Source: a virus (lineage: Duplodnaviria; Caudoviricetes). Taken from it: a DNA stretch of 64,000 bases. The stretch lies in the IMG/VR virus record IMGVR_UViG_2061766007_002263. One strand, given 5' to 3'. The position numbers and the translations under genes are program-made. The notes beneath the pieces are model-generated. The model saw only the letters and a program-made list of their open reading frames with translations. It was not told where the DNA came from and ran no database searches. This document shows, piece after piece, positions 1-64,000 of the stretch (position 1 is the first letter of the stretch; each line of letters starts with the position of its first letter).

Positions 1-132
1 GCCGTTTCCGATTCCCGGAACATTGGCCCAGAACTTTACGCGCTCGTTAAGCTTGAATGTACGAGCATTTCCTTTTCCCATAACTGAACCAGCCTTAGCA
101 GCTGACTCGTTCATGCGATTTGATAAAGACAT
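1..132 (-). CDS. N-terminus of a gene running off the window edge; possibly the major capsid protein precursor
   Basis: ATG at 132 with AGAGGA RBS and ACTAACA late-type motif at 158-164. Reads MSLSNRMNESAAKAGSVMGKGNARTFKLNERVKFWANVPGIGNG; the LNE..KFW..V..G segment resembles gp23-type capsid propeptide ends. Only 44 codons visible. Confidence 0.4.
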   Translation of the reverse strand, partial: MSLSNRMNESAAKAGSVMGKGNARTFKLNERVKFWANVPGIGNG

Positions 133-514
133 GTATTTTATTCCTCTTATGTTTAAGTGTTAGTAAAAAAATATGAATACGAAACGGCGTATGTTTTTTT
201 CTCTCTGCCATTTCTTATTCCCTACAAAAAATGTAACCTTATCAGTCCGACTTCGAAAGATACCGTTAATTAAAACATGTGTACCCAAGGAAAACTCATT
301 TTAATTTTTTCCGAATGCCTACGCAGTTAAAGAGCCCAAGGCAATGAAACCAACCATAAAATGTTTATGTATAATTAGTGGAAGTTGAATTCAAACAATT
401 AAATTTCTATTAAACTTCCGACTAATCTAATACAATATAATTAGTGGAGTCTCGAAAAAAAACTAAATTATTTCAAACAACTAATTTTAAAATTCTTTGG
501 GAGAAATATAGAAA

Positions 515-652
515 ATGATGATTTTAGCTGTTTTACTTAGTCTGGCAAGCGTAGTATGCATGTTGGTACTGGACGTTTATCCAGTAGGATTCGCGTTGTT
601 GTTCGCGGCAAGCTCTTTGCTTATATTTCTGAGCCACACCACAGGTCTCTAA
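515..652 (+). CDS. small hydrophobic membrane protein (45 aa)
   Basis: Not in the ORF track. GGAG RBS, ATG 515 to TAA 652; MMILAVLLSLASVVCMLVLDVYPVGFALLFAASSLLIFLSHTTGL has two short hydrophobic segments; ACTAAAT/ACTAATT motifs at 462 and 480. Confidence 0.55.
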   Translation: MMILAVLLSLASVVCMLVLDVYPVGFALLFAASSLLIFLSHTTGL

Positions 653-683
653 GCTTTTCAGCGTCGTTTTAATATACTTTTAT

Positions 684-1514
684 ATGTATTTTAATTATGC
701 GATAGGAAACCCGCCTTACGAGGGACGTAACTTTCTGTATACAAAGATACTTTATCCGGTCTGGAACAATACGGACTGCGTAGTATGGTTATGTCCGACG
801 ACGTTCGTAGACGGCGTATACAAAAGAAACGACACATTCAACACCGTAATAAGAACATTCGGAAAGGCATTGGATTCATTTGAAGACGTTGACCCTTCCG
901 GATTTGATATGCAGGTCGCGCAGAACACCCTTGGCATTTTTTGTTTCAATAAAAGCTGCAAGGAACCGGAAGACATGGACGAGCTTTGCTGGCGGTTCTA
1001 TGAAGAGCCGAAAAAAATAAAAGAAATCTGCAAAAAAATTCTGACGTATTGCAAAGAAAGCAGCCTTAAAAAAACCCGGCTATCTCCGAAAAAAGTCATA
1101 GGCACTGCCCCGCAACCAGACCCTAACTTCAAATGCAACCCGAATAAATGGTATCTCGGATGCTCATGGGTAAGAGGCACTATAGGCGACTGGACTTGGA
1201 TTACGTTGCTGGGCGACAAGGACATTCCGGTTAAAGGCAATGTCAGGGATACTTGGTTTCATGCATGGGAGTTTGAATCAGAACCACTCGTAAACAATTT
1301 TCTCGATTATCTGAATAATTCAGATATCTTGAAGTTTTCTGTACATTTAGAGAAAATAAATCAGACAAACAACCCTGGGTCATTCGCATACTATCCTATG
1401 CCCTGTAAACTGCCTTGGGACGAAAAGACACTACAAGCCGACATAAACCTTACAGACGAGGAAACAATGTTGATAAAAAGTATACTTAAAAAGTACAAAG
1501 ATAAAACAAGATAA
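684..1514 (+). CDS. N6-adenine DNA methyltransferase-like protein (NPPY catalytic half plus target-recognition region; no visible SAM-binding motif I)
   Basis: FNYAIGNPPY motif IV at the extreme N-terminus; C-terminal PMP..PW....L....NLTDEE typical of Eco57I-like phage MTases. Confidence 0.75.
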   Translation: MYFNYAIGNPPYEGRNFLYTKILYPVWNNTDCVVWLCPTTFVDGVYKRNDTFNTVIRTFGKALDSFEDVDPSGFDMQVAQNTLGIFCFNKSCKEPEDMDELCWRFYEEPKKIKEICKKILTYCKESSLKKTRLSPKKVIGTAPQPDPNFKCNPNKWYLGCSWVRGTIGDWTWITLLGDKDIPVKGNVRDTWFHAWEFESEPLVNNFLDYLNNSDILKFSVHLEKINQTNNPGSFAYYPMPCKLPWDEKTLQADINLTDEETMLIKSILKKYKDKTR

Positions 1515-1516
1515 TT

Positions 1517-1555
1517 AAAAACCCTTGGTATCAATCTACCAAGGGTTCGTTTTTT
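1517..1555. terminator. bidirectional intrinsic terminator between convergent genes
   Basis: 11-bp stem AACCCTTGGTA/TACCAAGGGTT, 6-nt loop, flanked by A- and T-tracts. Confidence 0.75.
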
Positions 1556-1606
1556 ATAGCAAAATGAGAAAGAAAAATGTTCGGTCTTTAGCCGAATATC
1601 CGTTCA

Positions 1607-2362
1607 CTAGTCTTTACTGTCGTGATTCCAGAGCAATTCGTTTATGTTCAGAGTATCATTGGCAACATTGGTTTTGATAGGCTTGACGTTCTCTTTAAGC
1701 CAGTCTGTATTCACCCATGCGCCCCTTGTCAAGCAATTAGCCTGAGGATTCTCACCGGAACGAACTTCCAGAATTACATCGTCGTTCTCGTCAAGCATCC
1801 TGATTCTATCACAGTTCTTTCTGGAAACATACTCCAGCTTTCGGGCTTTCTTCGCGAGCTCTTCTATCTCGAACAGATAATAGAAGGTCTCTCCGGTACT
1901 TTTATCCTGGACCTGCATAAAATCCGGCGGTAAAGCGTATTTACTGAAATACTTGTTCATTTTCTTGCCAGTAACTTTGCTTGAATCGTCGTAGATTTCT
2001 TTCAGTTCCGTAAAGTATTTATTGCCTGCCATAGTGGAAGCCTGTGCGAATCCGGGCTGGTATCTTTTTACCTGAAAGTCATAGTCACACTCTATCCCAC
2101 CTAAAGATAAATCCGCCTTGGATTTGTCCTCAGGGTCTTTGATGTCGTGACATGCGTCCTGTAACGCGAATCTTAATACAGACTCAAATCTGTTGCCCGC
2201 GTTTCTTCCGTTTCCTATGATGTTTCCGTTAGCATCCTTTTCGGTAGCCACGGCGTATGTAATGTCAGATACTTTTTGATAATTGATGTCCTCGTCCATA
2301 AGACGGGACTTAATAGAGTTAAATGATGTTGTTTGTCTCAAAAATTGTTTTTTCTCCTTCAA
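1607..2362 (-). CDS. PD-(D/E)XK nuclease resembling a type II restriction endonuclease
   Basis: Motif order GNRFE ... KSKADL ... DFQVK matches the E..(P)D..(Q/E)xK core; convergent with an MTase. The true start may be the TTG seven codons downstream, behind AAGGAG. Confidence 0.55.
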   Translation of the reverse strand: MKEKKQFLRQTTSFNSIKSRLMDEDINYQKVSDITYAVATEKDANGNIIGNGRNAGNRFESVLRFALQDACHDIKDPEDKSKADLSLGGIECDYDFQVKRYQPGFAQASTMAGNKYFTELKEIYDDSSKVTGKKMNKYFSKYALPPDFMQVQDKSTGETFYYLFEIEELAKKARKLEYVSRKNCDRIRMLDENDDVILEVRSGENPQANCLTRGAWVNTDWLKENVKPIKTNVANDTLNINELLWNHDSKD

Positions 2363-2400
2363 TAAATTTTTTAATAATTAAATATTAACCATAATGAGAC

Positions 2401-2436
2401 AAAAAAACCGCCCACATGCTTTATACACGTAGGCGG
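2401..2436 (-). terminator. intrinsic terminator after tail sheath gene
   Basis: Minus-strand stem CCGCCTACGTG/CATGTGGGCGG (with G-U pairs) followed by T7. Confidence 0.75.
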
Positions 2437-2461
2437 GACTGAAATCAAATCTTAATCTGTT

Positions 2462-5383
2462 TTATTCCTGTCCAAGGACAGTGAACTGAAGAAGAACGTA
2501 ATCGCTGTAAGGATAGACCTTTACACGACATGAGATTACAAACTTTCTCTGTGACTTTGTTTGTGGCGTGTTGACAGAAGCAATGTCCACAGTAGCCTCA
2601 GCCCAAATCGGGTCTGAGCCGGAAAGTCTCTTGTCAAGTATAGCTTGTACTTGTTTTGTACGTACTTTATACCAGTAGTCGTTGATACGCTTATGTAACT
2701 GGTCAACCATGACTTTATCACGAATCTCGCGCTTACAAAGGTCAAAAGACATTGAATGTCCGAGATATGACCAATCCGTTACCGCTCCGTCCTGTGTTGA
2801 CTTATGACCTTGTATCATAAGTCCATTCTTGGAGTCGTATGTAATCGGGTTCAAGCCTTTTGCGTCGAGAATTTCAAGAGTCTCATTCGAGAAATTCCAT
2901 CTCTTGTCAAGTACTGCCCTTGAAAGCACACCACCAAGTCCGTTGCTGTCATTTGTTCCCGCAGGAGCGATACCACCGAGTTTCTTCTCCATGATACGCG
3001 CAAGGTTAACACCTACATCACCAATAGGCTGACACCAGTAGTATTTTCCTGTATAGGAGTCATACATCTTGAACTCACCGATGTATTGAGCCGTACCTTT
3101 TGAGCGTCCGGCAACCACAATTGTCTCAGGCTTGTTGAATTCCGCCTTCGTAATAATCTTCGGTGAGATTATCGTGCTTGTATCGTGATATGTAGTACGA
3201 AGAACCATAAGAGGAGCCTTGAAAACTTCTTGTCCGGAGCACTCCATGAAAACAAGAGCGTCGTCATAGCTGTTCTGCTGCGCCTCAATGATACCGTCTT
3301 TTATAGCAGCCGTAAATACAGCGTCTACCCGTGCTTCATCATCATTCGGAAGAGCATTCTGTGTCCATGCACATCCAAGAGTACCCGCATCGATGTTTGC
3401 TTGTACAGCATTTGTCATAGTGCGCTGACCTTTGATTGTGAACGTCTTAACATCTTGTGCCGGACCGATTATGTCTATAATCTTCTCGCCTGTAAAGAAT
3501 CCCTTATCGTCCATTACGCCGAGCTCATCGAACGTATGTACCGGAGTAACCTCGATAAAAGAAGCGTCACTTGATGAAAGAACGTTAGGCCAGTAAATGT
3601 TAACTCCGTCCGCGCTCACGCCGGTCTCAGAAAGAGAGCCAGTCCATTCACCACCAGACATGTACTGTCCAGGGTAAACCTGCTCTTTGCATGAAATCGT
3701 AACTGTATTATAATTTATGTCAGACTGAAGCTTGTATGTTCCACCAAGGCTGCGTCTGAATGTCTGATGACCATATTTTCCGGGTTTTGCCGTATTAGCT
3801 ACATACCAAATAGTTCCAGTACATGCCGCATTGACAACATTACCTGATTCAGACGAGTATGCCTCACCCATATGGTCAAAATCGTCATCATAGCCGGAAC
3901 AGATAAGCGGTCCTGAAACATAAATGTTCTTTGTCTTGTAATCAGGTGTAACATCCGTCCAAACTTCCGCATTGACATCATACTGCCAAAGAGAATGAAG
4001 TCTGTCGTCCTCAGGAGTAAGCCACTTGCTCTCTTCTTCACTCGCAATAACGTCAATTATGTATTTGTCGTTAGATGCCGCAAGGTCTTTAAGGAAAACT
4101 TTCGGTTTGATACCGGATGAATGAATTGCGCTCTCGCCCATTTTCTTGAGGTCACGAAGACCTATGATATTCTGGCTTGAATCAGACTCAAAATCTTTCT
4201 TGAGAATGTATTTTACATTGATATCATAAAGGTATTTGTCATATCCAATGTTGCTCAATGTAATGGATGTCGGTGTCTCGTTAGGTGACTTCTGTGAGAT
4301 ACGGAGGAAACAATCATTCTTGATGTTCACACGATAATAAAGTCTGTCCTCGATGCCTACGATAGGTGAGAAAGTCTTTACTATGGCGTTATTGCCGCCA
4401 TTATTCGCCGCGCTGATTTGCAGCGTAAACTTCTGTCCACCTGAGCCTTTCAAAAGAAGCTGCTCAATAAGTGCCTCGCCCTTAAGACTTCCTAATCCGT
4501 TGATGTTCTCTACCAGTTCAACTGTAGGATTAATCTGCGAGCGATTCTCACCGTCCGTAAAGATAAATCCCGGCATAGCGTCATTTCCCGGCTCAGAACC
4601 ATAATTGAAAATGTTCATAAAGTTCAGGAACGGAACGCCGTATGTCGTAGCTGAAAATGATGGTTTCGTGAACTCAACAGTACCGTTAACTTCTTGCTGG
4701 CTTACCGCACCGAACACAATAGTATATGTTCCTTCCGCCGTAAGCATATAGTATCCTACCGCGGACTCAGTATCAACGTCGTCAACAACGGCATAAATAA
4801 GACCATTATCAAAGTGATAAGCAACCTCGTCACCTTCGTCAAGGCCTGTTCCGTTGTCCTGCCATGACTTCAAGTTCATGTAGTTCAGTTTTGCAATCAA
4901 AGCCGGGCTTACATTTGTAATCTGTATAACACCCTGTCTTGTAGACGAAGTGTTTATCTCCGGGATAGAAATCTCTGACGGCGATATAGAGCTGTCAAAA
5001 TCACAGTCCTCATATCCAGGATATACCTGAACTTCGTAGCTTGGATTGTCCTTATCGTCTACTCTCCAATAATTGTACATGGATTTCGTTGTAAGATATA
5101 CACCACCGTAATATGACGGATAATTTTTTGATGTTCCCGGAGGAGCGGAAATGTAAAGACCGTATTCAGAGTTGAACGCGACCGCTTCGTACAAGTCCGG
5201 CCAGTTAGCCGTCTGCAAGCCTATCATGGCATTAATGGTTTTCTCGTTCCCATAAGGAAAATATGTAGCTTCCGTAGTACCTTTCGGCGCACGGCAAACC
5301 ATGTATCCCTTTATAGGAGCTTCAACCGTAGATGTCGTAAAAGACTCGTCAACGTCTACAAATATCAAACGGAATGACTTCAT
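2462..5383 (-). CDS. contractile tail sheath protein
   Basis: N-terminal VDVDES..APKG; C-terminal sheath domain (IAPAG, L...GLNPI, MIQGHKS, FVISCRVKVYPYSDYVLLQF); 973 aa with a large central insertion. Confidence 0.85.
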   Translation of the reverse strand: MKSFRLIFVDVDESFTTSTVEAPIKGYMVCRAPKGTTEATYFPYGNEKTINAMIGLQTANWPDLYEAVAFNSEYGLYISAPPGTSKNYPSYYGGVYLTTKSMYNYWRVDDKDNPSYEVQVYPGYEDCDFDSSISPSEISIPEINTSSTRQGVIQITNVSPALIAKLNYMNLKSWQDNGTGLDEGDEVAYHFDNGLIYAVVDDVDTESAVGYYMLTAEGTYTIVFGAVSQQEVNGTVEFTKPSFSATTYGVPFLNFMNIFNYGSEPGNDAMPGFIFTDGENRSQINPTVELVENINGLGSLKGEALIEQLLLKGSGGQKFTLQISAANNGGNNAIVKTFSPIVGIEDRLYYRVNIKNDCFLRISQKSPNETPTSITLSNIGYDKYLYDINVKYILKKDFESDSSQNIIGLRDLKKMGESAIHSSGIKPKVFLKDLAASNDKYIIDVIASEEESKWLTPEDDRLHSLWQYDVNAEVWTDVTPDYKTKNIYVSGPLICSGYDDDFDHMGEAYSSESGNVVNAACTGTIWYVANTAKPGKYGHQTFRRSLGGTYKLQSDINYNTVTISCKEQVYPGQYMSGGEWTGSLSETGVSADGVNIYWPNVLSSSDASFIEVTPVHTFDELGVMDDKGFFTGEKIIDIIGPAQDVKTFTIKGQRTMTNAVQANIDAGTLGCAWTQNALPNDDEARVDAVFTAAIKDGIIEAQQNSYDDALVFMECSGQEVFKAPLMVLRTTYHDTSTIISPKIITKAEFNKPETIVVAGRSKGTAQYIGEFKMYDSYTGKYYWCQPIGDVGVNLARIMEKKLGGIAPAGTNDSNGLGGVLSRAVLDKRWNFSNETLEILDAKGLNPITYDSKNGLMIQGHKSTQDGAVTDWSYLGHSMSFDLCKREIRDKVMVDQLHKRINDYWYKVRTKQVQAILDKRLSGSDPIWAEATVDIASVNTPQTKSQRKFVISCRVKVYPYSDYVLLQFTVLGQE

Positions 5384-5424
5384 TTATTAATCTCCTTATA
5401 TAGTTTTCTAAAAAAAGTATATAC

Positions 5425-5431
5425 AATTAGT
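5425..5431 (-). promoter_or_regulatory. phage late-type promoter motif ACTAATT (tail sheath)
   Basis: Motif recurs upstream of most structural genes. Confidence 0.6.
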
Positions 5432-5581
5432 AGCGTTTAAGCATAAAACCCTAAGAATCACGGGTTTCCGAGCCCCTACTAAATTGTCCGACCCTTTTTA
5501 ATTAGTTAATGAGACTATAGAAGAAGACACAAAAAAGGCCAAGGAAAAATATCCTTGACCTTAGAAAAAAAAATCCTAATT

Positions 5582-6124
5582 TTATACCGTTTTTTCTTTC
5601 TTTTCTTTCAAAGGGGGCGTTACGTCCACCAGCTCGCCTTTAACGTTGCGCTTAAAAATCCTCTGGTTGCTGCTGCCCCGTAATTTAAGGGTAATATCCC
5701 TGAGCTCCTGCACGAACCTTCCCTCGACAAGATAATCCACTTTGCTAAGCGCAAGGTTTATGTCCTCGTCACCGGCATCACGAAGCTCCTCTATAGTATA
5801 CCCGGACCATAAATAAATCCTTATAGAAGGACATTTCTCCTTTATACGGTTTATAATGTATGCGACACCTTTACGATTCCAAGGTGCCATCGGCTCACCT
5901 CCAAGTATAGAAAAGCATCTCTCCATACCGTTCCTATGTATCGCACGAAGTATGCGTGTAGTAAGTCCGTCCAAGTCTGTGCATTCCGTACCGGTCTCTT
6001 TGTCCCAATACTGCGCATTCTGACATCCCGGACATTTAAAATTACATCCCGCCGTCCATAAGGACACTGCAAAACCGTCCACTGAATCTACTATGTCGTT
6101 TGTTTTTAATGCGACCAAATACAT
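5582..6124 (-). CDS. nrdG: anaerobic ribonucleotide reductase activating enzyme (radical SAM)
   Basis: GCNFKCPGCQN (CxxxCxxC), LGGEP, WSGY, LRGSSNQRI. Confidence 0.95.
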   Translation of the reverse strand: MYLVALKTNDIVDSVDGFAVSLWTAGCNFKCPGCQNAQYWDKETGTECTDLDGLTTRILRAIHRNGMERCFSILGGEPMAPWNRKGVAYIINRIKEKCPSIRIYLWSGYTIEELRDAGDEDINLALSKVDYLVEGRFVQELRDITLKLRGSSNQRIFKRNVKGELVDVTPPLKEKKEKTV

Positions 6125-6269
6125 TTTTCAAAAACCTCATTTTTAAGTTTCAATTGCTTCCGTTCCTCAGAATACTTCTGATTCTTTCCCTCGTCAAATA
6201 AGCCCTAAATTAGCTGCGCCTCAAAATTCCCAAACCCTATAGAAACATAAATCTGCAATCTATTATATA

Positions 6270-7451
6270 TTACGCTCTTTTTCTAAACCCGGCAAGATAA
6301 CCTTTGCCATAAGTTATGTTTATATAATCAAGATACAATTTTATATCATTCTTTCGAATAAACCTTACGCCGTTTTTAAGCCCGCACTGACGTTTCGCCT
6401 CAAACATACCGTCTTTTGAAGGGTCATAAGGATTCCGCATCGTACCGTTCTCATTAAAGAACTGGTCGCCTTTTATTTCTATAAGCTCACCGTTCAGCCG
6501 GAAATCCGGAAAATAATAATGCCTCTCACCGTCGTACTCATATTCTAACCTCACCGGCTCACGTTCTATTATCATGTCATGGTCAACCGCATAAATCCAT
6601 ACCGCAAGCTCCCATTTGCTGTCGAACCGCATACCGTTATAATCATACCTCGCATATGCCCTTCTCCTAAGTTCAACAGATTGCGACGGGTTCTCAACAC
6701 CATATCTTTCCACACAAGTTCTGCTTGACTTCTCCTTAAAATCATCCGTAAGCCAGTAATGCTTACCATAGATGCCTTCAAAAATCTCCGACTGCTTCTT
6801 CAGAGCCCTGCATTTTATCGGCTCATAAAGCATCGGATGCTCAACGCCGTATCTTTCCATACATGTTTCTTTGTTACGCTCAGGATTGTTAAAATTCTCG
6901 TCCCCATACCGCTCCAGTTTAGTCCGTTTTATTTTTGAAACTATGTTCTCAAGGTGTTCACCATATCTCGCGCGTTTTGTATCTATGACTTTCACGACAA
7001 GCTCCTCAGATTGCAAAGTGGTCGGAGCCCCGTACCTTTCATTCATTGTCTGACGGGCTTTCTCGGAATTGCTGTAATTCTCGTCGCCATATTTCTCCAG
7101 CTTGGTTTTCTTCGCTTTCACCATAAGCTCCTTGGACTTAAACGCATTGTCCACACCAAACTTACGGGTCATCGTGTCTTTAGCTTTGGTCTGTATGTAT
7201 TCAAGATATTTGTCAAACGAGCCATACTTTTTGTCTATTGACTCGTGTCTCTTTCTGTTTGATTCCAGTTTCTGCTCGCTTGTCCTTTTGGATTTGCCGT
7301 CCTTTATATTGCATTCGGCACAATACAACTGATGCTTGGTAGATTTTCTGAATTCCTTTTCCGTCAATTTTCCACATCCTTGACAATAAAAAGACACACG
7401 TGACGGAAATTTCAAAATTTCATCATAAGATTCTATAAACATATGTATCAA
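6270..7451 (-). CDS. free-standing putative homing endonuclease: Zn ribbon + (E/K)(R/K)YG repeats + PD-(D/E)XK domain
   Basis: CQGC/CAEC; about nine repeats such as EKYGDENY, ERYGDENF, ERYGVEHP, ERYGVENP; C-terminal FDSKWE...YFPDF...IEIKG. Inserted between nrdD and nrdG; likely ATG start at 7442. Confidence 0.7.
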   Translation of the reverse strand: MIHMFIESYDEILKFPSRVSFYCQGCGKLTEKEFRKSTKHQLYCAECNIKDGKSKRTSEQKLESNRKRHESIDKKYGSFDKYLEYIQTKAKDTMTRKFGVDNAFKSKELMVKAKKTKLEKYGDENYSNSEKARQTMNERYGAPTTLQSEELVVKVIDTKRARYGEHLENIVSKIKRTKLERYGDENFNNPERNKETCMERYGVEHPMLYEPIKCRALKKQSEIFEGIYGKHYWLTDDFKEKSSRTCVERYGVENPSQSVELRRRAYARYDYNGMRFDSKWELAVWIYAVDHDMIIEREPVRLEYEYDGERHYYFPDFRLNGELIEIKGDQFFNENGTMRNPYDPSKDGMFEAKRQCGLKNGVRFIRKNDIKLYLDYINITYGKGYLAGFRKRA

Positions 7452-7523
7452 TTAGAAGCTTAAAATAGAAAACGGCGAACAACACCGTTTTTCATGGCTG
7501 CTCACCGTTTTCATTAAATCTCA

Positions 7524-8075
7524 TCACTCCGGATTGTTATTCCAATCCACCAAAGAACTTGAATGTTTGTATCTGTGATTTACTTCGTCCACCTTTCCTT
7601 CATTGAAAGCGTCGAGGTAGGAACCAGTAAGATAACCGGTAACACGACGCAGACGCTGTATCACACGATGTCCTGGGACGTCATGCGCACCGCATACAGG
7701 GCATTCGTTGTCGATGTTTCCTTGATAACCACATTCAAGGCATGTGTCCGCTGGACAGTTTATTGCGAAATATGGAATATCTTTCTCCATCGCATAGTCT
7801 ACAATTTGCTCCAATGCCTTAAGATTGTTCTGCGTTCTATCATCAAGCTCGACATACGTAATACATCCTGCATTCGAATATCCGGTAAGCTGACTCTCAA
7901 TGTCAATCTTTTCAAACGGGTCTATTTTCGTCCAGACCGGAACATGCATGGAGTTTGTGAAAAACTGCCTGTAATCTTTCTTGTCCGAACCTTCAATATC
8001 CGAATATGTAACGTCCTTTATCTCACCGTATTTCGCACGGAACTTTTTCATCGCTGTATAACAAAGACTTTCAGC
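7524..8075 (-). CDS. nrdD: class III RNR large subunit, C-terminal gene, exon 3 (glycyl-radical domain)
   Basis: After splicing reads (YTP)AESLCYTAMKKF...; FTNSMH, CLECG/CPVCG Zn site, RRVTGYL glycyl loop. Confidence 0.92.
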   Translation of the reverse strand, partial: AESLCYTAMKKFRAKYGEIKDVTYSDIEGSDKKDYRQFFTNSMHVPVWTKIDPFEKIDIESQLTGYSNAGCITYVELDDRTQNNLKALEQIVDYAMEKDIPYFAINCPADTCLECGYQGNIDNECPVCGAHDVPGHRVIQRLRRVTGYLTGSYLDAFNEGKVDEVNHRYKHSSSLVDWNNNPE

Positions 8076-8371
8076 CGTTAAACCTAAAAACTTTCGTTAA
8101 TAGCCAGACTATATTTTCATCTTTTAATTCTTTTACCAAATTAAAAGCGCCTCTCATTTCGCTAAGATTATTAGCTACTCTACTCATTTATTCATTTAAG
8201 TATTTCACTTAAACTATACTTTCGATAGTCGTTAGAGTCACCCAAAAAGCTTTGGGCTTCCTACGGGGTTAGCTTGCTCTTGTTTAGCCTTTCTTACCAG
8301 ATTATTACTCTTCGCCCGTTTAGAGAGGGATTTTCATTTGTTGTCACCAACAAAGCACCCACTTAAAATCT
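8076..8371 (-). ncRNA. group I intron (296 nt, no ORF) in nrdD
   Basis: 5' exon ends in T (ACACCT) pairing with intron GGGTG (U-G at splice site); terminal G; core elements AAACGGGCGAA, AACCCCGTAGGAAG, CTAACGACTA, AAAATATAGTC; removal restores conserved YYTP|AESLC in frame. Confidence 0.9.
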
Positions 8372-8932
8372 AGGTGTATAATAAACTCCAAAATTAAGTT
8401 TATATTCTTCTTTGAACTCCGCGCATCTTTTTTTGAAAAGACCCTCAATCTTCTTGGCGACTTCCATACCTTTCTCGGTTGTCTGGTCACATCCTACAAG
8501 AAGCTGCAATGTCTCCGCCAAGCCAAGCTGACCTATTACGAGTGTACCGTGCTTGAGCGCGGAACGGATTCCTTCCTCTTCCCTATAACCATACATAGTA
8601 CCGTTTTCATACATGAACTTCGCCGAGTTCTTGTTCTGTGCCGCTATCCAGTTGTATCTTTCTAGCAGACCGTCCTTACAATCATGTATGGCTTTGTCAA
8701 GTATATCCATAAAACAGTCCACAAATAAATCCGGATTGTTCTTGGCTTTTTTCCTGGCTTCCATAGCCAAAGTAGGAAGAATTATCGTAGCCGGAGCGAG
8801 GTTTCCCCGTCCGTCTTTCTGCTGTCCTGTAGCAAGAAAATTATATTCCGGAATCTTGCCGTCAATCACGCTGTTGACAGCTTTAACCCACTCGTCATAC
8901 CAGTTTACATCAAAACCATTGGCTGTTCTACA
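8372..8932 (-). CDS. nrdD: class III RNR large subunit, C-terminal gene, exon 2
   Basis: CRTANGFD..., KDGRGN, LKHGTLVIGQLGLAE, NFGVYYTP. Confidence 0.92.
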
Positions 8933-9190
8933 CATATTTATCTTATGTCACCATAAGCACTGACTATATCTTCTACTTTTCAGTAGTCTTCCGCTTCGAA
9001 CTGGCGCTTATCTCCAGCCCTACTCCGCTACATTCATCACGGATAGTCGATACAGGTTCTTGGTTTCCCAAGCTTCCCACGGTCTCATCTTGCAAATCTT
9101 ACAAGACCTAACCGTTAGCAGACTCTTTTTCAGAATCCACACCCCTTAAGCAGGGTTCAAAAGATTTTAGATGAGCTGTAGTTTACACTT
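8933..9190 (-). ncRNA. group I intron (258 nt, no ORF) in nrdD
   Basis: 5' exon ATGGGT pairs with intron GCTCAT (U-G at splice site); terminal G; core elements TGCTAACGGT, GACCGTGGGAAG, GTATCGACTA, AAGATATAGTC; removal restores STMG|CRT in frame. Confidence 0.92.
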
Positions 9191-9799
9191 ACCCATCGTT
9201 GAAAAGATTGCGGCCGGCGCATTCTTTTCAGGAACAATTTTTAGCTTCTTTGCGTCCTCTACAAGCTCCAAGCCCAAACGGTCTGACAAGCCCTTGTTGT
9301 TTTTAAGCATTCCTATAAGGCTCGACATTTTTTCGTCGCTCAATTCCCCCAAGAAATCTTCCTTAAGAGCATAGGATTTACTGTCGTCATTTCCTGACCA
9401 ATCACAATTCGCATAGTTCGGATAAAGACGCTTTGAGGTGGATTTCAATGCCAGCTTATAAAGGTCATAATTCTTGCTGCCCTTGTCATTCACACCTTTC
9501 ATTTTCTGAAAGATGCCACAAGGGAAAATAGAAGTCCTATGAAGCTTTCCAACGCCATCAATAGAAACATTCAAAATAGCTTTCGTTACCATACGCCCTT
9601 CCGGAAGCGTACAAGTTCCGTAATTAATAGATGAAAAAGGAAGCTGGTTACCCGACCTGCTTTGCAAGCTATTGAGGTTATGATAAAGGCCTTCCGTAGC
9701 TTGGTATACTTCTTTTTCCAACATAGCTAGAGCGTACTGATACGCTTTCTCATGCGCTTTATAACGCTTATCTTTAATAGATACTTCTTCTATCCCCAT
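9191..9799 (-). CDS. nrdD: class III RNR large subunit, C-terminal gene, exon 1 (spliced product about 573 aa)
   Basis: HNLNSLQSRSGNQLPFSSINYG, TSIFPCGIF, RLYPNYAN, STMG; own AGAGGA RBS and ATG. Confidence 0.9.
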
Positions 9800-9815
9800 A
9801 GTATTTTCCTCTTGT

Positions 9816-10682
9816 TTATTCTCCTTTTATGTCTTTTATGAAGCTTTCTATTTCTTCGTCAGACAAGCCTTCCACGTATTTAAGTCCGTCCTTAAAATGC
9901 TTAAGAAATGATTTTCTTACATAAGGAACCATACTCCAGTCGATGTGCGTCGCCGAAACGCCCCCGAACTGCTGCAATGACTGAAGCTGAAACAATACCG
10001 CTACGAGCTGCATGGCTGTATTGACTGAACCGGCAGGACGGATATCAACTTGTCTTGTGTTGAATCCTTTGGACAATAAATCATCTATCGGAACCGAGAG
10101 ACAGTTATGACATCCGATTACATACGAATCCAGGTCGTGTATATAGATTCTGTTGTCGATATGATTCTTGGCGAATTTCGGGCTTATGTAATAATCCAAT
10201 GCCATCTGCTTCAGAAGCTCGCTGTCTGCCTCACCTTTACGACCTCCGAAAGAGTTCTCGTCAAGATTGGCATTCTGGTTCTGAACATCAGACGCATCAA
10301 GCTTTGTCTTGATACGTTTCATTATGTCAAGACGCTTGAACCGTTCCTTAGCCCGCTCATTGCGATAAAGGATAAAAGCTTTGGCAACGTCATAGCAGTT
10401 TTTGTTCTGAAGACCTTTCTCAACAAGGTCCTGAATCTCCTCGACGTTTACCTGGAAAGCTTCTCGTTCATCCTCTGGTTTTTTAAGCTGTTCCTTTTCG
10501 AAAGACTCCTTGTTCTTCTCAAGGGTTTTCGTTACGAACTCCAGTACTTTTTGAATCTGCTCGTCGGTGATTCGGTGTTCCAGACTCACCGCGTTGTTGG
10601 CGGCACTGATAGCGTTTATAATGTTTTTTTCCTTAAAATCTACACGCTTGCCGTCCCTTTTTACAACTTTTGTGTTTTCCAT
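9816..10682 (-). CDS. nrdD: class III RNR large subunit, N-terminal gene (ATP cone + first part of barrel)
   Basis: VVKRDG ATP cone, NQNANLDE, IYIHDLD, HNC, QSLQQFGGV; ends with TAA at 9816. Confidence 0.92.
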   Translation of the reverse strand: MENTKVVKRDGKRVDFKEKNIINAISAANNAVSLEHRITDEQIQKVLEFVTKTLEKNKESFEKEQLKKPEDEREAFQVNVEEIQDLVEKGLQNKNCYDVAKAFILYRNERAKERFKRLDIMKRIKTKLDASDVQNQNANLDENSFGGRKGEADSELLKQMALDYYISPKFAKNHIDNRIYIHDLDSYVIGCHNCLSVPIDDLLSKGFNTRQVDIRPAGSVNTAMQLVAVLFQLQSLQQFGGVSATHIDWSMVPYVRKSFLKHFKDGLKYVEGLSDEEIESFIKDIKGE

Positions 10683-10727
10683 TGTGTCTTCTAGTATAGC
10701 CTCCTTTAAAACAGATATAGTTAGTAG

Positions 10728-10774
10728 ACACCATACATAAGGCTCTTTGTTATCATAGCCACTAGATGTAGTGT
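10728..10774. promoter_or_regulatory. tandem NrdR-box-like operators upstream of nrdD
   Basis: CCACTAGATGTAGTGT (10759-10774) fits the NrdR consensus acaCwAtATaTwGtgt; a degenerate ACACCATACATAAGGC (10728-10743) starts 31 bp away. Confidence 0.65.
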
Positions 10775-10831
10775 TTTTGTATATCCAAGATATTTAGAGG
10801 TGGCATTAAATTGTCACCCCTTGATTATTTT

Positions 10832-13024
10832 CTATTCGTTAGTCCAAAACTTTCCCTTATGCACATAGAAAGTTCTCAAGCTCGGCGCGAATGAATTAAT
10901 AATGTCGCGTACCATCGGTTTATGGCTTATTATGAAAAGCTGGTCAAACAAATCATTCGCAAGTATCGCCTTGAACATGAGCTCAGAATTCTCGTCTGTT
11001 CCGGCTTGGTCTATCTCATCCATGAAAGCGAACCTCAAGTTATATGCGCGGCATAGCGCAACCTTGAACGCGATTGAAAGAATCGCTTTCTCGAATCCTG
11101 ATGCCATCTTAGCATTAAGCAGATTTTCCTTGGTATGTATGCGTCCGTTATTCTTGTCAGTAGTATAGAAAAACTCAACGCCCCGCTTGTTCTGAAAAAG
11201 CTTGACCTCCATCTGCGGGAACACGACTTGTATAAAGCTGTTCATCTCATGCTCAAGCATCTGACATGTCTTGAGAATAAGCCATGCCGGGAATGTCTTG
11301 TCCAAAAGAACAATTGCATCGTCATACGTCGCTTTCTGACGGCGGTATGTCTCGACCGAAGCTTTGGACTCCTCTATCTTCCTTGTCATGTCTTCTATCG
11401 ATTTACGGATGTTCTCGTTGTTCTGGAGAATAACATTATTCTGCGCAACTTCGGCATTATAATCAGAAATCTTCTGCTGCACGTCCCGAAGCTTTGACTG
11501 ATACTCCGCGTATTTGTCAGTAACCTCACCAAAGCTGTTGATTTTTAAGTCACATTCGCTTATCTCAGACTCTATTCCGACAAGACGCTCTTTTTGCCCT
11601 GCAATCTGTTCCTTAATGTTGGAAATATCAGACGCATTTGAGCTGTACTGGTTTATCTGCTCATCCAGACGCTCTTTCGAAGCTAGATTGGACGTAATCT
11701 GATTATCGACGTTCTGAATCCGATATTCCAATGTAGAAATGTCCTTTTTAGTATTGGATATCTCTATCTCTTTATTCCGTAACTTCTCACGCATTGCCTT
11801 TACTTCGGCATCAGCGAATGACGCTTCGGATTGCCTCTGGTTCTTTATGCTCTCAATTTCATCTTTGACTTTTATGGCAGTATTCAATGCGTCGTTATAC
11901 TTTGACTGGTCTGCCCTGTCGAAAGCATGTCCACATTCAGGACATGTTCCCAGCTTTATCATGTCCATATGTTTCTGCGCATGTTGCACATCCGCAATTT
12001 TACCGGCAAGCTGAACATTAAGCTCATTAAGCTCCGAGCTCTTTTTAAGGTATTCGTCATGCTTTGCCGTAATCTCGGCTGAAATTGAGTCTTTTTCCTC
12101 AATTTCCATAGAAAGCTCTTCATTAAGGTCTTTTATGTTGATGACATAGTTTTTTTTCTCTTCGGTCAAAGTATTATTTAACGCAACGTATTCATTGGAT
12201 TTCTGTACCAATGTATCAATCATGCCTTTGTTAGATTCTATGAGCTCTATGTCATGCTCCAATTTGGTAATCTGTTGCTTTACATTGTACATGTCTTTTT
12301 GAAGGTCGGATTTTCTAGACAAAACTGTGTCTTTCTCTTTTATGAGCACAGCTGTCTTGGTAAGCTCATTATTTATAGCCTCCACGGAATCATTCAGTTC
12401 CCGGATTTCTTCTTCCTTGAATGACAAGGGCTTGACCTCACGGATTTCTTTCTTACGTTCGTCAATGGATATTGTATTGAAATTTATCTGTGCCGTTTGA
12501 TAATCGATGCTTTCCTTGATTCCGGCCAAATCTTCCTTGAGCTTTCCGATTTTCTCCGTAAAATCAAACTGGAACAATTTCTGAAGGAACTGCTCGCGTT
12601 CACTGGGCTTAAGCTTTGTAATGTCGCCCTCATTCTGCATGGACATTATTATATCCGCATAATATGCGATATCAAACGAATCCAACAAATCCGTAACTTG
12701 TGAATTAACATACGTTTTCCCGCCATATTCTGCGGTACGTCCAAGTCCGGATGTCTTATCATTCAGTGTAATAGTTATCTTAAGCGGTCCGCCTTTTATT
12801 TCAGCCTCAAGGGTTACGGAGCAATTGTCCTTGCCCAACATGATAAACTCCTGATATCTGTCAGAACGTTTATCTTCCAAAAGACATAGTGTTACCGCCT
12901 GTAATACCGTGGACTTTCCTTGTCCATTGCTTCCGACTATAAGGTTCACGCCGTCATCAAAATTGAGCACGGCATGTTCTACACACATAAAGTTATTGAG
13001 AATCAGCTTTTTTAATTTCAACAT
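10832..13024 (-). CDS. SbcC/Rad50 (T4 gp46-like) recombination ATPase
   Basis: Walker A GSNGQGKS, coiled coil with CPEC zinc hook, ASGFE signature, FAFMDE Walker B, ISH. Confidence 0.9.
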   Translation of the reverse strand: MLKLKKLILNNFMCVEHAVLNFDDGVNLIVGSNGQGKSTVLQAVTLCLLEDKRSDRYQEFIMLGKDNCSVTLEAEIKGGPLKITITLNDKTSGLGRTAEYGGKTYVNSQVTDLLDSFDIAYYADIIMSMQNEGDITKLKPSEREQFLQKLFQFDFTEKIGKLKEDLAGIKESIDYQTAQINFNTISIDERKKEIREVKPLSFKEEEIRELNDSVEAINNELTKTAVLIKEKDTVLSRKSDLQKDMYNVKQQITKLEHDIELIESNKGMIDTLVQKSNEYVALNNTLTEEKKNYVINIKDLNEELSMEIEEKDSISAEITAKHDEYLKKSSELNELNVQLAGKIADVQHAQKHMDMIKLGTCPECGHAFDRADQSKYNDALNTAIKVKDEIESIKNQRQSEASFADAEVKAMREKLRNKEIEISNTKKDISTLEYRIQNVDNQITSNLASKERLDEQINQYSSNASDISNIKEQIAGQKERLVGIESEISECDLKINSFGEVTDKYAEYQSKLRDVQQKISDYNAEVAQNNVILQNNENIRKSIEDMTRKIEESKASVETYRRQKATYDDAIVLLDKTFPAWLILKTCQMLEHEMNSFIQVVFPQMEVKLFQNKRGVEFFYTTDKNNGRIHTKENLLNAKMASGFEKAILSIAFKVALCRAYNLRFAFMDEIDQAGTDENSELMFKAILANDLFDQLFIISHKPMVRDIINSFAPSLRTFYVHKGKFWTNE

Positions 13025-13035
13025 ATCTTATTGAA

Positions 13036-13042
13036 ATATTAA
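13036..13042 (-). promoter_or_regulatory. second phage promoter motif TTAATAT (sbcC-like gene)
   Basis: Motif recurs upstream of DNA-metabolism genes. Confidence 0.55.
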
Positions 13043-13072
13043 TCTGCTTTGAAAATGGGGATATTCGTAGTA

Positions 13073-13693
13073 TTAATCGATTCCTTGGCGGACTATTGGC
13101 TGTATGCTGAAAAGAAACTTATCGGCGTTGTCCAGCAGCTCGAAACCGTCCATCTCCGGCTTTTTATTTCCATCCCGGAAATCAACGAACATGGAGTCAC
13201 AATGCAGCCCGTCAACATTCACAGGAATACGTACCTTGAAAAGATGAACGTCCTTGTCCTGTTTTTGCTTATGTATCCCCAAGTCCACAATATTCTCGTT
13301 GTTCTCATTTACCTCAAGACCGGTCTCTTCCTTGAGCTCGCGTATCGCCGTGGACAAGTCATCCGAATCAACATTCCTGCAACCTTTCGGTATGTCATAT
13401 ATTCCCGACGGCTGACCGGTAGGATGACAGCCTAGATATTTTCCGGTTGATTCGTCCTGTACCAAAAAACCACATGAAAGCTTGCGTCCATTCGGTCTCA
13501 GATACAAATCCTCAAAGCCCTCGCCATTCCAATGCGTAAGTATTCCGTCATGATACCAATCACCATGACGGTCGAACTGCGGACCGGGACTCCTGCTGCC
13601 ACCATGACTATGGGAGCCGTGATGATGTCCGTAATGAGCCTCATTGTATACTTCGAGAAAAAAATCTTCCATGTTTTCCATTTTTATATCCAT
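13073..13693 (-). CDS. NUDIX hydrolase with His/Gly-rich N-terminal extension
   Basis: Nudix box PKG.....DDLSTAIRELKEETGL; PEMD motif. Confidence 0.9.
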   Translation of the reverse strand: MDIKMENMEDFFLEVYNEAHYGHHHGSHSHGGSRSPGPQFDRHGDWYHDGILTHWNGEGFEDLYLRPNGRKLSCGFLVQDESTGKYLGCHPTGQPSGIYDIPKGCRNVDSDDLSTAIRELKEETGLEVNENNENIVDLGIHKQKQDKDVHLFKVRIPVNVDGLHCDSMFVDFRDGNKKPEMDGFELLDNADKFLFSIQPIVRQGID

Positions 13694-16344
13694 TCTCCTC
13701 TTAGGATAGGTATACGGTTATGGTCAGAAACATAACGCCAGTCACCAAACGCCGAGAGGTAAACGTCAGAAGACGAATATTTCTCCGGGTCTTCGCTTAA
13801 TGCCGGAGATGTTCCATAATTCTCGACGTATCTGATATGTCCGTTCATTTTCTGCTCAAGAGAACGCCAGTCTTCGTCGTCGATAGTAGCCTTGGCACCA
13901 CATGTTTCACCCGCACCGTCAAAGCCGGTATTAGTTCCACCATTATTATAGAATGTATTCGGATTGGTAACGTCAAAATTATAGTTACGATGCATCTGAT
14001 ACAGAGAACCGGAAGTGAAATTAGACAAGTCTTTCAACCCGCCTTCCTTAACCACTTCCCCGGTAACTTTACCAAGTCCACCGGTAACGGCGAAGTTCTC
14101 TTTTATGAACCTAGACTGCGTTATAAGGTTATACTTGTTGCCCATTATCATGGCTTCAAGCTCACGGATTGAATAAGGTATTCTTCTCGGTGCCCATGCC
14201 TTCTTCTCGTTGTCCTCTGAATCGGAAGTTACGGTTTCTTTATGCTCAACTTTCTCGTCGGACGTTGAAGCCTCGGTAACGTCGGCCCACGCGGTAAAGT
14301 TCTCGATGTCACGGCGAAGAGTCTCCGGTTCGCCGTCTTCTTTCTGAATGTCACACTTACCTTCATGGTTCTTGGTAAGACTGATAATGTCATCAGACAA
14401 ACGGCGCAATGAACCATAAAGAGGATATGTAATACCGTTATTCTGATTGACGAACTTAGTAACGCTCAGTTTCTGATTATACAAATTAAATGACTCGGCG
14501 TTGTTATCGTATTCAAACTTGAAATCAATCGGGTCTCCGTGCTTGTTGTCGGGCCCCATATCAAAATTGAACTCAGCGTCCGGAACCTCTGACATCTTCG
14601 TGTCCGTATCATTCTCATAGTGTCCTGTTCCTCTAGGAAGACCCAAATCGAGGGTTTCCGCACGGTTCACATTGTGACTTTGGTCTTCAAAGTTTACGTC
14701 ACTTGAGCGGCCGCCGGTAATCTTCTTAAGCATTATCCAGATTTCATCTATAGTAGGTCCGATAATACGACCGTCAACATAGAGGTTTCCGTCGGACGGC
14801 AGTACAGACGGAAACTTGCCCATCCTGCGGTAATAATCATCGTCCATGCGGCTCTCTGGGTCAAACCAGTTAGGCGGTATAAGAGAATTAGAGCCGACAT
14901 TATAGTTGGTATCCACCATGCCGCCACGGTTTATAGCCGCCACAGGAAGACTGCGTACTATGGAGTTGCCGTTATTGGACAGCTTGTTTTCGATGAAATC
15001 GTCTATAGGAGTGCCTGTTTCCGGCATTTTAAGCCTTGACGAATAGTTTGACGTATCTATCTGCTCGGTCGGCGATTGAGTCATTTTTATTCCACTAAGC
15101 TGCGCGTCAAGCATCTTGGACGTATAAATATCAACTGTAGGAGATGTCTTCGGTATGTAAGGCATACTGAGCTCAGACATACCTACAAGCTTAAGGTCTG
15201 TATCAGACGAGTTCCTATCGGACAAGCCTACGCCCGGAAGGTTTACGTTGTTCGGAACATCAGGATAATTCCGGTTAGTTACTGTGGAAGACGACATGCT
15301 GTACATATCGTATTTCTTGAAATCACCCGCACCTGAAAGCATGAGCTCATTATGAACTACCTTGGAGTCCGGAGTCAAATCCTGCTCAAAGCTGTCTGGT
15401 TTTATGTAGTCGGCATAGAAAGGTGCGCGTACCCAGACAAAAGTATTCTTGAGGAGTGTTCTCCATCTGTCACCACTGTAATTTTCATTGGTTTCGTCTA
15501 TATGCTCCGTAGCAAGTCTTCCGGATATAATTGCTTTCGCTATGCAGAGATTTTCGCTGTCCCTGGTATCCCAGAAGTCTTTGTAATCTCTGAATACCAT
15601 TGTCGTCGGCGACGCATTCTTGAAATCATTGGCTCCGATACCAAGCAAGGACTGGTATTTCATACCGGTAGCTTTGACTACAAGACATACACCAAACCAT
15701 GTATACGGGTTGACCATAATCTTATTGTACGCGCTGAAACCGTCACGTGTAACAAGCGTACTCTTGAACGCCACGTCCGGCGAGGAAAGAAGTATATCGG
15801 CTTGATTGTCTACACCCGGAACAAAAGGTGCTATAGACGGAGGAAGATAATTCGCGGACGTAACGGTATTTCCTGCGAAATTGTACATAACGCCGCGTGA
15901 CGTGAAAACGTCAGTGGAACTTGGCTCAAGCGCAGAGTCCTTGTCATATAATGTAAACTTTCTTCCGGGAAATATGTCGTCTTCGGAAGTCGTACCTCCG
16001 ACTATCGTAACCGGTATACTCGCGTTACATGTTATTTCCTTAGACCTCGCTCGTGCGTCATAGATAGGAAGCGAGATATCTATACCGTTTCTCCACCAGT
16101 CCGCGCTTCGTATATCCGGAGCGGAGGTAAGGTCAATGCTGTTATCGGATTTAAGCATCGCGGAGTTAAGACAGATAATGTCGTGCTCAAGCGAACATCC
16201 TGCCGTAGTATTCTCTGATTCTACCCAAAGTCTGTCCGTCTTGCTGTCGTAGAAGAGGTCATATAAGCTTACAAGCGAGTTCTCTGTATTTGTAGGAGTA
16301 GTCGCAAGGACTTTTTTCCATGGTCTAGTAGATGATTTAGTCAT
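13684..16344 (-). CDS. hypothetical 886-aa protein, probably virion structural
   Basis: Long ORF with GGAG RBS and ACTAATT late-type motif at 16382-16388; no recognised catalytic motif. Confidence 0.6.
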   Translation of the reverse strand: MTKSSTRPWKKVLATTPTNTENSLVSLYDLFYDSKTDRLWVESENTTAGCSLEHDIICLNSAMLKSDNSIDLTSAPDIRSADWWRNGIDISLPIYDARARSKEITCNASIPVTIVGGTTSEDDIFPGRKFTLYDKDSALEPSSTDVFTSRGVMYNFAGNTVTSANYLPPSIAPFVPGVDNQADILLSSPDVAFKSTLVTRDGFSAYNKIMVNPYTWFGVCLVVKATGMKYQSLLGIGANDFKNASPTTMVFRDYKDFWDTRDSENLCIAKAIISGRLATEHIDETNENYSGDRWRTLLKNTFVWVRAPFYADYIKPDSFEQDLTPDSKVVHNELMLSGAGDFKKYDMYSMSSSTVTNRNYPDVPNNVNLPGVGLSDRNSSDTDLKLVGMSELSMPYIPKTSPTVDIYTSKMLDAQLSGIKMTQSPTEQIDTSNYSSRLKMPETGTPIDDFIENKLSNNGNSIVRSLPVAAINRGGMVDTNYNVGSNSLIPPNWFDPESRMDDDYYRRMGKFPSVLPSDGNLYVDGRIIGPTIDEIWIMLKKITGGRSSDVNFEDQSHNVNRAETLDLGLPRGTGHYENDTDTKMSEVPDAEFNFDMGPDNKHGDPIDFKFEYDNNAESFNLYNQKLSVTKFVNQNNGITYPLYGSLRRLSDDIISLTKNHEGKCDIQKEDGEPETLRRDIENFTAWADVTEASTSDEKVEHKETVTSDSEDNEKKAWAPRRIPYSIRELEAMIMGNKYNLITQSRFIKENFAVTGGLGKVTGEVVKEGGLKDLSNFTSGSLYQMHRNYNFDVTNPNTFYNNGGTNTGFDGAGETCGAKATIDDEDWRSLEQKMNGHIRYVENYGTSPALSEDPEKYSSSDVYLSAFGDWRYVSDHNRIPILRGEWI

Positions 16345-16424
16345 AATTAAACAAAATCTCCTTATATAAAAGAAGCTGTTTAATTAGTTGAGAAAAATTG
16401 ATATGTCCGAGAAATCATTATGAA

Positions 16425-16808
16425 TCAATTATGGTCTGTGATGTTCTCAACCACGGGCTCAATGAACTTTTTCTGAACATAGTTCGAGAGCTCTCCATAA
16501 TTGCCGTTCTGTGATTTCATAAAAAGATTTTTAAATGTGTCCGAAAGAGAAACAAACACGTCAAGCTCCGGCTCTACGCCTTTAGGAGTAGTAACCATAC
16601 CCAGCGTCTTTATTCCGATGCTTCCGATATATGGGAGCTTAATCCGGGTAAGCTTGGTATCATCCGACTCGGCCACACGGAGCATGATACTGAAAACTGT
16701 ATACTGCCAGACTTGTCTGACTATATCCGACTTGACACCAAACAACGACGAGATTTCAAGTATCATTTTTTTAGTGTCTTCATCTTCCTTAAAAATATTA
16801 TCTGCCAT
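16425..16808 (-). CDS. possible HU/IHF-like DNA-binding protein
   Basis: Helix-helix then IKLPYIGSIGIK and FVSLSDTFK, echoing the HU pattern V.L.GFG.F.V ... F.P...LK; weak. Confidence 0.4.
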   Translation of the reverse strand: MADNIFKEDEDTKKMILEISSLFGVKSDIVRQVWQYTVFSIMLRVAESDDTKLTRIKLPYIGSIGIKTLGMVTTPKGVEPELDVFVSLSDTFKNLFMKSQNGNYGELSNYVQKKFIEPVVENITDHN

Positions 16809-16863
16809 TTTTGTACGTACCTTTTAATGAATATTAACTGCATTGCCTGAAAGCTAAATATCC

Positions 16864-17436
16864 ATGAAATGCAAAGACTACTTGTTCAAAATGCATCATG
16901 GACTTCACATCACTTACGACGATGACGACCTCATAAAAGAAATTTCATCCGAAGGAGGAGGACTGCCTTTCCGTGTCCGCGCCGACAACAGATATACCGT
17001 TACCGACGAGGAATATAAAGCCTTCGAAAAAAATGCCGGGGTCATCATGAACAACGGTCTTCCATTTCCAAACGCCAACGGAACAAGCGGTCCGCAAGGT
17101 CATCGCAATACTTGGGACGGATGCCAGTTTGACAGCGTTTGGGAATATGCGTTCTACAGATACCACAAGGAAGTTGCCGGCAACGTAATCACACGCAACG
17201 AAACAGAATGGATTCCATATTTCGACGAAACCGGCAAACAGAGAAAATTCTACTTCGACTTTCTCGTGAACGCCGTTCCTTATGAAGTAAAAGGATTTTT
17301 CCGTCCGTCCGACATGGCGAAAATGCAGTCAACGTCTGGTCAGGTTACATTTGTATCGAAGCCAGATATACTTCCTATAATGAAAGAACTCGACAAACAA
17401 ATACCGGGATGGCGCAGCGACTGCATTTTCAACTGA
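16864..17436 (+). CDS. TnsA-like PD-(D/E)XK endonuclease
   Basis: FDSVWE...IPYFD..GKQRKFYFDF...YEVKG. Confidence 0.7.
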   Translation: MKCKDYLFKMHHGLHITYDDDDLIKEISSEGGGLPFRVRADNRYTVTDEEYKAFEKNAGVIMNNGLPFPNANGTSGPQGHRNTWDGCQFDSVWEYAFYRYHKEVAGNVITRNETEWIPYFDETGKQRKFYFDFLVNAVPYEVKGFFRPSDMAKMQSTSGQVTFVSKPDILPIMKELDKQIPGWRSDCIFN

Positions 17437-17447
17437 CAGTCACATAG

Positions 17448-18335
17448 TTATTCCTTCAAATGATATGTTACATACCGTTCCTGAACATTTCCAAGCTCGC
17501 GCGATGCCTTGCATCCTTTATATCCGTCTTTATTAGGATTACCACCAAGATGCTCGCACCAGTTGCATATAAAAGACGGACATCCCAAGCTGTCCAAATC
17601 CTCGTGCTCCCAATCGTGCGCTTTTATTTCCTGAATGGTCACAAGGTAGTCATTTATGCATTTCTGGAGCACGGACTCGTCGTATTTGATTTCCTTTACG
17701 GACGCAAGCATTTTGTCATGGTCGTCAACGGCTATGTTCTGCTCCGACAAAGGGAAGAACAAGAAGAGCTTTATATTCTCAGCCGTTTTCTTCAAATCCC
17801 AGCCATGCTCAAGTCCTTTCAGATATGAATATAACAGGAGCTGTTCCTTATACTTTGATATGGACGGAGATTTGCCGGACTTGTAATCATATACCTCAAC
17901 CTTTTCGCCATTATCAAGGCAGACATCAAGAGCCCCGATAAAATGCTCACCCCCAAGGTCTCCTGATACCCAGCCTTCCTGAGCAACTTTATATCCATTT
18001 TTTTCCTTGCTCGCGATGAACTCGTCCCAGAAAAGAAAAAACCTCTCTATTCCGGATTTCTCGTCGTATTTATCAAGGTCAATGTTATGCTCCACGGCTT
18101 TTTCGGCAAGCCTCTTGAACACGTCCTCACGGTTTTCGCCGGTAAAATATTTCTCCACGGTTTCGTGAAATACCGTACCTTTTCTTGCAAGCTCGTCGTC
18201 GGCCGGCTTTGAGCACCGCCACTTCTGTACATACGTATAGAAATATTTAAGGGGACACTGTCTGTAAGTCGATATACGGCTCGCCGACCAGTTCGGCTTG
18301 TTTGACGAACGTACTTGTGAATTATATTGTGGCAT
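17448..18335 (-). CDS. RecB/AddB/Cas4-like PD-(D/E)XK exonuclease
   Basis: WSASRISTYRQCP, GTVFH, GALD, YDYKSG, QLLLY, C..C...C C-terminal Fe-S-type cysteines. Confidence 0.85.
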   Translation of the reverse strand: MPQYNSQVRSSNKPNWSASRISTYRQCPLKYFYTYVQKWRCSKPADDELARKGTVFHETVEKYFTGENREDVFKRLAEKAVEHNIDLDKYDEKSGIERFFLFWDEFIASKEKNGYKVAQEGWVSGDLGGEHFIGALDVCLDNGEKVEVYDYKSGKSPSISKYKEQLLLYSYLKGLEHGWDLKKTAENIKLFLFFPLSEQNIAVDDHDKMLASVKEIKYDESVLQKCINDYLVTIQEIKAHDWEHEDLDSLGCPSFICNWCEHLGGNPNKDGYKGCKASRELGNVQERYVTYHLKE

Positions 18336-18338
18336 TGA

Positions 18339-18680
18339 TTAAAGGTCTCCATGAATCTTGTTTACACGCGGACTTATAGGAGTGCTCTCTATTTCCTCGT
18401 CAGTGATGACCACGCCGATTTCCTCATACTTTCTGCACAAAAGCTTCAAAGGATTATCTTCCGTGTCCCTCAGCAAATATTCATCACCATGTTTCGGAAA
18501 CCGTGCGTCCGAAACTGAACCACAATCAAGGCAGCTTACTACAAACCGCTCTTCTTTCGGAGCAAGCGTAGAAATAACAAGCTGCCCCCCGCATTTACAT
18601 TCACCAAGAAATTTTACACTGTCAAGCAGTTTACCACTGGTTTCATGTTTTTTTAATTTTCTAATTGTTTTCTTTTTCAT
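18339..18680 (-). CDS. small zinc-ribbon protein
   Basis: CKCGG and CLDCG. Confidence 0.65.
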   Translation of the reverse strand: MKKKTIRKLKKHETSGKLLDSVKFLGECKCGGQLVISTLAPKEERFVVSCLDCGSVSDARFPKHGDEYLLRDTEDNPLKLLCRKYEEIGVVITDEEIESTPISPRVNKIHGDL

Positions 18681-18807
18681 AAATGAATATTAATCCATAT
18701 CCACATTTCCATATGGTATGTGATAATACGTATCAGGACATACTTTTCCTGTAGTTTTATTTTTAGAGGATGTTTTCAATGTAACTTGTATTATTTCAAA
18801 GTGATTT

Positions 18808-20505
18808 TCATGCTTTCAACCGGATTTTTTCAGTAAAAAGTCTCATAAAAGGACTCAAAAGTTTTTTTCTGAAAGCAAAATTATGTTTATTTGTCCCATA
18901 TATATTATAATAGATAGGAGAGAGGAGGAAACTAGCAGATTTGATTTGTACATTTGATTTTTCTTTTTTACAGATTTTCTTTATTTCATTTGTATAATCT
19001 TTTGAATTTTCTAATTCCAGTTTTTCTATTTCTTGTGATTTCATCACATATTTGTTTCCGAATTTTTTATTTCCTTTATTAAATCTTGCAATACTTTCGG
19101 CATTGTCTATGCTCATTTGAGATGCATAAAGCATCGTGTGTTCTATTTCTTTTTCGGACATGTTACGGTATCTTGATACAGTAGTCCTTGACATTCCCAG
19201 CTTTTTTGCCGCTTCACGGCATGTCAGGTTTTCAGGCAGCAGAGATAGACGGAGCATATTGGAATACTTGCATGCTTTTTTATAAAGCATTCCTTTTCTT
19301 CTCTGCTCGTCCGTATATCTTTTTTGAGTGGATTTTTTGTATTTTGCTAAGGACCATTTATATACATTTTTACAAACCGCATCCAGCTCGGAAATAGTCT
19401 TTTTGTCTTTTCCAGGTAGAAGCGAATCCGCATATGCCTCTATGACATTCAAGGCATTCCTGGCTTCCCCATAGAGAGGTGCCTTGTCCGAATGTTTCCT
19501 CATGTATTCCCATATCCATTCCCTGAGGCATTTCATCTCATAATAATTGCGGGAGCTTGCCGCAGGATGTATATTGCAGGTAGTCTTGTTGGTAACGTCT
19601 ACTATTACATTCTCCAGCAGATTCAGGTTTATCTCGTCCTCTATCTCCTTGGTTCCGGGCTTCGGGAAAAAAGGCTTCAAAACTTTATGTAATGTGTCAA
19701 AACTTTTTTCTAAAGAAGATGTCTTACGGAAATAGATTTTCGAGGTTTTTATCTCGGTATTTTTGTTATAGGGGTTTTTGCATTGCCAACCGGTGAAATG
19801 AGTGTCACCCGGCATTCCTTTATAGTAAGACCATAAATCAGCAAGGGCATGCCCCATGTTGAGGTATGTGCGGCATCCGTTCTCGTTATATCTCGCATTA
19901 TACCTGACCGAATCAGAGGGATGAAAAAACCATCCGGCTTGTATATTCCCGCTTTTGTGGTTATAATAGATATAGCTCTGTTTGGGAAGCTTATACTTTT
20001 TTACGAATGCCCGGATGTCTTTCTCGGCTTCGTCGAAAGTACGATAACCGTATGGAGTTCCGTCCGATAACGGAGGAAAGTATTTGTTCGCGTCGAAATC
20101 AAGGACGAGCACTTCACGAAGATAATGTGTGCGTCCGGTGGATGTCTGTATGAAAAATGATAGTTCTTTGTCGTCGCCTACGGCTTTCCATGCGTCAGGA
20201 AGACTTTTATAATCGTCTTTCATTACCTCATATTTTATGGCTTTTTTGTCGCCTTTTTTATGATTCTTGTAATTTCTTTTATATGTTTCGGCATTCTCGT
20301 CGTAATATGGGATAAATGACTTGATTATGCCTGTCCCCTCGCGCGTCTTGAAGCGCATGCATATGCCTTTGTCCAAGGCGATGTCCATGGAGTTTCCGTG
20401 ATGCAGGAAAACTTTTTTGGGTTTTTGGCTCTGATTCGTTATGTTTTGTGCCGAAATCGGCGTTTTTTGTTGTGAATTGTTTATGTCTACTAAATATTCA
20501 GACAT
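18808..20505 (-). CDS. ColE2-type replicase/primase (AEP primase domain + PriCT + HTH); candidate replication initiator
   Basis: LVLDFD (DxD), NHKSGNIQ, GDTHFTGWQCKNPY (cf. ColE2-family D..Y.G..CKNP), SRNYY....REW (PriCT-1-like), LTCREAAKKLGMSRTTVSRY HTH. Confidence 0.72.
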   Translation of the reverse strand: MSEYLVDINNSQQKTPISAQNITNQSQKPKKVFLHHGNSMDIALDKGICMRFKTREGTGIIKSFIPYYDENAETYKRNYKNHKKGDKKAIKYEVMKDDYKSLPDAWKAVGDDKELSFFIQTSTGRTHYLREVLVLDFDANKYFPPLSDGTPYGYRTFDEAEKDIRAFVKKYKLPKQSYIYYNHKSGNIQAGWFFHPSDSVRYNARYNENGCRTYLNMGHALADLWSYYKGMPGDTHFTGWQCKNPYNKNTEIKTSKIYFRKTSSLEKSFDTLHKVLKPFFPKPGTKEIEDEINLNLLENVIVDVTNKTTCNIHPAASSRNYYEMKCLREWIWEYMRKHSDKAPLYGEARNALNVIEAYADSLLPGKDKKTISELDAVCKNVYKWSLAKYKKSTQKRYTDEQRRKGMLYKKACKYSNMLRLSLLPENLTCREAAKKLGMSRTTVSRYRNMSEKEIEHTMLYASQMSIDNAESIARFNKGNKKFGNKYVMKSQEIEKLELENSKDYTNEIKKICKKEKSNVQIKSASFLLSPIYYNIYGTNKHNFAFRKKLLSPFMRLFTEKIRLKA

Positions 20506-20540
20506 TGCAAAATATTCCTATCTGTGTTTTGTGATGTCCA

Positions 20541-20570
20541 GAAGCCGTTTGTTTTGCGTCAAACGGCTTC
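20541..20570. repeat. perfect 11-bp inverted repeat in the rep leader
   Basis: GAAGCCGTTTG-N8-CAAACGGCTTC; CCGTTTGTTTT is also directly repeated at 20545 and 20586. Confidence 0.85.
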
Positions 20571-20894
20571 GCTTACCATTCAAAACCGTTTGTTTTACAA
20601 ACTTGAAATATAATTTATTTACTTTGCTTCCAGCAATGTATCTTGTCTTTTTTAGAGTTCCAATACAATTTCAGCACTATCTTGTATAATGTATAGTATC
20701 ATGCATTAATGTATATTAAATTAAAAAAACAATACATTAATTAGTGGTGTCTCGATAAAAAACACATATGAAAATTTCATGCTTTTTAGGTTTTTTCTGA
20801 AATGTATAATATAAGAAAGAAATTATATAAAACGGAGAAAATAAAAAAAGTCGCGGGTATCTGAAAAAAATACTCGAATATTTTTTAGCTATGC

Positions 20895-22025
20895 ATGAAA
20901 AAATATGATTATCTGAAAATACTCTCTGGTTTCAACGAGCAGGAATATTCCATTTTCTATCAGCTTTCCACGAATGAGGCACAGGTGGCGGAGTCTATAT
21001 ACGACGCTATGTGTATTGCGGTGAAAGAATGTTCCGGCATGTTCCTTAAAACTAAGAATGAGTTCATACAATGGCTTACGTTCTGTTCTCCGGAGAACGA
21101 ATGCTTGTCGTATTTTGATACGAAACTCATAGGACAGATATACAGGAACAAAGAGTGGGCGGATGACTATTACGGGGACATCTCGAACACAGAAGGACTT
21201 ACGACTTATCTGATTTCGTCATGGCGCAACAAGACGAAAACGCTCAAAAATAACCTGAACTATTTGCAGATGATTTATCTGGAATACATACGTTTTGCGA
21301 ACACTGAAAAAGGACAGGATTTTATTTATGGAAAATCCATGGATTCCTTGGTTCAATACGACGACATAAATGAGGACGCTCTTTCATATGAGGACAAGCC
21401 TTTCTGGGAGTCTGAGCTGTACCGTGAGCAGCAGCTCCTGAAGTTCAAGAAAAACGTGCTTCTGAAATGCAGCAAGAACGCGCTTCAGAATGTCGCGCTC
21501 CGGGCTATATGGGAGCAGACTTTCAGCTCCGGGAAGAAGTTCAACATAAAGGAAGCCGAGAATAAAGTATGGGAAGTTACCGGAAAGGACTGTATCTCGC
21601 ATACCACATTGTACAAGGAAATACGAAAATTAAGGGTATTGATGTTCAAAAAAATCTACGAATATCTGGACTCTGATTTTGAGTATTTTGCCGATATTCC
21701 GTTCTGTCTTGATGGTAAGGTAACTACGTTCAAGAAAGCGATTAAGGACTGGCTCCTTGAAGCAAAAATAGACAAAGTTTATAATGATACATGTGATAGA
21801 AAAGCGGATTTTGACGCATACGTTACGAAAGTGGCGACTGACTGGGCGGTTAAGAACGGTCTTGTATATTCGCTTTGTTCTGATTGCAAGAATGTACTGG
21901 TCCGGGTAAAAGGCGACTCTTATGGACGGACACATTCAAACTGGAAGACTTATTTTTATAAAGGAGGGGGTTACAAGGATTTTTATAATGGCCTGAAAGG
22001 CTCTTATAAAGATTTTGAGCGTTGA
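20895..22025 (+). CDS. hypothetical protein, possibly sigma-factor-like transcription regulator
   Basis: 376-aa ORF; GLTTYLISSWRN (region 2.4-like) and FNIKEA...ISHTTLYKEIRKLR (HTH-like); weak. Confidence 0.45.
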   Translation: MKKYDYLKILSGFNEQEYSIFYQLSTNEAQVAESIYDAMCIAVKECSGMFLKTKNEFIQWLTFCSPENECLSYFDTKLIGQIYRNKEWADDYYGDISNTEGLTTYLISSWRNKTKTLKNNLNYLQMIYLEYIRFANTEKGQDFIYGKSMDSLVQYDDINEDALSYEDKPFWESELYREQQLLKFKKNVLLKCSKNALQNVALRAIWEQTFSSGKKFNIKEAENKVWEVTGKDCISHTTLYKEIRKLRVLMFKKIYEYLDSDFEYFADIPFCLDGKVTTFKKAIKDWLLEAKIDKVYNDTCDRKADFDAYVTKVATDWAVKNGLVYSLCSDCKNVLVRVKGDSYGRTHSNWKTYFYKGGGYKDFYNGLKGSYKDFER

Positions 22026-22052
22026 TTCCGTTTCATACGCTCTTCTTATACA

Positions 22053-23954
22053 ATGGTTAAAATTACTGCGAACAAGTCTCGCGGAGTCCTGGAGCTCAGG
22101 GTATACGGCGACAAATTCATGGACACCGTGGAGACATTGAGACTCAACGGGGCAAAATATCATGCTCCAACAAAATCATGGAATGTAAATATACTCAGTC
22201 TGGACGACATAATCACGGAGCTTAATTTCGAGGGTGAGGTGGTGGAGGTGTCCGCGCTTACCAAAAAGGAAGTAGAGGAATATCGTGAGTCCTTAAAAGA
22301 GCTTGAGATTTGTAAGGAACGGCGTGTTCTCCGTCTTGACCTTCTTAATTTCCCGCCGCTCGTAGGCAAGCATCCGTTCGAGAACTATCAGTCGGACGAT
22401 TTGGGAAAAGCCCTGAGAAGAAACAGATATCTTTTCAACTGGAGCATGGGCTTGGGAAAGTCATGGGCTCTTGCCGCGCTTATAGAAAATCTGAGGTACT
22501 ATAAGCTTATAAATAAATGCCTTATTTTTTCGACGGGCGTAGGTGTATATAATCTTAAGAGCGAGTTGTGTAAGTTCGGCAAGAACATGAATCCGGACGA
22601 TATCTTTGTTCTGGATTCGATTATGATACTTGAAGACCGTGACCTTTTCAATTCTGAAAAATATCCCCAGAGCATTTTCATAATGACATATGATACTTTT
22701 AAAGGTATCAACAATTATTATTATGATATGGCTAAAGGCACAAAAAAAGACCCGCACCCTTCAACAAAAACTGACTACAAAAAATCATATGTTCCTATAA
22801 AGGAATGGCTGAACGGCTATCACGGCGCGTTGTTCCTTGACGAGTGCCACAGCCTTGCCAATCCGAAATCAAGGCGTTCCGAGATAATCGAGATGAACTT
22901 GATGTACTTCAAGTACAGATATGAGTTTACCGGTACTCTGGCCGACAAGTATGAGAAGCTTTATGAGCCCCTGAAAGTTCTTGACCGTGCTTTGGTTGAC
23001 GGATTGAAATACAATGAATGGCTCAAGGAATACAATGAAATAGGAAACAAGTACAGCGAGTACGCCGCGAATCCCGATAAATGGGACATGAAGAAGATAG
23101 GTGAGCTTAACTGCCGTCTGCTTGACAACTATGCTTCCAAGAGGGAGATGAAAGACTGCCTTGACCTTCCTCTGGACTTTGAGGTTCCTACGATGTACAT
23201 AGACATGTCGCCATTGCACAGACGGATTTATGAGGGCTTCGTTAAAGTAGAGCTTGAGCTCGCAAAGGAGAGGAGACTTTCCGGGGAGTCTACTGTCAAA
23301 GATTCTATAATGAACATGTTCGGTGTTTTCCAGCTCGCATGTGAGAATGTTGAGTGCCTTAAGGACACGCCTTCTTTCGAAAAGTTCCCGGATGAGCTCA
23401 AGTCCATGATTCTCTCGTATGACTGGTTCAATGACAACAGTAAGGTCAGGGCTATAAAAGAGGTTCTTCAGGAACGTGTTGACGAATGCGGCGAGAGAGG
23501 GATAGTCTGGTACTATCATCCAAAAACCAAGGATTGTCTGGTTAAGCTGCTCAAGAAATATAACCCTACCGTAATAGAGGCAGGAATGGGGCCTGAGAAG
23601 ATGTCGGCTACGCTGGACGAGTTCAAGTCTGACGAAAAGCATAAGATAATCATAGCGTCGATAAACATCATGAACACCTCGGTAACGCTTACGCAGTGCA
23701 AATGGAATCTTTATGTTGAGAGAACTTTCAATTACACGGTCTACTCTCAGTCACGCGGAAGAATCTATAGGCCCGGACAGAAGGATTTGTGCCGCACGTA
23801 TATGATTTGTTTCAACCGGTCGATAGACAACCTTCAGCTCCAGAACTTGCAGGAGAAAGGTGCGGTGTTGGACAGCCTTCTGAATAAGAACATCATAAGC
23901 CAGAATGTATGGAAGATGATTTTCAGCGCGACCGGCAGGGAAAAGTGGTATTAG
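22053..23954 (+). CDS. SNF2-like superfamily 2 helicase
   Basis: SMGLGKS motif I, LFLDECH motif II, TGT motif III, QSRGRIYRPGQ motif VI; HARP-like N-terminus. Confidence 0.9.
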   Translation: MVKITANKSRGVLELRVYGDKFMDTVETLRLNGAKYHAPTKSWNVNILSLDDIITELNFEGEVVEVSALTKKEVEEYRESLKELEICKERRVLRLDLLNFPPLVGKHPFENYQSDDLGKALRRNRYLFNWSMGLGKSWALAALIENLRYYKLINKCLIFSTGVGVYNLKSELCKFGKNMNPDDIFVLDSIMILEDRDLFNSEKYPQSIFIMTYDTFKGINNYYYDMAKGTKKDPHPSTKTDYKKSYVPIKEWLNGYHGALFLDECHSLANPKSRRSEIIEMNLMYFKYRYEFTGTLADKYEKLYEPLKVLDRALVDGLKYNEWLKEYNEIGNKYSEYAANPDKWDMKKIGELNCRLLDNYASKREMKDCLDLPLDFEVPTMYIDMSPLHRRIYEGFVKVELELAKERRLSGESTVKDSIMNMFGVFQLACENVECLKDTPSFEKFPDELKSMILSYDWFNDNSKVRAIKEVLQERVDECGERGIVWYYHPKTKDCLVKLLKKYNPTVIEAGMGPEKMSATLDEFKSDEKHKIIIASINIMNTSVTLTQCKWNLYVERTFNYTVYSQSRGRIYRPGQKDLCRTYMICFNRSIDNLQLQNLQEKGAVLDSLLNKNIISQNVWKMIFSATGREKWY

Positions 23955-24008
23955 GGAACAGTAACTAATTTTTTGTATCTTGTATAAAGATACCCTGGAG
24001 GTTTTTGA

Positions 24009-24503
24009 ATGAAATTAATCAGAGACATTTCTATCGTATGCATGGCATTGATATTCCTTTTCAGTATGTTTTATATAAACGGACTGGACACGGGGGAATA
24101 CATTCTTGTCAGTTCGTTTATGGCGTTTGGTATTTTGTACGTGGTATCAAAGCATATGATTGAGCGTCCCAAGAAGACGCCTGTTGGACCCGGCGGCGAG
24201 AAGGTAGGGGCGATATATGGCGAGACTCCCGTACTTACGGAGGAGCAGGTTCTGGTTGAAGGCTTTATGAACGACGTGCTTGATTACTGCGCCAGTAAAG
24301 GAATGAACTGTACTATAACGAACGAGCCTGACGGACTTTGGATAGTCCGTGTTGACGACGATTCCGGCATGTTTGACAAGCTCATAAACCTTACGATGCC
24401 GGATGAGAAAAGCGTAACGAAAGATAACATTAAGGGCATACTCAAGAGGGTATGTGACGAGATAGATGTAAAGCTTAACGAGCTTGACAAAAAAAGTAAA
24501 TAA
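24009..24503 (+). CDS. membrane protein (two N-terminal TM helices)
   Basis: Two hydrophobic segments within residues 7-48; GGAGG RBS; ACTAATT at 23964. Confidence 0.7.
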   Translation: MKLIRDISIVCMALIFLFSMFYINGLDTGEYILVSSFMAFGILYVVSKHMIERPKKTPVGPGGEKVGAIYGETPVLTEEQVLVEGFMNDVLDYCASKGMNCTITNEPDGLWIVRVDDDSGMFDKLINLTMPDEKSVTKDNIKGILKRVCDEIDVKLNELDKKSK

Positions 24504-24530
24504 TTTTCTTGGAGGAAAAACAATAGCATT

Positions 24531-25325
24531 ATGTCAAAGAAACTTGTAATCAAAGACGTAGAATTTGGTAAGGTTCCGTATGGATATGGAAATGGCATGT
24601 CGTCAATCGCCATTTATTTCGACGAAGAGGAAGGCGAGTATACCTACAAGGCACCGGAAGTCGAGGGAAAGACTTTCGTTGAGGAAGAGATTGTGGCTCA
24701 TGGTCTCGTGATGGACTTGATGGACAAGCTCAAGGATAAAGGCATCGAGGACAAGTGGAGCGAGGTTCTTCTCGCGCGTAACTGGGTATACTTTGTCGGC
24801 GCATGTCTTGCTTCACCGGAGCATCGCAAATTTTCGGCTCCGTTCCTTGAGTTCATCGATAAACTCGCGCTTGATATCCAGGTCAAGGTAATCAAAGACC
24901 GCGTTCTTCCGGAAGGCGGCGACGACGATAAGGTTAAGGCTGAGATTATGAAACGCTTGCAGTCACCTCTTACGGCGTTTGTATGTGAGCCGAAGTATTT
25001 TACCGGCAAGGACGATTTCTATCAGAGGTTCCGTACCATACTCTGTAAATACCCTCTGGGCGAGAAGGACGAGTTCAACCAGATGGCATGCGTTGAAATC
25101 GGAAACCATAATTTCTCTACCGTAGTGTTCGACGTAAAGGATTTCAAGAAAGAAAAGGAAACCATCGAGAAACGGTACATAGACATCGGCGCGGTTACTG
25201 TAAGCGATGACCGTGTTTACATGATTGACCATACCGGCGATGCAGACCTTGCGAAATATGCTATCGGAAAGGGCTATCGCCTTAACCGTGCGTTGGACTA
25301 CGAAGGACTTGTATTGAAGTTCTAG
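24531..25325 (+). CDS. hypothetical protein (possible degenerate QueE-like fold)
   Basis: 264-aa ORF with GGAGG RBS and downstream hairpin; see findings. Confidence 0.6.
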   Translation: MSKKLVIKDVEFGKVPYGYGNGMSSIAIYFDEEEGEYTYKAPEVEGKTFVEEEIVAHGLVMDLMDKLKDKGIEDKWSEVLLARNWVYFVGACLASPEHRKFSAPFLEFIDKLALDIQVKVIKDRVLPEGGDDDKVKAEIMKRLQSPLTAFVCEPKYFTGKDDFYQRFRTILCKYPLGEKDEFNQMACVEIGNHNFSTVVFDVKDFKKEKETIEKRYIDIGAVTVSDDRVYMIDHTGDADLAKYAIGKGYRLNRALDYEGLVLKF

Positions 25326-25335
25326 GATATCGAAA

Positions 25336-25365
25336 ACGGGGCTTCTTAAAGATAGGAAGCCCCGT
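25336..25365 (+). terminator. hairpin, probable terminator
   Basis: ACGGGGCTTC-N10-GAAGCCCCGT followed by AATTTT. Confidence 0.6.
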
Positions 25366-25373
25366 AATTTTAA

Positions 25374-25631
25374 GTGGGGATTCTGAGATTGGCTGATAAG
25401 CTCAAGATAGGTGACATATGTTTGGTCGAGAACAATTCCGTTGATTCATTGGTATTCTGGAAGCAGATGTCCAGGCGGTTTCCTTATCTGCTTTGTCCAT
25501 GCAGCATAAAGTCAACTACGAGGCTTGTTGTGGCGGAGCTTCTTGGCAGCTCAAGCGTCCTTGTGCAGCTACAGTCAGACCCAAAAAAACTCTCCGTTTT
25601 CCGTAACAAAGACCTTAAAATAGTACACTAA
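25374..25631 (+). CDS. small hypothetical protein
   Basis: 85-aa ORF filling the gap between co-oriented genes. Confidence 0.45.
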   Translation: MGILRLADKLKIGDICLVENNSVDSLVFWKQMSRRFPYLLCPCSIKSTTRLVVAELLGSSSVLVQLQSDPKKLSVFRNKDLKIVH

Positions 25632-25638
25632 ATATTTT

Positions 25639-27351
25639 ATGGGATACGACTCCAAATCAATTCTAAGCGACATACATAAATCCGACCCTTTGCCGTCTAA
25701 AGGCAAAATAACGAAACTCTCCAAAACAAACAACATCAACAAATCCTTGGATGCCGCGTTGTCACCGGAAGAAAGGGATGCCGCGTTGCTGCTTTATAGT
25801 ATCATAACTAAGGTATTCGGCGTTGACTGTAAGAAGCCTTTCTATGACCCTGAGAAAGATGCTATGAAATCCGACGCTCTCAAGTCTTTGTCTGAGGCTG
25901 AGGAATCAGGAAGCTTCACGTCCATTGATTTGATGTACGTCAAGATTTCGTCACAGTTCATTAAGGATTATGACGATTTGGATTATGTATATGCCAATAA
26001 GCTCCTGCAATTTTATGGGTATGATTTAGACGGACTGTATAAAAACCTGGGAATAGTTCCTAACCGAGAGCTTAAAACCAGCGCGTCTATGACCAAAGCA
26101 TATCTTACCGATACCAAAGGCAAGATGAGGTTCATACGTTCGGCGAACCACATGATGCAGGTAAAGGAGAAAAAAACCGGCGATTATTATTTCAACGGAT
26201 TCGGTAAAGACGGCAAGTTAGGTTTGTCCAAGCTCTTTGAAAGTTTCAGTAAAGTTTTTTCGGAAGTAGTGGAGAACTTTTTGAAAGAGCCGTTTAACGA
26301 CGACGTAAAGACAGGCGTAGACCCGTATGTTATAAATGCGTTCGTAGGACTCCTTAACAAAAGCATAAAATTAAATGGCAGAAGTTTTGCCCTCCGGCCT
26401 ATAGCCATACCGAAAGACAAGCAGATTCCTGAGAAAGAAAAATCTTTGTCTAAAAGCAATGTCATGTTGGACAAGTTCGCGCAGACTAAAGTTGGTAAGT
26501 TCTTGACAAACCTGGTGCAAAAAACTATGTACGGCTCGGCGTTGTCACAAGTGGCGAGAAAACTTACCGAGGCTCTTGAGATAAATGATAATATATTGAG
26601 AGCAATATCCGAGGAACATCCTGAGCTGGCCGGCAAAACGCTCAAGGATTTGGAGAATGATTGGAAGACTCCTCATTGCAGGGACATGGACACGAGGGAT
26701 AACAAAGTTCTCCTTGATTTCAGCAACAAAGTAAAAAATGGTGACGATTTTAAGAAATATTGGGATAATACCGAAAACATAAATGAGCTTTTGGACTCGA
26801 TAAGCCGTCAGCTTTATTACACTACTAACAAAAAGCTGTACCTTTATACATGGGACAAGAACCAGAACTGGTTGTGCTTGAAGAACGACGATAAATACAG
26901 TGAATACGTGAGCGACGTTGAGTATGACAACCGTATGAAAGACGAGGCGGATATGGAGGCGTTCGAAAGCAACAGACGCGCTTCCGGTATAGACGATTTG
27001 ATTTATGAGTACAATAACGCGCATTATGGCGATACTGCCGGAAATCAGTTCGAGCTTGAGCATCCGTCCTTGAAGGACATTAATGAGCTGTCACGTGTCG
27101 TGGATGTAATAGCATCGGCCGCACCGTTCAAGCAGATTAAGCTCAGCGACGAGCTTGGGGTCTGTATACCGGACCGTAATGACATAGAGACTTTCAAGGG
27201 ATTCCAGACGGAGCTTAAAGGGAACTTTCCGGAGGCATGCAGGAACGAAGTGTATGAGTCATTGAGAAAATTGCTTTCAAGAAGCAATGCTGTCGAGAGC
27301 ATAACGAGTGTGGCGGAGCGTATGAGGGAGCTTTTAGAAAAAAGTTGTTAA
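25639..27351 (+). CDS. hypothetical 570-aa protein
   Basis: Long ORF; ACTAAAT motif ends 5 nt before the ATG. Confidence 0.7.
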   Translation: MGYDSKSILSDIHKSDPLPSKGKITKLSKTNNINKSLDAALSPEERDAALLLYSIITKVFGVDCKKPFYDPEKDAMKSDALKSLSEAEESGSFTSIDLMYVKISSQFIKDYDDLDYVYANKLLQFYGYDLDGLYKNLGIVPNRELKTSASMTKAYLTDTKGKMRFIRSANHMMQVKEKKTGDYYFNGFGKDGKLGLSKLFESFSKVFSEVVENFLKEPFNDDVKTGVDPYVINAFVGLLNKSIKLNGRSFALRPIAIPKDKQIPEKEKSLSKSNVMLDKFAQTKVGKFLTNLVQKTMYGSALSQVARKLTEALEINDNILRAISEEHPELAGKTLKDLENDWKTPHCRDMDTRDNKVLLDFSNKVKNGDDFKKYWDNTENINELLDSISRQLYYTTNKKLYLYTWDKNQNWLCLKNDDKYSEYVSDVEYDNRMKDEADMEAFESNRRASGIDDLIYEYNNAHYGDTAGNQFELEHPSLKDINELSRVVDVIASAAPFKQIKLSDELGVCIPDRNDIETFKGFQTELKGNFPEACRNEVYESLRKLLSRSNAVESITSVAERMRELLEKSC

Positions 27352-27417
27352 TATTATATCAATGATTCGGAGTTTCCGATAATATAAAATATCTTTTAAA
27401 AAAACAGAGGACATCGA

Positions 27418-27726
27418 ATGACGATAAAGTATGGCTTTCTGCCTTATGACGAGGCAAAGAAACCCAAGGAAACTGAAGTTCCCAAGAAGCTTTTCGACTT
27501 TAATGTAAAGAATCCTGAGACTGCTGATGCTCGTTCACTTGCTCAATCTCTTTCGGAGGACGTGTACGAGAACCTTGCCGGCAAGACCAAGTTTCGCTTC
27601 TACATTACGGACGACAATGGTTCGAGTCTTGTCTATCAGGTTAATTTCGATACGGAGCCGCGTGACTTCTTCGAATCCGAGATAGAGGACGATATCAGGA
27701 CGCTTCTGGGCAAGACGAAGTATTAA
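27418..27726 (+). CDS. hypothetical protein
   Basis: AGAGGA RBS; TTAATAT at 27348. Confidence 0.7.
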   Translation: MTIKYGFLPYDEAKKPKETEVPKKLFDFNVKNPETADARSLAQSLSEDVYENLAGKTKFRFYITDDNGSSLVYQVNFDTEPRDFFESEIEDDIRTLLGKTKY

Positions 27727-27855
27727 AAAGAAAAAATAGTTCTGCAATGTCTGTCAGACATTACGGACGTTTTGAAAAAATGGAAACATAGTTTTCCAAA
27801 AGAAATTGAAGTGTCGTAAGTACACGAGAAACAAAAGGAGAAAAAACTTAAAACA

Positions 27856-29232
27856 ATGGCTTACACAATTACAGAAGATGACGAATTCGCTGAATTCGCG
27901 AAACGTGCGGAAGAAGAGGCTAACAACTCTGGCTCAAAGGGAAGTTTTTCCAAAAGCTATGACCCCATTAAATGGGTAGGTCTTGAGTCGAAGGCGAAGA
28001 TTTTCCGTATTGTTGGTGGTGCTCCTGCTTCCATGAAGCCCGGCTCACATTCTAAACCAACGGACGCACATGAGATTTTCGTATCAAGAATTCTTGATGA
28101 TAACGGAAATAGGATGAAGCTCAAGCTTCCACTTCATGCTGAAGACCCTGCTCATGAGCATATCATGTGGCGTATCATAAATAAAGTCAATGAGGTTCTT
28201 TGGGTAAAAGACCCGGTAACAGGTAAATCCGATAAGAAGTACAAGTATGCTGACAGACCTTGGTTTGAGAAAGTTAACAAAGGCGGATACGCTCCTACAG
28301 ACCAGGCATATCAGTATTCAAAAGGCTGGAAAGGTCAGCAGGTCATCATAATGAACGTTATTGACCGTGAGGACAATTGGTGTAAGGAAAACAAGCATAC
28401 AAAGCTTCTTTCCAAGAAAATCAATGTCAGTACAGACGGCACAGAATACCCAGAGGACGGAGTTCCGTCATTTGGATTCTGCAATGAGCTTTCCAAGATT
28501 GTAACTACATACGGTTCATGGGAAAGATACGACGTTCAGATTCGCCGTACTGGTCAGAAGACTTCACCTATCGAAGTAAAGGCCGCATCTATTTTCAAGA
28601 AAAGCGGACTCATCGTTGAGATTGACAAGGACAAGGCAAAATATGTTCTTGATAATGATACTCTTACTCCTGAGGAACTTGAGTACGAGAGATATGATAT
28701 CTCGAAGTTCTTTGCTCCGACAACTTACCAGAAGATTCTGAGCAAGCTCGGAAATACTATCAAGGGTATTGACGCAGACCTTCGTACAAATTTCTATAAT
28801 GAGCTTCAGGCTCTGGCTGAAAAGGAAAAGAAAGAGTTCGACGAGATTTACGGAAATACTGCGGAAACGGCAGATGAAGGGGCTCAGGCTACGGACGTTC
28901 CTGTAGCTCAGGTTACGGCTGCTCCGGTTGCCGAAACGCCGGTTGCGTCAAGAACTGTCGTTCGTGAAGCGGCTCCTGCAAGAGCCACAGGTCTTACGTC
29001 AGATAAGATTGCCCTTCTTAAGGGATGGAATGCTCTTACTGACGAGGAAAAAGCGGCTATCGTGGACGTAGTAAAAAATCCTGACGGTACTCTTAACGAG
29101 GTTATTTATCGTGAAGGCGAAACTACGGTAACATGTCCTACTACACAGCCACTCAAGAGCGGCAACCTTGGATGTGGATTTCCTTCACCAGAATGGTTCA
29201 CAAGATGTCCTGTCTGTGGTGAGGAATACTAG
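27856..29232 (+). CDS. single-stranded DNA-binding protein (gp32-like) with C-terminal Zn ribbon
   Basis: IFRIVG, IIMNVIDRE, YDVQIRRTG pattern of gp32-like SSBs; Ala/Pro linker; strong RBS and highly biased codons. Confidence 0.6.
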   Translation: MAYTITEDDEFAEFAKRAEEEANNSGSKGSFSKSYDPIKWVGLESKAKIFRIVGGAPASMKPGSHSKPTDAHEIFVSRILDDNGNRMKLKLPLHAEDPAHEHIMWRIINKVNEVLWVKDPVTGKSDKKYKYADRPWFEKVNKGGYAPTDQAYQYSKGWKGQQVIIMNVIDREDNWCKENKHTKLLSKKINVSTDGTEYPEDGVPSFGFCNELSKIVTTYGSWERYDVQIRRTGQKTSPIEVKAASIFKKSGLIVEIDKDKAKYVLDNDTLTPEELEYERYDISKFFAPTTYQKILSKLGNTIKGIDADLRTNFYNELQALAEKEKKEFDEIYGNTAETADEGAQATDVPVAQVTAAPVAETPVASRTVVREAAPARATGLTSDKIALLKGWNALTDEEKAAIVDVVKNPDGTLNEVIYREGETTVTCPTTQPLKSGNLGCGFPSPEWFTRCPVCGEEY

Positions 29233-29288
29233 TCAGTTCTAATGCCCTAATTTTCAGACATTGCAAGGGGCATTAAGTACTATACATT

Positions 29289-29318
29289 GGCGGCTCCATT
29301 TGGAGCCGTCTTTTTTTT
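29289..29318 (+). terminator. intrinsic terminator
   Basis: GGCGGCTCCA/TGGAGCCGTC followed by T8. Confidence 0.85.
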
Positions 29319-29339
29319 GTAGCAGGTTAATATTTATAT

Positions 29340-29759
29340 ATGAAAAATAATGATATGTACATTTCTAATATTGGCGAGGGGGTGGAGAGTTCGCTCGTCG
29401 CGGTAAGAAGTACCGAGATTAAGGAAATGGTTGAGATTTCAATACAGAATAGTAAAAAAATCACCACAGAATCTCCGATTTGTTTAATATCATCAGACAA
29501 GGATTTCAAACGATTTTTGAATAAACTCCAGAAAGAAATATCTTCTCATTCTACTCCGGAATTATATACAGTAGCAACATTGTATTGTTTGTCTGGTTGT
29601 GAAATTCTGAGGGTAATAAAAGTAGATAATGACAGCTTTGATGTCTTGATGTACTATAATTACCGTAGAAAACGAACCAGAAAATGCAAGGATTATGTGA
29701 ATTTGAGGGTGGCCGATTTGGACAAGTTTATACAGGGAACAGGAACTAAAGTCTCTTAG
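29340..29759 (+). CDS. hypothetical protein
   Basis: 139-aa ORF; TTAATAT ends 6 nt before the ATG. Confidence 0.55.
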   Translation: MKNNDMYISNIGEGVESSLVAVRSTEIKEMVEISIQNSKKITTESPICLISSDKDFKRFLNKLQKEISSHSTPELYTVATLYCLSGCEILRVIKVDNDSFDVLMYYNYRRKRTRKCKDYVNLRVADLDKFIQGTGTKVS

Positions 29760-29830
29760 GAGAGGATGATGTTCATAAAAATTTCAAAACATAAAATGTC
29801 GTTTTTTATTTAAAAAAAACGAAAAAAAAC

Positions 29831-30781
29831 ATGAGGGAATTAATCTTGAAAGAATCTAACTACATGAAGTACTGCAAGGGAAATCTAAAAAATGCAAACA
29901 AATCTTGGGCAAACGGTAATCCGCTTATAATGCCTAGAATGGTGAGGGGCGACATTGATGATGCCCCACCAAGTGACCCGGCATGGCTTGGATGGAATAT
30001 CCGCCGTCAAGGAAGTCATATTTATTTTTATGAGGAAATCAATTGTGTTACTCAGTTAATTCTTGAGGTAATGCTAAGGGATGCGGTCAAGGATGTTCTT
30101 ACGTCGCATGTAATTTCCGGTGGTGATACGCCGGAGCCGGTAACTATTCATGTCAATTCGCCGGGTGGAGAGATGTTCAGTGGTTTTGCGTTGTATGATT
30201 ACATCAAGACAAGTCAGATTCCGATAGTCTGTCTTGTGGAAGGGCTATGTGCGTCCGCCGCGACGCTTATTATGCTCGCATGTCAGCATCGTATCATGTC
30301 ACCGAATAGTTCGTTTCTTATGCATCAGTGCTCATGGGGGGCATACGGCGATAACCGCCTTATGCAGGATTTGGCTGGGAATGCCAATAAAGACATGAAA
30401 CGCCTTCGTAAAATTTATATGACAGAAACAAAAATCGGAAGCGAGTTTACAGACCCTGTTGAGCGCGAGAAATATGTCCAGCATCTTTTGGAACATGATT
30501 TTGAATTTGATGCGGAAGAATGCGAGAAGTTTGGAATTTGTACGCCTTGCGAGGATGACGACGGAGATGTTGAGCTTTCCGAAGAGCGCGTAAAGAAGCT
30601 TCAGGATTTCATAAAGAAACTTGCCGAAGAACAGCAGAAAGAGAACGATAAAAAAGAGTCCGAAGAAAAAGCTAAAGCGGAAAAAGCCGCCAAAAAAGAA
30701 AATAAGCTTACGAAAAAAATCTCGGAAAAAGCCGCCAAGGTTGAAAAGAAAGAAAAGGCAGATAAGAAGAAAAAGGAATAA
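29831..30781 (+). CDS. clpP: ClpP-family serine protease
   Basis: IHVNSPGG, GLCASAAT (catalytic Ser), FLMHQ (His); Lys/Glu-rich C-terminal tail. Confidence 0.88.
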   Translation: MRELILKESNYMKYCKGNLKNANKSWANGNPLIMPRMVRGDIDDAPPSDPAWLGWNIRRQGSHIYFYEEINCVTQLILEVMLRDAVKDVLTSHVISGGDTPEPVTIHVNSPGGEMFSGFALYDYIKTSQIPIVCLVEGLCASAATLIMLACQHRIMSPNSSFLMHQCSWGAYGDNRLMQDLAGNANKDMKRLRKIYMTETKIGSEFTDPVEREKYVQHLLEHDFEFDAEECEKFGICTPCEDDDGDVELSEERVKKLQDFIKKLAEEQQKENDKKESEEKAKAEKAAKKENKLTKKISEKAAKVEKKEKADKKKKE

Positions 30782-30799
30782 TATAAATTTATGTTTATA

Positions 30800-30828
30800 A
30801 AAAAAGCCAGTCAAAGACTGGCTTTTTT
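30800..30828. terminator. bidirectional terminator
   Basis: AAAAAAGCCAGTC-AAA-GACTGGCTTTTTT between convergent genes. Confidence 0.85.
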
Positions 30829-30830
30829 AG

Positions 30831-31787
30831 TTATGAAATAGTTCCGAAATGAAACTTCTGTTTGGAGCTGGGGTTGCGCCCTAAAGTCGTTTCTATAAGT
30901 GTGTTGTAGCTTGGGTTGTCTGGATGGTACTGTATGTATTTTGTAACGTCGTCACAACGGCACTTTATGAGCCGCAGATTGTTTTTGAAGGCATCAAGCG
31001 CGTCGTCGGAAACAGAAATAAGCGTCAGGATATCCTCTATATGAGATTTTTCTGTTTTTTCCATGAGCTCAAGCTTCTTTGAGTTGTTCATAACGTCATA
31101 CACTTGTTCCAGTGTTGTGTTGGCTTTAGAAAGCTCTTTTATCAACGCTTTTATGAACTTTGTGGAATCTTTGTAGATTCGATTTTTAATTGTAAGTACT
31201 GGTTCTATGCAATCCGCGGGGTCGCCGAATATGGCTTTGTCAAGTGTGATTGCGGTTACTGTAGGAAAATATCCTTTTTCCTCGAAGAATGCATTCCTTG
31301 TATATGGATTGTCAAATCCTTCATTTATCATATGAACTCTGTCCGAAATGTATCTTGCCCAGTCCATGTCATTCGAAACTAAAGCTATCATTCCGGTACT
31401 CTCAAGATTTACCAATCCTTCTACAAAATCATCAGCCTCCATATGATTTGAGATTACAATTCTGTAATCCGGTCCTCGATACGTATAATACTTTTTCAGC
31501 AGTTTAAGTGCTTCCAATATGATTGGCTCATGCGTTCTGTTGGATTTGTAGTCCTTGCTTATTTTTTTGCGGTCTGTGCTGAACTTGAAGTTTTTGGACA
31601 TACCGAGGTCACTTTTTGGCAAGGGGTCAAAAGCAAGATAAATCTTTCCGTCTGGTTCAAGCCGTTGCTTAATTTCTTCCTCGATAAAGTCTATGACATT
31701 GTTCGCTATCCTTTTTGAGTCAAAAAGATTCGCTCTTTTTTTATACGTCAGATTGAACATGTCAATTATAAACGTCTTATAAGTCAA
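30831..31787 (-). CDS. 5'-3' exonuclease / flap endonuclease (T4 RNase H-like)
   Basis: IID..N, AFD, RK....YKSNR, EADD, SNDMD, GDPAD. Confidence 0.88.
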   Translation of the reverse strand: MTYKTFIIDMFNLTYKKRANLFDSKRIANNVIDFIEEEIKQRLEPDGKIYLAFDPLPKSDLGMSKNFKFSTDRKKISKDYKSNRTHEPIILEALKLLKKYYTYRGPDYRIVISNHMEADDFVEGLVNLESTGMIALVSNDMDWARYISDRVHMINEGFDNPYTRNAFFEEKGYFPTVTAITLDKAIFGDPADCIEPVLTIKNRIYKDSTKFIKALIKELSKANTTLEQVYDVMNNSKKLELMEKTEKSHIEDILTLISVSDDALDAFKNNLRLIKCRCDDVTKYIQYHPDNPSYNTLIETTLGRNPSSKQKFHFGTIS

Positions 31788-31861
31788 TTGTAAAAATACC
31801 TCCGGGTTTTTCTTGTAAAAAAAATATTAAAAAATCACTAAATTTTTGTATAGTATTTTTG

Positions 31862-32023
31862 CTATTCAACCATTCTTTTAAGCGTTCTATAGCATCCAGG
31901 ATTATTCTTGTCTTCGATGATTCTTACGGCTTTGTTTTTTCTCGCCTCGTCAAGCTGTTCCAGTGAAACTATGCTGCCATCAAGCGTTATAACTACTTTA
32001 GATTCATTAAGCTCTTTATCCAT
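31862..32023 (-). CDS. small hypothetical protein (53 aa)
   Basis: Not in the ORF track. AGGAGG RBS, GCTAAAT motif at 32067-32073; MDKELNESKVVITLDGSIVSLEQLDEARKNKAVRIIEDKNNPGCYRTLKRMVE. Confidence 0.75.
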   Translation of the reverse strand: MDKELNESKVVITLDGSIVSLEQLDEARKNKAVRIIEDKNNPGCYRTLKRMVE

Positions 32024-32165
32024 TTTATAGAAATCCTCCTTAGATTCTTTTAATAATAAACTGTATATTTAGCTGAGACATAGAAAAAACAATCTAATTT
32101 TTTAGAAAAATTTCAAAGTTTTTTGCTAGTACCACTAAATATAAAAAGATAATAGAACAGGAGAA

Positions 32166-32783
32166 TTGTCTATGTTTTTAAATACAGATTCTAATACCAA
32201 CGATATAGAAGGCTTTCTTAAATCATTGAACTTCCTACCGCCTGAAGGACAGTCCTTGAAGTATTTTATTGTTCCGATTGGACAGAACAATGACAATATC
32301 GCCAAGGTAGCAAGCTCAAGCGGATTCGAGCCATTGGCTAATACAAATCAGATTAAAGGCGTTACGGATAACATCGTTTATTCAAAAAGAGACCTTAAAG
32401 GCAAGCAGTCTGTTTCCAAGCCGAATTTTGACCCTACCGCAATACCGGATACTTTCCCTATTACTAAAGAAATCAACGTTCCTACTACGGCAACCGGTAA
32501 TAACATGAACACACAGGTAGAAAATAATATGAAGACAGACGTTCTCATTTCTGGTGGTGCTATTCTTCCACCCGGTTCAGGAGTAAAAACAGTCAAACCA
32601 GACGCGAATATAACGCCTATTCACGTGGGAAATATGCCAAAGCCGGTTATGGACCCAAGGGAATCACAGCAAAACAAAGCTATGACTGTGATTGAGTCTA
32701 CTGAAAGAAACTTCGATTTTATCCTTAACGAGAGCGTTGATATATTCCCTGTTAACACTCTGTTCCATTTCAAGAAGGACTAA
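32166..32783 (+). CDS. hypothetical protein
   Basis: 205-aa ORF; AGGAG RBS; ACTAAAT at 32134. Confidence 0.7.
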   Translation: MSMFLNTDSNTNDIEGFLKSLNFLPPEGQSLKYFIVPIGQNNDNIAKVASSSGFEPLANTNQIKGVTDNIVYSKRDLKGKQSVSKPNFDPTAIPDTFPITKEINVPTTATGNNMNTQVENNMKTDVLISGGAILPPGSGVKTVKPDANITPIHVGNMPKPVMDPRESQQNKAMTVIESTERNFDFILNESVDIFPVNTLFHFKKD

Positions 32784-32795
32784 GATTAGCGATAT

Positions 32796-33257
32796 ATGAC
32801 TTATGAATCAATCAACGCCGAAGACGTAAAAACAATTGAGGCAATACAACGTCGTATAGACTCAACTATAGAGATTTTGAGCTCTGATTTGAAGTTTCTT
32901 TTGGACACTCTTCAAGATTACAAGAACACCACAAAAACTATGACAACTGCCGCTTTAGGAGAAACAAACATTCTTTTGAAATATAGTAGCGGACATGACG
33001 ATTCGGCGTATAATCTTCCGGGTGTTTTTGCTCCGAGCGTTTCAACATATGATATCGCCGAGATGCGTGGTGATAACGAGAAGCTTAAGGAGCTTCAGAA
33101 GAATCATCAGACGATGGATTCCAAGAGGAGTACATTGTACAGCATGATTTCTGGAACATATAATGAAGTAAGGACTCGGCTCAATCTTTTGGCTGTAGAT
33201 AACCAGACCTTAGTTTCCAAGATAGAAAGCCTTAAAGACTTGAATGATTCAGAATAA
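32796..33257 (+). CDS. hypothetical coiled-coil protein
   Basis: 153-aa ORF directly after the previous gene. Confidence 0.65.
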   Translation: MTYESINAEDVKTIEAIQRRIDSTIEILSSDLKFLLDTLQDYKNTTKTMTTAALGETNILLKYSSGHDDSAYNLPGVFAPSVSTYDIAEMRGDNEKLKELQKNHQTMDSKRSTLYSMISGTYNEVRTRLNLLAVDNQTLVSKIESLKDLNDSE

Positions 33258-33277
33258 TTCGTTGAAAAAAAAATATG

Positions 33278-33310
33278 AAAAAACCCCGGAAAAATCCGGG
33301 GCTTTTTTTT
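33278..33310. terminator. bidirectional terminator
   Basis: CCCCGGA-AAAA-TCCGGGG flanked by A- and T-tracts between convergent genes. Confidence 0.8.
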
Positions 33311-33653
33311 ATTCTATAATTTCTTTTGGCTTTATTTCCACTTCCTCTAACGGAATTGTTTTAGTCTCACCATTTTCGGTATTACTTACCGTTACGGATA
33401 TCTTACCGATTGTACCGTCTTGCTGGAACTTCATGTAAAGTTCATTGAGGCAAGCTATGCAGAAAAGGTTATGGTTATCAAACGCCGTTTTCTTTTCGTG
33501 TTCTTGGATTGTAGAATAACGGATATAAAATGCTCCGTTATTTATTATACCATGCTTAGAGCATACAATATTCACTTGTTCATTTGAATCAATTTTTTCA
33601 ACTTTTACCTGGCTTTCAGCCTTTTCTTCCGTAGGGTCTTTTTCATTAATCAT
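33309..33653 (-). CDS. hypothetical protein with possible Zn site
   Basis: CSKHG and CIAC; ATGA overlap with upstream gene. Confidence 0.65.
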   Translation of the reverse strand: MINEKDPTEEKAESQVKVEKIDSNEQVNIVCSKHGIINNGAFYIRYSTIQEHEKKTAFDNHNLFCIACLNELYMKFQQDGTIGKISVTVSNTENGETKTIPLEEVEIKPKEIIE

Positions 33654-33979
33654 AGAAATTTTATCTCCTCTTTGTTAACTAACAAGTTGTTTCCTAAATC
33701 ACCGGAACCATGAGTCATTAAATGACGATAAGCATCGGGTGAAACTTTCTGTATTTTATAATTATTCTTTTCAGCGAACTCTTCTGTTTCTTTGTTCCCC
33801 TTCTCGATGAGCTTACGGCAATACGAATCGAGTACAACAGTAGAAATTATAAATGCGCTGAACAAGGCTCCGATAATTATTGTTACTACAGGGCATATCC
33901 ATACCATGGGGATTCCTGATGCCAATACGGATATTCCGATAATTATGAACAGCTTTTTTCCGAAATCAGTCAGGTGCAT
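33650..33979 (-). CDS. membrane protein (two TM helices)
   Basis: Hydrophobic residues 9-50. Confidence 0.65.
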   Translation of the reverse strand: MHLTDFGKKLFIIIGISVLASGIPMVWICPVVTIIIGALFSAFIISTVVLDSYCRKLIEKGNKETEEFAEKNNYKIQKVSPDAYRHLMTHGSGDLGNNLLVNKEEIKFL

Positions 33980-33984
33980 AGCGG

Positions 33985-34272
33985 CTACTCTTTGTCCTCT
34001 GTTTCGAGCGTTCCGATAATGATTTCTTGTACCGCTCCTTTAGCTACAGCCTCATTTACTTCGTTTTTTTCTGTAACCGCGTCTTTTGGAAGGTCACCTG
34101 CTTTTACAAGCTCTTTTATGAACGTTCCAAGATACTTTGTAGCTTGAGCGGGCTCGTCGAATACAATCGGCGAGTATATCGGATAAGCAAGTGTTTCGCT
34201 GTGGAATCCTACGCGAATCTGCTTATTATAGATAACTATTGGCTGGAACAATCTTCCGTCACTAATCATCAA
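33985..34272 (-). CDS. hypothetical protein
   Basis: 95-aa ORF overlapping the groEL stop; AAGGAG RBS. Confidence 0.65.
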   Translation of the reverse strand: MMISDGRLFQPIVIYNKQIRVGFHSETLAYPIYSPIVFDEPAQATKYLGTFIKELVKAGDLPKDAVTEKNEVNEAVAKGAVQEIIIGTLETEDKE

Positions 34273-35932
34273 AGATACTCCTTTCTTGGTCTATGACAGC
34301 ATCATTTGCTTTTACGTGGCAATTCATTGCGTCGCTGGTTATTACGCAGTCTGTCGTAACGAATGTACCGGCAAGTGACGTTGAATATTGTATAGCAAGT
34401 ATCTCGACTTTAACCGGGTCGATAATACCGGCATTATACATGTCGTCACAAAGTTCCTCGGTTTTCGCGTTATAACCGAAATTCGGATTCTTGGATTCTT
34501 TTATTTTCTCCGACCAGTATCCTGGGTCTTTTCCGGTGGACTCGATTATAAGCCTTGCGGGGCTTTCCATTACTTTCAAAAACTTCTGATATCCTACTTC
34601 CTGTGTCGGATTATCGAGAGGAACATGATTGTCTTTAGCCTCTTTTGTAGCATGCAGAAGCCCCGCACCACCACCTGCAAGTATACCGTTGTTTATTGCG
34701 GTATATACAGAGTTCACGGCATCCTCATAGCGGTCTTTCTTCTCTTTTACTTCGGCATCAGTAAAGCCTCCGACCCAGATTACCGCAACGCCGCCTGAAA
34801 GCGAAGCTATACGTTCATTAAGATATCTTATCTCATATTCAGACATTGCCTCTTCGTCGGAACCGTCGGTTCCTCTTGTAATCTTGTCTTTTATGCTTTT
34901 TATATGATTATCGATATCCTCTTGATTTCCTTTTCCTCCGAGAATGTTCATCTTTTTCGGTGTAGCCGTGAAGTTTTCTGACGAGCCAAAATATGACGCA
35001 TTGAAAGTATCTATGGATTTTCCAAGCTTGCCTTCTACGATTGTCGCGCCGGTTACTTTGGCGATGTCCACGAGATTGTCGTCCATAGCTTCCTTTGACG
35101 CTCCGGCAGGACCGACCATTACGGCGCTGAATCTGTTACTACTTACATTATCGATAAACACAGAAATAAAATCGTCTGAGTATGACGGAGCTACGATTAC
35201 CAAGTCGCCTTTTGCCAATGAAAAAATAGGCTGGATGTCTTTAAGTGATTCCAGTTTTTTTCCATATACAAAATATGACGGATTGGTATATCTAACGGTA
35301 TTATTATCGGAGTTTACGCTGCAGGAAGAAAGGTATCCACGATTTACCTCGAATCCGGATGAGTATGTGACGCTGGTTTCGCCTTTACGGTTTTTTGCCG
35401 CGTCAACACATACAACACCGTCTTCGCCTACTTGTACGAAAGCGTCTTTTATTATGTTGCCTATTTCCGAATCATTGTTGGCGGATATAGTGGCTACTTT
35501 GAGTATGTCTTCCTCAGACTCTATTGATTTTTTGTTTTTCTCAAGGATTTCTATAACGTCTTTCGCGGCTTTTTGGAATCCACGTTTGATATCAACGGAA
35601 TCAAAATCACGTTCGATTAGCTCGTTTCCCGCTTCGCATAGCTCTACTGAAAGAAGCGTAGTAGTGGTGGAGCCGTCGCCACATTCACCGTTCACTTTTC
35701 TAACACTGTCCTTAAGATAGCTTACTCCAAGGTTTTTATAGGGGTCAGTAAAATCAATGAAGTCAAGGACTGAAACTCCGTCCTTGGTTACTACCGGATG
35801 TATGGTTCCATTGTCGAGCATAACCGTATGTCCCTTCGGACCTAGTGTGCTCGTTACGGCTTTCTTTGCCTCAATCATTCCCGCCAGTACTTTGGAACGG
35901 GCATTGCTTTTGAATGTTATTATTTTACCCAT
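34262..35932 (-). CDS. groEL: phage chaperonin (GroEL-like)
   Basis: TLGPKG, VTKDGVSV, GDGSTT, ATISANND, KEKKDRYEDA, GGGAGL, GIIDPVKV. Confidence 0.93.
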   Translation of the reverse strand: MGKIITFKSNARSKVLAGMIEAKKAVTSTLGPKGHTVMLDNGTIHPVVTKDGVSVLDFIDFTDPYKNLGVSYLKDSVRKVNGECGDGSTTTTLLSVELCEAGNELIERDFDSVDIKRGFQKAAKDVIEILEKNKKSIESEEDILKVATISANNDSEIGNIIKDAFVQVGEDGVVCVDAAKNRKGETSVTYSSGFEVNRGYLSSCSVNSDNNTVRYTNPSYFVYGKKLESLKDIQPIFSLAKGDLVIVAPSYSDDFISVFIDNVSSNRFSAVMVGPAGASKEAMDDNLVDIAKVTGATIVEGKLGKSIDTFNASYFGSSENFTATPKKMNILGGKGNQEDIDNHIKSIKDKITRGTDGSDEEAMSEYEIRYLNERIASLSGGVAVIWVGGFTDAEVKEKKDRYEDAVNSVYTAINNGILAGGGAGLLHATKEAKDNHVPLDNPTQEVGYQKFLKVMESPARLIIESTGKDPGYWSEKIKESKNPNFGYNAKTEELCDDMYNAGIIDPVKVEILAIQYSTSLAGTFVTTDCVITSDAMNCHVKANDAVIDQERSIFDD

Positions 35933-35960
35933 TGTTTCTTATTAATACCTCCTGCTGCGT

Positions 35961-36203
35961 TCAAACTGAGATGTTGTCAGTAATGAACTCAATATATTCC
36001 TTATTTAATCCAGAATTATAAATCTTTCTCATAAGCTCCGGAAGCCTTTCAATAGTCGTTTTAAGCTCTGACGAAATGCTCAGCTCCTCAGGCTTGTTAT
36101 AGAAAGTAAATCTGTCCATTTCCGAGCCGTCGTCGTCGAGTATGAAGATAACGGTCATTTTCTCGTTCTCCGAGCTTGTGAAATTCGTAGTTTTTATCTT
36201 CAT
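35961..36203 (-). CDS. hypothetical protein
   Basis: 80-aa ORF with ATGA coupling to upstream gene. Confidence 0.6.
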   Translation of the reverse strand: MKIKTTNFTSSENEKMTVIFILDDDGSEMDRFTFYNKPEELSISSELKTTIERLPELMRKIYNSGLNKEYIEFITDNISV

Positions 36204-36493
36204 CTTGCTGTCCTGAACTGTGGTCGGTTATGTGTTTCCAATATCGCGGTAATGATACATTTGGTATTGGCATCGCATACAACCGTAATTAAAATGTCTC
36301 TGAGCTTAAATGTAAAGTACTCCGAGTATCTGCCTTTATTGTCCACTTTGCGGTGGGGCTCAGTATTCTCGCATATTGACAGTATCAGAGCCTTATCGTC
36401 CTCGCTTAAATGGATACCAGTGTTTTTTAATATATTATCCGGGAAAGATTTTATAAACCTATATGGATTATGATGCGTTTCGTATCTCACCAC
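36200..36493 (-). CDS. hypothetical protein
   Basis: 97-aa ORF in an operon-like array. Confidence 0.55.
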   Translation of the reverse strand: MVRYETHHNPYRFIKSFPDNILKNTGIHLSEDDKALILSICENTEPHRKVDNKGRYSEYFTFKLRDILITVVCDANTKCIITAILETHNRPQFRTAR

Positions 36494-36953
36494 TTTTTAG
36501 GAATCTCTCTACGTTGGCAGTATAAATTTTTTTCAAATCCGGGTCACTGGCTATTTCAAACCCCGTCGTTATACCTACGGAATACGCTATACGGACGATT
36601 GTGTTTATGCATTCTGTAAGTACTTGCTCATATCCTATGTTCAGCACATAGTCAGTGCAGTTGTTCATGATTTCCTTAAGCATTATGTCTACTAGTTTTT
36701 TTCCGGTTTCTGTGTTTTTAAAATGCGCCGGGAGGAACTTCGTTACTTCCTTGGATTTTTTAAGCAATGTTTCCCTTGAGACTCTGGTTCTTTCGGACAT
36801 ATTTGCCATTATGCCGTCGTTAAATGATTCTAGTAATGTGCTGGAAATTAACGGAACAATTATATTACGGTCAAGAGTTTCATTCACCATGTTTACGATG
36901 TTGTCTACACGGTTTTTAAAAGCCTTTGATTCAATAAAATCACTCGATGTCAT
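36468..36953 (-). CDS. hypothetical protein
   Basis: 161-aa ORF; GGAGG RBS; ACTAAAT at 36975-36981. Confidence 0.7.
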   Translation of the reverse strand: MTSSDFIESKAFKNRVDNIVNMVNETLDRNIIVPLISSTLLESFNDGIMANMSERTRVSRETLLKKSKEVTKFLPAHFKNTETGKKLVDIMLKEIMNNCTDYVLNIGYEQVLTECINTIVRIAYSVGITTGFEIASDPDLKKIYTANVERFLKSGEIRNAS

Positions 36954-37003
36954 TATAAATTAAAACCTCCGAATATTTAGTCTTCGGATTCAGAACTCAA
37001 AAA

Positions 37004-40000
37004 TTAATTTATGGAATTACGGTTTTCTATCTCTTTCTCAAAATCAAGCATGTATTTGTTTTTGAGATTGTCCTGAAGACCACCTAAGTCCAGTCCTATT
37101 CCGGGTATCGTATGGGCTTGTTCCTCTGTAACCGGGTATAATGTATATCCGAATGCGCCGGCGGCAGTGGTTGTCCGTGGGTCTGGCAGTATATCGCCTT
37201 CCGAATATGTTCTGTATGATTTTATTTTGAGCTCCGATACATATCCGGCCGCTTTAGGTCTGCTTACGGGCGGAATAGCTACTACCCAATAGTCAGATTT
37301 GCTGCTTACCGCGCAGAACGTATCAAAAGGTGAATATGTTCCGGCCGGTTGGGATTGAAGTTCCTTCTGTGCCTCAACAAGCTTGGACGGGTCTATTCCG
37401 GTCTTTACGTCAAACTTTATCATAGGCAGACTTACGCCGTTCTTTTGTATATTTTTTCTTGATTTCCAGTCAGGAAGAGTCTGGTATACATAAGGATATT
37501 TGTTCTTGATTCCAAGTTGTGCTCTCAAGGCTGCTTTCCTGCTTGCGTTCGACATATTTATGTTGTTAATCTTTCCACGGTCTGCCCAGGTAATTTGGAA
37601 GATACAGTCGTCTATGTCATTGCGTACTTGTTTCTGTTCGTAGCTTGAAACTTTCTTGTTGAACTTCTTGACGGCTTCGTTGGCAAGATATTCTTTGGAC
37701 TCAAAACGGAACATATCATCGAACGGAAGCTCGGCGTATCTTTGTTTTTGTGGAATCCAGATGTATCTCTGGTCGTTGGATTTTACCGTACCGTCCTTGC
37801 ATTTGTTCAGAAAATCCATAGCCTCATTATCATCCACATACTTTATCTTTATATACAACAACATGGTCCTGTCCTGTGACAGTTTCAAATTCTGGTCAAT
37901 AACACTGTTTATTTTCTGTACGTTACTGTTGTCTATATCATAGAACGATACATTATATGTATGTGTGCTTGAGTCGAAAATATCAAATGTTTCAGATTTG
38001 CCGGTAGGATTGAAGTTCTCTATCTGCTGACAAATCAAAGGTATTGCTCCTTCAAGCTCACGCATTCTGAATAACGTGCCGTCAACTTTGTTGCATCTTG
38101 AGTTTATATAGAACTTGCGGTATTCATAAAGCACATTAAGATACGCATACATATATTCCTCAACGCTGTCGTCTCGTCTGCCTCTTGTTACCAAGTCTAC
38201 GGTATTTTGTTTCAGGTCGCGTATAGCGTCATAAATAACGTTGTAGTCATTATAAGTCCATGAATACGATGTCATGCCCACATACTTTGACATTCTGTTT
38301 ATGAAGTTGTCAAGCACGTTTATTTTCCTGTTAAAAGAATCAAGCACAGTCTGCTTTGTTGATTCATTCTGAAAAATTTCATATGCTTTTTCAATCCAGT
38401 AATGGTAAAATACGCTTGACGTATCATACGAGTCGGATATAGGAAGGCTCTTGGAAAGCACTTGTTTGTTTACTGTGTGTTTCAACAGAGTCCATACTTC
38501 ATGCCAGCTTACGTCCTGTACAAAAATCTGTTTTGCTTTCTGCAACCATGCGCGTTGATGGTTCGCCGAACGTATCAGGACTCTCAATCCAACGTCGTTT
38601 GTAACTATTCTTGGCTGGAGATAATCTGAAAGATTCCTTCCGTTGGGCTCAGTAAACTTGAAGAACGTGGAAGTGGCAAAAAGGTTACTGAGGGCTTTGC
38701 GTAATCCGGGGTCTATGTAATTTATACGCACATACTGTTTTACTCCCTGTGAATAAATGTAGTTGTGCTGTGAGCTTACGCCCGGAGGAGAGATGTATAT
38801 TAATGGCGCATAGTTGTTTAATGTATAAAACGGATAGTAATTTCCGATGTCTTGCATTCTTACGTCTTTCACCCAGCTGCCGTATACGTTCTGTAAATTC
38901 ATGTAACTGTTCGGATTCTCAAAATAGTTTCCTGACGGATTTACGTTTGAATATTCCATACCAGGTAATGCGGACGCATATCCCCATCCGAATATAATAG
39001 GAGCATCCCAATCTGTACCAAGCTGAGCCCATGTTTGTGGAGAAATTCCTGCCCATGACGGCAACGTAGAATATCCAAACGGAGAATTCGGAAGAGGAGT
39101 CTGTGAGCCGGAATCCGGTGGTATATCAAGGTTAGCCTCTTGTTTGTTTCCAGCATACATAAGCGTGTCCAAGTTAGTCCAAGGGGTCGCGCCGGTGAGC
39201 CCGCCCTGCTTGATTCCACCTATAACTTGCTTTACGTTCTTCAAGTCAACTTCTATAAACGGAACGGTGCCGGTTACAAGCCTTGAATGCCAGCACCACC
39301 AGCTACTGCACCATCCATACTCACGTACAAGATACCATTCTCTGTACAAGACCGTATATGTATTTCTTCTTACAGGCACTTTGATAATCTGGTGCGGACC
39401 ATTATTGTATCTGTCTGAGAATGAAGTTCCCGGCGCGGATTGGAAGAAATATACGTCATGCCATGAATAAGTTGAGTTTCCGGTTACATACTCAAGAAAA
39501 TTGAGCTCTTCCGCATGCCGTATATCACATGGTCCGTAATCCGGGCAGCTGTGATACCTTACACCACTCTGAGGAAACGTAAGCCGGTATCCGTTGGATT
39601 TGGAATAAGCCATAGAAATACTCATCGCGGCATTATGTGAATTCATTGGAGACAATCTTATCGGTAATCCGTTGCATACTTTGTTCCAGAAATTGAACCA
39701 CCAGTTGTCCCCATAATTCTTGCAGTAAACATTGTTGTAATAATAGCCTTCCGAGATAGTCCAGAAAGACGATGAGCTGGCGTTCGGATTAGAATGCATC
39801 AGAGGTCTTTTCATGTAGTATGTTTCCCACTGGGTATAAGTACAATAGTATTTCAGACTCGCACGATATGCCGTAAGTTGATACACACCACATATACCAT
39901 GATAGTATCTGTATCTGTACCATCCTCCGGTGTATTCGTATGACGAAATATAAATCCATCCGAGTCTTCCCCAGTAGTCTTTGTAGTAGTACATTGAATA

Positions 40001-42661
40001 CGTGGTAGGGTAGCCCGCCCTTGTCCAGTAATCAGGGCTTGCGTACCAGTAATTATATCCACCATACGCTGACGAATAATAGTTCCAGTTTGACCATTCG
40101 TAGTATGCGTTCCAGTAATAGTGTGGACAATTCGGATAATAGTCATTGTTGTATGGATTACACATGAAAGATACAGGCGTAAGATATCCTGTATTATGGG
40201 ATTCATATGTCCATCCATGTCCGATTGAATAAAAATAATTTCCGTTTATATATCCGTTAGGACTGTCAGACCACAGCCAGTGTCTCATAAGGCAGTAGAT
40301 GGCTTGCAGCGTGAAGTCGCAGCTTCCTTGTTGCAGTAATGACTTGCACCTTGAAGGACTCCTGTATGGGTCTTGGAATAAAGCTCTGTTTCCTATAGGA
40401 GAATATCTTTCCTCCACGCCGTTGAAATTCTGGCTTACGTTCGTGGACAAGTTCTCCGCGCCAAGTCGTGGAACATTCCTAAGGAACTCGTTGTCCTTCT
40501 CGAAATACCCTTCTACAGTTTTTGGATTGTAGTTTCTTCCGTGCGGTCCGCCATAAAGAGCCGGAGCCCAATGTGGAATTCCAGTATCCCTGGAATATTT
40601 GCTGTTCTCGTTTTTGTCCGCGTCAATCATGGACGTTACGGTTTTATCGCCGTTAGGGTTGCTGAGGTCAATCTCAGACTCTTCGCTGAAACTGCTGTTG
40701 CCGTTACCGGTTCCACCAGTCGTAGTAGTGTTTTTGTTTGACGACGAGTTTGCTGTAGCATAGTTTGAGTTGTGTTCCTTTTTCGCTATACTCATTGCGC
40801 GGTTTACCATGTTGGAACGATTGAGGAAGTATTTCAATATACGTGAGCCGCCGATTCTTATACCGAGAATCTTGTAGTCGTCATATTCAGGTACGCTGAC
40901 GTTATTTGCGATGTCCGGAATGTTTTTATACACTTCATTTCCAGCGCTGTCAGTAACAGTTGTTTCCATGAGAATCGGAGTATATGGATAAGCGGCATTT
41001 TTGCGGTAATGTTTTGTAGTAGTTTCACCGGTGTTTTTGTTATATTCCTTTACGTCATATTCTGATTGGTCATATCCGAGGCTGTCGTCTTCCATGTACA
41101 GCGCGTCGATTATCTGATGGATTACGCCGTCAAGTTGCTCAGTGCTGTCAGGTGCAGTTGAGTCCTCAAATTTGGAGCATGACGAGTCAATGCTCATATG
41201 TACTATGTCAACTGAGCTTAATCCGTCGTCCGGAGTAGTGTATAACGCTTGCCAATATTTAAGGCTGTTCCAGTTTCTCCATCCGGAGAATGCCGCGTTC
41301 ATCTGGTCGTCACGCATTATCTTTTCTTTGAATGACAGCTGACGATAGTTATTGCTTGAAAATCTGTTGCCGTCTCCTCTGCCATAAATGCTCAACCGGC
41401 TTGATTCAAAGCCGCTTAACGCAACGTCATAGAATTGGTCAAGACCGTCTCCACGGTTTGTTGATATGTAGTTCAGCCAATATACTGAATATGGAAATGC
41501 TGACGGTATCCAGTCAGACCGGTTAGGCACGGGTACGCCTTCAATTGGAGTCTTTGATACTGCGGCATTCAACGCCCCATATACGAAAGCTCTTGAATCC
41601 GCATACCCAGAAGGGTTGTCAGAAGTAATACGGTTCGTAAGCGAGAGATACGACGGAGCTTTGTTTTCTTTGTTCGTAAGCATACCTTCCTGTATGTAAA
41701 TGGACAGGTCCCATTCCGTAAGGTATGTCGAAACTATTCCGGTGCATTGTTCGAAGATATGCTGAAGAAACGAAATGTTGTCGTTTATTGCTTTATACGC
41801 GGGCAGACGGTACGTAGGATTCTTTCTCATGCTCAGAAGCTTTGACGTATCATACGTAACTGTTTCTGGGTCGAACTCGTCTTTATAAACCCATTTTTTG
41901 GCTTTGGAGTCCCATTTTCTTGTCCTTATGTAATAATCCACGGATGCATGCAGCGTTGTATAATCTTTGAAAGATTCGGATGAATATGGCGGAAAAAAGA
42001 AATTGACATATTCCTCAGAATAAGGTGGTACTGCATAAAAGCTGCCGTATATCCAGCCTTTACTCGGAACATACTGCCATCCGGAACTGCTGCCGATACC
42101 TGGAATGTCTGTCTTGAGACGAAGATTCAGCGTTGTATCTATACGTCCGTATTCATCGTATTGTCCGAAGATGTTGCTGTCATGCAGTATTGCTCCACCC
42201 GGATTGTACAGATATTCTTTTATTCCGACGACTTTTCCAAGTCTGTAATCGATGTCACTGCTTATAGGTGACATATAGGAGTCAAGAAAAAGCTGGACGA
42301 ACTCCTGCGCTTGCAATGATTCTACCGCTGCTTCTATAGTGGCGGATTCTTCATTTGACAGCGTACTGGACAATATAGGGCTTTTGGCTGACGCGGATAC
42401 GTTTGACTGTACCACGTCGTCTTTCATAGCGTCAATGGCTTTGAGCCTGAGAAATTTGGCATAGTCAGTAGTAGGGGTAAGACCGTTTCTGTTTATAAGC
42501 CTGCCGATGTTGTTGCGGAATTTATATAATTCATCAATACGGTTTTTATATGACGCGCCGTTAGTTTCTGAGTCAGCATGAAATCGTACTTCATTGTTGT
42601 TCGATTCAGTCATCTCAGACATGTATTCTGTTCTGTCCAGTTCGATGCTTGGATTTCTCAA
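37004..42661 (-). CDS. very large virion-associated protein (1885 aa) with Trp/Tyr-rich segment
   Basis: Long ORF beside baseplate genes; ACTAATT at 42695-42701; function not recognised. Confidence 0.65.
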   Translation of the reverse strand: MRNPSIELDRTEYMSEMTESNNNEVRFHADSETNGASYKNRIDELYKFRNNIGRLINRNGLTPTTDYAKFLRLKAIDAMKDDVVQSNVSASAKSPILSSTLSNEESATIEAAVESLQAQEFVQLFLDSYMSPISSDIDYRLGKVVGIKEYLYNPGGAILHDSNIFGQYDEYGRIDTTLNLRLKTDIPGIGSSSGWQYVPSKGWIYGSFYAVPPYSEEYVNFFFPPYSSESFKDYTTLHASVDYYIRTRKWDSKAKKWVYKDEFDPETVTYDTSKLLSMRKNPTYRLPAYKAINDNISFLQHIFEQCTGIVSTYLTEWDLSIYIQEGMLTNKENKAPSYLSLTNRITSDNPSGYADSRAFVYGALNAAVSKTPIEGVPVPNRSDWIPSAFPYSVYWLNYISTNRGDGLDQFYDVALSGFESSRLSIYGRGDGNRFSSNNYRQLSFKEKIMRDDQMNAAFSGWRNWNSLKYWQALYTTPDDGLSSVDIVHMSIDSSCSKFEDSTAPDSTEQLDGVIHQIIDALYMEDDSLGYDQSEYDVKEYNKNTGETTTKHYRKNAAYPYTPILMETTVTDSAGNEVYKNIPDIANNVSVPEYDDYKILGIRIGGSRILKYFLNRSNMVNRAMSIAKKEHNSNYATANSSSNKNTTTTGGTGNGNSSFSEESEIDLSNPNGDKTVTSMIDADKNENSKYSRDTGIPHWAPALYGGPHGRNYNPKTVEGYFEKDNEFLRNVPRLGAENLSTNVSQNFNGVEERYSPIGNRALFQDPYRSPSRCKSLLQQGSCDFTLQAIYCLMRHWLWSDSPNGYINGNYFYSIGHGWTYESHNTGYLTPVSFMCNPYNNDYYPNCPHYYWNAYYEWSNWNYYSSAYGGYNYWYASPDYWTRAGYPTTYSMYYYKDYWGRLGWIYISSYEYTGGWYRYRYYHGICGVYQLTAYRASLKYYCTYTQWETYYMKRPLMHSNPNASSSSFWTISEGYYYNNVYCKNYGDNWWFNFWNKVCNGLPIRLSPMNSHNAAMSISMAYSKSNGYRLTFPQSGVRYHSCPDYGPCDIRHAEELNFLEYVTGNSTYSWHDVYFFQSAPGTSFSDRYNNGPHQIIKVPVRRNTYTVLYREWYLVREYGWCSSWWCWHSRLVTGTVPFIEVDLKNVKQVIGGIKQGGLTGATPWTNLDTLMYAGNKQEANLDIPPDSGSQTPLPNSPFGYSTLPSWAGISPQTWAQLGTDWDAPIIFGWGYASALPGMEYSNVNPSGNYFENPNSYMNLQNVYGSWVKDVRMQDIGNYYPFYTLNNYAPLIYISPPGVSSQHNYIYSQGVKQYVRINYIDPGLRKALSNLFATSTFFKFTEPNGRNLSDYLQPRIVTNDVGLRVLIRSANHQRAWLQKAKQIFVQDVSWHEVWTLLKHTVNKQVLSKSLPISDSYDTSSVFYHYWIEKAYEIFQNESTKQTVLDSFNRKINVLDNFINRMSKYVGMTSYSWTYNDYNVIYDAIRDLKQNTVDLVTRGRRDDSVEEYMYAYLNVLYEYRKFYINSRCNKVDGTLFRMRELEGAIPLICQQIENFNPTGKSETFDIFDSSTHTYNVSFYDIDNSNVQKINSVIDQNLKLSQDRTMLLYIKIKYVDDNEAMDFLNKCKDGTVKSNDQRYIWIPQKQRYAELPFDDMFRFESKEYLANEAVKKFNKKVSSYEQKQVRNDIDDCIFQITWADRGKINNINMSNASRKAALRAQLGIKNKYPYVYQTLPDWKSRKNIQKNGVSLPMIKFDVKTGIDPSKLVEAQKELQSQPAGTYSPFDTFCAVSSKSDYWVVAIPPVSRPKAAGYVSELKIKSYRTYSEGDILPDPRTTTAAGAFGYTLYPVTEEQAHTIPGIGLDLGGLQDNLKNKYMLDFEKEIENRNSIN

Positions 42662-42729
42662 TTTCTTAATACTCCGGGAGTTGTGTTAACTTTAAATTAG
42701 TCTTTGTTTCAGCTGTTTAAAAAATAAGG

Positions 42730-44169
42730 TTATTTTACTTGTACGTTATGAAGCTGTGTGGCAATCTTTCTGACCGTAGCATTGGCTGACTTCCCACCTT
42801 TGACTTTCATAATGGAGTCGATAGTCTGGTCAGTCTGTTCTTTAAGATTTTTCATGTTCTCGATGGTACTGAGTATATCGTCATATGCTCCGGTAGATTT
42901 GAGACTGTCAACCATGGATTGCTTCATTCCGTTCTTGCCTCCGAGTCCGTTGTTGTAAACGTCTTTGGCAATGTCTTCCATGTTAGGGAACATTTCTTTA
43001 AGATTATCAGTCGTGAGAAGCTTCATAGCCTCATTTATTGCCGACTGCGCCTCTTCAAAAGCGTCTTTCGCGCGGAACTGCTCGGTGTTAGTTCCGAATG
43101 TCATGGAAAGCCTCTGGCATTTATTATATGTAGAGGAAAGCCCCGTAAGAGCCTCCTTAATCTGGTCGATGACACTTTTTGCCTCTTCGGTAAGACAGTC
43201 CATGCCTATAAGCTCCCAGAACATCTGCACCATAGCGGAAACAATCATTATGAGAAGCGCGACTACTTTGACTATAATACGCTGGATTATCTCGGAGATA
43301 TTTGTAGGATTGTTCCAACATCCTGAGGCAAGAACAGTAATCTTTACCGTGTCCATCGTAATGTTCATCAACGGATTCATGGAGTTCTTTATAGTAACGA
43401 TTACGTTCAGTATGGCGAGGAAAGCTTTCATCAATCCAAGGTCTTTATATGCGCAAGCCCTTGCGTTCTGTTCTTTTGCCAGAATCTCCTGGTCCATCTT
43501 GTTCAATGCTTTATCTACTGCGTCAGCCATCGCCGAATCAGCAGTATCATCTCCAGAGTATGAGCCGTTCAAACCGTCCAAGTCATTCTCATTCATACTG
43601 AAAATATCCCCGGATGCGTCTCCGAGGTCATTGGGGTCTACATCTGAGTTCTCAATACCTTTTATGGGGCTTATGGTTCCGTTACAGTTTATGTCGAACA
43701 AGTCAAGTCCACTTGCACCGATGTCGTCAAAGTCACCGTCCTCAGAAGACCTCGATTTGCTTCCGGGGAGCAGCGTGGCAAGAATCTTTCCTATACCTAT
43801 CTCAATCTCAGGTATAAGGGGGTTAGGGTCGCCGTTCATGCTCGGAATCATTACCAGTGAATTGCCGGTACCACCGGCTTTGAATATAGCTTCCCTCAAA
43901 GAAGCCGGAATGTTGTCCAGTTTTCCGCCAGAGCCTCCGAAGTTTCCTATAGCCTCGTTGTCAGTCTGAAAATTGTCCGACGAGTATTTCATTGAAATCT
44001 CCGTAACTTTTCTTTGGATACTCGCCAATATTTTGTTGAGCTGTTCATCCGTATCCCTAAGGGACATCTGGTTGATTTCCCTCTTAGGGTTGAGGTTGTT
44101 GTCGCCGTATGAGTAATCTTCTTTAATGTATGCGTCGTAAACTTTGTCTACGAATGATTTGCTCTCCAT
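42730..44169 (-). CDS. hypothetical helical protein of the baseplate module
   Basis: 479 aa, directly downstream of the spike-like gene; one hydrophobic stretch. Confidence 0.6.
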   Translation of the reverse strand: MESKSFVDKVYDAYIKEDYSYGDNNLNPKREINQMSLRDTDEQLNKILASIQRKVTEISMKYSSDNFQTDNEAIGNFGGSGGKLDNIPASLREAIFKAGGTGNSLVMIPSMNGDPNPLIPEIEIGIGKILATLLPGSKSRSSEDGDFDDIGASGLDLFDINCNGTISPIKGIENSDVDPNDLGDASGDIFSMNENDLDGLNGSYSGDDTADSAMADAVDKALNKMDQEILAKEQNARACAYKDLGLMKAFLAILNVIVTIKNSMNPLMNITMDTVKITVLASGCWNNPTNISEIIQRIIVKVVALLIMIVSAMVQMFWELIGMDCLTEEAKSVIDQIKEALTGLSSTYNKCQRLSMTFGTNTEQFRAKDAFEEAQSAINEAMKLLTTDNLKEMFPNMEDIAKDVYNNGLGGKNGMKQSMVDSLKSTGAYDDILSTIENMKNLKEQTDQTIDSIMKVKGGKSANATVRKIATQLHNVQVK

Positions 44170-44190
44170 AAATACTTAGTTTCCTTATCG

Positions 44191-44955
44191 TTAGATTGTA
44201 ATGGAAGTAACCGGATTCAAATCAACGCCTTCCATTGATACGCCGGACGAACCGGTAGTTCCGATAACGTTGAGTCCGTGATGTCCGAGTATGACTTTCT
44301 TGGCATCTACGTTGAAAAGTTCCGTCTTGAACTCAATCTGATGCGCGTCCATCTGTATCTGGGAAAAACTCTCCGTGGTAGCTTGTGCGCTGCCGCTTGG
44401 GTTTCCAACGCGCATGTAAATCTTGTCGTACTGTATGATAAAACAAGTTCCACTGGTATTTATGTAATACTTCTCTCCGGTTTTGTAATTGTACATCTCT
44501 ACCATACCACCGCCTTCACGGTTGTTGGTATTTGTTATCCATTTCTCTATGACCATTTCATCATAATTTACGTAGTTTGTATCAAGCCCGCGTGACGAGA
44601 TAAAGTTCTGTATTTTCTTGTAGCCGTATGAATCCAGATAAGGCGTATTGTTGCACGTATAGAATTGGTTTGCAAGACCTATTACATATCCTACCGTAAA
44701 ATCTTCCGTAGCCGCGACAAATACCCAGTCAGGCATGTTCGTGTCTTTATTCGGATTAAGCTCTGTATAGCAATTTATAACTTGCCCTTTGAACATAGAA
44801 GGGTATCTTGGGAGATTGTCTGATTCCAAATCCGGGTAATCCGCCATGTATGGCATAATTCTGACTTGGAGACGGTCGTCACCTTCTTTGCCTACGTCAT
44901 GTACACGCGCCCTGTAAAGTTTAAGTTCCAGATTAGGTTTATATAATTCTCTCAT
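44191..44955 (-). CDS. baseplate central spike protein (gp5/VgrG OB-fold-like)
   Basis: YRARVHD.....RLQVRI N-terminus and beta-rich C-terminus; position after hub gene. Confidence 0.6.
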   Translation of the reverse strand: MRELYKPNLELKLYRARVHDVGKEGDDRLQVRIMPYMADYPDLESDNLPRYPSMFKGQVINCYTELNPNKDTNMPDWVFVAATEDFTVGYVIGLANQFYTCNNTPYLDSYGYKKIQNFISSRGLDTNYVNYDEMVIEKWITNTNNREGGGMVEMYNYKTGEKYYINTSGTCFIIQYDKIYMRVGNPSGSAQATTESFSQIQMDAHQIEFKTELFNVDAKKVILGHHGLNVIGTTGSSGVSMEGVDLNPVTSITI

Positions 44956-44975
44956 TGTAATCCTCCATATGCTTT

Positions 44976-46289
44976 TTAATCTACGCTGTAAAGATACGCC
45001 GACTTGTTTATCGTGGTCTTCTTGACATTATAAATAAGTGTTGGTCTTACTACTGTAATGATAGACGTAGTTTTGTCTGGGTTGCATCTTTCTTGTTTAG
45101 TCATTATACTTTTTACAAGCCATTTTCCATTTATCCAGTGTGTAGTTTTCTTTGAGGTTTCTTCATCCGCGTTCTCGCCTACCTTTCTTAAAGGCGTTAT
45201 AAGCATCGTGGTATCCCCGGCTACGAAGCCGTCTACGGCTCCGTTAACTATTATGTCAAGCTGGATAAAATCAATAACGTTATTATCGCTGTTCCTTGCC
45301 AATGCGAGTGCGTCTGGAAGCAGCCGGTTAGGATATGCCTCATTGCTGGTAGCGTCTATGTATTCCATTGTAAGGGCATTGAACGGCATCTTCGCGAAAT
45401 AATTGTCACCACTGTTTTTTCCCATTCTGGCTTTAGGCTGTTGGTTGGCTATGTAAACTTTTCCGGTCTCATTGTTTTCCAGCACCACTCGCTTTTTCAT
45501 GGTGGAGAACGATTTCTTGAGGTCTTCGTTGCCTATCGAAAGATTTATTTTTTGCCATGAGTAGTATTCTGTGATACCTTTTTGTTTTATCAGGTCTGTA
45601 AGTTGGTCTTGAACGGTATTCGCTATACCTTGAGGTGGATAAATAATTACTTTCGGCTCCTGACTTATCAGATTGGCAAATGAGTTCAAATTGGGTCGGT
45701 TGAACCAATCCAGATAGAAAAACACGTTGCTGTCGTTTATGTTCGTATAAGGCAATAATTTCTGTTCTATAAAGTCCACGTCAGACTCACCGCATTTATA
45801 CCTCGGTACATTTCCTGGGTCGCTTGAACTCGCAAATCTGTTGTCCTCTACTTTGAGACCAATCGCGCCGTTAGCGTCTTGACAGATTTTCTTTATAAGC
45901 TCGCTGAGCTTCATAGGAGCATATGCGTGTCCTTGATAAGTGCCATATAAATACCATGCCGGTTTGCACCAGACTTGGATGAACCCTCCCATCGCCTCAT
46001 TTCCGGCTTCAAATCCGTCGAATACTTTGGTGATTATAAAATCACAGAATGACTTAGCGGAGCGGCTGTCAGACTGGATGTTTCTGTTGCCTTCTATAAT
46101 GTCCAGACCTATTGTAGCACCGGGGTATAAGTCAAGCTGAGAAAGATATAATCCGTTTATATCCGTAATCTTGAAAGACAGTTCCGGCAGCGTCATGTCT
46201 ATAGAACTATAGATAGACACGTCCTCTATATTCCTTGATGGAATTTGAACTCTGTCAAGATACAAGATTATTAATGGTCTGGTAAGCAT
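44976..46289 (-). CDS. baseplate hub protein (gp27-like)
   Basis: ESDVDFI and terminal INGKWLVKSI motifs typical of hub proteins; synteny. Confidence 0.6.
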   Translation of the reverse strand: MLTRPLIILYLDRVQIPSRNIEDVSIYSSIDMTLPELSFKITDINGLYLSQLDLYPGATIGLDIIEGNRNIQSDSRSAKSFCDFIITKVFDGFEAGNEAMGGFIQVWCKPAWYLYGTYQGHAYAPMKLSELIKKICQDANGAIGLKVEDNRFASSSDPGNVPRYKCGESDVDFIEQKLLPYTNINDSNVFFYLDWFNRPNLNSFANLISQEPKVIIYPPQGIANTVQDQLTDLIKQKGITEYYSWQKINLSIGNEDLKKSFSTMKKRVVLENNETGKVYIANQQPKARMGKNSGDNYFAKMPFNALTMEYIDATSNEAYPNRLLPDALALARNSDNNVIDFIQLDIIVNGAVDGFVAGDTTMLITPLRKVGENADEETSKKTTHWINGKWLVKSIMTKQERCNPDKTTSIITVVRPTLIYNVKKTTINKSAYLYSVD

Positions 46290-46609
46290 TACTCAACTTC
46301 TTTCCTTTTGTTCTGGTTAAAGTTCAGTATGTCTTCTTTTGAAAATTCATAGATTTTGTATCCGGGCTCAAGTTCCCCAATGTAACCTATTTGGTTCATG
46401 TTAAGAAGTATGTCGTCATACTGAGCTTCGCCGTATCGGTTGTACATATATAGCCAGAACTTTTGAATATCACCTACAGTTACCCTGTGAGTAGTTGGTA
46501 TCGACGTTATTGCAAAATCAGAATAATTCGTGGTAAGTACGTCCGGATAAGGAATACCATCAATATCCGTTACTTTACTGTCTTTCATATAATCATATCT
46601 TGACTTCAT
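46289..46609 (-). CDS. baseplate wedge protein (gp53/LysM-like)
   Basis: MKSRY, Y..YG....DILL.MNQI....L.PG..I pattern. Confidence 0.65.
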   Translation of the reverse strand: MKSRYDYMKDSKVTDIDGIPYPDVLTTNYSDFAITSIPTTHRVTVGDIQKFWLYMYNRYGEAQYDDILLNMNQIGYIGELEPGYKIYEFSKEDILNFNQNKRKEVE

Positions 46610-46621
46610 TTTTGCCTCCTG

Positions 46622-47920
46622 TTATTGTGTTACGGAGCCAGTTACAGTAGCCATTGTTTCCATACGGTTGAGCGCGTTCTCACCGACTTGTGCCTGGCTT
46701 ACTACATTCTCTGACCTTTCCATTCCGACGGTATATCCCCATTGCCTTGCATAATCACTGTTCACAAAGAGTCTTATCGGTTCAAGCTCGTCAAACTTGA
46801 ACCATCCTTCACACGGATACCCGAATTCGTCTACATTATCAAAATCAAACCCCCATGATACTTTTTTAGGAACAAACGGTCCTACAACCAGCCCGCCAAT
46901 TATAAATGTTACGGTAGTAGTACATTTAAAACATTCTTCGGCTATCGTGTCTATAAGACCATACAGTTTGTCCGTAAAGTTATTGAAATTCTTTACCATG
47001 TTGGCTGCCCAGCTTTTATTTGAGTCACTTTCCAATGCCTCACGGTCTTGCTTGAGCAGAGACTCGTCTCCTCCGATAAGCTCCATAGTTTTAAGAACAG
47101 CCTTTCTGTCGGCTTGTGACTTTGTAGGAAACGGTCCGAATACGGAATGATAATCTCCAGTTTTGAGAGCCCAAGGTCCGACTAATGCGAGTATGGGCTT
47201 AACGACTTCTTCCTCACCAGAGAATAAGCCTGCTTGTCCAAACTTAAACTTGAACTGCGCCTCCGTTAGAAATGCGGAAGTTTTGGTTTTTGAGATATTT
47301 GCTACTTTGAAATCCTGATATAAAGACGCGCGTTCACCAGTAATCGCGTTGTCTACTAAGTCCTGGTCTCCGGTAAGCGTTCCGGCAGTCAATGCCACGG
47401 TATTTACCGCGTCGCTTACTCTTGATACTGTGCTGGCCAGTTTGTTATTCAATATCGTATCACCTAAAGACGTAAAATCATAATCAATCGAGTAATTCGT
47501 TTTTGGTTGATTTTCCATTTGGAGCATTACGCGCTCCGATATGTTTGCGAAGCTGTTTATTTTTCTGTGCCGCCAGTTTCCAAAAGCTGACGCGGACAAA
47601 AGGTATTGTTTTCCGGTTTTAGCTACTACACGGCTCAAATCATCCGCGCCGGTACTTATCGCAATGTCACAGTACCTTGCGCGGTTTACTATGTCCATGT
47701 TAGCGTCTTTCAGATGCCCTGCGGATTCTGTTTCAGTTTCTGAAACTGCCGTAGGACTAGGCCAAGTTATCGTGGACTTTCCAGAGTATGCTTGCCAACC
47801 TTCTGTAGCTTCATATGGGGCTTGAGCTTTCTCGGTTAGATGAGAATCATCACCTATGATAGTAGACCTTATAGGTCTTGATATAGTTGTTTTTTTGCCC
47901 AAATTATGAACTGTAATCAT
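46622..47920 (-). CDS. tail tube initiator / baseplate protein
   Basis: Immediately downstream of tape measure; C-terminal V.WGFD...DEFGYP..G pattern. Confidence 0.5.
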   Translation of the reverse strand: MITVHNLGKKTTISRPIRSTIIGDDSHLTEKAQAPYEATEGWQAYSGKSTITWPSPTAVSETETESAGHLKDANMDIVNRARYCDIAISTGADDLSRVVAKTGKQYLLSASAFGNWRHRKINSFANISERVMLQMENQPKTNYSIDYDFTSLGDTILNNKLASTVSRVSDAVNTVALTAGTLTGDQDLVDNAITGERASLYQDFKVANISKTKTSAFLTEAQFKFKFGQAGLFSGEEEVVKPILALVGPWALKTGDYHSVFGPFPTKSQADRKAVLKTMELIGGDESLLKQDREALESDSNKSWAANMVKNFNNFTDKLYGLIDTIAEECFKCTTTVTFIIGGLVVGPFVPKKVSWGFDFDNVDEFGYPCEGWFKFDELEPIRLFVNSDYARQWGYTVGMERSENVVSQAQVGENALNRMETMATVTGSVTQ

Positions 47921-47923
47921 ATG

Positions 47924-50900
47924 CTATTTCCTCGACCAGCTTTGTCCTACACCATTTCCAGCTTCGGTAGGTTTGACTTCACCAGTTTCCTTATTAAGTT
48001 GCGCACGTACAGGAATACCATTGCGGTTCCAGTCCGTAAGCACGTCGTATATCTTCTCGACATACGGATTTATTGTTGTTCCACCTAACGCTTCTTCAGC
48101 ATTCGTAGGTGTCTTGAAATCCTGCTTTCCAACATGGCTGTTTGCAATCGCGTCATAAATAGCAACAAGGTCTCTTTTCCTGTCCGCCATTTTCTTCATT
48201 GCGTCGGCGATACTGCTCATTGCCGTAGCGATTGTCGTGAACTTATCTGCTATGTTTCCAAGTTTTATAAAGCTCTCAAGCCCCGCACGGAATGAATCGT
48301 TTCCTGCAAGTGACATCGCATTTATAAAGTTCTTGAAGTTATTTATATGCGATTCGTTCAGCTTCTTCATGCCGTCCTGCATTTTTCCCATTCCATTAAC
48401 AAAGTCCTGACCATAACGGGACATTAACGGTATTGCCGAGCTCGACATTATCTGTATGGAATTCTCTATTCCACTCGTGTCCAAGTTGCTCATTTTTCGT
48501 CCGGCAGTCTGAAGACCATCGAGTACACGGCTGAACGTATCAAAGAATCCAGATTCAACTACTTGCTGTACCGCTTCAAGAGGTGATACCATAACGTCCG
48601 TATCAAACAGCCCGAAAACATCCCAACTGTTGTGGTTCTTCTCACCGGATGCTTCTTTTTTAACAAGTGCCATCATGTCTTGTGACACTACTATTACCGC
48701 AGAAAGGAAGCGGTTCATGTTGTCTACGCCTTTGTTTATTACTTCCTCGCTGAATCTGCTTTCGTCGGACAGCTTTACTACAAGGTCTGCCATACGGTCA
48801 ATTCCGTCGATTAACGGTGTAATGGCTTGTACCGCTTGCAGATTCAAATCTTGCAAATCCGCACTGGCTATAGTTTCAAGTGTATCACATAATGTATATT
48901 GTCCCGGAATGCGTTTGTCGCCTTTATGTCCGAACAGACGTTCACATATTCTGAGCATCGCCGTCGTAGCGGCATTTATCTGTTCTTCCGGTATTCCGTC
49001 CTTAAGCTTTATTACCATATCAACCAAGAGGCTCATGGCTTCAGCTACGTTCTTTACAAGCTCACCGACTGCTTGTACTGTTTCGGCGGACTGTCCTTTG
49101 AACGCCGAGGCTGTGTCCGCAAGACTGTTCATTACCATTGACAGACCTTCAAATACCATTTTTATAAGCTCAGGGCTTATGTCTTTCATGGAAGCTTGAA
49201 GTGATTCAAAAGCCTTACCAATGTCTTGCGCGTTGCGCATGAAACTTGCCATAGGAGCGATTGCCAGTAAAGCGTCTACACCTAATGCCGCAAGCTTGGC
49301 GGCATTTTTTGTAGCGTCCCAGAGGACTCCTAAACTTATGTTCTCGCCGGGATTCATTTGGATTCCCAAAAATCCGAGCATTACGCCGAGTCCCATGTTT
49401 TTCAAGTTTTCGGCTATGTTTTTAATGTCAGTATCGCTTCCCAGCTCAGACATATTTTTCTTGACGCTTACTAATGCTTCAGCTGCTACAGAAGCAAGTA
49501 ATGCAAATACAGCCAATTCCGCGGCGAAACCAAGAGCCGGAATACTTGCTACCAATCCCAATGTCCACCATCCAGTATTCTCAGCCATTTGTTTTGCTAC
49601 CATGCCGATTTTATTTACCGTTTTATTTTCACCAGTGTCTGGGTCAGTCAGTTCAAGCAGGAGCTTGTCCGTTACCCATAACAGTACTATGCCGACTGTG
49701 AATACAAGGATAGATACAGTGAACAGCGCTGAGAATAACAGAAATGCAATCATTCCAAGCGCACTAAGAATAGTATTCTTTATGAAGTCTCCGTCGGAGA
49801 ACATTGACATCATATTTTGGATTCTTTGTATTACCGGAAAGTCACCTTTTTCCCCTGCGACGAGACCTATAAGCACGTCAGACAGTTTAAGTAAAAGAAG
49901 TCCGGCATTGAATATAATTAACGTCGTCAAGAACAGTATAGAGAACGTAAGGAATCCGAGCATCGTAACGAATGCTCCCCATACCATTCCCATCATTGCG
50001 CTGAATCTTGTCGTTATAGTCTGTATCGCGTTCAATACATTGTCCACTGATTCTTGCTGCACATTTATGCTTTGCATGAGCTTTATGGCTATCGAGAACA
50101 GAATCATGGATACAGCGAGGCTAATCATTACGCTTGTAACGCCCGCAAGTGCCATTAATGCAGGTACGCAGAGCAGTCCGATAACTATGAGCGTTCCGAT
50201 GAATGTAATCATCGCGAGCAGACCTTTCATTGCGTCTATAAAATGTTTTCCTACATTTATAAGTATAGTAAGAGCAAGTCCATAAAGCAGGAATGATAAT
50301 CCCAATTGCAAAAATACTCTTGTAAGCTCGGTGATTATAGGGTGTGCTTTTCCGGCGGCTATGGCTACGGTAGTAAGAGTCGAAATCATCTTGGCCATGA
50401 ATCCTACGTTTACCAATGCTAACGGAGCAAACGGAAGAGTCAGAGCGAGTATTATTGTCGCGGTGGCGTATGTTTTAAGGCATCCTATTATCTGTGTCAT
50501 GCCTCTTGCGAAAGACTCAAAATCCTTCATGCTTGCTGCGAGGCTTTTTGATGATTCAATCATTTTGTTGACAAAAATAGCGAAGCTTTCTGTGGCTTTC
50601 TTTACTAAGGCTGAAGGAGCTAATGCCAGTATTACCGCACCTTCGGCAAATATTTTGAATGTTTTCCCAAGGTTCTCAAAGCTCTTGGGGTCGAGTCCCG
50701 TTATGCTCGCTTTCTTTTCTTTTGGCTCCGGACTCTCAGCTTTGAGTTTCTTTGATTTCTTGCCGCCGGGTATCTGTGACGAAATCTGATTCAATAAATC
50801 CTCTATGGAAAGAAGTACGCTCTGCATTTCTTTAAGCGTGGTAATCGGTTCGTCCGTAACAGCCGGTTTACCCGGTGTTGCCGGAGTCATAGTATTTAAT

Positions 50901-51580
50901 TTTTGAAAGTATTTGTCAATGTTATCCGAAAGCCCCGCAATATCCTCTTTGCTGGGCATCCGCAATGCTATCTGCTGGAGTATTGTTGTAAATGACCCAG
51001 TGGAGTCTATTAAGCCTTCGTTATTAGGAATCTTGTTTACGATGTTGTTCAAACTTTCCTGAATCTGTTCCGGCAGTTCTATTGCAATACTGCTGCCCGG
51101 TATTTTGTCGAGTATACTTTTAAGGTTGTCAGATACTTCTTGGAATGGTGTTTGAATCTGCTTGCCTATATCAGGAAACTCCATGTATTTTGGAAGCTCG
51201 GCTATTGTCTGTACTAGGGTGCTTAACTGCTGCTGTATTGAAAGCAATGTGGAATTAATGAGCAGTGCGCCCATTATGTATTTGCCACTGTAGCCGTTTA
51301 AGTCCGAGACGTTTACTTTTGTGCTTACTTTTCCGGGCTTGCTGTCACTCTGCGTATCGGAAGACTCCTCAGTATTAGCCTCTTTATTTCCTACTACTGA
51401 TTTTATTACTTCTGTTACCATTTCCGACATGACCTTTCCGCCGTCTTTAGAGAAGCCGGTTATAACGGAGAGTATGTCTTCCAGAGAATCTTTTAAATCT
51501 TCAAGGGTGGTATGGGATTCTTCGTGAAGACCCGTAAGCTCATCCAGCGTCTTCTCTCCCAAATCAGTAGTAATAGTCAT
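47924..51580 (-). CDS. tape measure protein
   Basis: 1218 aa, Ala/Leu/Met-rich helical with long hydrophobic centre; between tail chaperones and baseplate genes. Confidence 0.75.
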   Translation of the reverse strand: MTITTDLGEKTLDELTGLHEESHTTLEDLKDSLEDILSVITGFSKDGGKVMSEMVTEVIKSVVGNKEANTEESSDTQSDSKPGKVSTKVNVSDLNGYSGKYIMGALLINSTLLSIQQQLSTLVQTIAELPKYMEFPDIGKQIQTPFQEVSDNLKSILDKIPGSSIAIELPEQIQESLNNIVNKIPNNEGLIDSTGSFTTILQQIALRMPSKEDIAGLSDNIDKYFQKLNTMTPATPGKPAVTDEPITTLKEMQSVLLSIEDLLNQISSQIPGGKKSKKLKAESPEPKEKKASITGLDPKSFENLGKTFKIFAEGAVILALAPSALVKKATESFAIFVNKMIESSKSLAASMKDFESFARGMTQIIGCLKTYATATIILALTLPFAPLALVNVGFMAKMISTLTTVAIAAGKAHPIITELTRVFLQLGLSFLLYGLALTILINVGKHFIDAMKGLLAMITFIGTLIVIGLLCVPALMALAGVTSVMISLAVSMILFSIAIKLMQSINVQQESVDNVLNAIQTITTRFSAMMGMVWGAFVTMLGFLTFSILFLTTLIIFNAGLLLLKLSDVLIGLVAGEKGDFPVIQRIQNMMSMFSDGDFIKNTILSALGMIAFLLFSALFTVSILVFTVGIVLLWVTDKLLLELTDPDTGENKTVNKIGMVAKQMAENTGWWTLGLVASIPALGFAAELAVFALLASVAAEALVSVKKNMSELGSDTDIKNIAENLKNMGLGVMLGFLGIQMNPGENISLGVLWDATKNAAKLAALGVDALLAIAPMASFMRNAQDIGKAFESLQASMKDISPELIKMVFEGLSMVMNSLADTASAFKGQSAETVQAVGELVKNVAEAMSLLVDMVIKLKDGIPEEQINAATTAMLRICERLFGHKGDKRIPGQYTLCDTLETIASADLQDLNLQAVQAITPLIDGIDRMADLVVKLSDESRFSEEVINKGVDNMNRFLSAVIVVSQDMMALVKKEASGEKNHNSWDVFGLFDTDVMVSPLEAVQQVVESGFFDTFSRVLDGLQTAGRKMSNLDTSGIENSIQIMSSSAIPLMSRYGQDFVNGMGKMQDGMKKLNESHINNFKNFINAMSLAGNDSFRAGLESFIKLGNIADKFTTIATAMSSIADAMKKMADRKRDLVAIYDAIANSHVGKQDFKTPTNAEEALGGTTINPYVEKIYDVLTDWNRNGIPVRAQLNKETGEVKPTEAGNGVGQSWSRK

Positions 51581-51586
51581 ATAATA

Positions 51587-51593
51587 ATTTAGT
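51587..51593 (-). promoter_or_regulatory. phage late-type promoter motif ACTAAAT (tape measure; leaderless)
   Basis: 6 nt from ATG, no SD sequence. Confidence 0.6.
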
Positions 51594-51635
51594 TGTGAAT
51601 TTATGTTTCCTTGAGTTGTGTAGGTTCAGGCTTAT

Positions 51636-51671
51636 AAAAAAAAGAGCCATATCTTTTTCAAGGTATGGCTC
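51636..51671 (-). terminator. intrinsic terminator
   Basis: Minus-strand stem GAGCCATACCTT/AAGATATGGCTC followed by T8. Confidence 0.8.
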
Positions 51672-51680
51672 GTGATTTCA

Positions 51681-51995
51681 CTAGATGTGTGGTACGCTCG
51701 GCATACTTACATTCGGTACTTTTGCCATGCTTTGAGCTGAGTTCATCATGCTTCTTGCCTGACCCATGTAGCTGCTTACGTCTATGCCTTGCTCTTTTCC
51801 GGCATTCTTTTCCTGCTCTTGCCTGTACTTATCTTCATCCTCAAGCTGTTTTCTCAACGCTATGAACGTTCCTAGTACCAGCTCAAACGGAAGCGGAAGA
51901 AGCTGGGCGAATCCACATGAAGTTTTTCTACTCAAACTCGTAAGTAGTTGTATTAGTTGTGCCAGAGTAAAAGGCTGAAATAAGAGTATCGACTC
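51681..51995 (-). CDS. tail assembly chaperone, C-terminal extension (probably reached by +1 frameshift)
   Basis: Frame is open upstream of the tracked TTG and overlaps the end of the previous gene; no ATG or RBS; L.LP.......ALRKQLEDE resembles gp51/gpT-type chaperone tails. Confidence 0.6.
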   Translation of the reverse strand, partial: ESILLFQPFTLAQLIQLLTSLSRKTSCGFAQLLPLPFELVLGTFIALRKQLEDEDKYRQEQEKNAGKEQGIDVSSYMGQARSMMNSAQSMAKVPNVSMPSVPHI

Positions 51996-53007
51996 GAAAG
52001 GGATAATTGTATTTTCCCGGCCTTCCCGTTATCGGGTTAGTGATGGAAATTTCATTATCCACTCCGAACTTCTGGTTCTGAAAGAAGTCCAGTACGCCTT
52101 GATATGTAATATGGTCCAATTCCGGGTCATTGGCATATTCAAACTTTTGGTCTAATGGAAGCTTCGAGATGTCTTTTCCATTAACTTCAAGAAGCTGCAA
52201 TGCTTTATAACAGAGCATCATGTCTTTTGTTTTCTTTCGGCTGTACTCATAATATGCGTCCTTGTCTTTCTGGGGAACGTCAGGTATAGAGCGGAGATTG
52301 ATGTTCTCGCCGTTCCGCCATCTTTTCTCATTGTCCTCGCGGAACTTTAGCATTCTTCCGATAGGTTCGAACTGCTTGTCTTGTGCTTCCCATTTCTTTT
52401 TTGTATAATTTGCTACTACTATAGCATCACCATATCTAGGAACGCCGAACTTGTAGGTATTTCCGTTTGCTTTTTTTACACGAATATTTGGATGAAAATC
52501 GTCTGGGAGCTCATGAAACTGTACTTTATTCAAATCCAACGTAAACTTTATAGACTGAGCTTTGAGGTTTCTTTCGGCACGTTTGAATTCGTCAGAATCA
52601 CGCCCGCCGTTGATTTCGGCTACATAATCCCAGTCCTCTTCAGTAGGGGTATATTCAAGTCCTTCAATCTTGCTCGAATAACATGTTTTATAAAGTATCA
52701 AAAGCGTTTCAATTACTTCTTTTTCATTGAAATCTTTTATGGAAATGTCTTTTTCCCATATAAGGTCGTCCAGACAATCTGCAAGCTTTATAGGCAGCTC
52801 TTCTGGCTGGACCATCGATAAGTCTATCATACCTTCTGTGGTGAAGTTTTTCATGTGAAATGTCGCTGGTGCACATCCGAGTCTTCCTTTTTCGGACAAA
52901 TTGATTGTATAATATCCAGCGGGTATTGAAGTCATTTCTTCAATTTCCTTTTGGGATTGACGAAGAAGCTCCAAGTCCTCTATTTTCTGTTCATCTCTAT
53001 CTTTCAT
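51928..53007 (-). CDS. tail/baseplate assembly chaperone (gp26/gpG-like)
   Basis: Directly upstream of tape measure; MKNFTTE, ITNPITG, terminal PFR; AGGAGG RBS. Confidence 0.6.
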   Translation of the reverse strand: MKDRDEQKIEDLELLRQSQKEIEEMTSIPAGYYTINLSEKGRLGCAPATFHMKNFTTEGMIDLSMVQPEELPIKLADCLDDLIWEKDISIKDFNEKEVIETLLILYKTCYSSKIEGLEYTPTEEDWDYVAEINGGRDSDEFKRAERNLKAQSIKFTLDLNKVQFHELPDDFHPNIRVKKANGNTYKFGVPRYGDAIVVANYTKKKWEAQDKQFEPIGRMLKFREDNEKRWRNGENINLRSIPDVPQKDKDAYYEYSRKKTKDMMLCYKALQLLEVNGKDISKLPLDQKFEYANDPELDHITYQGVLDFFQNQKFGVDNEISITNPITGRPGKYNYPFRVDTLISAFYSGTTNTTTYEFE

Positions 53008-53096
53008 GTGATTAGAAAAGACCTCCTTATGTTGAATACATTTTGTGAATATTTAGTCTTGTTGTTTGAAACCCAAAAATCAATTAAAATCCACTT

Positions 53097-53131
53097 AAAA
53101 AAATACCCCGGATTTTGGATTTAATCCGGGG
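53097..53131 (-). terminator. intrinsic terminator
   Basis: CCCCGGATT-N8-AATCCGGGG with T-tract on the minus strand. Confidence 0.7.
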
Positions 53132-53148
53132 CTTTCTTTTAAGAAAAC

Positions 53149-56100
53149 TTAATTAATTGAAAAGCGTTGTTTTTTTACATGCGTTTCTTTATGTGATTCA
53201 CGATAGACTTCCATGAAGAAATCTTCAATGGATTCGTCAAACTTGAATCTCATGTTACAGTAATTCGGGTCCAAGAATTTTTCGTCGTAATCGATTACTA
53301 TGTTTGTCATGTTTGTTATACCCTTGTCTATTAGTTCCTTTGATTTGACGATACTCTTACCAATAACGAATCCGTCATATACTGTAATGTTGTCACCGGG
53401 GTTGTCCCACATTAACGTAGTACCTTCATTGTCTGGTTTATAAAGTTTGATACCCTTAGCTTTAATAGCCGCTTGGAATGCATTCCAACTATCTTTAGTA
53501 ATATCCTTTATGTATTGACCTTTCAAGTTAACGTCGATTACTTTAAGGATATCTAGGTCAATATCAAACTCCTTAAAAAGCTTTTTCAATGATTCATACT
53601 TACCCTTGTTATTAAGCTCAGTAATGATGTCACTCATAAGTTTCTTATCTACGAGAATTACACGTCTTGTAGTATACCATTCCGGAATGTCATATGTTTC
53701 TTTGGAAACAGTATGATTCAGGTTGGCTGCTTCGATGTTCCTTATAAACATTGTCTCCCCCGGAATAAATACTTTCGAGAGACAACCACCAAGATTCGGA
53801 GAATCAATACCATAATCTTGATGTATCTTTTCTGATGTAAACTCACCAAGTACAATTCTTAAGTTAAGAACGGCTTTGTCGAATGCGTCTTTTTTTGCTG
53901 GGTCCGGATTCACAAGATAGTCATTGTATGCTTCGATGTTGATGTCGAGCTTATCACCAAGTCTTATAATTTGATTATAACAATTTTCATAGACTTTTTT
54001 TAATGGTGCAAGAAGTTTTACATTTGTAAATTCAAGACCATTTTTGAATTTCTCGCCACCGTTGTTCATTGACACCGTATTGTTATCTTTATAAATAAAA
54101 TAAAGACCTTGGTTACTGCGAATACTTCTAAGAAGTTCAAACGGTGTTTTGTCTACAGACCGGAAATCCTCATCATGCCCACGTCCAGAAAGCAGACCAT
54201 AAACAAAAGGATTCTTTGAAGAACCGTCCGCGTCGTTTCTAGCAATGTGAGTCATGTGTTGTGGAAGCCAAGCGGCTTTACGTCCGACCTTTGTTTTTCC
54301 TCCGACATAGCTGAGAACATTACGTACTGTAAGCGTAGGTTTGTCGATACTTGTATATACAAACTTTGCAAGATACATTACAGAAAGGAAACCACGGAAC
54401 TTCAATGCCTGGAACCAGAAGTTATCTTCAGGCGTTTCCATGGCTGTTTTATACTGTATCTGTATTCTTGTAGCCATAGCGGTTATGTCGTCTTGAAGCA
54501 TAATACGGTTTTCTACGTAGTCTTGTATGTTTTCCGGAGAAGCGATACTGTCTAACAAGCTTCTTTCATTATCGTCTTTTGAGTTGATAGGCGCGTTTAA
54601 TGATTGTGATGAGAATGCGTTGTTTATTTTAATTCTGGCTTCTTTCCAAAGATTATTTGTATCAATCATGTTTTGCCGTTTAACTGGGTCTTTTTCGTTT
54701 TCAATCTCGTCATCTTCATAATACTTTTTGCCATACAGTTGACTAATACCGGCTCTGTTAGCTCCACTTAATGTTACTGCTTTTAAGAAATTTCTAAAAT
54801 CTGTAGCAACAATGTTTGCGATGTATGAGAAAGGTTCAATTTGACATTTAACGGTAGTTACCTCATTTTTGAACTTTACAAAGTCTTCAATTTGTTCGTC
54901 TGTAAGGTCGTTCATGTCTTTCAAGCTCTTGATGCTGTCATCAGATATACCTTGTTTTGTAAGAGATACAACGTCTCCGTCAAAGCCTTTTGCTTTAGTT
55001 GCGCCAGTACCATGAACTTTTCTATGGATGTTGATGCTAAAATCTCCAATCTCGTTGGATTTCATTTCGCTGAACATAGCGTTCATCTTATTATAGACAT
55101 TACTACCGAATGCGGAGTTGTTGTTGAGCCATCCTGTGTCAAATATGCATAAAGGCCCGGCATTTGCATTGTCCAATGTTGCGTAGCCACGGAGTCTGTC
55201 GTCATAAAATGCTCTTACTGCTACACGTCCACCCAAGAAAGCATTGTAAGCGTCCGAAATCAAATCACGTAACATTTCAGTATCTGAAATGTCCGCCATC
55301 ATTTCTCCACGTCCTAAGAAGTAGAGAGCTCTATAAATGCTATCTTTTGAGCCGAATACTTTTGCTCCGGCAAGTGGCCATTTTCCGGCATATCCAGTTT
55401 TCGCTACTTTTATTAAAGACGGCGCAATCTTGGTGAACATGAACAAAAGAATGTTATTCTTGTATGTTTTTGGCTTGGCATTATTTGCCGGGTCTTCAAT
55501 TTCAGTCGAACCAGTAAGAATCTCATTTCTGGCTTCTTCTACATGTTTCTGTGTATCGAGGTAATGTTTCTTAACATATGAGTTTCTTTTGGTGCCTTCG
55601 TCACCAGATTCAAATACTACTTTAAGAATATCTTTTATTTTAGGGTTTTTATTATAGATTTCTACGCCAATTTTCCAAAGGACAAACTCGTTCATACAAG
55701 CTATCGTATTAAAATACGGCTCTTCTTTTTTAACGGTATCTCCAAAATGAATCGGCCATCCGTCAGGTGTCTGAAACATTACGGTTATTTCGTCTTTTTG
55801 CCCAGTACTGGTGAATCCGAAATATTTCTCATATTCATCAAAGTCTTTTAATGCAGTGTCATTAATGTTAAGTGCTTCTCTTATTACTTTATTGATACTC
55901 TCATATTTCTTTTTGGTAGAATTATTGGTTGATGTTTCGACGTTATCATTGAGTTCCAATGAACTCTGACCTTCATCTACTGAAGCATCAATAGCTGCTT
56001 TATCAAGAGCTTCTGTATCATTGCCGTCTTCAACCTGAGTTTTTTCGTCTTCTTCGGCTTCTTTTGTATTATTTTCAACACTATTCAAAGTGTCATTCGT

Positions 56101-56367
56101 CGCTTCGTCTTTTTCATCAGATATGTCAGTATTTTCGGCAGGTATGTCTTCTTGTTTGACATCTTCTGCTGGTATAGCGTTTAAGTCGTCTTTATATGTG
56201 TCCCAAAATTCCGCAAGCTCGTCCGGATTGTCCTTGACCATCTCATAGTTGTCTTCTATAGATTCCACGTCGTCTGGATGAGCTTTCAGGATTATGTCTA
56301 ATTTCTTTTCGTCAGTCAGAGCATTCTCTGATTCTTTGAAAAGCTGTGTAAAACGTATTTTCTTCAT
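53149..56367 (-). CDS. 1072-aa protein, likely head-internal; contains sigma-factor-like motifs
   Basis: Acidic N-terminus, repeated YES/ES..L.E motifs, GCTAATT late-type motif at 56409-56415; see findings. Confidence 0.6.
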   Translation of the reverse strand: MKKIRFTQLFKESENALTDEKKLDIILKAHPDDVESIEDNYEMVKDNPDELAEFWDTYKDDLNAIPAEDVKQEDIPAENTDISDEKDEATNDTLNSVENNTKEAEEDEKTQVEDGNDTEALDKAAIDASVDEGQSSLELNDNVETSTNNSTKKKYESINKVIREALNINDTALKDFDEYEKYFGFTSTGQKDEITVMFQTPDGWPIHFGDTVKKEEPYFNTIACMNEFVLWKIGVEIYNKNPKIKDILKVVFESGDEGTKRNSYVKKHYLDTQKHVEEARNEILTGSTEIEDPANNAKPKTYKNNILLFMFTKIAPSLIKVAKTGYAGKWPLAGAKVFGSKDSIYRALYFLGRGEMMADISDTEMLRDLISDAYNAFLGGRVAVRAFYDDRLRGYATLDNANAGPLCIFDTGWLNNNSAFGSNVYNKMNAMFSEMKSNEIGDFSINIHRKVHGTGATKAKGFDGDVVSLTKQGISDDSIKSLKDMNDLTDEQIEDFVKFKNEVTTVKCQIEPFSYIANIVATDFRNFLKAVTLSGANRAGISQLYGKKYYEDDEIENEKDPVKRQNMIDTNNLWKEARIKINNAFSSQSLNAPINSKDDNERSLLDSIASPENIQDYVENRIMLQDDITAMATRIQIQYKTAMETPEDNFWFQALKFRGFLSVMYLAKFVYTSIDKPTLTVRNVLSYVGGKTKVGRKAAWLPQHMTHIARNDADGSSKNPFVYGLLSGRGHDEDFRSVDKTPFELLRSIRSNQGLYFIYKDNNTVSMNNGGEKFKNGLEFTNVKLLAPLKKVYENCYNQIIRLGDKLDINIEAYNDYLVNPDPAKKDAFDKAVLNLRIVLGEFTSEKIHQDYGIDSPNLGGCLSKVFIPGETMFIRNIEAANLNHTVSKETYDIPEWYTTRRVILVDKKLMSDIITELNNKGKYESLKKLFKEFDIDLDILKVIDVNLKGQYIKDITKDSWNAFQAAIKAKGIKLYKPDNEGTTLMWDNPGDNITVYDGFVIGKSIVKSKELIDKGITNMTNIVIDYDEKFLDPNYCNMRFKFDESIEDFFMEVYRESHKETHVKKQRFSIN

Positions 56368-56487
56368 GTCTAGGAAATCCCCTTTTCAAAAAAGTTCGTG
56401 AATTATATAATTAGCGAAACTTTGAAAAAAAGGAAGTCTTCGACATTTTTCAGAGCCAAAGGCTTCCTTTTTGAATTATTTTTAAGA

Positions 56488-58764
56488 TTAGCTGTTGATA
56501 ATTACAACGTCAAGGTTTTCATTTATCTCACTGTCGAGGGTATTATTAGCCTGAATATCCTCACGGTAATCTTGTGAAGTCGTGCTCAACGTAGCATTGT
56601 GATATGTATTGTATCCGCCCTCATGCTCGAATACAAGTCCGTTGTCCGTCCATTCGCCACAATCAAGAATAGAGTTGCTGTTCAATACATAACCAGAAGT
56701 ACCCGGCATTACATGAAGCAGCTCGGTTTCATTGTTTTCGCTTCCACGGAAGATAACGCTATTGTCTTTCTGAAGACCAGTTATACCAGTGGACTTATGG
56801 AACTTAAATCCAGCAAGATGTGATGACTCACCAGCAGAAGTGTGCTCAATAAGCTCAACCGGAGAATCTACGAGAGCCGCTACAGTACCGTCATTCTTAT
56901 ATCTTGGGATGTAAAAGTTGGAACCGTTTCCAATGTCTTCCAATGTAGCAAGAGTACCAGACTGTGCGGGAAGAAGAAGGGAGATGTCGCCTTCTGTGCT
57001 CTGCTCCGGATTCTGTGCGATGCTTACGCTGAGCGGGTCACCTTCTGTTTTTCCGGCAACACCTGATGCAGCTTCTACGCCACCAGTAATCTTTACGCCA
57101 CGAGCCTCATCAAATGTAAGAAGTCCGTCGTCCGTTTCGGAAACGCCTGTTTTCTTGAGAGTTTTGTTTCCAGCTTCTTTATAGAACTCACCAACGCTTG
57201 CCGCGTTAGTATCAGAAATTAAAGCAGCGTCTTTGCTGTGGATTGTGATTGTTTCGCCGTCGTCAGCATCGAGCTGAACTTCCGAGAGTCCAGTGCTTCC
57301 ACGCTCTGCACCTTCGAACTTAATTTCACCAACTACGCTCTGGATTGTAGACTGGTCTATTACGTCCTCATCTGCCGGTGAGTTGTAATTATCTATAATT
57401 TTGATTGAAGTAATAGGTGAAGTGTTGTCAATTACGGACCACTTGCTTTGTCCTTCATATACCAACCAATCTCCACTGTTGATGAATCCTTCGCTTGACC
57501 TTACATTACTGCTTACTGTGCTTGCCGTGTCCTCAAGCTTAATCTGCGGACCTGAATAGATGAAGTAATCACCTTGTACAAGCTCGGTCTCACCGTTCGT
57601 CTTATCAGTTCCCGTAGGGAGTACAAAGTTTTCTGCCGTACCAGAATAAGTATATCCACCGGCAAATACCATTGACTGAATAAGAGTGTCCGGCAACTGT
57701 GCAAGAATAATCTTGCCATGCTCGTCCAAGTCGGCTTTGGATTCAAACAACAAGTCAAGGGCTTCTTTTACGTTGGAAACGCCACTGTCTTGTGTATCCC
57801 AATTTGTGCTGTTGTTTGTATATGAATCATTACGACTTCCAGCGGAATAGTTCAATCTCGCTGAATCATGCGTACCGCCCGCAATCTTGGTAAAGTTGAG
57901 GTTTGACAGTGTAAGTGCATTGGCTGTACTGGTAGATGATGACGTTACAGCAAGGAAATCGCCTTCCTCAAGAACAATGTCAACTGTCGGGTCGGCGGTA
58001 TCACCCATCTGAATAGTAACGTTTTTACCTGCGGCAAGCTCACCTACTGAATAATAATAACCAGCTTTGATAGAGTAAGGGCTTGCAATCAAGTCGCTTG
58101 CAAGGATGGTTGTATTCGCATTGTCTTCCGTATCATATACACGGTTGTTCGTAAGGTCAACGTCGTCAACTGCGGCGTTTTTCTTGAACTTTACACCACC
58201 AAAAGCAAGTTTATTTCTGTCAAGCTCTACAATAGCTTCCTGGAGGTTTGTTGAGCTGAGGTTGGTGTTATTCGGGTTGAATGTGAGCTCGTATGATGTT
58301 CCACCACCACCATTTCCTACGCGAATCCATCCTGGCGCGTCGTCATGGAAGGTTCCCATGTGGCGGTAAAAGATGTCATTAGCAGGACGTGGCAAAGTAT
58401 CAAGATGATAATTTTCACCTACGTAGATAGCAAGGTCACCAGCATGAAACTCCGGTGTATCTGTTCCTGTTGAGTTGTTGTTTGACGAACCGAGCTGAAT
58501 ATCCTCGGTTATATAATAAACGCCACCTTTAATCGGATTTGAAGGCAGTCCTTCACCTGGCAGTGTCGGACGGATAAAAGATAGAACGCCTTGTCCACCG
58601 ATTTTTATCGCTTCACCGTTGCATCCGGCATATAATTCATATGTCAGATTGGAACTGTCATATTTCTTACCGTGGGTATAGTCAAGAAAAAGCTCGCCGT
58701 TCAATAATGGCTCATGACCTGCACGTATCTCTAACTTACCACGAGAGATTTGTAGCTGTTGCAT
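56488..58764 (-). CDS. tail-fibre-like virion protein (paralogue of 58879-61794)
   Basis: QISRG...LLNGELF N-terminus, KADLDEHGKI..AQLP, GDWLVY...WSVIDN, NS.LDCG. Confidence 0.65.
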   Translation of the reverse strand: MQQLQISRGKLEIRAGHEPLLNGELFLDYTHGKKYDSSNLTYELYAGCNGEAIKIGGQGVLSFIRPTLPGEGLPSNPIKGGVYYITEDIQLGSSNNNSTGTDTPEFHAGDLAIYVGENYHLDTLPRPANDIFYRHMGTFHDDAPGWIRVGNGGGGTSYELTFNPNNTNLSSTNLQEAIVELDRNKLAFGGVKFKKNAAVDDVDLTNNRVYDTEDNANTTILASDLIASPYSIKAGYYYSVGELAAGKNVTIQMGDTADPTVDIVLEEGDFLAVTSSSTSTANALTLSNLNFTKIAGGTHDSARLNYSAGSRNDSYTNNSTNWDTQDSGVSNVKEALDLLFESKADLDEHGKIILAQLPDTLIQSMVFAGGYTYSGTAENFVLPTGTDKTNGETELVQGDYFIYSGPQIKLEDTASTVSSNVRSSEGFINSGDWLVYEGQSKWSVIDNTSPITSIKIIDNYNSPADEDVIDQSTIQSVVGEIKFEGAERGSTGLSEVQLDADDGETITIHSKDAALISDTNAASVGEFYKEAGNKTLKKTGVSETDDGLLTFDEARGVKITGGVEAASGVAGKTEGDPLSVSIAQNPEQSTEGDISLLLPAQSGTLATLEDIGNGSNFYIPRYKNDGTVAALVDSPVELIEHTSAGESSHLAGFKFHKSTGITGLQKDNSVIFRGSENNETELLHVMPGTSGYVLNSNSILDCGEWTDNGLVFEHEGGYNTYHNATLSTTSQDYREDIQANNTLDSEINENLDVVIINS

Positions 58765-58800
58765 ATAATATCTCCTTAAATAAATTTCAACTTTTATAAT

Positions 58801-58807
58801 AATTAGT
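58801..58807 (-). promoter_or_regulatory. phage late-type promoter motif ACTAATT
   Basis: Upstream of 58764 gene, downstream of a hairpin. Confidence 0.6.
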
Positions 58808-58878
58808 GGAAAGGAGAAAAAAACAGGTGCAAGTAACGAGTTTAAGACGGTCTATAGCCAGAAAGCTTTAATTCTGGC

Positions 58879-61794
58879 TTAAACATAAAGACCACAATCA
58901 ATTACCGAGTTATCAGTAAGCAATACACCGCTTGCTCCAGGCATTTCTACGTATACCGCTTTTTCTGGTAACGACGAATTATCTCTTGGGTTCATGTATT
59001 GTGTGCTTCTGGGGAACATAGTTCTTCCCGGAACTACATGAGTAAGGTTGGTGTCTTTATTTCCGAGAATAAGAGATTTCGTTACCATCAAGGATTTCGG
59101 TTTACTTATGAACCGTCCGTTTGCGCCTATTGCGGTTTCACCTACGATAGTGTCAGATTTGAATTCTATGTTGTCTGGCGTTCCGGTATTTTTGAATACC
59201 TTATTGTTTCCACTATCAAGCTCGAAATCGTCATAAAGCTCTTTTATGAAGTCACGGTCTCTGAGATTATAAAACTTATCGGACGATACATTTTGGCTAC
59301 CACCAAGTGTGCGAGTATCTTCGTCAACATTATGCACACCGTTGAGCAATGACTCAAAGAGCGAGTTTGAAACTTGCTCGATTTTAGAATCTATAAGTGA
59401 GATACGTGGGCTGTTTTCACCCGGAAATGTCTGAGGCTCGCCGTATATCGGAAGAATGTTCTTTGTACCATTGAACATTCTGTTGAGGTCTGTGTTATTT
59501 ACAAGTATACCTGATTCCGCAGGAAGATAGTTTGTAACATTCGAGGTAGTCTGATTGGGATGCGCAAAAATCTCGGAGAGAAGTTCTGTCTCAAGGAGCC
59601 GTCCTTCATTACTCAAATGTCCACCATTTGAAGCGTTAGGATTAAGGTTAGATTTCTGTCCTAACGTAATGTGTCTGGTTTCGATGTTGTTAACGTCGAT
59701 TACAGGCGCATGGAACTCTACGGATGCAACATCTATGTCAACATAGTTTGGAGACGATACGGTTTGATGCATATGCTCTTCGATAGAAGAGTTGTCAATG
59801 TAACCGTTACTATCATTTGCGCTTACTTTGGTCAAACGATTTTTGAGCAACGTCACGCCAGTAAGTTTTCCTACGAGTTTTGACGACTTTGTAGGAAGAT
59901 AAAAATTCGCCCCGTTTGCCTGAGCGTCGTCCGGACGTAAAGTTGCGCTGTTATATACAGTGCTTCCTTGTTCTGTAATTACGTCAAACTTGAGCCCGGT
60001 ATTTTCATTTACGTTTACGCCGTCCCGTACTACAAGCTTAGGTCTTAGATAGATATCACCATATACATATTCGTTGTAGGTATCCGAAGCATTACCAACA
60101 AACAAGTTAGAGTTCGTCTGTGTGATGTACGTATCACCGAACAACGGACTTAGATAGTTTTGTATTGTACTACGCTTTACCGTATTATTATTGCCGGTAT
60201 AAACTGGCAGGTATTTGTCAAGGTGCTCAATGTTCGGGTCCGCACCGTCATAGTCCACGAGCCTTACGCCAGCTACAGTTATTTTATTGTCTTGCTGCCA
60301 GAGAACAAGCTTATCGGAAGCTCCGAACGTAGGATTTCCGACTAGGGATACCTCAGTCGTAGTGGTAGCATAATCGGCTTTTCCGCTTGTATGAGTACCG
60401 TTTATAAAGAAATTAAGTGCGGTTAAGGAATCACTGTTATCTATGATTTCCCAACTTGCCTTGTTCGTTACGGGGTCAACCTGATATACAATCCAGTCAC
60501 CGTTATTGATTTCCTCGCATCTTGTGAACAAATCACCGACTGGTTGTGAGTCCTTGTCATAGTATTGTATATTCGTAATAACCGGCGTTGATTTTACGAT
60601 ATAGTAATCGCCAGGTTTGTTGCCACGTATAGCAGATGTTCCTTCTCCTGAGTCCTCTTCGTCACCAGCTATCTCGTCATTAGTTCTTCCGGTAGGCCAA
60701 GGATTCTGGTACGCCGGGTCATTTACGCCCTGCTCGTCCGTAACAGGATTCCATGTTCCCATGTACTGCATACCACCGATAACAGTGGAGTGCAACTGGC
60801 TTAACGGAATCTTTCCATTGCTGTCAAGCATGGCTTTATGACTTAACAGGTATGTAATGGCTTCCTGAACATTTGTAAGGTTTGCCGTTGACGACATATG
60901 CTCGCCACCGTCTTCACCAAATGTACCAATATCAGTCTGCTGCTGAACGGCAAGCGTCGGGTCAAAGTCTATCTGCTCAGCGTCTGTATACCCTGAAGGA
61001 ATAAGAGCCCACTGGTCTGTATCATTTTGCCAGATTACAAAATCACCCTTATGTGAAGTCCAAGTAGTAAGTACACCGGAATTGTTATTTCCAGTAAAGC
61101 TGAGGTTGTCTTCTACTACGAGGTATAATGAGCCGGCTGTAAGATGGTCTCTGGCAGAATCCTGATATGTCATCAATGTGGCATATGAGAAATCTCCACC
61201 GTTACCTATACGTCCACGATATTCGAGCTTGTGGTCATAAATGTCGTCAAGAGCAATCTTTACGTTTGTAATACCCGGTCTTTCCGGATGCGTATACTTT
61301 GTGTTTTTTGATAAGTTTCCAGAACCGTAAAGCTTGATGTACTGTACGTTTCTTGCCTGACCTACGTTGTCAAGCAAATCTGGTGCAATGTCATACTCCG
61401 CATGGGTTATAAGAAGGATATCATTTTTAAGGAATTCTTCGTCTTTGAATACGCCGTTCTCAGCGTCTTTGCTGAATATGAAGTAATCACCCTCACGAAC
61501 GAACGCAAACTTTATGTTAGTTATGTCCTGTTCTTCATCAATGAAGCCCCTGAATACCATTCCTTTATAAGACCTTTCACCGGCTATCGGCATTGGGTTC
61601 TCATAAGTGTTTCCAAGGGACGGCATACCTATATATAATGTACCCGTATCATACGGGAATCTTACGTCATTTCTGTATTGATTTTCAGAGTCATTTGAAT
61701 TATTTTTGGGTACCCAAAAGAGCTCAGCGCGTAAAAGGTTCTCAGGACCTTTGGCTCTCAGGCTACCTCTGGAAATTTGTATGTTAGATGCCAA
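58879..61794 (-). CDS. tail-fibre-like virion protein
   Basis: QISRG...LLRAELF, KAMLDSNGKIPLSQL...GMQYMGTWN, GDWIVY...WEIIDN, NSVIDCG. Confidence 0.65.
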   Translation of the reverse strand: MASNIQISRGSLRAKGPENLLRAELFWVPKNNSNDSENQYRNDVRFPYDTGTLYIGMPSLGNTYENPMPIAGERSYKGMVFRGFIDEEQDITNIKFAFVREGDYFIFSKDAENGVFKDEEFLKNDILLITHAEYDIAPDLLDNVGQARNVQYIKLYGSGNLSKNTKYTHPERPGITNVKIALDDIYDHKLEYRGRIGNGGDFSYATLMTYQDSARDHLTAGSLYLVVEDNLSFTGNNNSGVLTTWTSHKGDFVIWQNDTDQWALIPSGYTDAEQIDFDPTLAVQQQTDIGTFGEDGGEHMSSTANLTNVQEAITYLLSHKAMLDSNGKIPLSQLHSTVIGGMQYMGTWNPVTDEQGVNDPAYQNPWPTGRTNDEIAGDEEDSGEGTSAIRGNKPGDYYIVKSTPVITNIQYYDKDSQPVGDLFTRCEEINNGDWIVYQVDPVTNKASWEIIDNSDSLTALNFFINGTHTSGKADYATTTTEVSLVGNPTFGASDKLVLWQQDNKITVAGVRLVDYDGADPNIEHLDKYLPVYTGNNNTVKRSTIQNYLSPLFGDTYITQTNSNLFVGNASDTYNEYVYGDIYLRPKLVVRDGVNVNENTGLKFDVITEQGSTVYNSATLRPDDAQANGANFYLPTKSSKLVGKLTGVTLLKNRLTKVSANDSNGYIDNSSIEEHMHQTVSSPNYVDIDVASVEFHAPVIDVNNIETRHITLGQKSNLNPNASNGGHLSNEGRLLETELLSEIFAHPNQTTSNVTNYLPAESGILVNNTDLNRMFNGTKNILPIYGEPQTFPGENSPRISLIDSKIEQVSNSLFESLLNGVHNVDEDTRTLGGSQNVSSDKFYNLRDRDFIKELYDDFELDSGNNKVFKNTGTPDNIEFKSDTIVGETAIGANGRFISKPKSLMVTKSLILGNKDTNLTHVVPGRTMFPRSTQYMNPRDNSSLPEKAVYVEMPGASGVLLTDNSVIDCGLYV

Positions 61795-61829
61795 TTTAAT
61801 AATTCTCCTATAATACTGCTATTAGTTAG

Positions 61830-63899
61830 TTAGGTCTCGCCAAAAACTGAAATTCCGGATATTTTTATATAAGGATTGTGTTTTATTCCGAATACTATGT
61901 ATACATTACCGGAAATAATCTCCGTTCCGAAAGTACAGTACCTTTGGTTTTCATTGGAACGGTTGACTACGAGACATCCTTTAGTTTCTGTATCAAAAGG
62001 ACTCATAACGCCGTCAAAAGGTATGTTCATATTTAGCCAGTCTTCCTTTCCGTCAACTATGCACCATAAGGAGTCTATGTTTGTCAATGTAAAATCGTTA
62101 CGATTGTATTCCAAACCTTCCGCGTTATCAAACGTAAAATAGAATCCGTTTATGTTGTCTACGTTGAACTTAAATGTTACGTATCTTACGCCGTCTTCCG
62201 GTATGTCGGTATAATCCGGTCCGACATCCCAAATGTTAGTCAATCCTCTTACTACACCGTTAAGGATGTAATTCCCTCTAGGCCATTGATATTTTCCATT
62301 CAACATCTGTAGCTCGTTTGATTCTTTAAGGGACTTTCTCTGACATGCTTCGTCCCATGCCTGACCGAAGTTTTGTCTTGAAGCGTCTGGTGAAGTTACA
62401 CGTTTTGATTCGTCGCTTACGGAATCTATTCTTGTATTCCATACGGCTATAAGCTCGCCGTTTTTATCTCCGTCCAAGTTCTCGCTTGTAATGGTGATAG
62501 TCATGGTCTCAGAGTAATGGTTTTCTGGAATTACAAGCTCCATTGGGTCATTCATAACCGGTGAGAAATTAGGATAACAATCATGCGTAAGTATGTCTTC
62601 GTCCAAAATGTCATTAATTGTTATGTGACCATGCACGTCTTTCTTGAACTTCTTGAGATTTGATATCTCAGATACCAAGCTTAATGTATCACCTGCTATC
62701 ATTGCCGGAACACCGGATATGTATTTATGAGAGATATGTGCGTCTGCTATAACTGGGTTTTGTATGAATCCATTTGCGGCTTTTTCGTCTACACCTATTA
62801 TAATCGGATTCGAGCTGAACTCTTCTAAGGAAGACATCCCAAGCCCAGCAGACCATTTAACCTTGACTTGAAATACCGGGTAACTGAACGTAGGTATGTA
62901 CGGGCTAATATGTGAAATGTAGTTCAAGCTTATAGACAAGTTTATGGATTTGTAAAAATCATCTGCTACAAGCTCATTTTGATATGAGTCTACTATGCTT
63001 TCTACTTGTATTAGATTCTGGTTGTATGTACCGTTCATAAGGTTTTGAATACTTTCAGAATGTATACGATTGCTGTTGACATAGATAGAAAAATATCCCA
63101 ACCCGCTTTTATTCCAGAACTGCGGTACCTTTAATCTGAGAATCGAATCGCTCGAATAGAATACATTTATTGCCGGGTCAGTGAATGTCAGAAGCTGCCC
63201 TTTCCTTGTATTTCCAATTATCTCAAGGTCTTTGTTCTCAAATGTTTCCGGCGTATTAGGAATAAGCTTACGGATTACGTCGTTCATATCCGTAACGTTA
63301 CGGTCTACATATTCCTTTGTAACCAAGGACAAGTTCGTAGACGGCTCATATCCAGACATCATCGGTGTATGTCCGTCTGTGGTGATAATACTGTCGCCTT
63401 TTCGTCCTATGTACTTATAGAACGTTACATAGTACGGCGTTTCATATCTTTCTGGTATACCGTCGAGAAACGTTACGGTTCCGGCAACCGCGTCAACCAG
63501 CCATCTGTTCATTCCAAATGGTATGGTGTCTCCGAATGAATCTGTGATTGTTACGGTATAACCATTTCCGAACTCTGACTCTATCGAATCAGCCATAAGG
63601 TCGCATTTGAATGTGTTCTTGGAGTTTTTTACCTTAATAAGTAGAACATTCTTGTAGTATTTAAGTACCGGAATCTCAAGGTTGTCTAAAGTAATGTTAT
63701 ATTCGCCGCCATTCAGCAGAATCGGTGCGGTTTCAGGAATGTATTCAGCGTCTATCCATATAGATGCCGGGTCAACTCTTTTCTTGAGGTCATCGTTCTC
63801 CTCATACCAAGCCAGAAGTTCGTCCATATTGGCTTTATTTCTTGAGGATTTATAGGAATTCTCTATCAGAAACTTTTGATATTTGTTAAGACCACTCAT
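61830..63899 (-). CDS. virion structural protein
   Basis: 689 aa in structural cluster; W.VD..AGTVTF, FYKYIG, TKEYVD motifs seen in fibre/baseplate proteins. Confidence 0.6.
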   Translation of the reverse strand: MSGLNKYQKFLIENSYKSSRNKANMDELLAWYEENDDLKKRVDPASIWIDAEYIPETAPILLNGGEYNITLDNLEIPVLKYYKNVLLIKVKNSKNTFKCDLMADSIESEFGNGYTVTITDSFGDTIPFGMNRWLVDAVAGTVTFLDGIPERYETPYYVTFYKYIGRKGDSIITTDGHTPMMSGYEPSTNLSLVTKEYVDRNVTDMNDVIRKLIPNTPETFENKDLEIIGNTRKGQLLTFTDPAINVFYSSDSILRLKVPQFWNKSGLGYFSIYVNSNRIHSESIQNLMNGTYNQNLIQVESIVDSYQNELVADDFYKSINLSISLNYISHISPYIPTFSYPVFQVKVKWSAGLGMSSLEEFSSNPIIIGVDEKAANGFIQNPVIADAHISHKYISGVPAMIAGDTLSLVSEISNLKKFKKDVHGHITINDILDEDILTHDCYPNFSPVMNDPMELVIPENHYSETMTITITSENLDGDKNGELIAVWNTRIDSVSDESKRVTSPDASRQNFGQAWDEACQRKSLKESNELQMLNGKYQWPRGNYILNGVVRGLTNIWDVGPDYTDIPEDGVRYVTFKFNVDNINGFYFTFDNAEGLEYNRNDFTLTNIDSLWCIVDGKEDWLNMNIPFDGVMSPFDTETKGCLVVNRSNENQRYCTFGTEIISGNVYIVFGIKHNPYIKISGISVFGET

Positions 63900-63999
63900 C
63901 TATAGACTCCTTTACTGATTCAACCACGGCTCCAAGGTCAATGTCCGTCATAGTACCTACTTTTACGTAAAGATATCCGGGCAATACATCCGGATTCTT
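63886..63999 (-). CDS. C-terminal end of a gene entering from the window edge
   Basis: KNPDVLPGYLYVKVGTMTDIDLGAVVESVKESIDEWS* overlapping the next ATG; YLYVKVG echoes the C-terminus of the adjacent protein (NVYIVFG). Confidence 0.55.
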   Translation of the reverse strand, partial: KNPDVLPGYLYVKVGTMTDIDLGAVVESVKESIDEWS

Positions 64000-64000
64000 G

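Follow-up and report, generated by a model that had tools for sequence, protein, structure and literature searches.

A putative two-chain class III ribonucleotide reductase in a Caudoviricetes virus, encoded by an nrdD gene broken where relatives carry endonuclease genes or other cargo

Introduction

Class III ribonucleotide reductases (RNRs) are anaerobic, oxygen-sensitive enzymes that make DNA building blocks. Amongst the RNR genes that are naturally divided, working splits are known for class I and splits with a short gap for class II, whilst the class III literature that we found holds only passing notes of fragmented genes. The class I example is the nrdA-a/mobE/nrdA-b arrangement of phage Aeh1, where the two products of a class Ia gene form a composite active site and are fully active, a state described as requiring the insertion-derived tails of the two chains (PMC3045599; Friedrich et al. 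2007, cited there). For class III, a 2026 study of the Jug gut phages reports nrdD in four fragments, including a junction between pieces of 230 aa and 91 aa for which RNA-splicing evidence is lacking (PMC12880540). A limited literature search yielded no account of a class III enzyme that is cut within its barrel and conserved as two chains.

Here we describe the nrdD gene of a gut-type phage, virus record IMGVR_UViG_2061766007_002263 (Duplodnaviria; Caudoviricetes), which was analysed as one stretch of 64,000 nt, hereafter the window; the features of the locus are collected in Table 1. The gene is divided into an N-terminal part, nrdD-alpha, and a C-terminal part, nrdD-beta, with a short untranslated spacer between them. 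From comparisons of sequence and predicted structure, we consider it probable that the locus encodes a working two-chain class III reductase, which would stem from an allele, empty or scarred, of a mobile cassette that splits genes.

Table 1. Positions and supporting evidence for features of the nrdD region in the window
Feature	Position	Strand	Size	Description and support
nrdD-alpha	10682..9816	minus	288 aa	ORF list; Pfam PF03477 and PF13597; PDB alignments; variant copies of equal length
Intercistronic spacer ACAAGAGGAAAATACT	9815-9800	minus	16 nt	From sequence; predicted unpaired by fold
nrdD-beta exon 1	9799..9191	minus	203 codons	MGIEEV...FSTMG; start codon aligned with B-chain starts of split relatives
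Group I intron 1	9190..8933	minus	258 nt	No ORF; Rfam RF00028, 28.3 bits (under gathering score), E 2.5e-4; core GAAGAUAUAGUC
nrdD-beta exon 2	8932..8372	minus	187 codons	CRTANG...GVYYTP
Group I intron 2	8371..8076	minus	296 nt	No ORF; between YYTP and AESL; RF00028, 19 bits (under gathering score), E 0.15 (weak)
nrdD-beta exon 3	8075..7524	minus	183 codons + stop	Zn-ribbon cysteines; glycyl-radical motif RRVTGYL; PF13597, PF01228
Terminator-like hairpin	7491..7469	minus		Directly 3′ of nrdD-beta
Free-standing homing-endonuclease-like gene	7451..6270	minus	393 aa	DUF7487 repeats; partial phrog_3339 match
nrdG	6124..5582	minus		Radical-SAM activase partner; Pfam Fer4_12 (7.9e-33), Radical_SAM

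Results

Anatomy of the break

In the product of nrdD-alpha, the ATP cone is accompanied by the N-terminal portion of the NrdD core, which includes the HNC cysteine (C194); the chain closes with a helical tail, ...SDEEIESFIKDIKGE, of which the last residues are ...IKGE. Its coding sequence ends AAA GGA GAA TAA, with the stop codon at 9818-9816. The spacer that follows harbours a Shine–Dalgarno (SD)-like AGAGGA (9812-9807), placed 7 nt ahead of an ATG at 9799, from which nrdD-beta starts with MGIEEVSIKDKRYK in the +1 frame relative to alpha. An earlier note on this DNA had described just such an arrangement, an alpha end of ...IKGE-TAA followed by 16 nt, an AGAGGA and an ATG in another frame, and this is borne out here with minus-strand coordinates (10682..9816 for alpha, 9799 for the beta start). 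No terminator separates alpha from beta; the terminator-like hairpin lies after nrdD-beta instead.

In terms of the protein, the break is located between ...KDGLKY and AYQYA, within a loop, as the same note had read it, and alignments to the NrdD proteins of T4 and P. copri agree on this position. Alpha aligns as far as residue 154 of T4 NrdD (1H78) and residue 253 of P. copri NrdD (8P23), with the beta alignment beginning at residues 158 and 276, respectively. No NrdD sequence is missing at the break, and the interrupted loop measures 3 residues in T4 and approximately 22 in P. copri. With regard to the restart signal, an SD core at the correct spacing stands upstream of 6.9 % of all ATGs in the window, so that the ribosome-binding site (RBS) of beta is not significant when taken alone. 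What places the stop and the ATG beyond chance is their position, as both coincide with the A-chain ends and B-chain starts of split relatives (the counterparts of alpha and beta; see below).

In principle, a break of this kind could stem from an erroneous homopolymer length in the reads or the assembly of a gene that is in truth continuous, and a change of 1 nt in the AAAA run near the end of alpha would indeed remove it. Three distinct versions of the 288-aa A ORF were, however, recovered from a protein collection, in which they derive from Logan and ENA assemblies (P0002, P0122 and P0124). All three end in ...IKGE, with P0122 differing from P0002 by L34Q and P216S, and P0124 by L34Q and I282V. 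Fragments with the B start (P0127, MGIEEV...) are present on four contigs, the longest of which, at 1729 nt, is equal in size to the contig of P0124; judging from this equality, A and B would lie together on one 1729-nt contig, which is too small for an insert. Since slightly differing copies in independent assemblies keep both the stop and the restart, the break is not a one-off read or assembly error. A run of 4 nt is, moreover, short for a systematic indel error, and we regard an artefact of either type as hardly credible.

Structure of the interrupted loop

The natural homologues P0017 and P0081, which are continuous, possess the same helix and head as the window, joined by 4–16 residues. 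In an AlphaFold model of P0017 (mean pLDDT 81), the helix occupies residues 254–265 (SDKEIEEIIRNI) and is followed by a linker (266–277) and a long helix (284–311). The cut observed in the window, hereafter site 1, maps to this short linker, in a region with pLDDT values of 92–98. On the basis of this model, the cut separates two ordered elements that are packed together in the intact protein. The sequences of the alpha tail and the beta head have homologues in the intact loop of P0017 and P0081, rather than being novel tails created by insertion.

A split intein was considered for the junction and is ruled out. In a fractured gene, such an element comprises an N-intein of about 100 aa and a C-intein of about 35 aa, with a nucleophile at +1 (PMC2677866); only some 19 and 17 residues lie outside the conserved core in alpha and beta, respectively, and these align to the host loop of continuous relatives.

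Introns and the completeness of NrdD

The beta gene is interrupted by two group I introns, which the earlier note did not mention. The first separates the G from the C of the MGCR finger-loop motif. At both introns the 5′ exon ends in U and the intron in G, and a GA(A/G)AUAUAGUC core is present. The RF00028 scores of 28.3 and 19 bits are under the Rfam gathering score of 50, and at the gathering threshold Rfam returned zero matches across the whole window. Zero matches were likewise obtained at E ≤ 0.1 in the related loci L004, L034 and L056, although all three clearly contain introns; the absence of an Rfam match is thus uninformative for these loci. ORFs of relatives that end ...STMGKCKLQLI display the same intron-encoded read-through as is seen at intron 1.

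Once spliced, beta is 573 aa in length and matches the B chain of the relative L082 (508 aa, intron-free) from end to end at 66 % identity, without a gap at either exon junction. The window nrdD consists of four coding pieces, which, as read from the DNA, should yield two polypeptides. Their PF13597 matches cover profile positions 2–139, 129–248, 272–414 and 426–562 of 562, and the catalytic domain of NrdD is collinear and complete across the pieces. The HNC motif of alpha aligns to solved NrdD structures, STMG and CRT are brought together by splicing, and RRVTGYL comes with a PF01228 match. We take the two catalytic cysteines to correspond to C79 and C290 of T4 NrdD. The statement of the earlier note that all catalytic motifs are intact is accordingly correct for the spliced gene, whilst in the DNA the MGCR motif is interrupted between G and C by intron 1.

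The same loop in related phages

A megablast search of the locus against 50,697 phage records gave no match. The closest named phages, Thomasclavelia phages TR-TP1 and TR-TP2, are similar at the protein level only (51–70 % identity) and are continuous at the loop. A length-restricted protein search identified approximately 20 protein clusters with 53–72 % identity in which an N-terminal ORF ends in the same loop, with tails that resemble ...GLSDDEIKNFEKELKGDVKE, ...KKSDKKIEKIIKKIKEEK and ...KSDKEIEKINDKILEKNK. Loci with DNA were drawn from three collection scans and one scan with a degenerate DNA pattern (KDGLKYVE), and approximately 225 of these showed both parts of NrdD. More than 200 are continuous at the site-1 loop. 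The loop is cut in seven distinct loci, namely L004, L034, L056 (on the same contig as L170), L082, L118, L159 and L237, with L130 representing a partial case. The search for the same break in related phages that had been suggested at the outset was thus productive, with the gap being occupied in each of the seven relatives.

The A chains of these relatives close with tails such as ...ILEKSK, ...ELESNAE, ...ILKD and ...KGDVKE, and their B chains open with M..(V/I).D(V/I)SI.D..YK, in register with the MGIEEVSIKDKRYK of the window. Individual B starts include MDIKDISITD, MRDVIDVSIDD, MNVTDIEITD and MKGTVSITN, all of which are in register with the MGIEEVSIKD of beta.

The two halves of the split relatives lie 1.2–3 kb apart, with an endonuclease gene or other cargo between them. 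In L004, L034, L056, L082 and L118 this is a free-standing endonuclease gene of 438–498 aa, which is absent from the 16 nt of the window. The 1.2 kb gap of L159 holds short ORFs only, and a full-length gene of the gap-endonuclease family was not found there; L237 has other ORFs instead, in a gap of at least 2 kb. The gap genes of L004, L034, L056 and L118 are full-length homologues of each other (38–52 % identity, with 31 % being the lowest value within the gap-gene set), and that of L082 has a nuclease core in common with the others. Both of the gap genes that were scanned, those of L004 and L082, match phrog_3339 ('homing endonuclease'), the latter with 371 bits over its full length.

The spacers that flank the gap genes are 1–5 nt in length or are replaced by ATGA overlaps, with examples being L082 (1 nt and 4 nt) and L034 (4 nt and an ATGA overlap). 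An intron in the occupied gaps was considered and is ruled out, as such spacers leave no place for a catalytic core. The halves must therefore be translated separately, and two chains are obligatory in these phages. The earlier claim that nothing is inserted at the break holds for the window lineage, whilst relatives carry a homing-endonuclease gene or other cargo in the very same gap. Neither the three collection scans nor the degenerate KDGLKYVE pattern revealed a second insertion-free split at site 1, and the window lineage, represented by near-identical copies, is the only one of this type amongst the approximately 225 loci.

The window does possess a DUF7487 gene, located between nrdD and nrdG, with a C-terminus that appears PD-(D/E)XK-like when read by eye. 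The possibility that this is a gap-filling endonuclease gene that has been relocated was rejected; its similarity to the gap genes of the relatives is confined to the repeat region.

Beyond site 1, a second loop situated immediately ahead of STMG is also found split without an insertion, by an ATGA overlap in L002 and L084, by 2 nt in L003 and by 19 nt in L037. L056 is cut at both loops, and the window is continuous at the second. From the recurring splits at this second position, it is evident that this clade of NrdD tolerates fission.

Selection on the split state, and the alternatives of decay and recoding

For the split pair L118/L159, dN/dS is 0.106 for A and 0.136 for exon 1 of B, and for L056/L130 it is 0.043 for A. 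As the dS values of these pairs are high (0.8–2.2), the ratios are approximate, with dN still being far under dS. Values of 0.04–0.14 between split relatives indicate that the split state is maintained in them by purifying selection.

Against this background, one may ask whether the window break is instead a recent frameshift, resulting from an extra A in the AAAA run or from imprecise deletion of an endonuclease gene, in what would be an early pseudogene without further damage. Removal of one A from the run (9828-9825) fuses the two frames as ...IKENKQEENTMGIEEV..., with a plausible linker of 11 residues, and the B frame has no stop in the 9 codons ahead of its ATG, although nine stop-free codons are likelier than not to arise by chance in purine-rich sequence. 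Decay would also fit with the confinement of the insertion-free site-1 split to one shallow lineage, and with the P216S change that variant P0122 carries in an otherwise invariant RPA motif. However, the stop, RBS and ATG of the window lie at positions that correspond to functional chain ends in split relatives, the 861 codons contain no further lesion, nrdG and the two introns are undamaged, and elsewhere the split state is under strong purifying selection. Taken together, we consider recent decay to be unlikely.

Recoding at the junction is a further alternative, whereby a single-chain NrdD would be made in part. This could proceed through a +1 shift (e.g. of tRNA-Lys from AAA to AAG at A-AAA-GGA), or through a hop from GAA-TAA to a downstream GAA, the latter being the stop-hopping that the earlier note had put forward as formally possible. 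The two frames do differ by +1 and overlap by a few codons, the GAA that precedes the TAA recurs 13 nt further on, in the frame of beta, and an SD-like AAGGAG is found just upstream of the stop. On the other hand, re-pairing of tRNA-Glu from GAA to AAU is poor, the AAA-G site has no hungry codon, and the junction RNA (MFE −7.3 kcal/mol, z −1.96) forms no take-off hairpin and leaves the RBS unpaired. The same recurrence of a codon is seen in three of nine neighbouring short intergenic gaps, and the GAA pair is not conserved in L082 or at other split loci. Relatives keep these chain ends with kilobases between them, hence have no need of read-through, and those with 1.4–3 kb in the gap could not hop. 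With codon recurrence of this kind in three of nine neighbouring gene pairs, a hairpin missing and kilobase gaps in relatives, stop-hopping lacks support, and recoding of either kind is very improbable. Recoding of the TAA itself was also considered and rejected; TAA is the commonest stop codon in the window (28 of 47 long ORFs), and read-through would reach the next TAA after 13 codons.

Origin of the empty gap

In a tree of the A domain from which the loop columns were left out, split and continuous alleles are interleaved, even amongst near-identical sequences (e.g. P0012 vs L088, and P0007 vs P0021), and well-supported branches force at least 11 changes of state. The A domain closest to that of the window, from P0004 (74 % identity), belongs to a continuous chain with an unrelated loop. 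Interleaving of this type is the pattern expected if the loop, stop, endonuclease gene and restart move jointly by homing, with co-conversion of the flanks.

When the window junction is compared with that of L082 after removal of the endonuclease ORF, the AGAGGA of the window falls on the AAGGAG that forms the RBS of the L082 endonuclease gene, and TACT-ATG-G is common to both. This likeness is not significant, as 112 and 355 of 2000 shuffles scored equally well, and the reading of the junction as a scar is suggestive only.

It is also conceivable that the empty split is ancestral and that endonuclease genes invaded the gap later, rather than the window having lost such a gene. Free-standing endonuclease genes usually settle between genes, and gene 43 of phages 44RR and 25 provides a precedent for the invasion of an already split gene (PMC2988022). 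In addition, the AAGGAG at the A end of L082 serves the endonuclease gene, and the aligned AGAGGA of the window serves beta. Opposed to this are the seven occupied gaps as compared with one empty lineage, and the interleaved alleles with their 11 or more changes, which fit the spread of a whole cassette with flank co-conversion and would make a subsequent loss the simpler source of an empty site. An ancestral empty split is, to our mind, doubtful. With occupied gaps outnumbering empty ones by 7:1 and alleles being interleaved, it appears somewhat more likely that the gap of the window reflects the loss of an endonuclease gene than that it is an uninvaded split allele. The earlier description of the break as selected rather than decayed is hence better recast: purifying selection does act on the split state of relatives (dN/dS 0.04–0.14), whilst the break in the window is better viewed as the site of a mobile cassette, empty or scarred, than as a split favoured in its own right.

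Discussion

The preferred reading, that of a two-chain enzyme, can be set out as a series of steps. A single transcript would carry both nrdD-alpha and nrdD-beta, with the alpha ORF closing at its TAA and ribosomes presumably restarting 16 nt on, at the SD-led ATG, such that beta is translated separately. The two group I introns would splice out, giving the 573-aa beta chain. The catalytic barrel would be shared out, with its first part on alpha, along with the ATP cone and the HNC cysteine, and the remainder on beta, together with the zinc ribbon, the glycyl-radical loop and the thiyl cysteine of MGCR. Through non-covalent assembly, the two chains would form a composite active site, which is predicted to be activated by NrdG. 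Docking of the chains is probably aided by the alpha-tail helix and the beta head, two elements that are joined to each other in continuous homologues. The earlier note had proposed just such a division, in which one chain has the ATP cone and the HNC cysteine, and its partner the thiyl cysteine and glycyl loop. This is the best-supported reading of the locus, given a cut that is kept in at least seven diverged relatives, dN/dS values of 0.04–0.14 between split pairs and a spliced beta that aligns without gaps to an intron-free B chain. What that proposal had missed are the two introns and the occupation of the gap in relatives.

As for the break itself, it would represent the docking site of a mobile cassette, which in relatives comprises a phrog_3339-type endonuclease (DUF7487 repeats plus the shared nuclease core) or cargo. 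The window would be the empty version, either a scar that follows endonuclease loss or a split allele that was never invaded, with the direction of gain or loss deduced from the comparisons given above. A more tentative extension is that the endonuclease cassette itself carries the stop, RBS and start, and thereby co-converts a continuous nrdD into two genes. Fission would then outlive the endonuclease in the manner of a ratchet, with the alpha tail and beta head docking an enzyme of two chains, or in some relatives three.

If the chains do assemble, this would be a natural glycyl-radical enzyme with a barrel and active site drawn from separate polypeptides, and engineers would gain a defined cut site that is tolerated in nature. 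The locus and its relatives also form a natural series with which to distinguish between two roles of selfish endonucleases, as makers of gene fissions or as mere occupants of them. The series consists of one endonuclease family in the same gap of diverged phages, the empty version of the window, gaps with other cargo and a second split site. Annotators should also be aware that 'partial NrdD' ORFs of 260–330 aa, which are common in viromes of the gut and rumen, may represent genuine subunits.

Comparison with described systems places the locus amongst several partial parallels. The bypass of T4 gene 60 similarly has a stop right after the take-off codon, a matching downstream codon and an association with a mobile endonuclease (mobA), but in the window the gap is 13 nt rather than 50 nt, the take-off stem–loop is missing, the codon pair is unconserved and the gaps of relatives extend to kilobases (10.1101/2022.08.31.505936). 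Class III genes in several pieces are found in Aeromonas phage phiAS4 (PMC3653736) and in the Jug gut phages (PMC12880540), as they are here. The nrdD of phiAS4, unlike that of the window, resembles a recent breakage, with the gene being intact in a relative that shares 97 % nucleotide identity in nrdD (PMC3653736). The nrdJ-a and nrdJ-b genes of the Thermus phage phiYS40 are likewise consecutive RNR ORFs, with a 12-nt gap and nothing inserted (cited in PMC3653736). They differ in being class II and in the position of the cut, and the account of them in PMC3653736 reports no link to a mobile endonuclease.

Another parallel is gene 43, which the related phages 44RR and 25 have split at one and the same position, with a seg endonuclease gene in one of the gaps and only a short untranslated spacer in the other (PMC2988022). 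There, too, one may ask whether the endonuclease produced the split or entered a gene already divided. The enzyme and the endonuclease family are different ones, and the polymerase halves have been found to co-purify and to be active (PMC2988022). The parallel with Aeh1 is one of architecture. In both cases, the catalytic subunit of an RNR is cut inside its ten-stranded barrel, with the active-site cysteines distributed over two chains that are, or in the window would be, translated separately. In both, a free-standing homing endonuclease gene lies in the cut, here in the relatives, with its 3′ end overlapping or feeding the start of the second half. The window differs in encoding a class III rather than a class Ia enzyme and in having no endonuclease gene in its gap, and activity has been shown for Aeh1, whereas that of the window enzyme is predicted. 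Finally, whilst the tails of the Aeh1 chains are unique and are thought to derive from insertion, the alpha tail and beta head of the window are homologous to the loop of continuous relatives.

Introns and breaks within nrdD

Two group I introns interrupt nrdD-beta, the second part of the split class III ribonucleotide reductase gene. Read-through into intron 1 (...STMGKCKLQLI) also terminates the ORFs of relatives, with 55–58% identity; because these ORFs finish with the identical intron-encoded read-through, intron 1 is, on sequence grounds, a mobile element common to the window and its relatives. An intein-like insert of ~160 aa in one relative, L004, occupies the position that intron 1 has in the window's nrdD, a gene that is a common target of introns, an intein(-like insert) and endonuclease genes.

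In relatives, NrdD is also split at a second site, preceded by a helical insert (...LGL(E/Y/K)I..E) and followed by ...STMG, at which the window is uninterrupted (9191-9290; ...LGLELVEDAKKLKIVPEKNAPAAIFSTMG). The nrdD of relative L056 is broken at both split sites, implying that its NrdD would comprise three chains. Separately, the alpha/beta gaps of L056 and L237, two different phages, hold a conserved small ORF (...ENGKDWEVY..GSLD.TFTE.AKKWK.YPKIG.GWYAGGTVFK.VKIEDNKVYVEED), with differing neighbouring cargo.

Location of features in the window and in relatives' nrdD loci
Feature	Location	Strand	Details
Cpn60/GroEL-family chaperonin gene	window 34262-35932	minus	PF00118, 1.2e-57
Free-standing endonuclease-like gene	window 6270-7451	minus	DUF7487 repeats; partial phrog_3339 (homing endonuclease) match
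Group I intron 1, ORF-less	window 8933-9190	minus	nrdD-beta, between G and C of MGCR finger loop
Group I intron, ORF-less	window 8076-8371	minus	nrdD-beta, at YYTP|AESL
Intein-like insert	within L004:6575-8422		precisely at STMG|CRT
Second split, no insert	L002:5420-5480		ATGA overlap
Second split, no insert	L003:5345-5410		2 nt junction
Second split, no insert	L037:5430-5510		19 nt junction
72-78-aa ORF	L056:4974-5210		alpha/beta gap
72-78-aa ORF	L237 3764-3982 of flipped locus	reverse	alpha/beta gap

Sequence variation amongst relatives

In-frame stops occur within well-aligned NrdD, as TGA in L016 and L033, at the conserved W of HLDW, and as TAG in L021, L024, L070, L077, L105, L135 and L144; in L024 the TAG takes the place of the Q in NTAFQLV, and in L077 it stands where HDLDxY usually has its Y. 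Stop recoding (TGA=W, TAG=Q) is probable in several of these related phages, and no sign of it is seen in the window itself. One metagenomic variant of the alpha chain (window 9816-10682), P0122, has the substitution P216S within RPA, a motif that does not vary among 18 relatives in the alignment; either an error from low coverage or relaxed constraint could account for it.

Accompanying genes

As pure speculation, the phage chaperonin might aid folding or assembly of fragmented enzymes. The endonuclease-like gene is flanked by nrdD on one side and nrdG, the radical-SAM activase gene, on the other. A terminator-like hairpin precedes this gene, which also overlaps a promoter-like site. By eye, the C-terminus of its product is PD-(D/E)XK-like, and only the repeat region is common to it and the genes filling relatives' nrdD split.

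Follow-up and report, generated by a model that had tools for sequence, protein, structure and literature searches.

The window, that is, the whole stretch of 64,000 nt of a Caudoviricetes genome that was analysed (IMG/VR record IMGVR_UViG_2061766007_002263), carries a gene, rep, whose product is related in sequence and fold to the ColE2 Rep proteins, and the strand composition of the genome is reversed near the 3' end of this gene, in the window and in related contigs. This flip probably marks the start of bidirectional genome copying, and we consider it fairly likely that a replicon cassette of the ColE2 type serves this phage as a bidirectional origin. A two-hairpin RNA structure, conserved in a strand-specific manner, lies opposite the start of rep; this element and the located candidate origin are what the present analysis adds to a preliminary description of the same DNA. 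The features are listed in Table 1.

Table 1. Features of the rep region (positions in the window; strand given where it applies).
Feature	Position	Strand	Details
Strand-composition switch, candidate origin	18500..19000		Joint GC3+TA3 change point
Spacer downstream of rep	18681..18807		26.8% GC; imperfect palindrome 18716-18743
rep, initiator-primase	18808..20505	-	565-aa ORF: AEP, PriCT-1, HTH, AT-rich C-terminal tail
AT-rich trough in rep 3' end, possible unwinding region	18808..19100		25.9% GC
HTH, presumed origin-recognition module	19159..19233	-	Residues 425-449; Pfam, PDB profile, Foldseek
PriCT-1-like helical domain	19318..19566	-	Residues 314-396; profile and structural match to 3vw4
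AEP primase domain	19636..20397	-	About residues 37-290; structural matches and motif conservation
ACTAAATA box, candidate antisense-RNA promoter	20489..20496	+	Antisense to rep codons 4-6
Candidate antisense RNA opposite rep start	20497..20600	+	Two-hairpin fold, conservation, covariation
Divergent control region, rep versus opposite operon	20506..20894		28% GC

The ORF translation of rep contained the motifs listed in the preliminary description, in the order given there: LDFD (residues 135-138), NHKSGNIQ (182-189), GDTHFTGWQCKNPY (233-246), SRNYY (318-322) with REW (328-330), and the HTH. Nine close homologs were found, with identities of 31-49%, and a search with the Rep-family profile yielded 92 relatives, 79 of which were aligned and scanned; 39 of these 79 matched PF03090 (best E 9.5e-42) and four matched PriCT_1 of Pfam. 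For Rep itself neither PF03090 nor PriCT_1 was among the Pfam matches at E ≤ 1, where HTH families alone were listed, and direct comparison with Pfam, PHROGs and NCBIfam gave nothing beyond HTH-type matches; the full-length Rep profile against PDB sequences gave weak HTH matches and nothing else. Rep is nevertheless tied to PF03090 members, since two intermediates pass the Pfam cut-off: P0017 (family-profile E 5e-47; pairwise E 4e-24 with Rep, P0001) and P0033 (family-profile E 2.5e-24) scored 28.7 and 29.3, respectively, against a gathering score of 26, and the match of P0017 covers the region aligned with Rep. The best explanation is that Rep belongs, as a divergent member carried by a phage, to the ColE2-Rep-like initiator-primases.

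The proposed AEP-PriCT-HTH architecture was supported by fold matches, AEPs being retrieved for the N-terminus with the full-length model and ColE2-P9 Rep (3vw4) with the C-terminal half; of the suggested check against PF03090 and PriCT_1, the structural match to an AEP and to PriCT was obtained and the direct Pfam match to either was not. The best five structural matches of the full-length model, which is of middling confidence (pLDDT 67), among 48,161 chains were all AEPs, with Z from 8.2 to 6.9 (6zp9, 8.2; 6sa0, 7.5; 2fao, 7.2; RepB' 3h25, 7.0, and 3h20, 6.9), and further AEPs were found lower in the ranking. With the model of the C-terminal domain (pLDDT 89.7), 3vw4 ranked first among the 48,161 chains in VIA-align (74 aa, 3.3 Å) at a Z of 7.4, which is poorly separated from the values of unrelated helical proteins, and it was also the top match in Foldseek (probability 0.96), in an alignment that covers the PriCT-1 and HTH regions. 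The A4 profile matched 3vw4 among PDB sequences at E 3.8e-4, together with HTH proteins, and the HTH was matched by Pfam HTH_23 at E 2.6e-4 and by other HTH families.

The presence of a motif II His is a defining feature of AEPs. Rep has a motif I of the form VLVLDFD (in accordance with hhhDhD, with D136 and D138), a motif III hD (D234) and then K243-N244-P245; its motif II is S-G-N187-I-Q, and the nucleotide-binding His (sxH) is absent from it, the sequence reading S185-G-N187. The earlier statement that this His is replaced by Gln was wrong: the replacement is Asn187, and Gln189 is a family-conserved residue which occurs alongside His in relatives (H-x-Q). Among the 79 aligned relatives, D136 and D138 were kept in 77 and D234 in all 79, and position 187 was His in 65 and Asn in eight. 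It is possible, although we regard it as unlikely, that Rep is no primer-maker in this phage and works instead as an origin binder or unwinder, a regulator, a general or lagging-strand primase, or as part of a selfish plasmid-like module with no role in driving the replication of the phage. The Asn of the Rep subfamily, at a position where His prevails in the relatives, speaks for this, as does the want of a BLAST-level relative to anchor function: tblastn gave no match in GenBank phages for either Rep or P0017, and none in PLSDB plasmids for P0017. On the other side, the three Asp and the K-N-P motif are retained, Asn187 does not vary among the 10 close homologs, even at identities as low as 31%, and the position and synteny of rep are kept in every related contig. 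AEP families without the motif II His have also been described, including the experimentally characterised PolpTN2, and a basic residue may compensate for it (PMC5862659). In the main reading, Rep with Asn in motif II would still synthesise primers.

On the plus strand, C exceeds G and A exceeds T to the left of the switch, and G exceeds C and T exceeds A to its right. Forks that depart both ways predict an excess of G over C and of T over A on the plus strand rightward and on the minus strand leftward. A logistic change-point model that included a term for the coding strand, fitted jointly to GC3 and TA3, placed the flip at 18900, with dlnL below 2 over 18500-19000 (conservative interval 17.5-20.0 kb), and the likelihood ratio of the change point was about 93-97 for GC3 and for TA3, each. 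Minus-strand genes to the left (n=12) and to the right (n=14) of 18.7 kb differed in their GC3+TA3 index (Mann-Whitney p=2.8e-5); among plus-strand genes the index was negative in 2/2 on the left and positive in 12/12 on the right. The index of rep itself, +0.218, is of the right-hand type, the skew inside rep being too noisy to say whether the switch falls within or outside the gene. At four-fold degenerate sites alone, per gene, GC skew was too noisy and AT skew was clear. The claim that plus-strand composition flips regardless of gene orientation is therefore borne out by the within-strand gene tests and by the change-point model, the position agrees with the 18.7-19.2 kb that had been predicted, and of the five hand counts of 60-mers on which the claim was first based four are exact and that at 23221 has G20 instead of G21.

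Related genomes have the flip in a matching place with respect to the stop codon of rep, in agreement with its earlier placement near the rep 3' end: when six related contigs were pooled, the window being left out, the flip came out at +200 nt relative to the stop, with support from 0 to +400; two of the six were uninformative. Pooled GC3 skews in seven loci were -0.025 for class U, -0.138 for R (rep orthologs), +0.044 for D (co-oriented downstream genes) and +0.197 for O. These values fit a switch at the rep 3' end, for which R=-O and U=-D are expected; they reject a bias due to the coding strand alone as well as a switch at the rep 5' end. Discordant genes are few, locally rep and one opposite-strand gene family, with late genes far to the right, so gene-specific composition may contribute to the localisation of the switch.

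Upstream of rep, the AT-rich gap that holds the divergent promoters could also contain the origin, with all genes co-oriented with the forks and the composition of rep merely odd, which we judge improbable. The gap sits where gene orientation switches, the minimum of the raw cumulative GC skew, established for the 64-kb window, lies at about 19.5-19.7 kb, between both candidate sites, and GC3 alone favours 19.5-20.0 kb. However, the joint likelihood in the window was worse by a dlnL of about 14 with the gap as the switch site, and in the relatives it was worse by more than 20 with the rep start as the switch site; rep orthologs differed from the co-oriented downstream genes by about 5.7 site-level standard errors, and the composition of the conserved opposite-strand gene tracks position and not strand.

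A switch at the rep 3' end might, furthermore, be unrelated to replication and correspond to a module border, by history, expression class or codon usage, where rep happens to sit. The left and right blocks are in fact distinct functional modules, much of the contrast comes from late genes, and the local corrected skew is heterogeneous among 4-kb bins. We nonetheless give such a border little credence, given that GC and TA skews flip together at one point in the classical leading-strand sense, that plus- and minus-strand genes both separate by position on either side of it, and that the flip follows the rep stop in relatives of about 33% GC with saturated synonymous sites.

The reading in which the switch marks an origin directs attention to the 3' end of rep and the spacer beyond it. 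The region 18700-19100 had been described as very AT-rich with short palindromes, and its GC content is indeed 26.7%, versus about 41% for the window, with two imperfect palindromes in the area (18716-18743 and 18894-18921), which may be chance occurrences. An AT-rich trough was present in 8/8 loci, with 12-27% GC and 100-300 nt ahead of the rep stop, and codes for a poorly conserved K/N/I-rich linker which precedes a conserved YY(K/N)..GT motif; the spacer contains a TTAATAT promoter-like box ahead of the next gene. Neither iterons nor a conserved origin sequence were found near the switch, where low-complexity AT repeats were the only repeats. Conserved k-mers considered as an origin motif were explained by the YYKRDGT codons and the TTAATAT box. 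Matches to DnaA boxes near the switch were at chance (16 versus 17.7 expected), and a DnaA-box-like 9-mer at 18697-18705 was likewise at chance level. In phage lambda, ori-lambda lies inside the O gene, in a poorly conserved AT-rich linker region. The likeness, an origin within the coding sequence of the initiator, is an analogy only: O is no primase, and ori-lambda contains four iterons, whereas none were found at the phage rep.

At the other end of rep, the candidate antisense RNA folds into two hairpins. Hairpin 1 (20501-20538) spans the complement of the AUG and the Shine-Dalgarno sequence (SD), with an anti-SD loop, and hairpin 2 (20541-20570) has the look of a terminator stem and is followed by a U-run in all nine loci except the window, which is without it. 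The two-hairpin fold was found in nine loci (z -4.2 to -6.9); pairs were formed in 93.9% on the antisense strand versus 75.6% on the sense strand, and the covariation score was 0.482 versus 0.07-0.13 for slid controls. The element was absent in the distant PF03090-positive lineage L012, and an Rfam scan of 18200-21200 gave no family. The ACTAAATA box lies just ahead of the hairpins; 26 of the 35 matches to its motif in the window were intergenic or immediately preceded a start in the same orientation, intergenic DNA making up 7% of the window. Codons S2, L5 and V6 of rep were identical in seven loci, and no other S, L or V column of rep was so. A sense ACTAATTA box (20738-20745, minus strand) in the divergent control region is kept upstream of rep in relatives. 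A GGATA-N15-TATAAT promoter was not enriched within the window, and a scan for sigma-70 promoters gave fewer sites than in shuffles. By its predicted fold and position the two-hairpin element resembles the antisense control RNA of ColE2, and it may be expressed and regulate rep.

In ColE2-related replicons the origin lies within the rep 3' end or just after it, which supports the premise of the preliminary description that a ColE2-type origin adjoins this end, and rep is under the control of an antisense RNA directed at its 5' UTR (PMC5304414). The phage cassette is like the ColE2-P9/ColE3 Rep replicons (class C theta; PF03090; 3vw4) in the order AEP, PriCT-1 and HTH, in the retention of the catalytic Asp and of the K/R-N-P motif, in the C-terminal half of Rep, which matches 3vw4 best both by structure and by profile, and in the placement of a candidate origin at or after the rep 3' end and of a structured antisense element opposite the rep 5' leader. 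It differs in the N-terminal extension and C-terminal tail of Rep, which has no direct PF03090 match, in the Asn in place of His in motif II, in the replicon, which is not a small plasmid but the genome of a phage, 100 kb or more in length, and in that no ColE2-like origin sequence was found near the switch. ColE2 Rep lays down a fixed 3-nt primer, and replication is Pol I-dependent and unidirectional (PMC4538821); the V-shaped, two-sided skew of the phage implies two forks and argues against ColE2-like unidirectional replication here. RepA-PFP replicons, ColE2-related and from Pseudomonas plasmids, also have a separate upstream control module that forms stem-loops and putatively encodes an antisense RNA (PMC5304414), but they belong to plasmids, have Pseudomonas-specific control modules and share no BLAST-level sequence similarity with the phage cassette. 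RepE/RepS and PrimHYQ (Kazlauskas et al. 2018; including the Bacillus phage IEBH primase), compared with Rep by description only, have a uniform AEP, PriCT-1 and HTH order and occur on mobile elements and in some phages; motif II of PrimHYQ is variable as well (His, Tyr or Gln), while the elements that carry them are small and without helicases.

In the proposed mechanism, PriCT-1 and the HTH would let Rep recognise a site at the 3' end of rep or just past it; Rep would melt the neighbouring AT-rich stretch, helicase-free as ColE2 Rep does, and lay down a short primer, from which forks would depart both ways, unlike in ColE2. Origin function at the rep 3' end, binding of Rep there, primer synthesis and bidirectionality are what we infer. 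Synthesis of Rep would probably be limited, as in ColE2-style control, by an antisense RNA of roughly 90 nt, which would start at the phage promoter-like box within the first codons of rep, have an anti-Shine-Dalgarno sequence as a loop and be terminated by a hairpin within the rep leader. No DNA polymerase or replicative helicase was found by Pfam among the large ORFs of the window, nor in the neighbouring ORFs of 886, 973 and 570 aa by Pfam, PDB sequences and ESM Atlas.

To our knowledge, replication origins of large uncultured phages have almost never been located. The interval of about 0.5 kb, the named initiator and the candidate regulatory RNA make the present candidate directly testable, and the strand-corrected, cross-genome change-point test is applicable to other metagenomic phages. 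The jumbo size given in the preliminary description is not supported by the contig of the same genome in Logan, which is 104 kb; one relative is on a 227-kb contig. We put forward, tentatively, that large phages of one family, with genomes of at least 100 kb, took over an entire ColE2-type cassette for the origin of their chromosome and made it fire bidirectionally. Three parts would make up this cassette: a countertranscript RNA whose loop is anti-SD, a Rep primase in which Asn stands in motif II, and, within the AT-rich 3' end of rep, an origin devoid of iterons; the RNA, read from a phage promoter, may switch the initiator off during infection. If so, a minimal plasmid replicon design, in which one protein binds, melts and primes and is restrained by an antisense RNA, would also work at the scale of phage genomes of 100 kb or more, and the cassette would constitute an evolutionary link between plasmid and phage replication modules.

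The motifs listed for rep in the preliminary description were all present in the encoded protein, a candidate ColE2-type initiator-primase, in the order claimed. Searched directly against Pfam, PHROGs and NCBIfam, rep was matched solely in the helix-turn-helix (HTH) at residues 425-449, and no other family was found. Nine close homologs (31-49% identity), all of metagenomic origin, were combined with rep in a family profile of 10 sequences and searched against 1.8 billion representatives. This search yielded 92 relatives, of which 79 were aligned and scanned; 39 of the 79 matched the Pfam family Replicase (PF03090; best E 9.5e-42) and four matched PriCT_1. The relatives P0017 and P0033 were above the gathering score of PF03090 itself, and P0017 (E 5e-47 against the family profile) aligned pairwise with rep over 392 residues (E 4e-24). 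Because of these intermediates, the membership of rep in the ColE2-Rep-like superfamily may be regarded as established at the sequence level; the Replicase assignment therefore stands through intermediates, and not by a direct match.

Residues D136, D138 and D234 were essentially invariant among the 79 relatives. Position 187 was occupied by His in 65 of them and by Asn in 8, and Asn187 was present in rep and in every close homolog. The motif II His, a defining feature of the AEP primase superfamily, is thus replaced in rep; the change to Gln proposed previously was two residues off, Gln189 being the conserved residue kept together with the His across the family (H-x-Q). AEP families that lack this His are on record, possibly with a basic residue that compensates for it (PMC5862659). 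Asn187 alone is no argument that the enzyme is inactive. That Rep binds but does not prime, which in part overlaps our preferred reading of the cassette as an origin, was considered unlikely.

The AlphaFold model of full-length rep showed a middling pLDDT of 67. Its five top matches in an exhaustive structural comparison were all AEP primases: S-2L PrimPol (Z 8.2), Prim-PolC (Z 7.5), LigD (Z 7.2) and two RepB' entries (Z 7.0 and 6.9). For residues 296-472, refolded with a 64-sequence alignment (pLDDT 89.7), the ColE2-P9 Rep DNA-binding domain (3vw4) ranked first of 48,161 chains (Z 7.4, 74 residues, 3.3 A), with Z-scores that only modestly exceed those of unrelated helical proteins. It was also the first Foldseek match (probability 0.96) and, among the best profile hits, the only one matching the PriCT-1 part of the sequence profile rather than the HTH (E 3.8e-4). 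The case for a C-terminal region like that of ColE2-P9 Rep is based on the agreement of these three methods. Both structural matches expected from the preliminary description, AEP at ranks 1-5 and PriCT by two structural aligners and the profile, were thus recovered.

Because gene orientation reverses at the divergent gap, coding strand is a confounder of the raw skew. Both effects were separated in three ways: within-strand tests, a change-point model and related loci. The combined index of third-codon-position skews (GC3+TA3) ranged from -0.41 to +0.06 in the 12 minus-strand genes left of 18.7 kb and from +0.05 to +0.37 in the 14 right of 20.6 kb, with scarcely any overlap (Mann-Whitney p=2.8e-5); rep itself (+0.218) was of the right-hand type. 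Among plus-strand genes, the index was negative in 2/2 on the left and positive in 12/12 on the right. The model, with terms for coding strand and a position step at third codon positions, placed the change at 19750 for GC3 alone and at 18500 for TA3 alone (likelihood ratio about 93-97 for each), and jointly at 18900 (two-unit support interval 18500-19000; site-level independence is optimistic, and the conservative interval is 17.5-20.0 kb). The orientation-independent flip near the rep 3' end described previously was thus confirmed. An origin in the divergent gap, which fitted about 14 log-likelihood units worse than the joint optimum in the window, is improbable. G exceeds C and T exceeds A on the plus strand right of the switch and on the minus strand left of it, and this polarity is that of leading strands departing an origin; a module boundary without relation to replication is a rather improbable reading. 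The block downstream of rep contains a single gene on the opposite strand, the 190-aa gene without family match; its composition follows the local strand pattern and not its own strand, and in the related loci examined its place and direction are conserved.

Syntenic loci were taken from six related contigs (about 33% GC), and each gene was assigned to one of four classes: U (upstream), R (rep), D (downstream, co-oriented) or O (downstream, opposite). Over seven loci, the pooled GC3 skew was -0.025 for U, -0.138 for R, +0.044 for D and +0.197 for O. Both relations expected from a switch at the rep 3' end, R=-O and U=-D, were borne out. Coding-strand bias alone, or a switch at the rep 5' end, predicts R=D and fails by about 5.7 site-level standard errors (our arithmetic from pooled site counts). 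In the six relatives, excluding the window, the joint change point had its optimum 200 nt past the rep stop, and its support ranged from 0 to +400; taken singly, four of the loci were informative and two uninformative.

An AT-rich trough (12-27% GC) was present in the last ~300 nt of rep plus the spacer in 8/8 loci, in accordance with the AT-rich 3' end reported earlier (25.9-26.8% GC in the window). It codes for a poorly conserved linker ahead of the conserved C-terminal motif. Near the switch, no iterons, no excess of DnaA boxes and no conserved non-coding box were found, besides a TTAATAT promoter-like element before the next gene. In the window and in 3/4 relatives examined, this box precedes the start of the gene that follows rep by ~10-20 nt. 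ColE2-type replicons are described as lacking iterons and as having the smallest origins known (PMC5304414); missing iterons and boxes are therefore compatible with the model, without positively supporting it. A perfect 14-nt inverted repeat (TGTTTTTTTAATTT / AAATTAAAAAAACA) on either side of rep is probably a chance match in low-complexity sequence.

Positions of features in the window
Feature	Position	Strand	Remarks
rep	18808-20505	-	565-aa ORF
Candidate countertranscript RNA	20497-20600	+	Two hairpins; conserved, antisense to rep start
Divergent gap	20506-20894
Inverted repeat	18646-18659 and 20718-20731		14 nt
190-aa gene	16864-17436	+
NrdG	5582-6124
Split NrdD	7524-10682 and 6270-7451	-	Four ORFs (288, 210, 190, 175 aa); adjoined by DUF7487 gene
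GroEL/Cpn60-like chaperonin	34262-35932	-	Phage-encoded; Pfam E 1.2e-57
RCTAA[ATG]YW (examples)	16853, 23964, 25627, 32134	+
RCTAA[ATG]YW (examples)	16388, 36981, 42701, 44180, 51593, 53057, 56415, 58807	-

The element GCGAARCC-stem-GGCTTCTRRACA was found upstream of rep in every related locus, in one copy per locus and with covarying stems. Two hairpins of identical type were detected on the strand antisense to rep in nine loci (the window, L001, L002, L005, L008, L009, L010, L011 and L014; folding z -4.2 to -6.9), with a U-run after hairpin 2 in all of them but the window. Hairpin 1 spans the complement of the rep start codon, and its loop (anti-SD loop) could pair with the purine-rich region for ribosome binding. 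For the same 26 pairs, 93.9% of the cells were paired on the antisense strand, as opposed to 75.6% on the sense strand; G-U pairs of one strand turn into A-C mismatches in the other. Slid controls had covariation scores of 0.07-0.13, whereas the element scored 0.482, a value reached by 0/500 shuffles. No Rfam family matches the element, and it is absent from L012, the distant PF03090-positive lineage carrying P0017. Codons 2, 5 and 6 of rep are identical in seven loci, the only Ser/Leu/Val columns of the gene to be so, and the strand antisense to them reads ACTAAWTW. The motif RCTAA[ATG]YW (mostly ACTAAWTW) is probably a phage promoter class, since 26 of its 35 window hits are intergenic or directly upstream of a co-oriented start, intergenic sequence making up 7% of the window. 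Many genes throughout the window have it, in their own orientation, 11-50 nt before the start. The antisense strand would thus bear a functional element, a candidate countertranscript RNA. In ColE2, the 5' leader of rep is the pairing target of a small antisense RNA (PMC5304414), a control design that the predicted element fits.

The window encodes NrdG, a split NrdD, an SbcC-like ATPase, a NUDIX protein, a PD-(D/E)XK nuclease, an SF2 (UvsW/SNF2-like) helicase, a Clp-type protease and a FEN-like exonuclease; many of its large proteins are without family match, and none of its genes was recognised as coding for a DNA polymerase or a replicative helicase. NrdD is a single protein of 776-840 aa in relatives. 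IMG/VR includes a related contig, and a gene with a sheath domain is present in one relative. The Logan contig of the window's own genome measures 104 kb, and one relative lies on a 227-kb contig; on these lengths, the jumbo size named in the preliminary description is a possibility. In L012 (5525-11515), P0017 and genes for T4-type topoisomerase II subunits are oriented divergently, ~0.9 kb apart, and a gene for thymidine kinase lies ~9 kb away; this gene content is indicative of a second lineage of large phages that carries a Rep of ColE2 type.

The placement of the strand-corrected switch at the rep stop, its recurrence across genomes and the antisense-RNA candidate are new here. The interpretation already advanced, a ColE2-type initiator with an origin at the rep 3' end, is supported as the best reading: a ColE2-type replicon cassette probably acts, on balance, as the bidirectional origin of a large phage.
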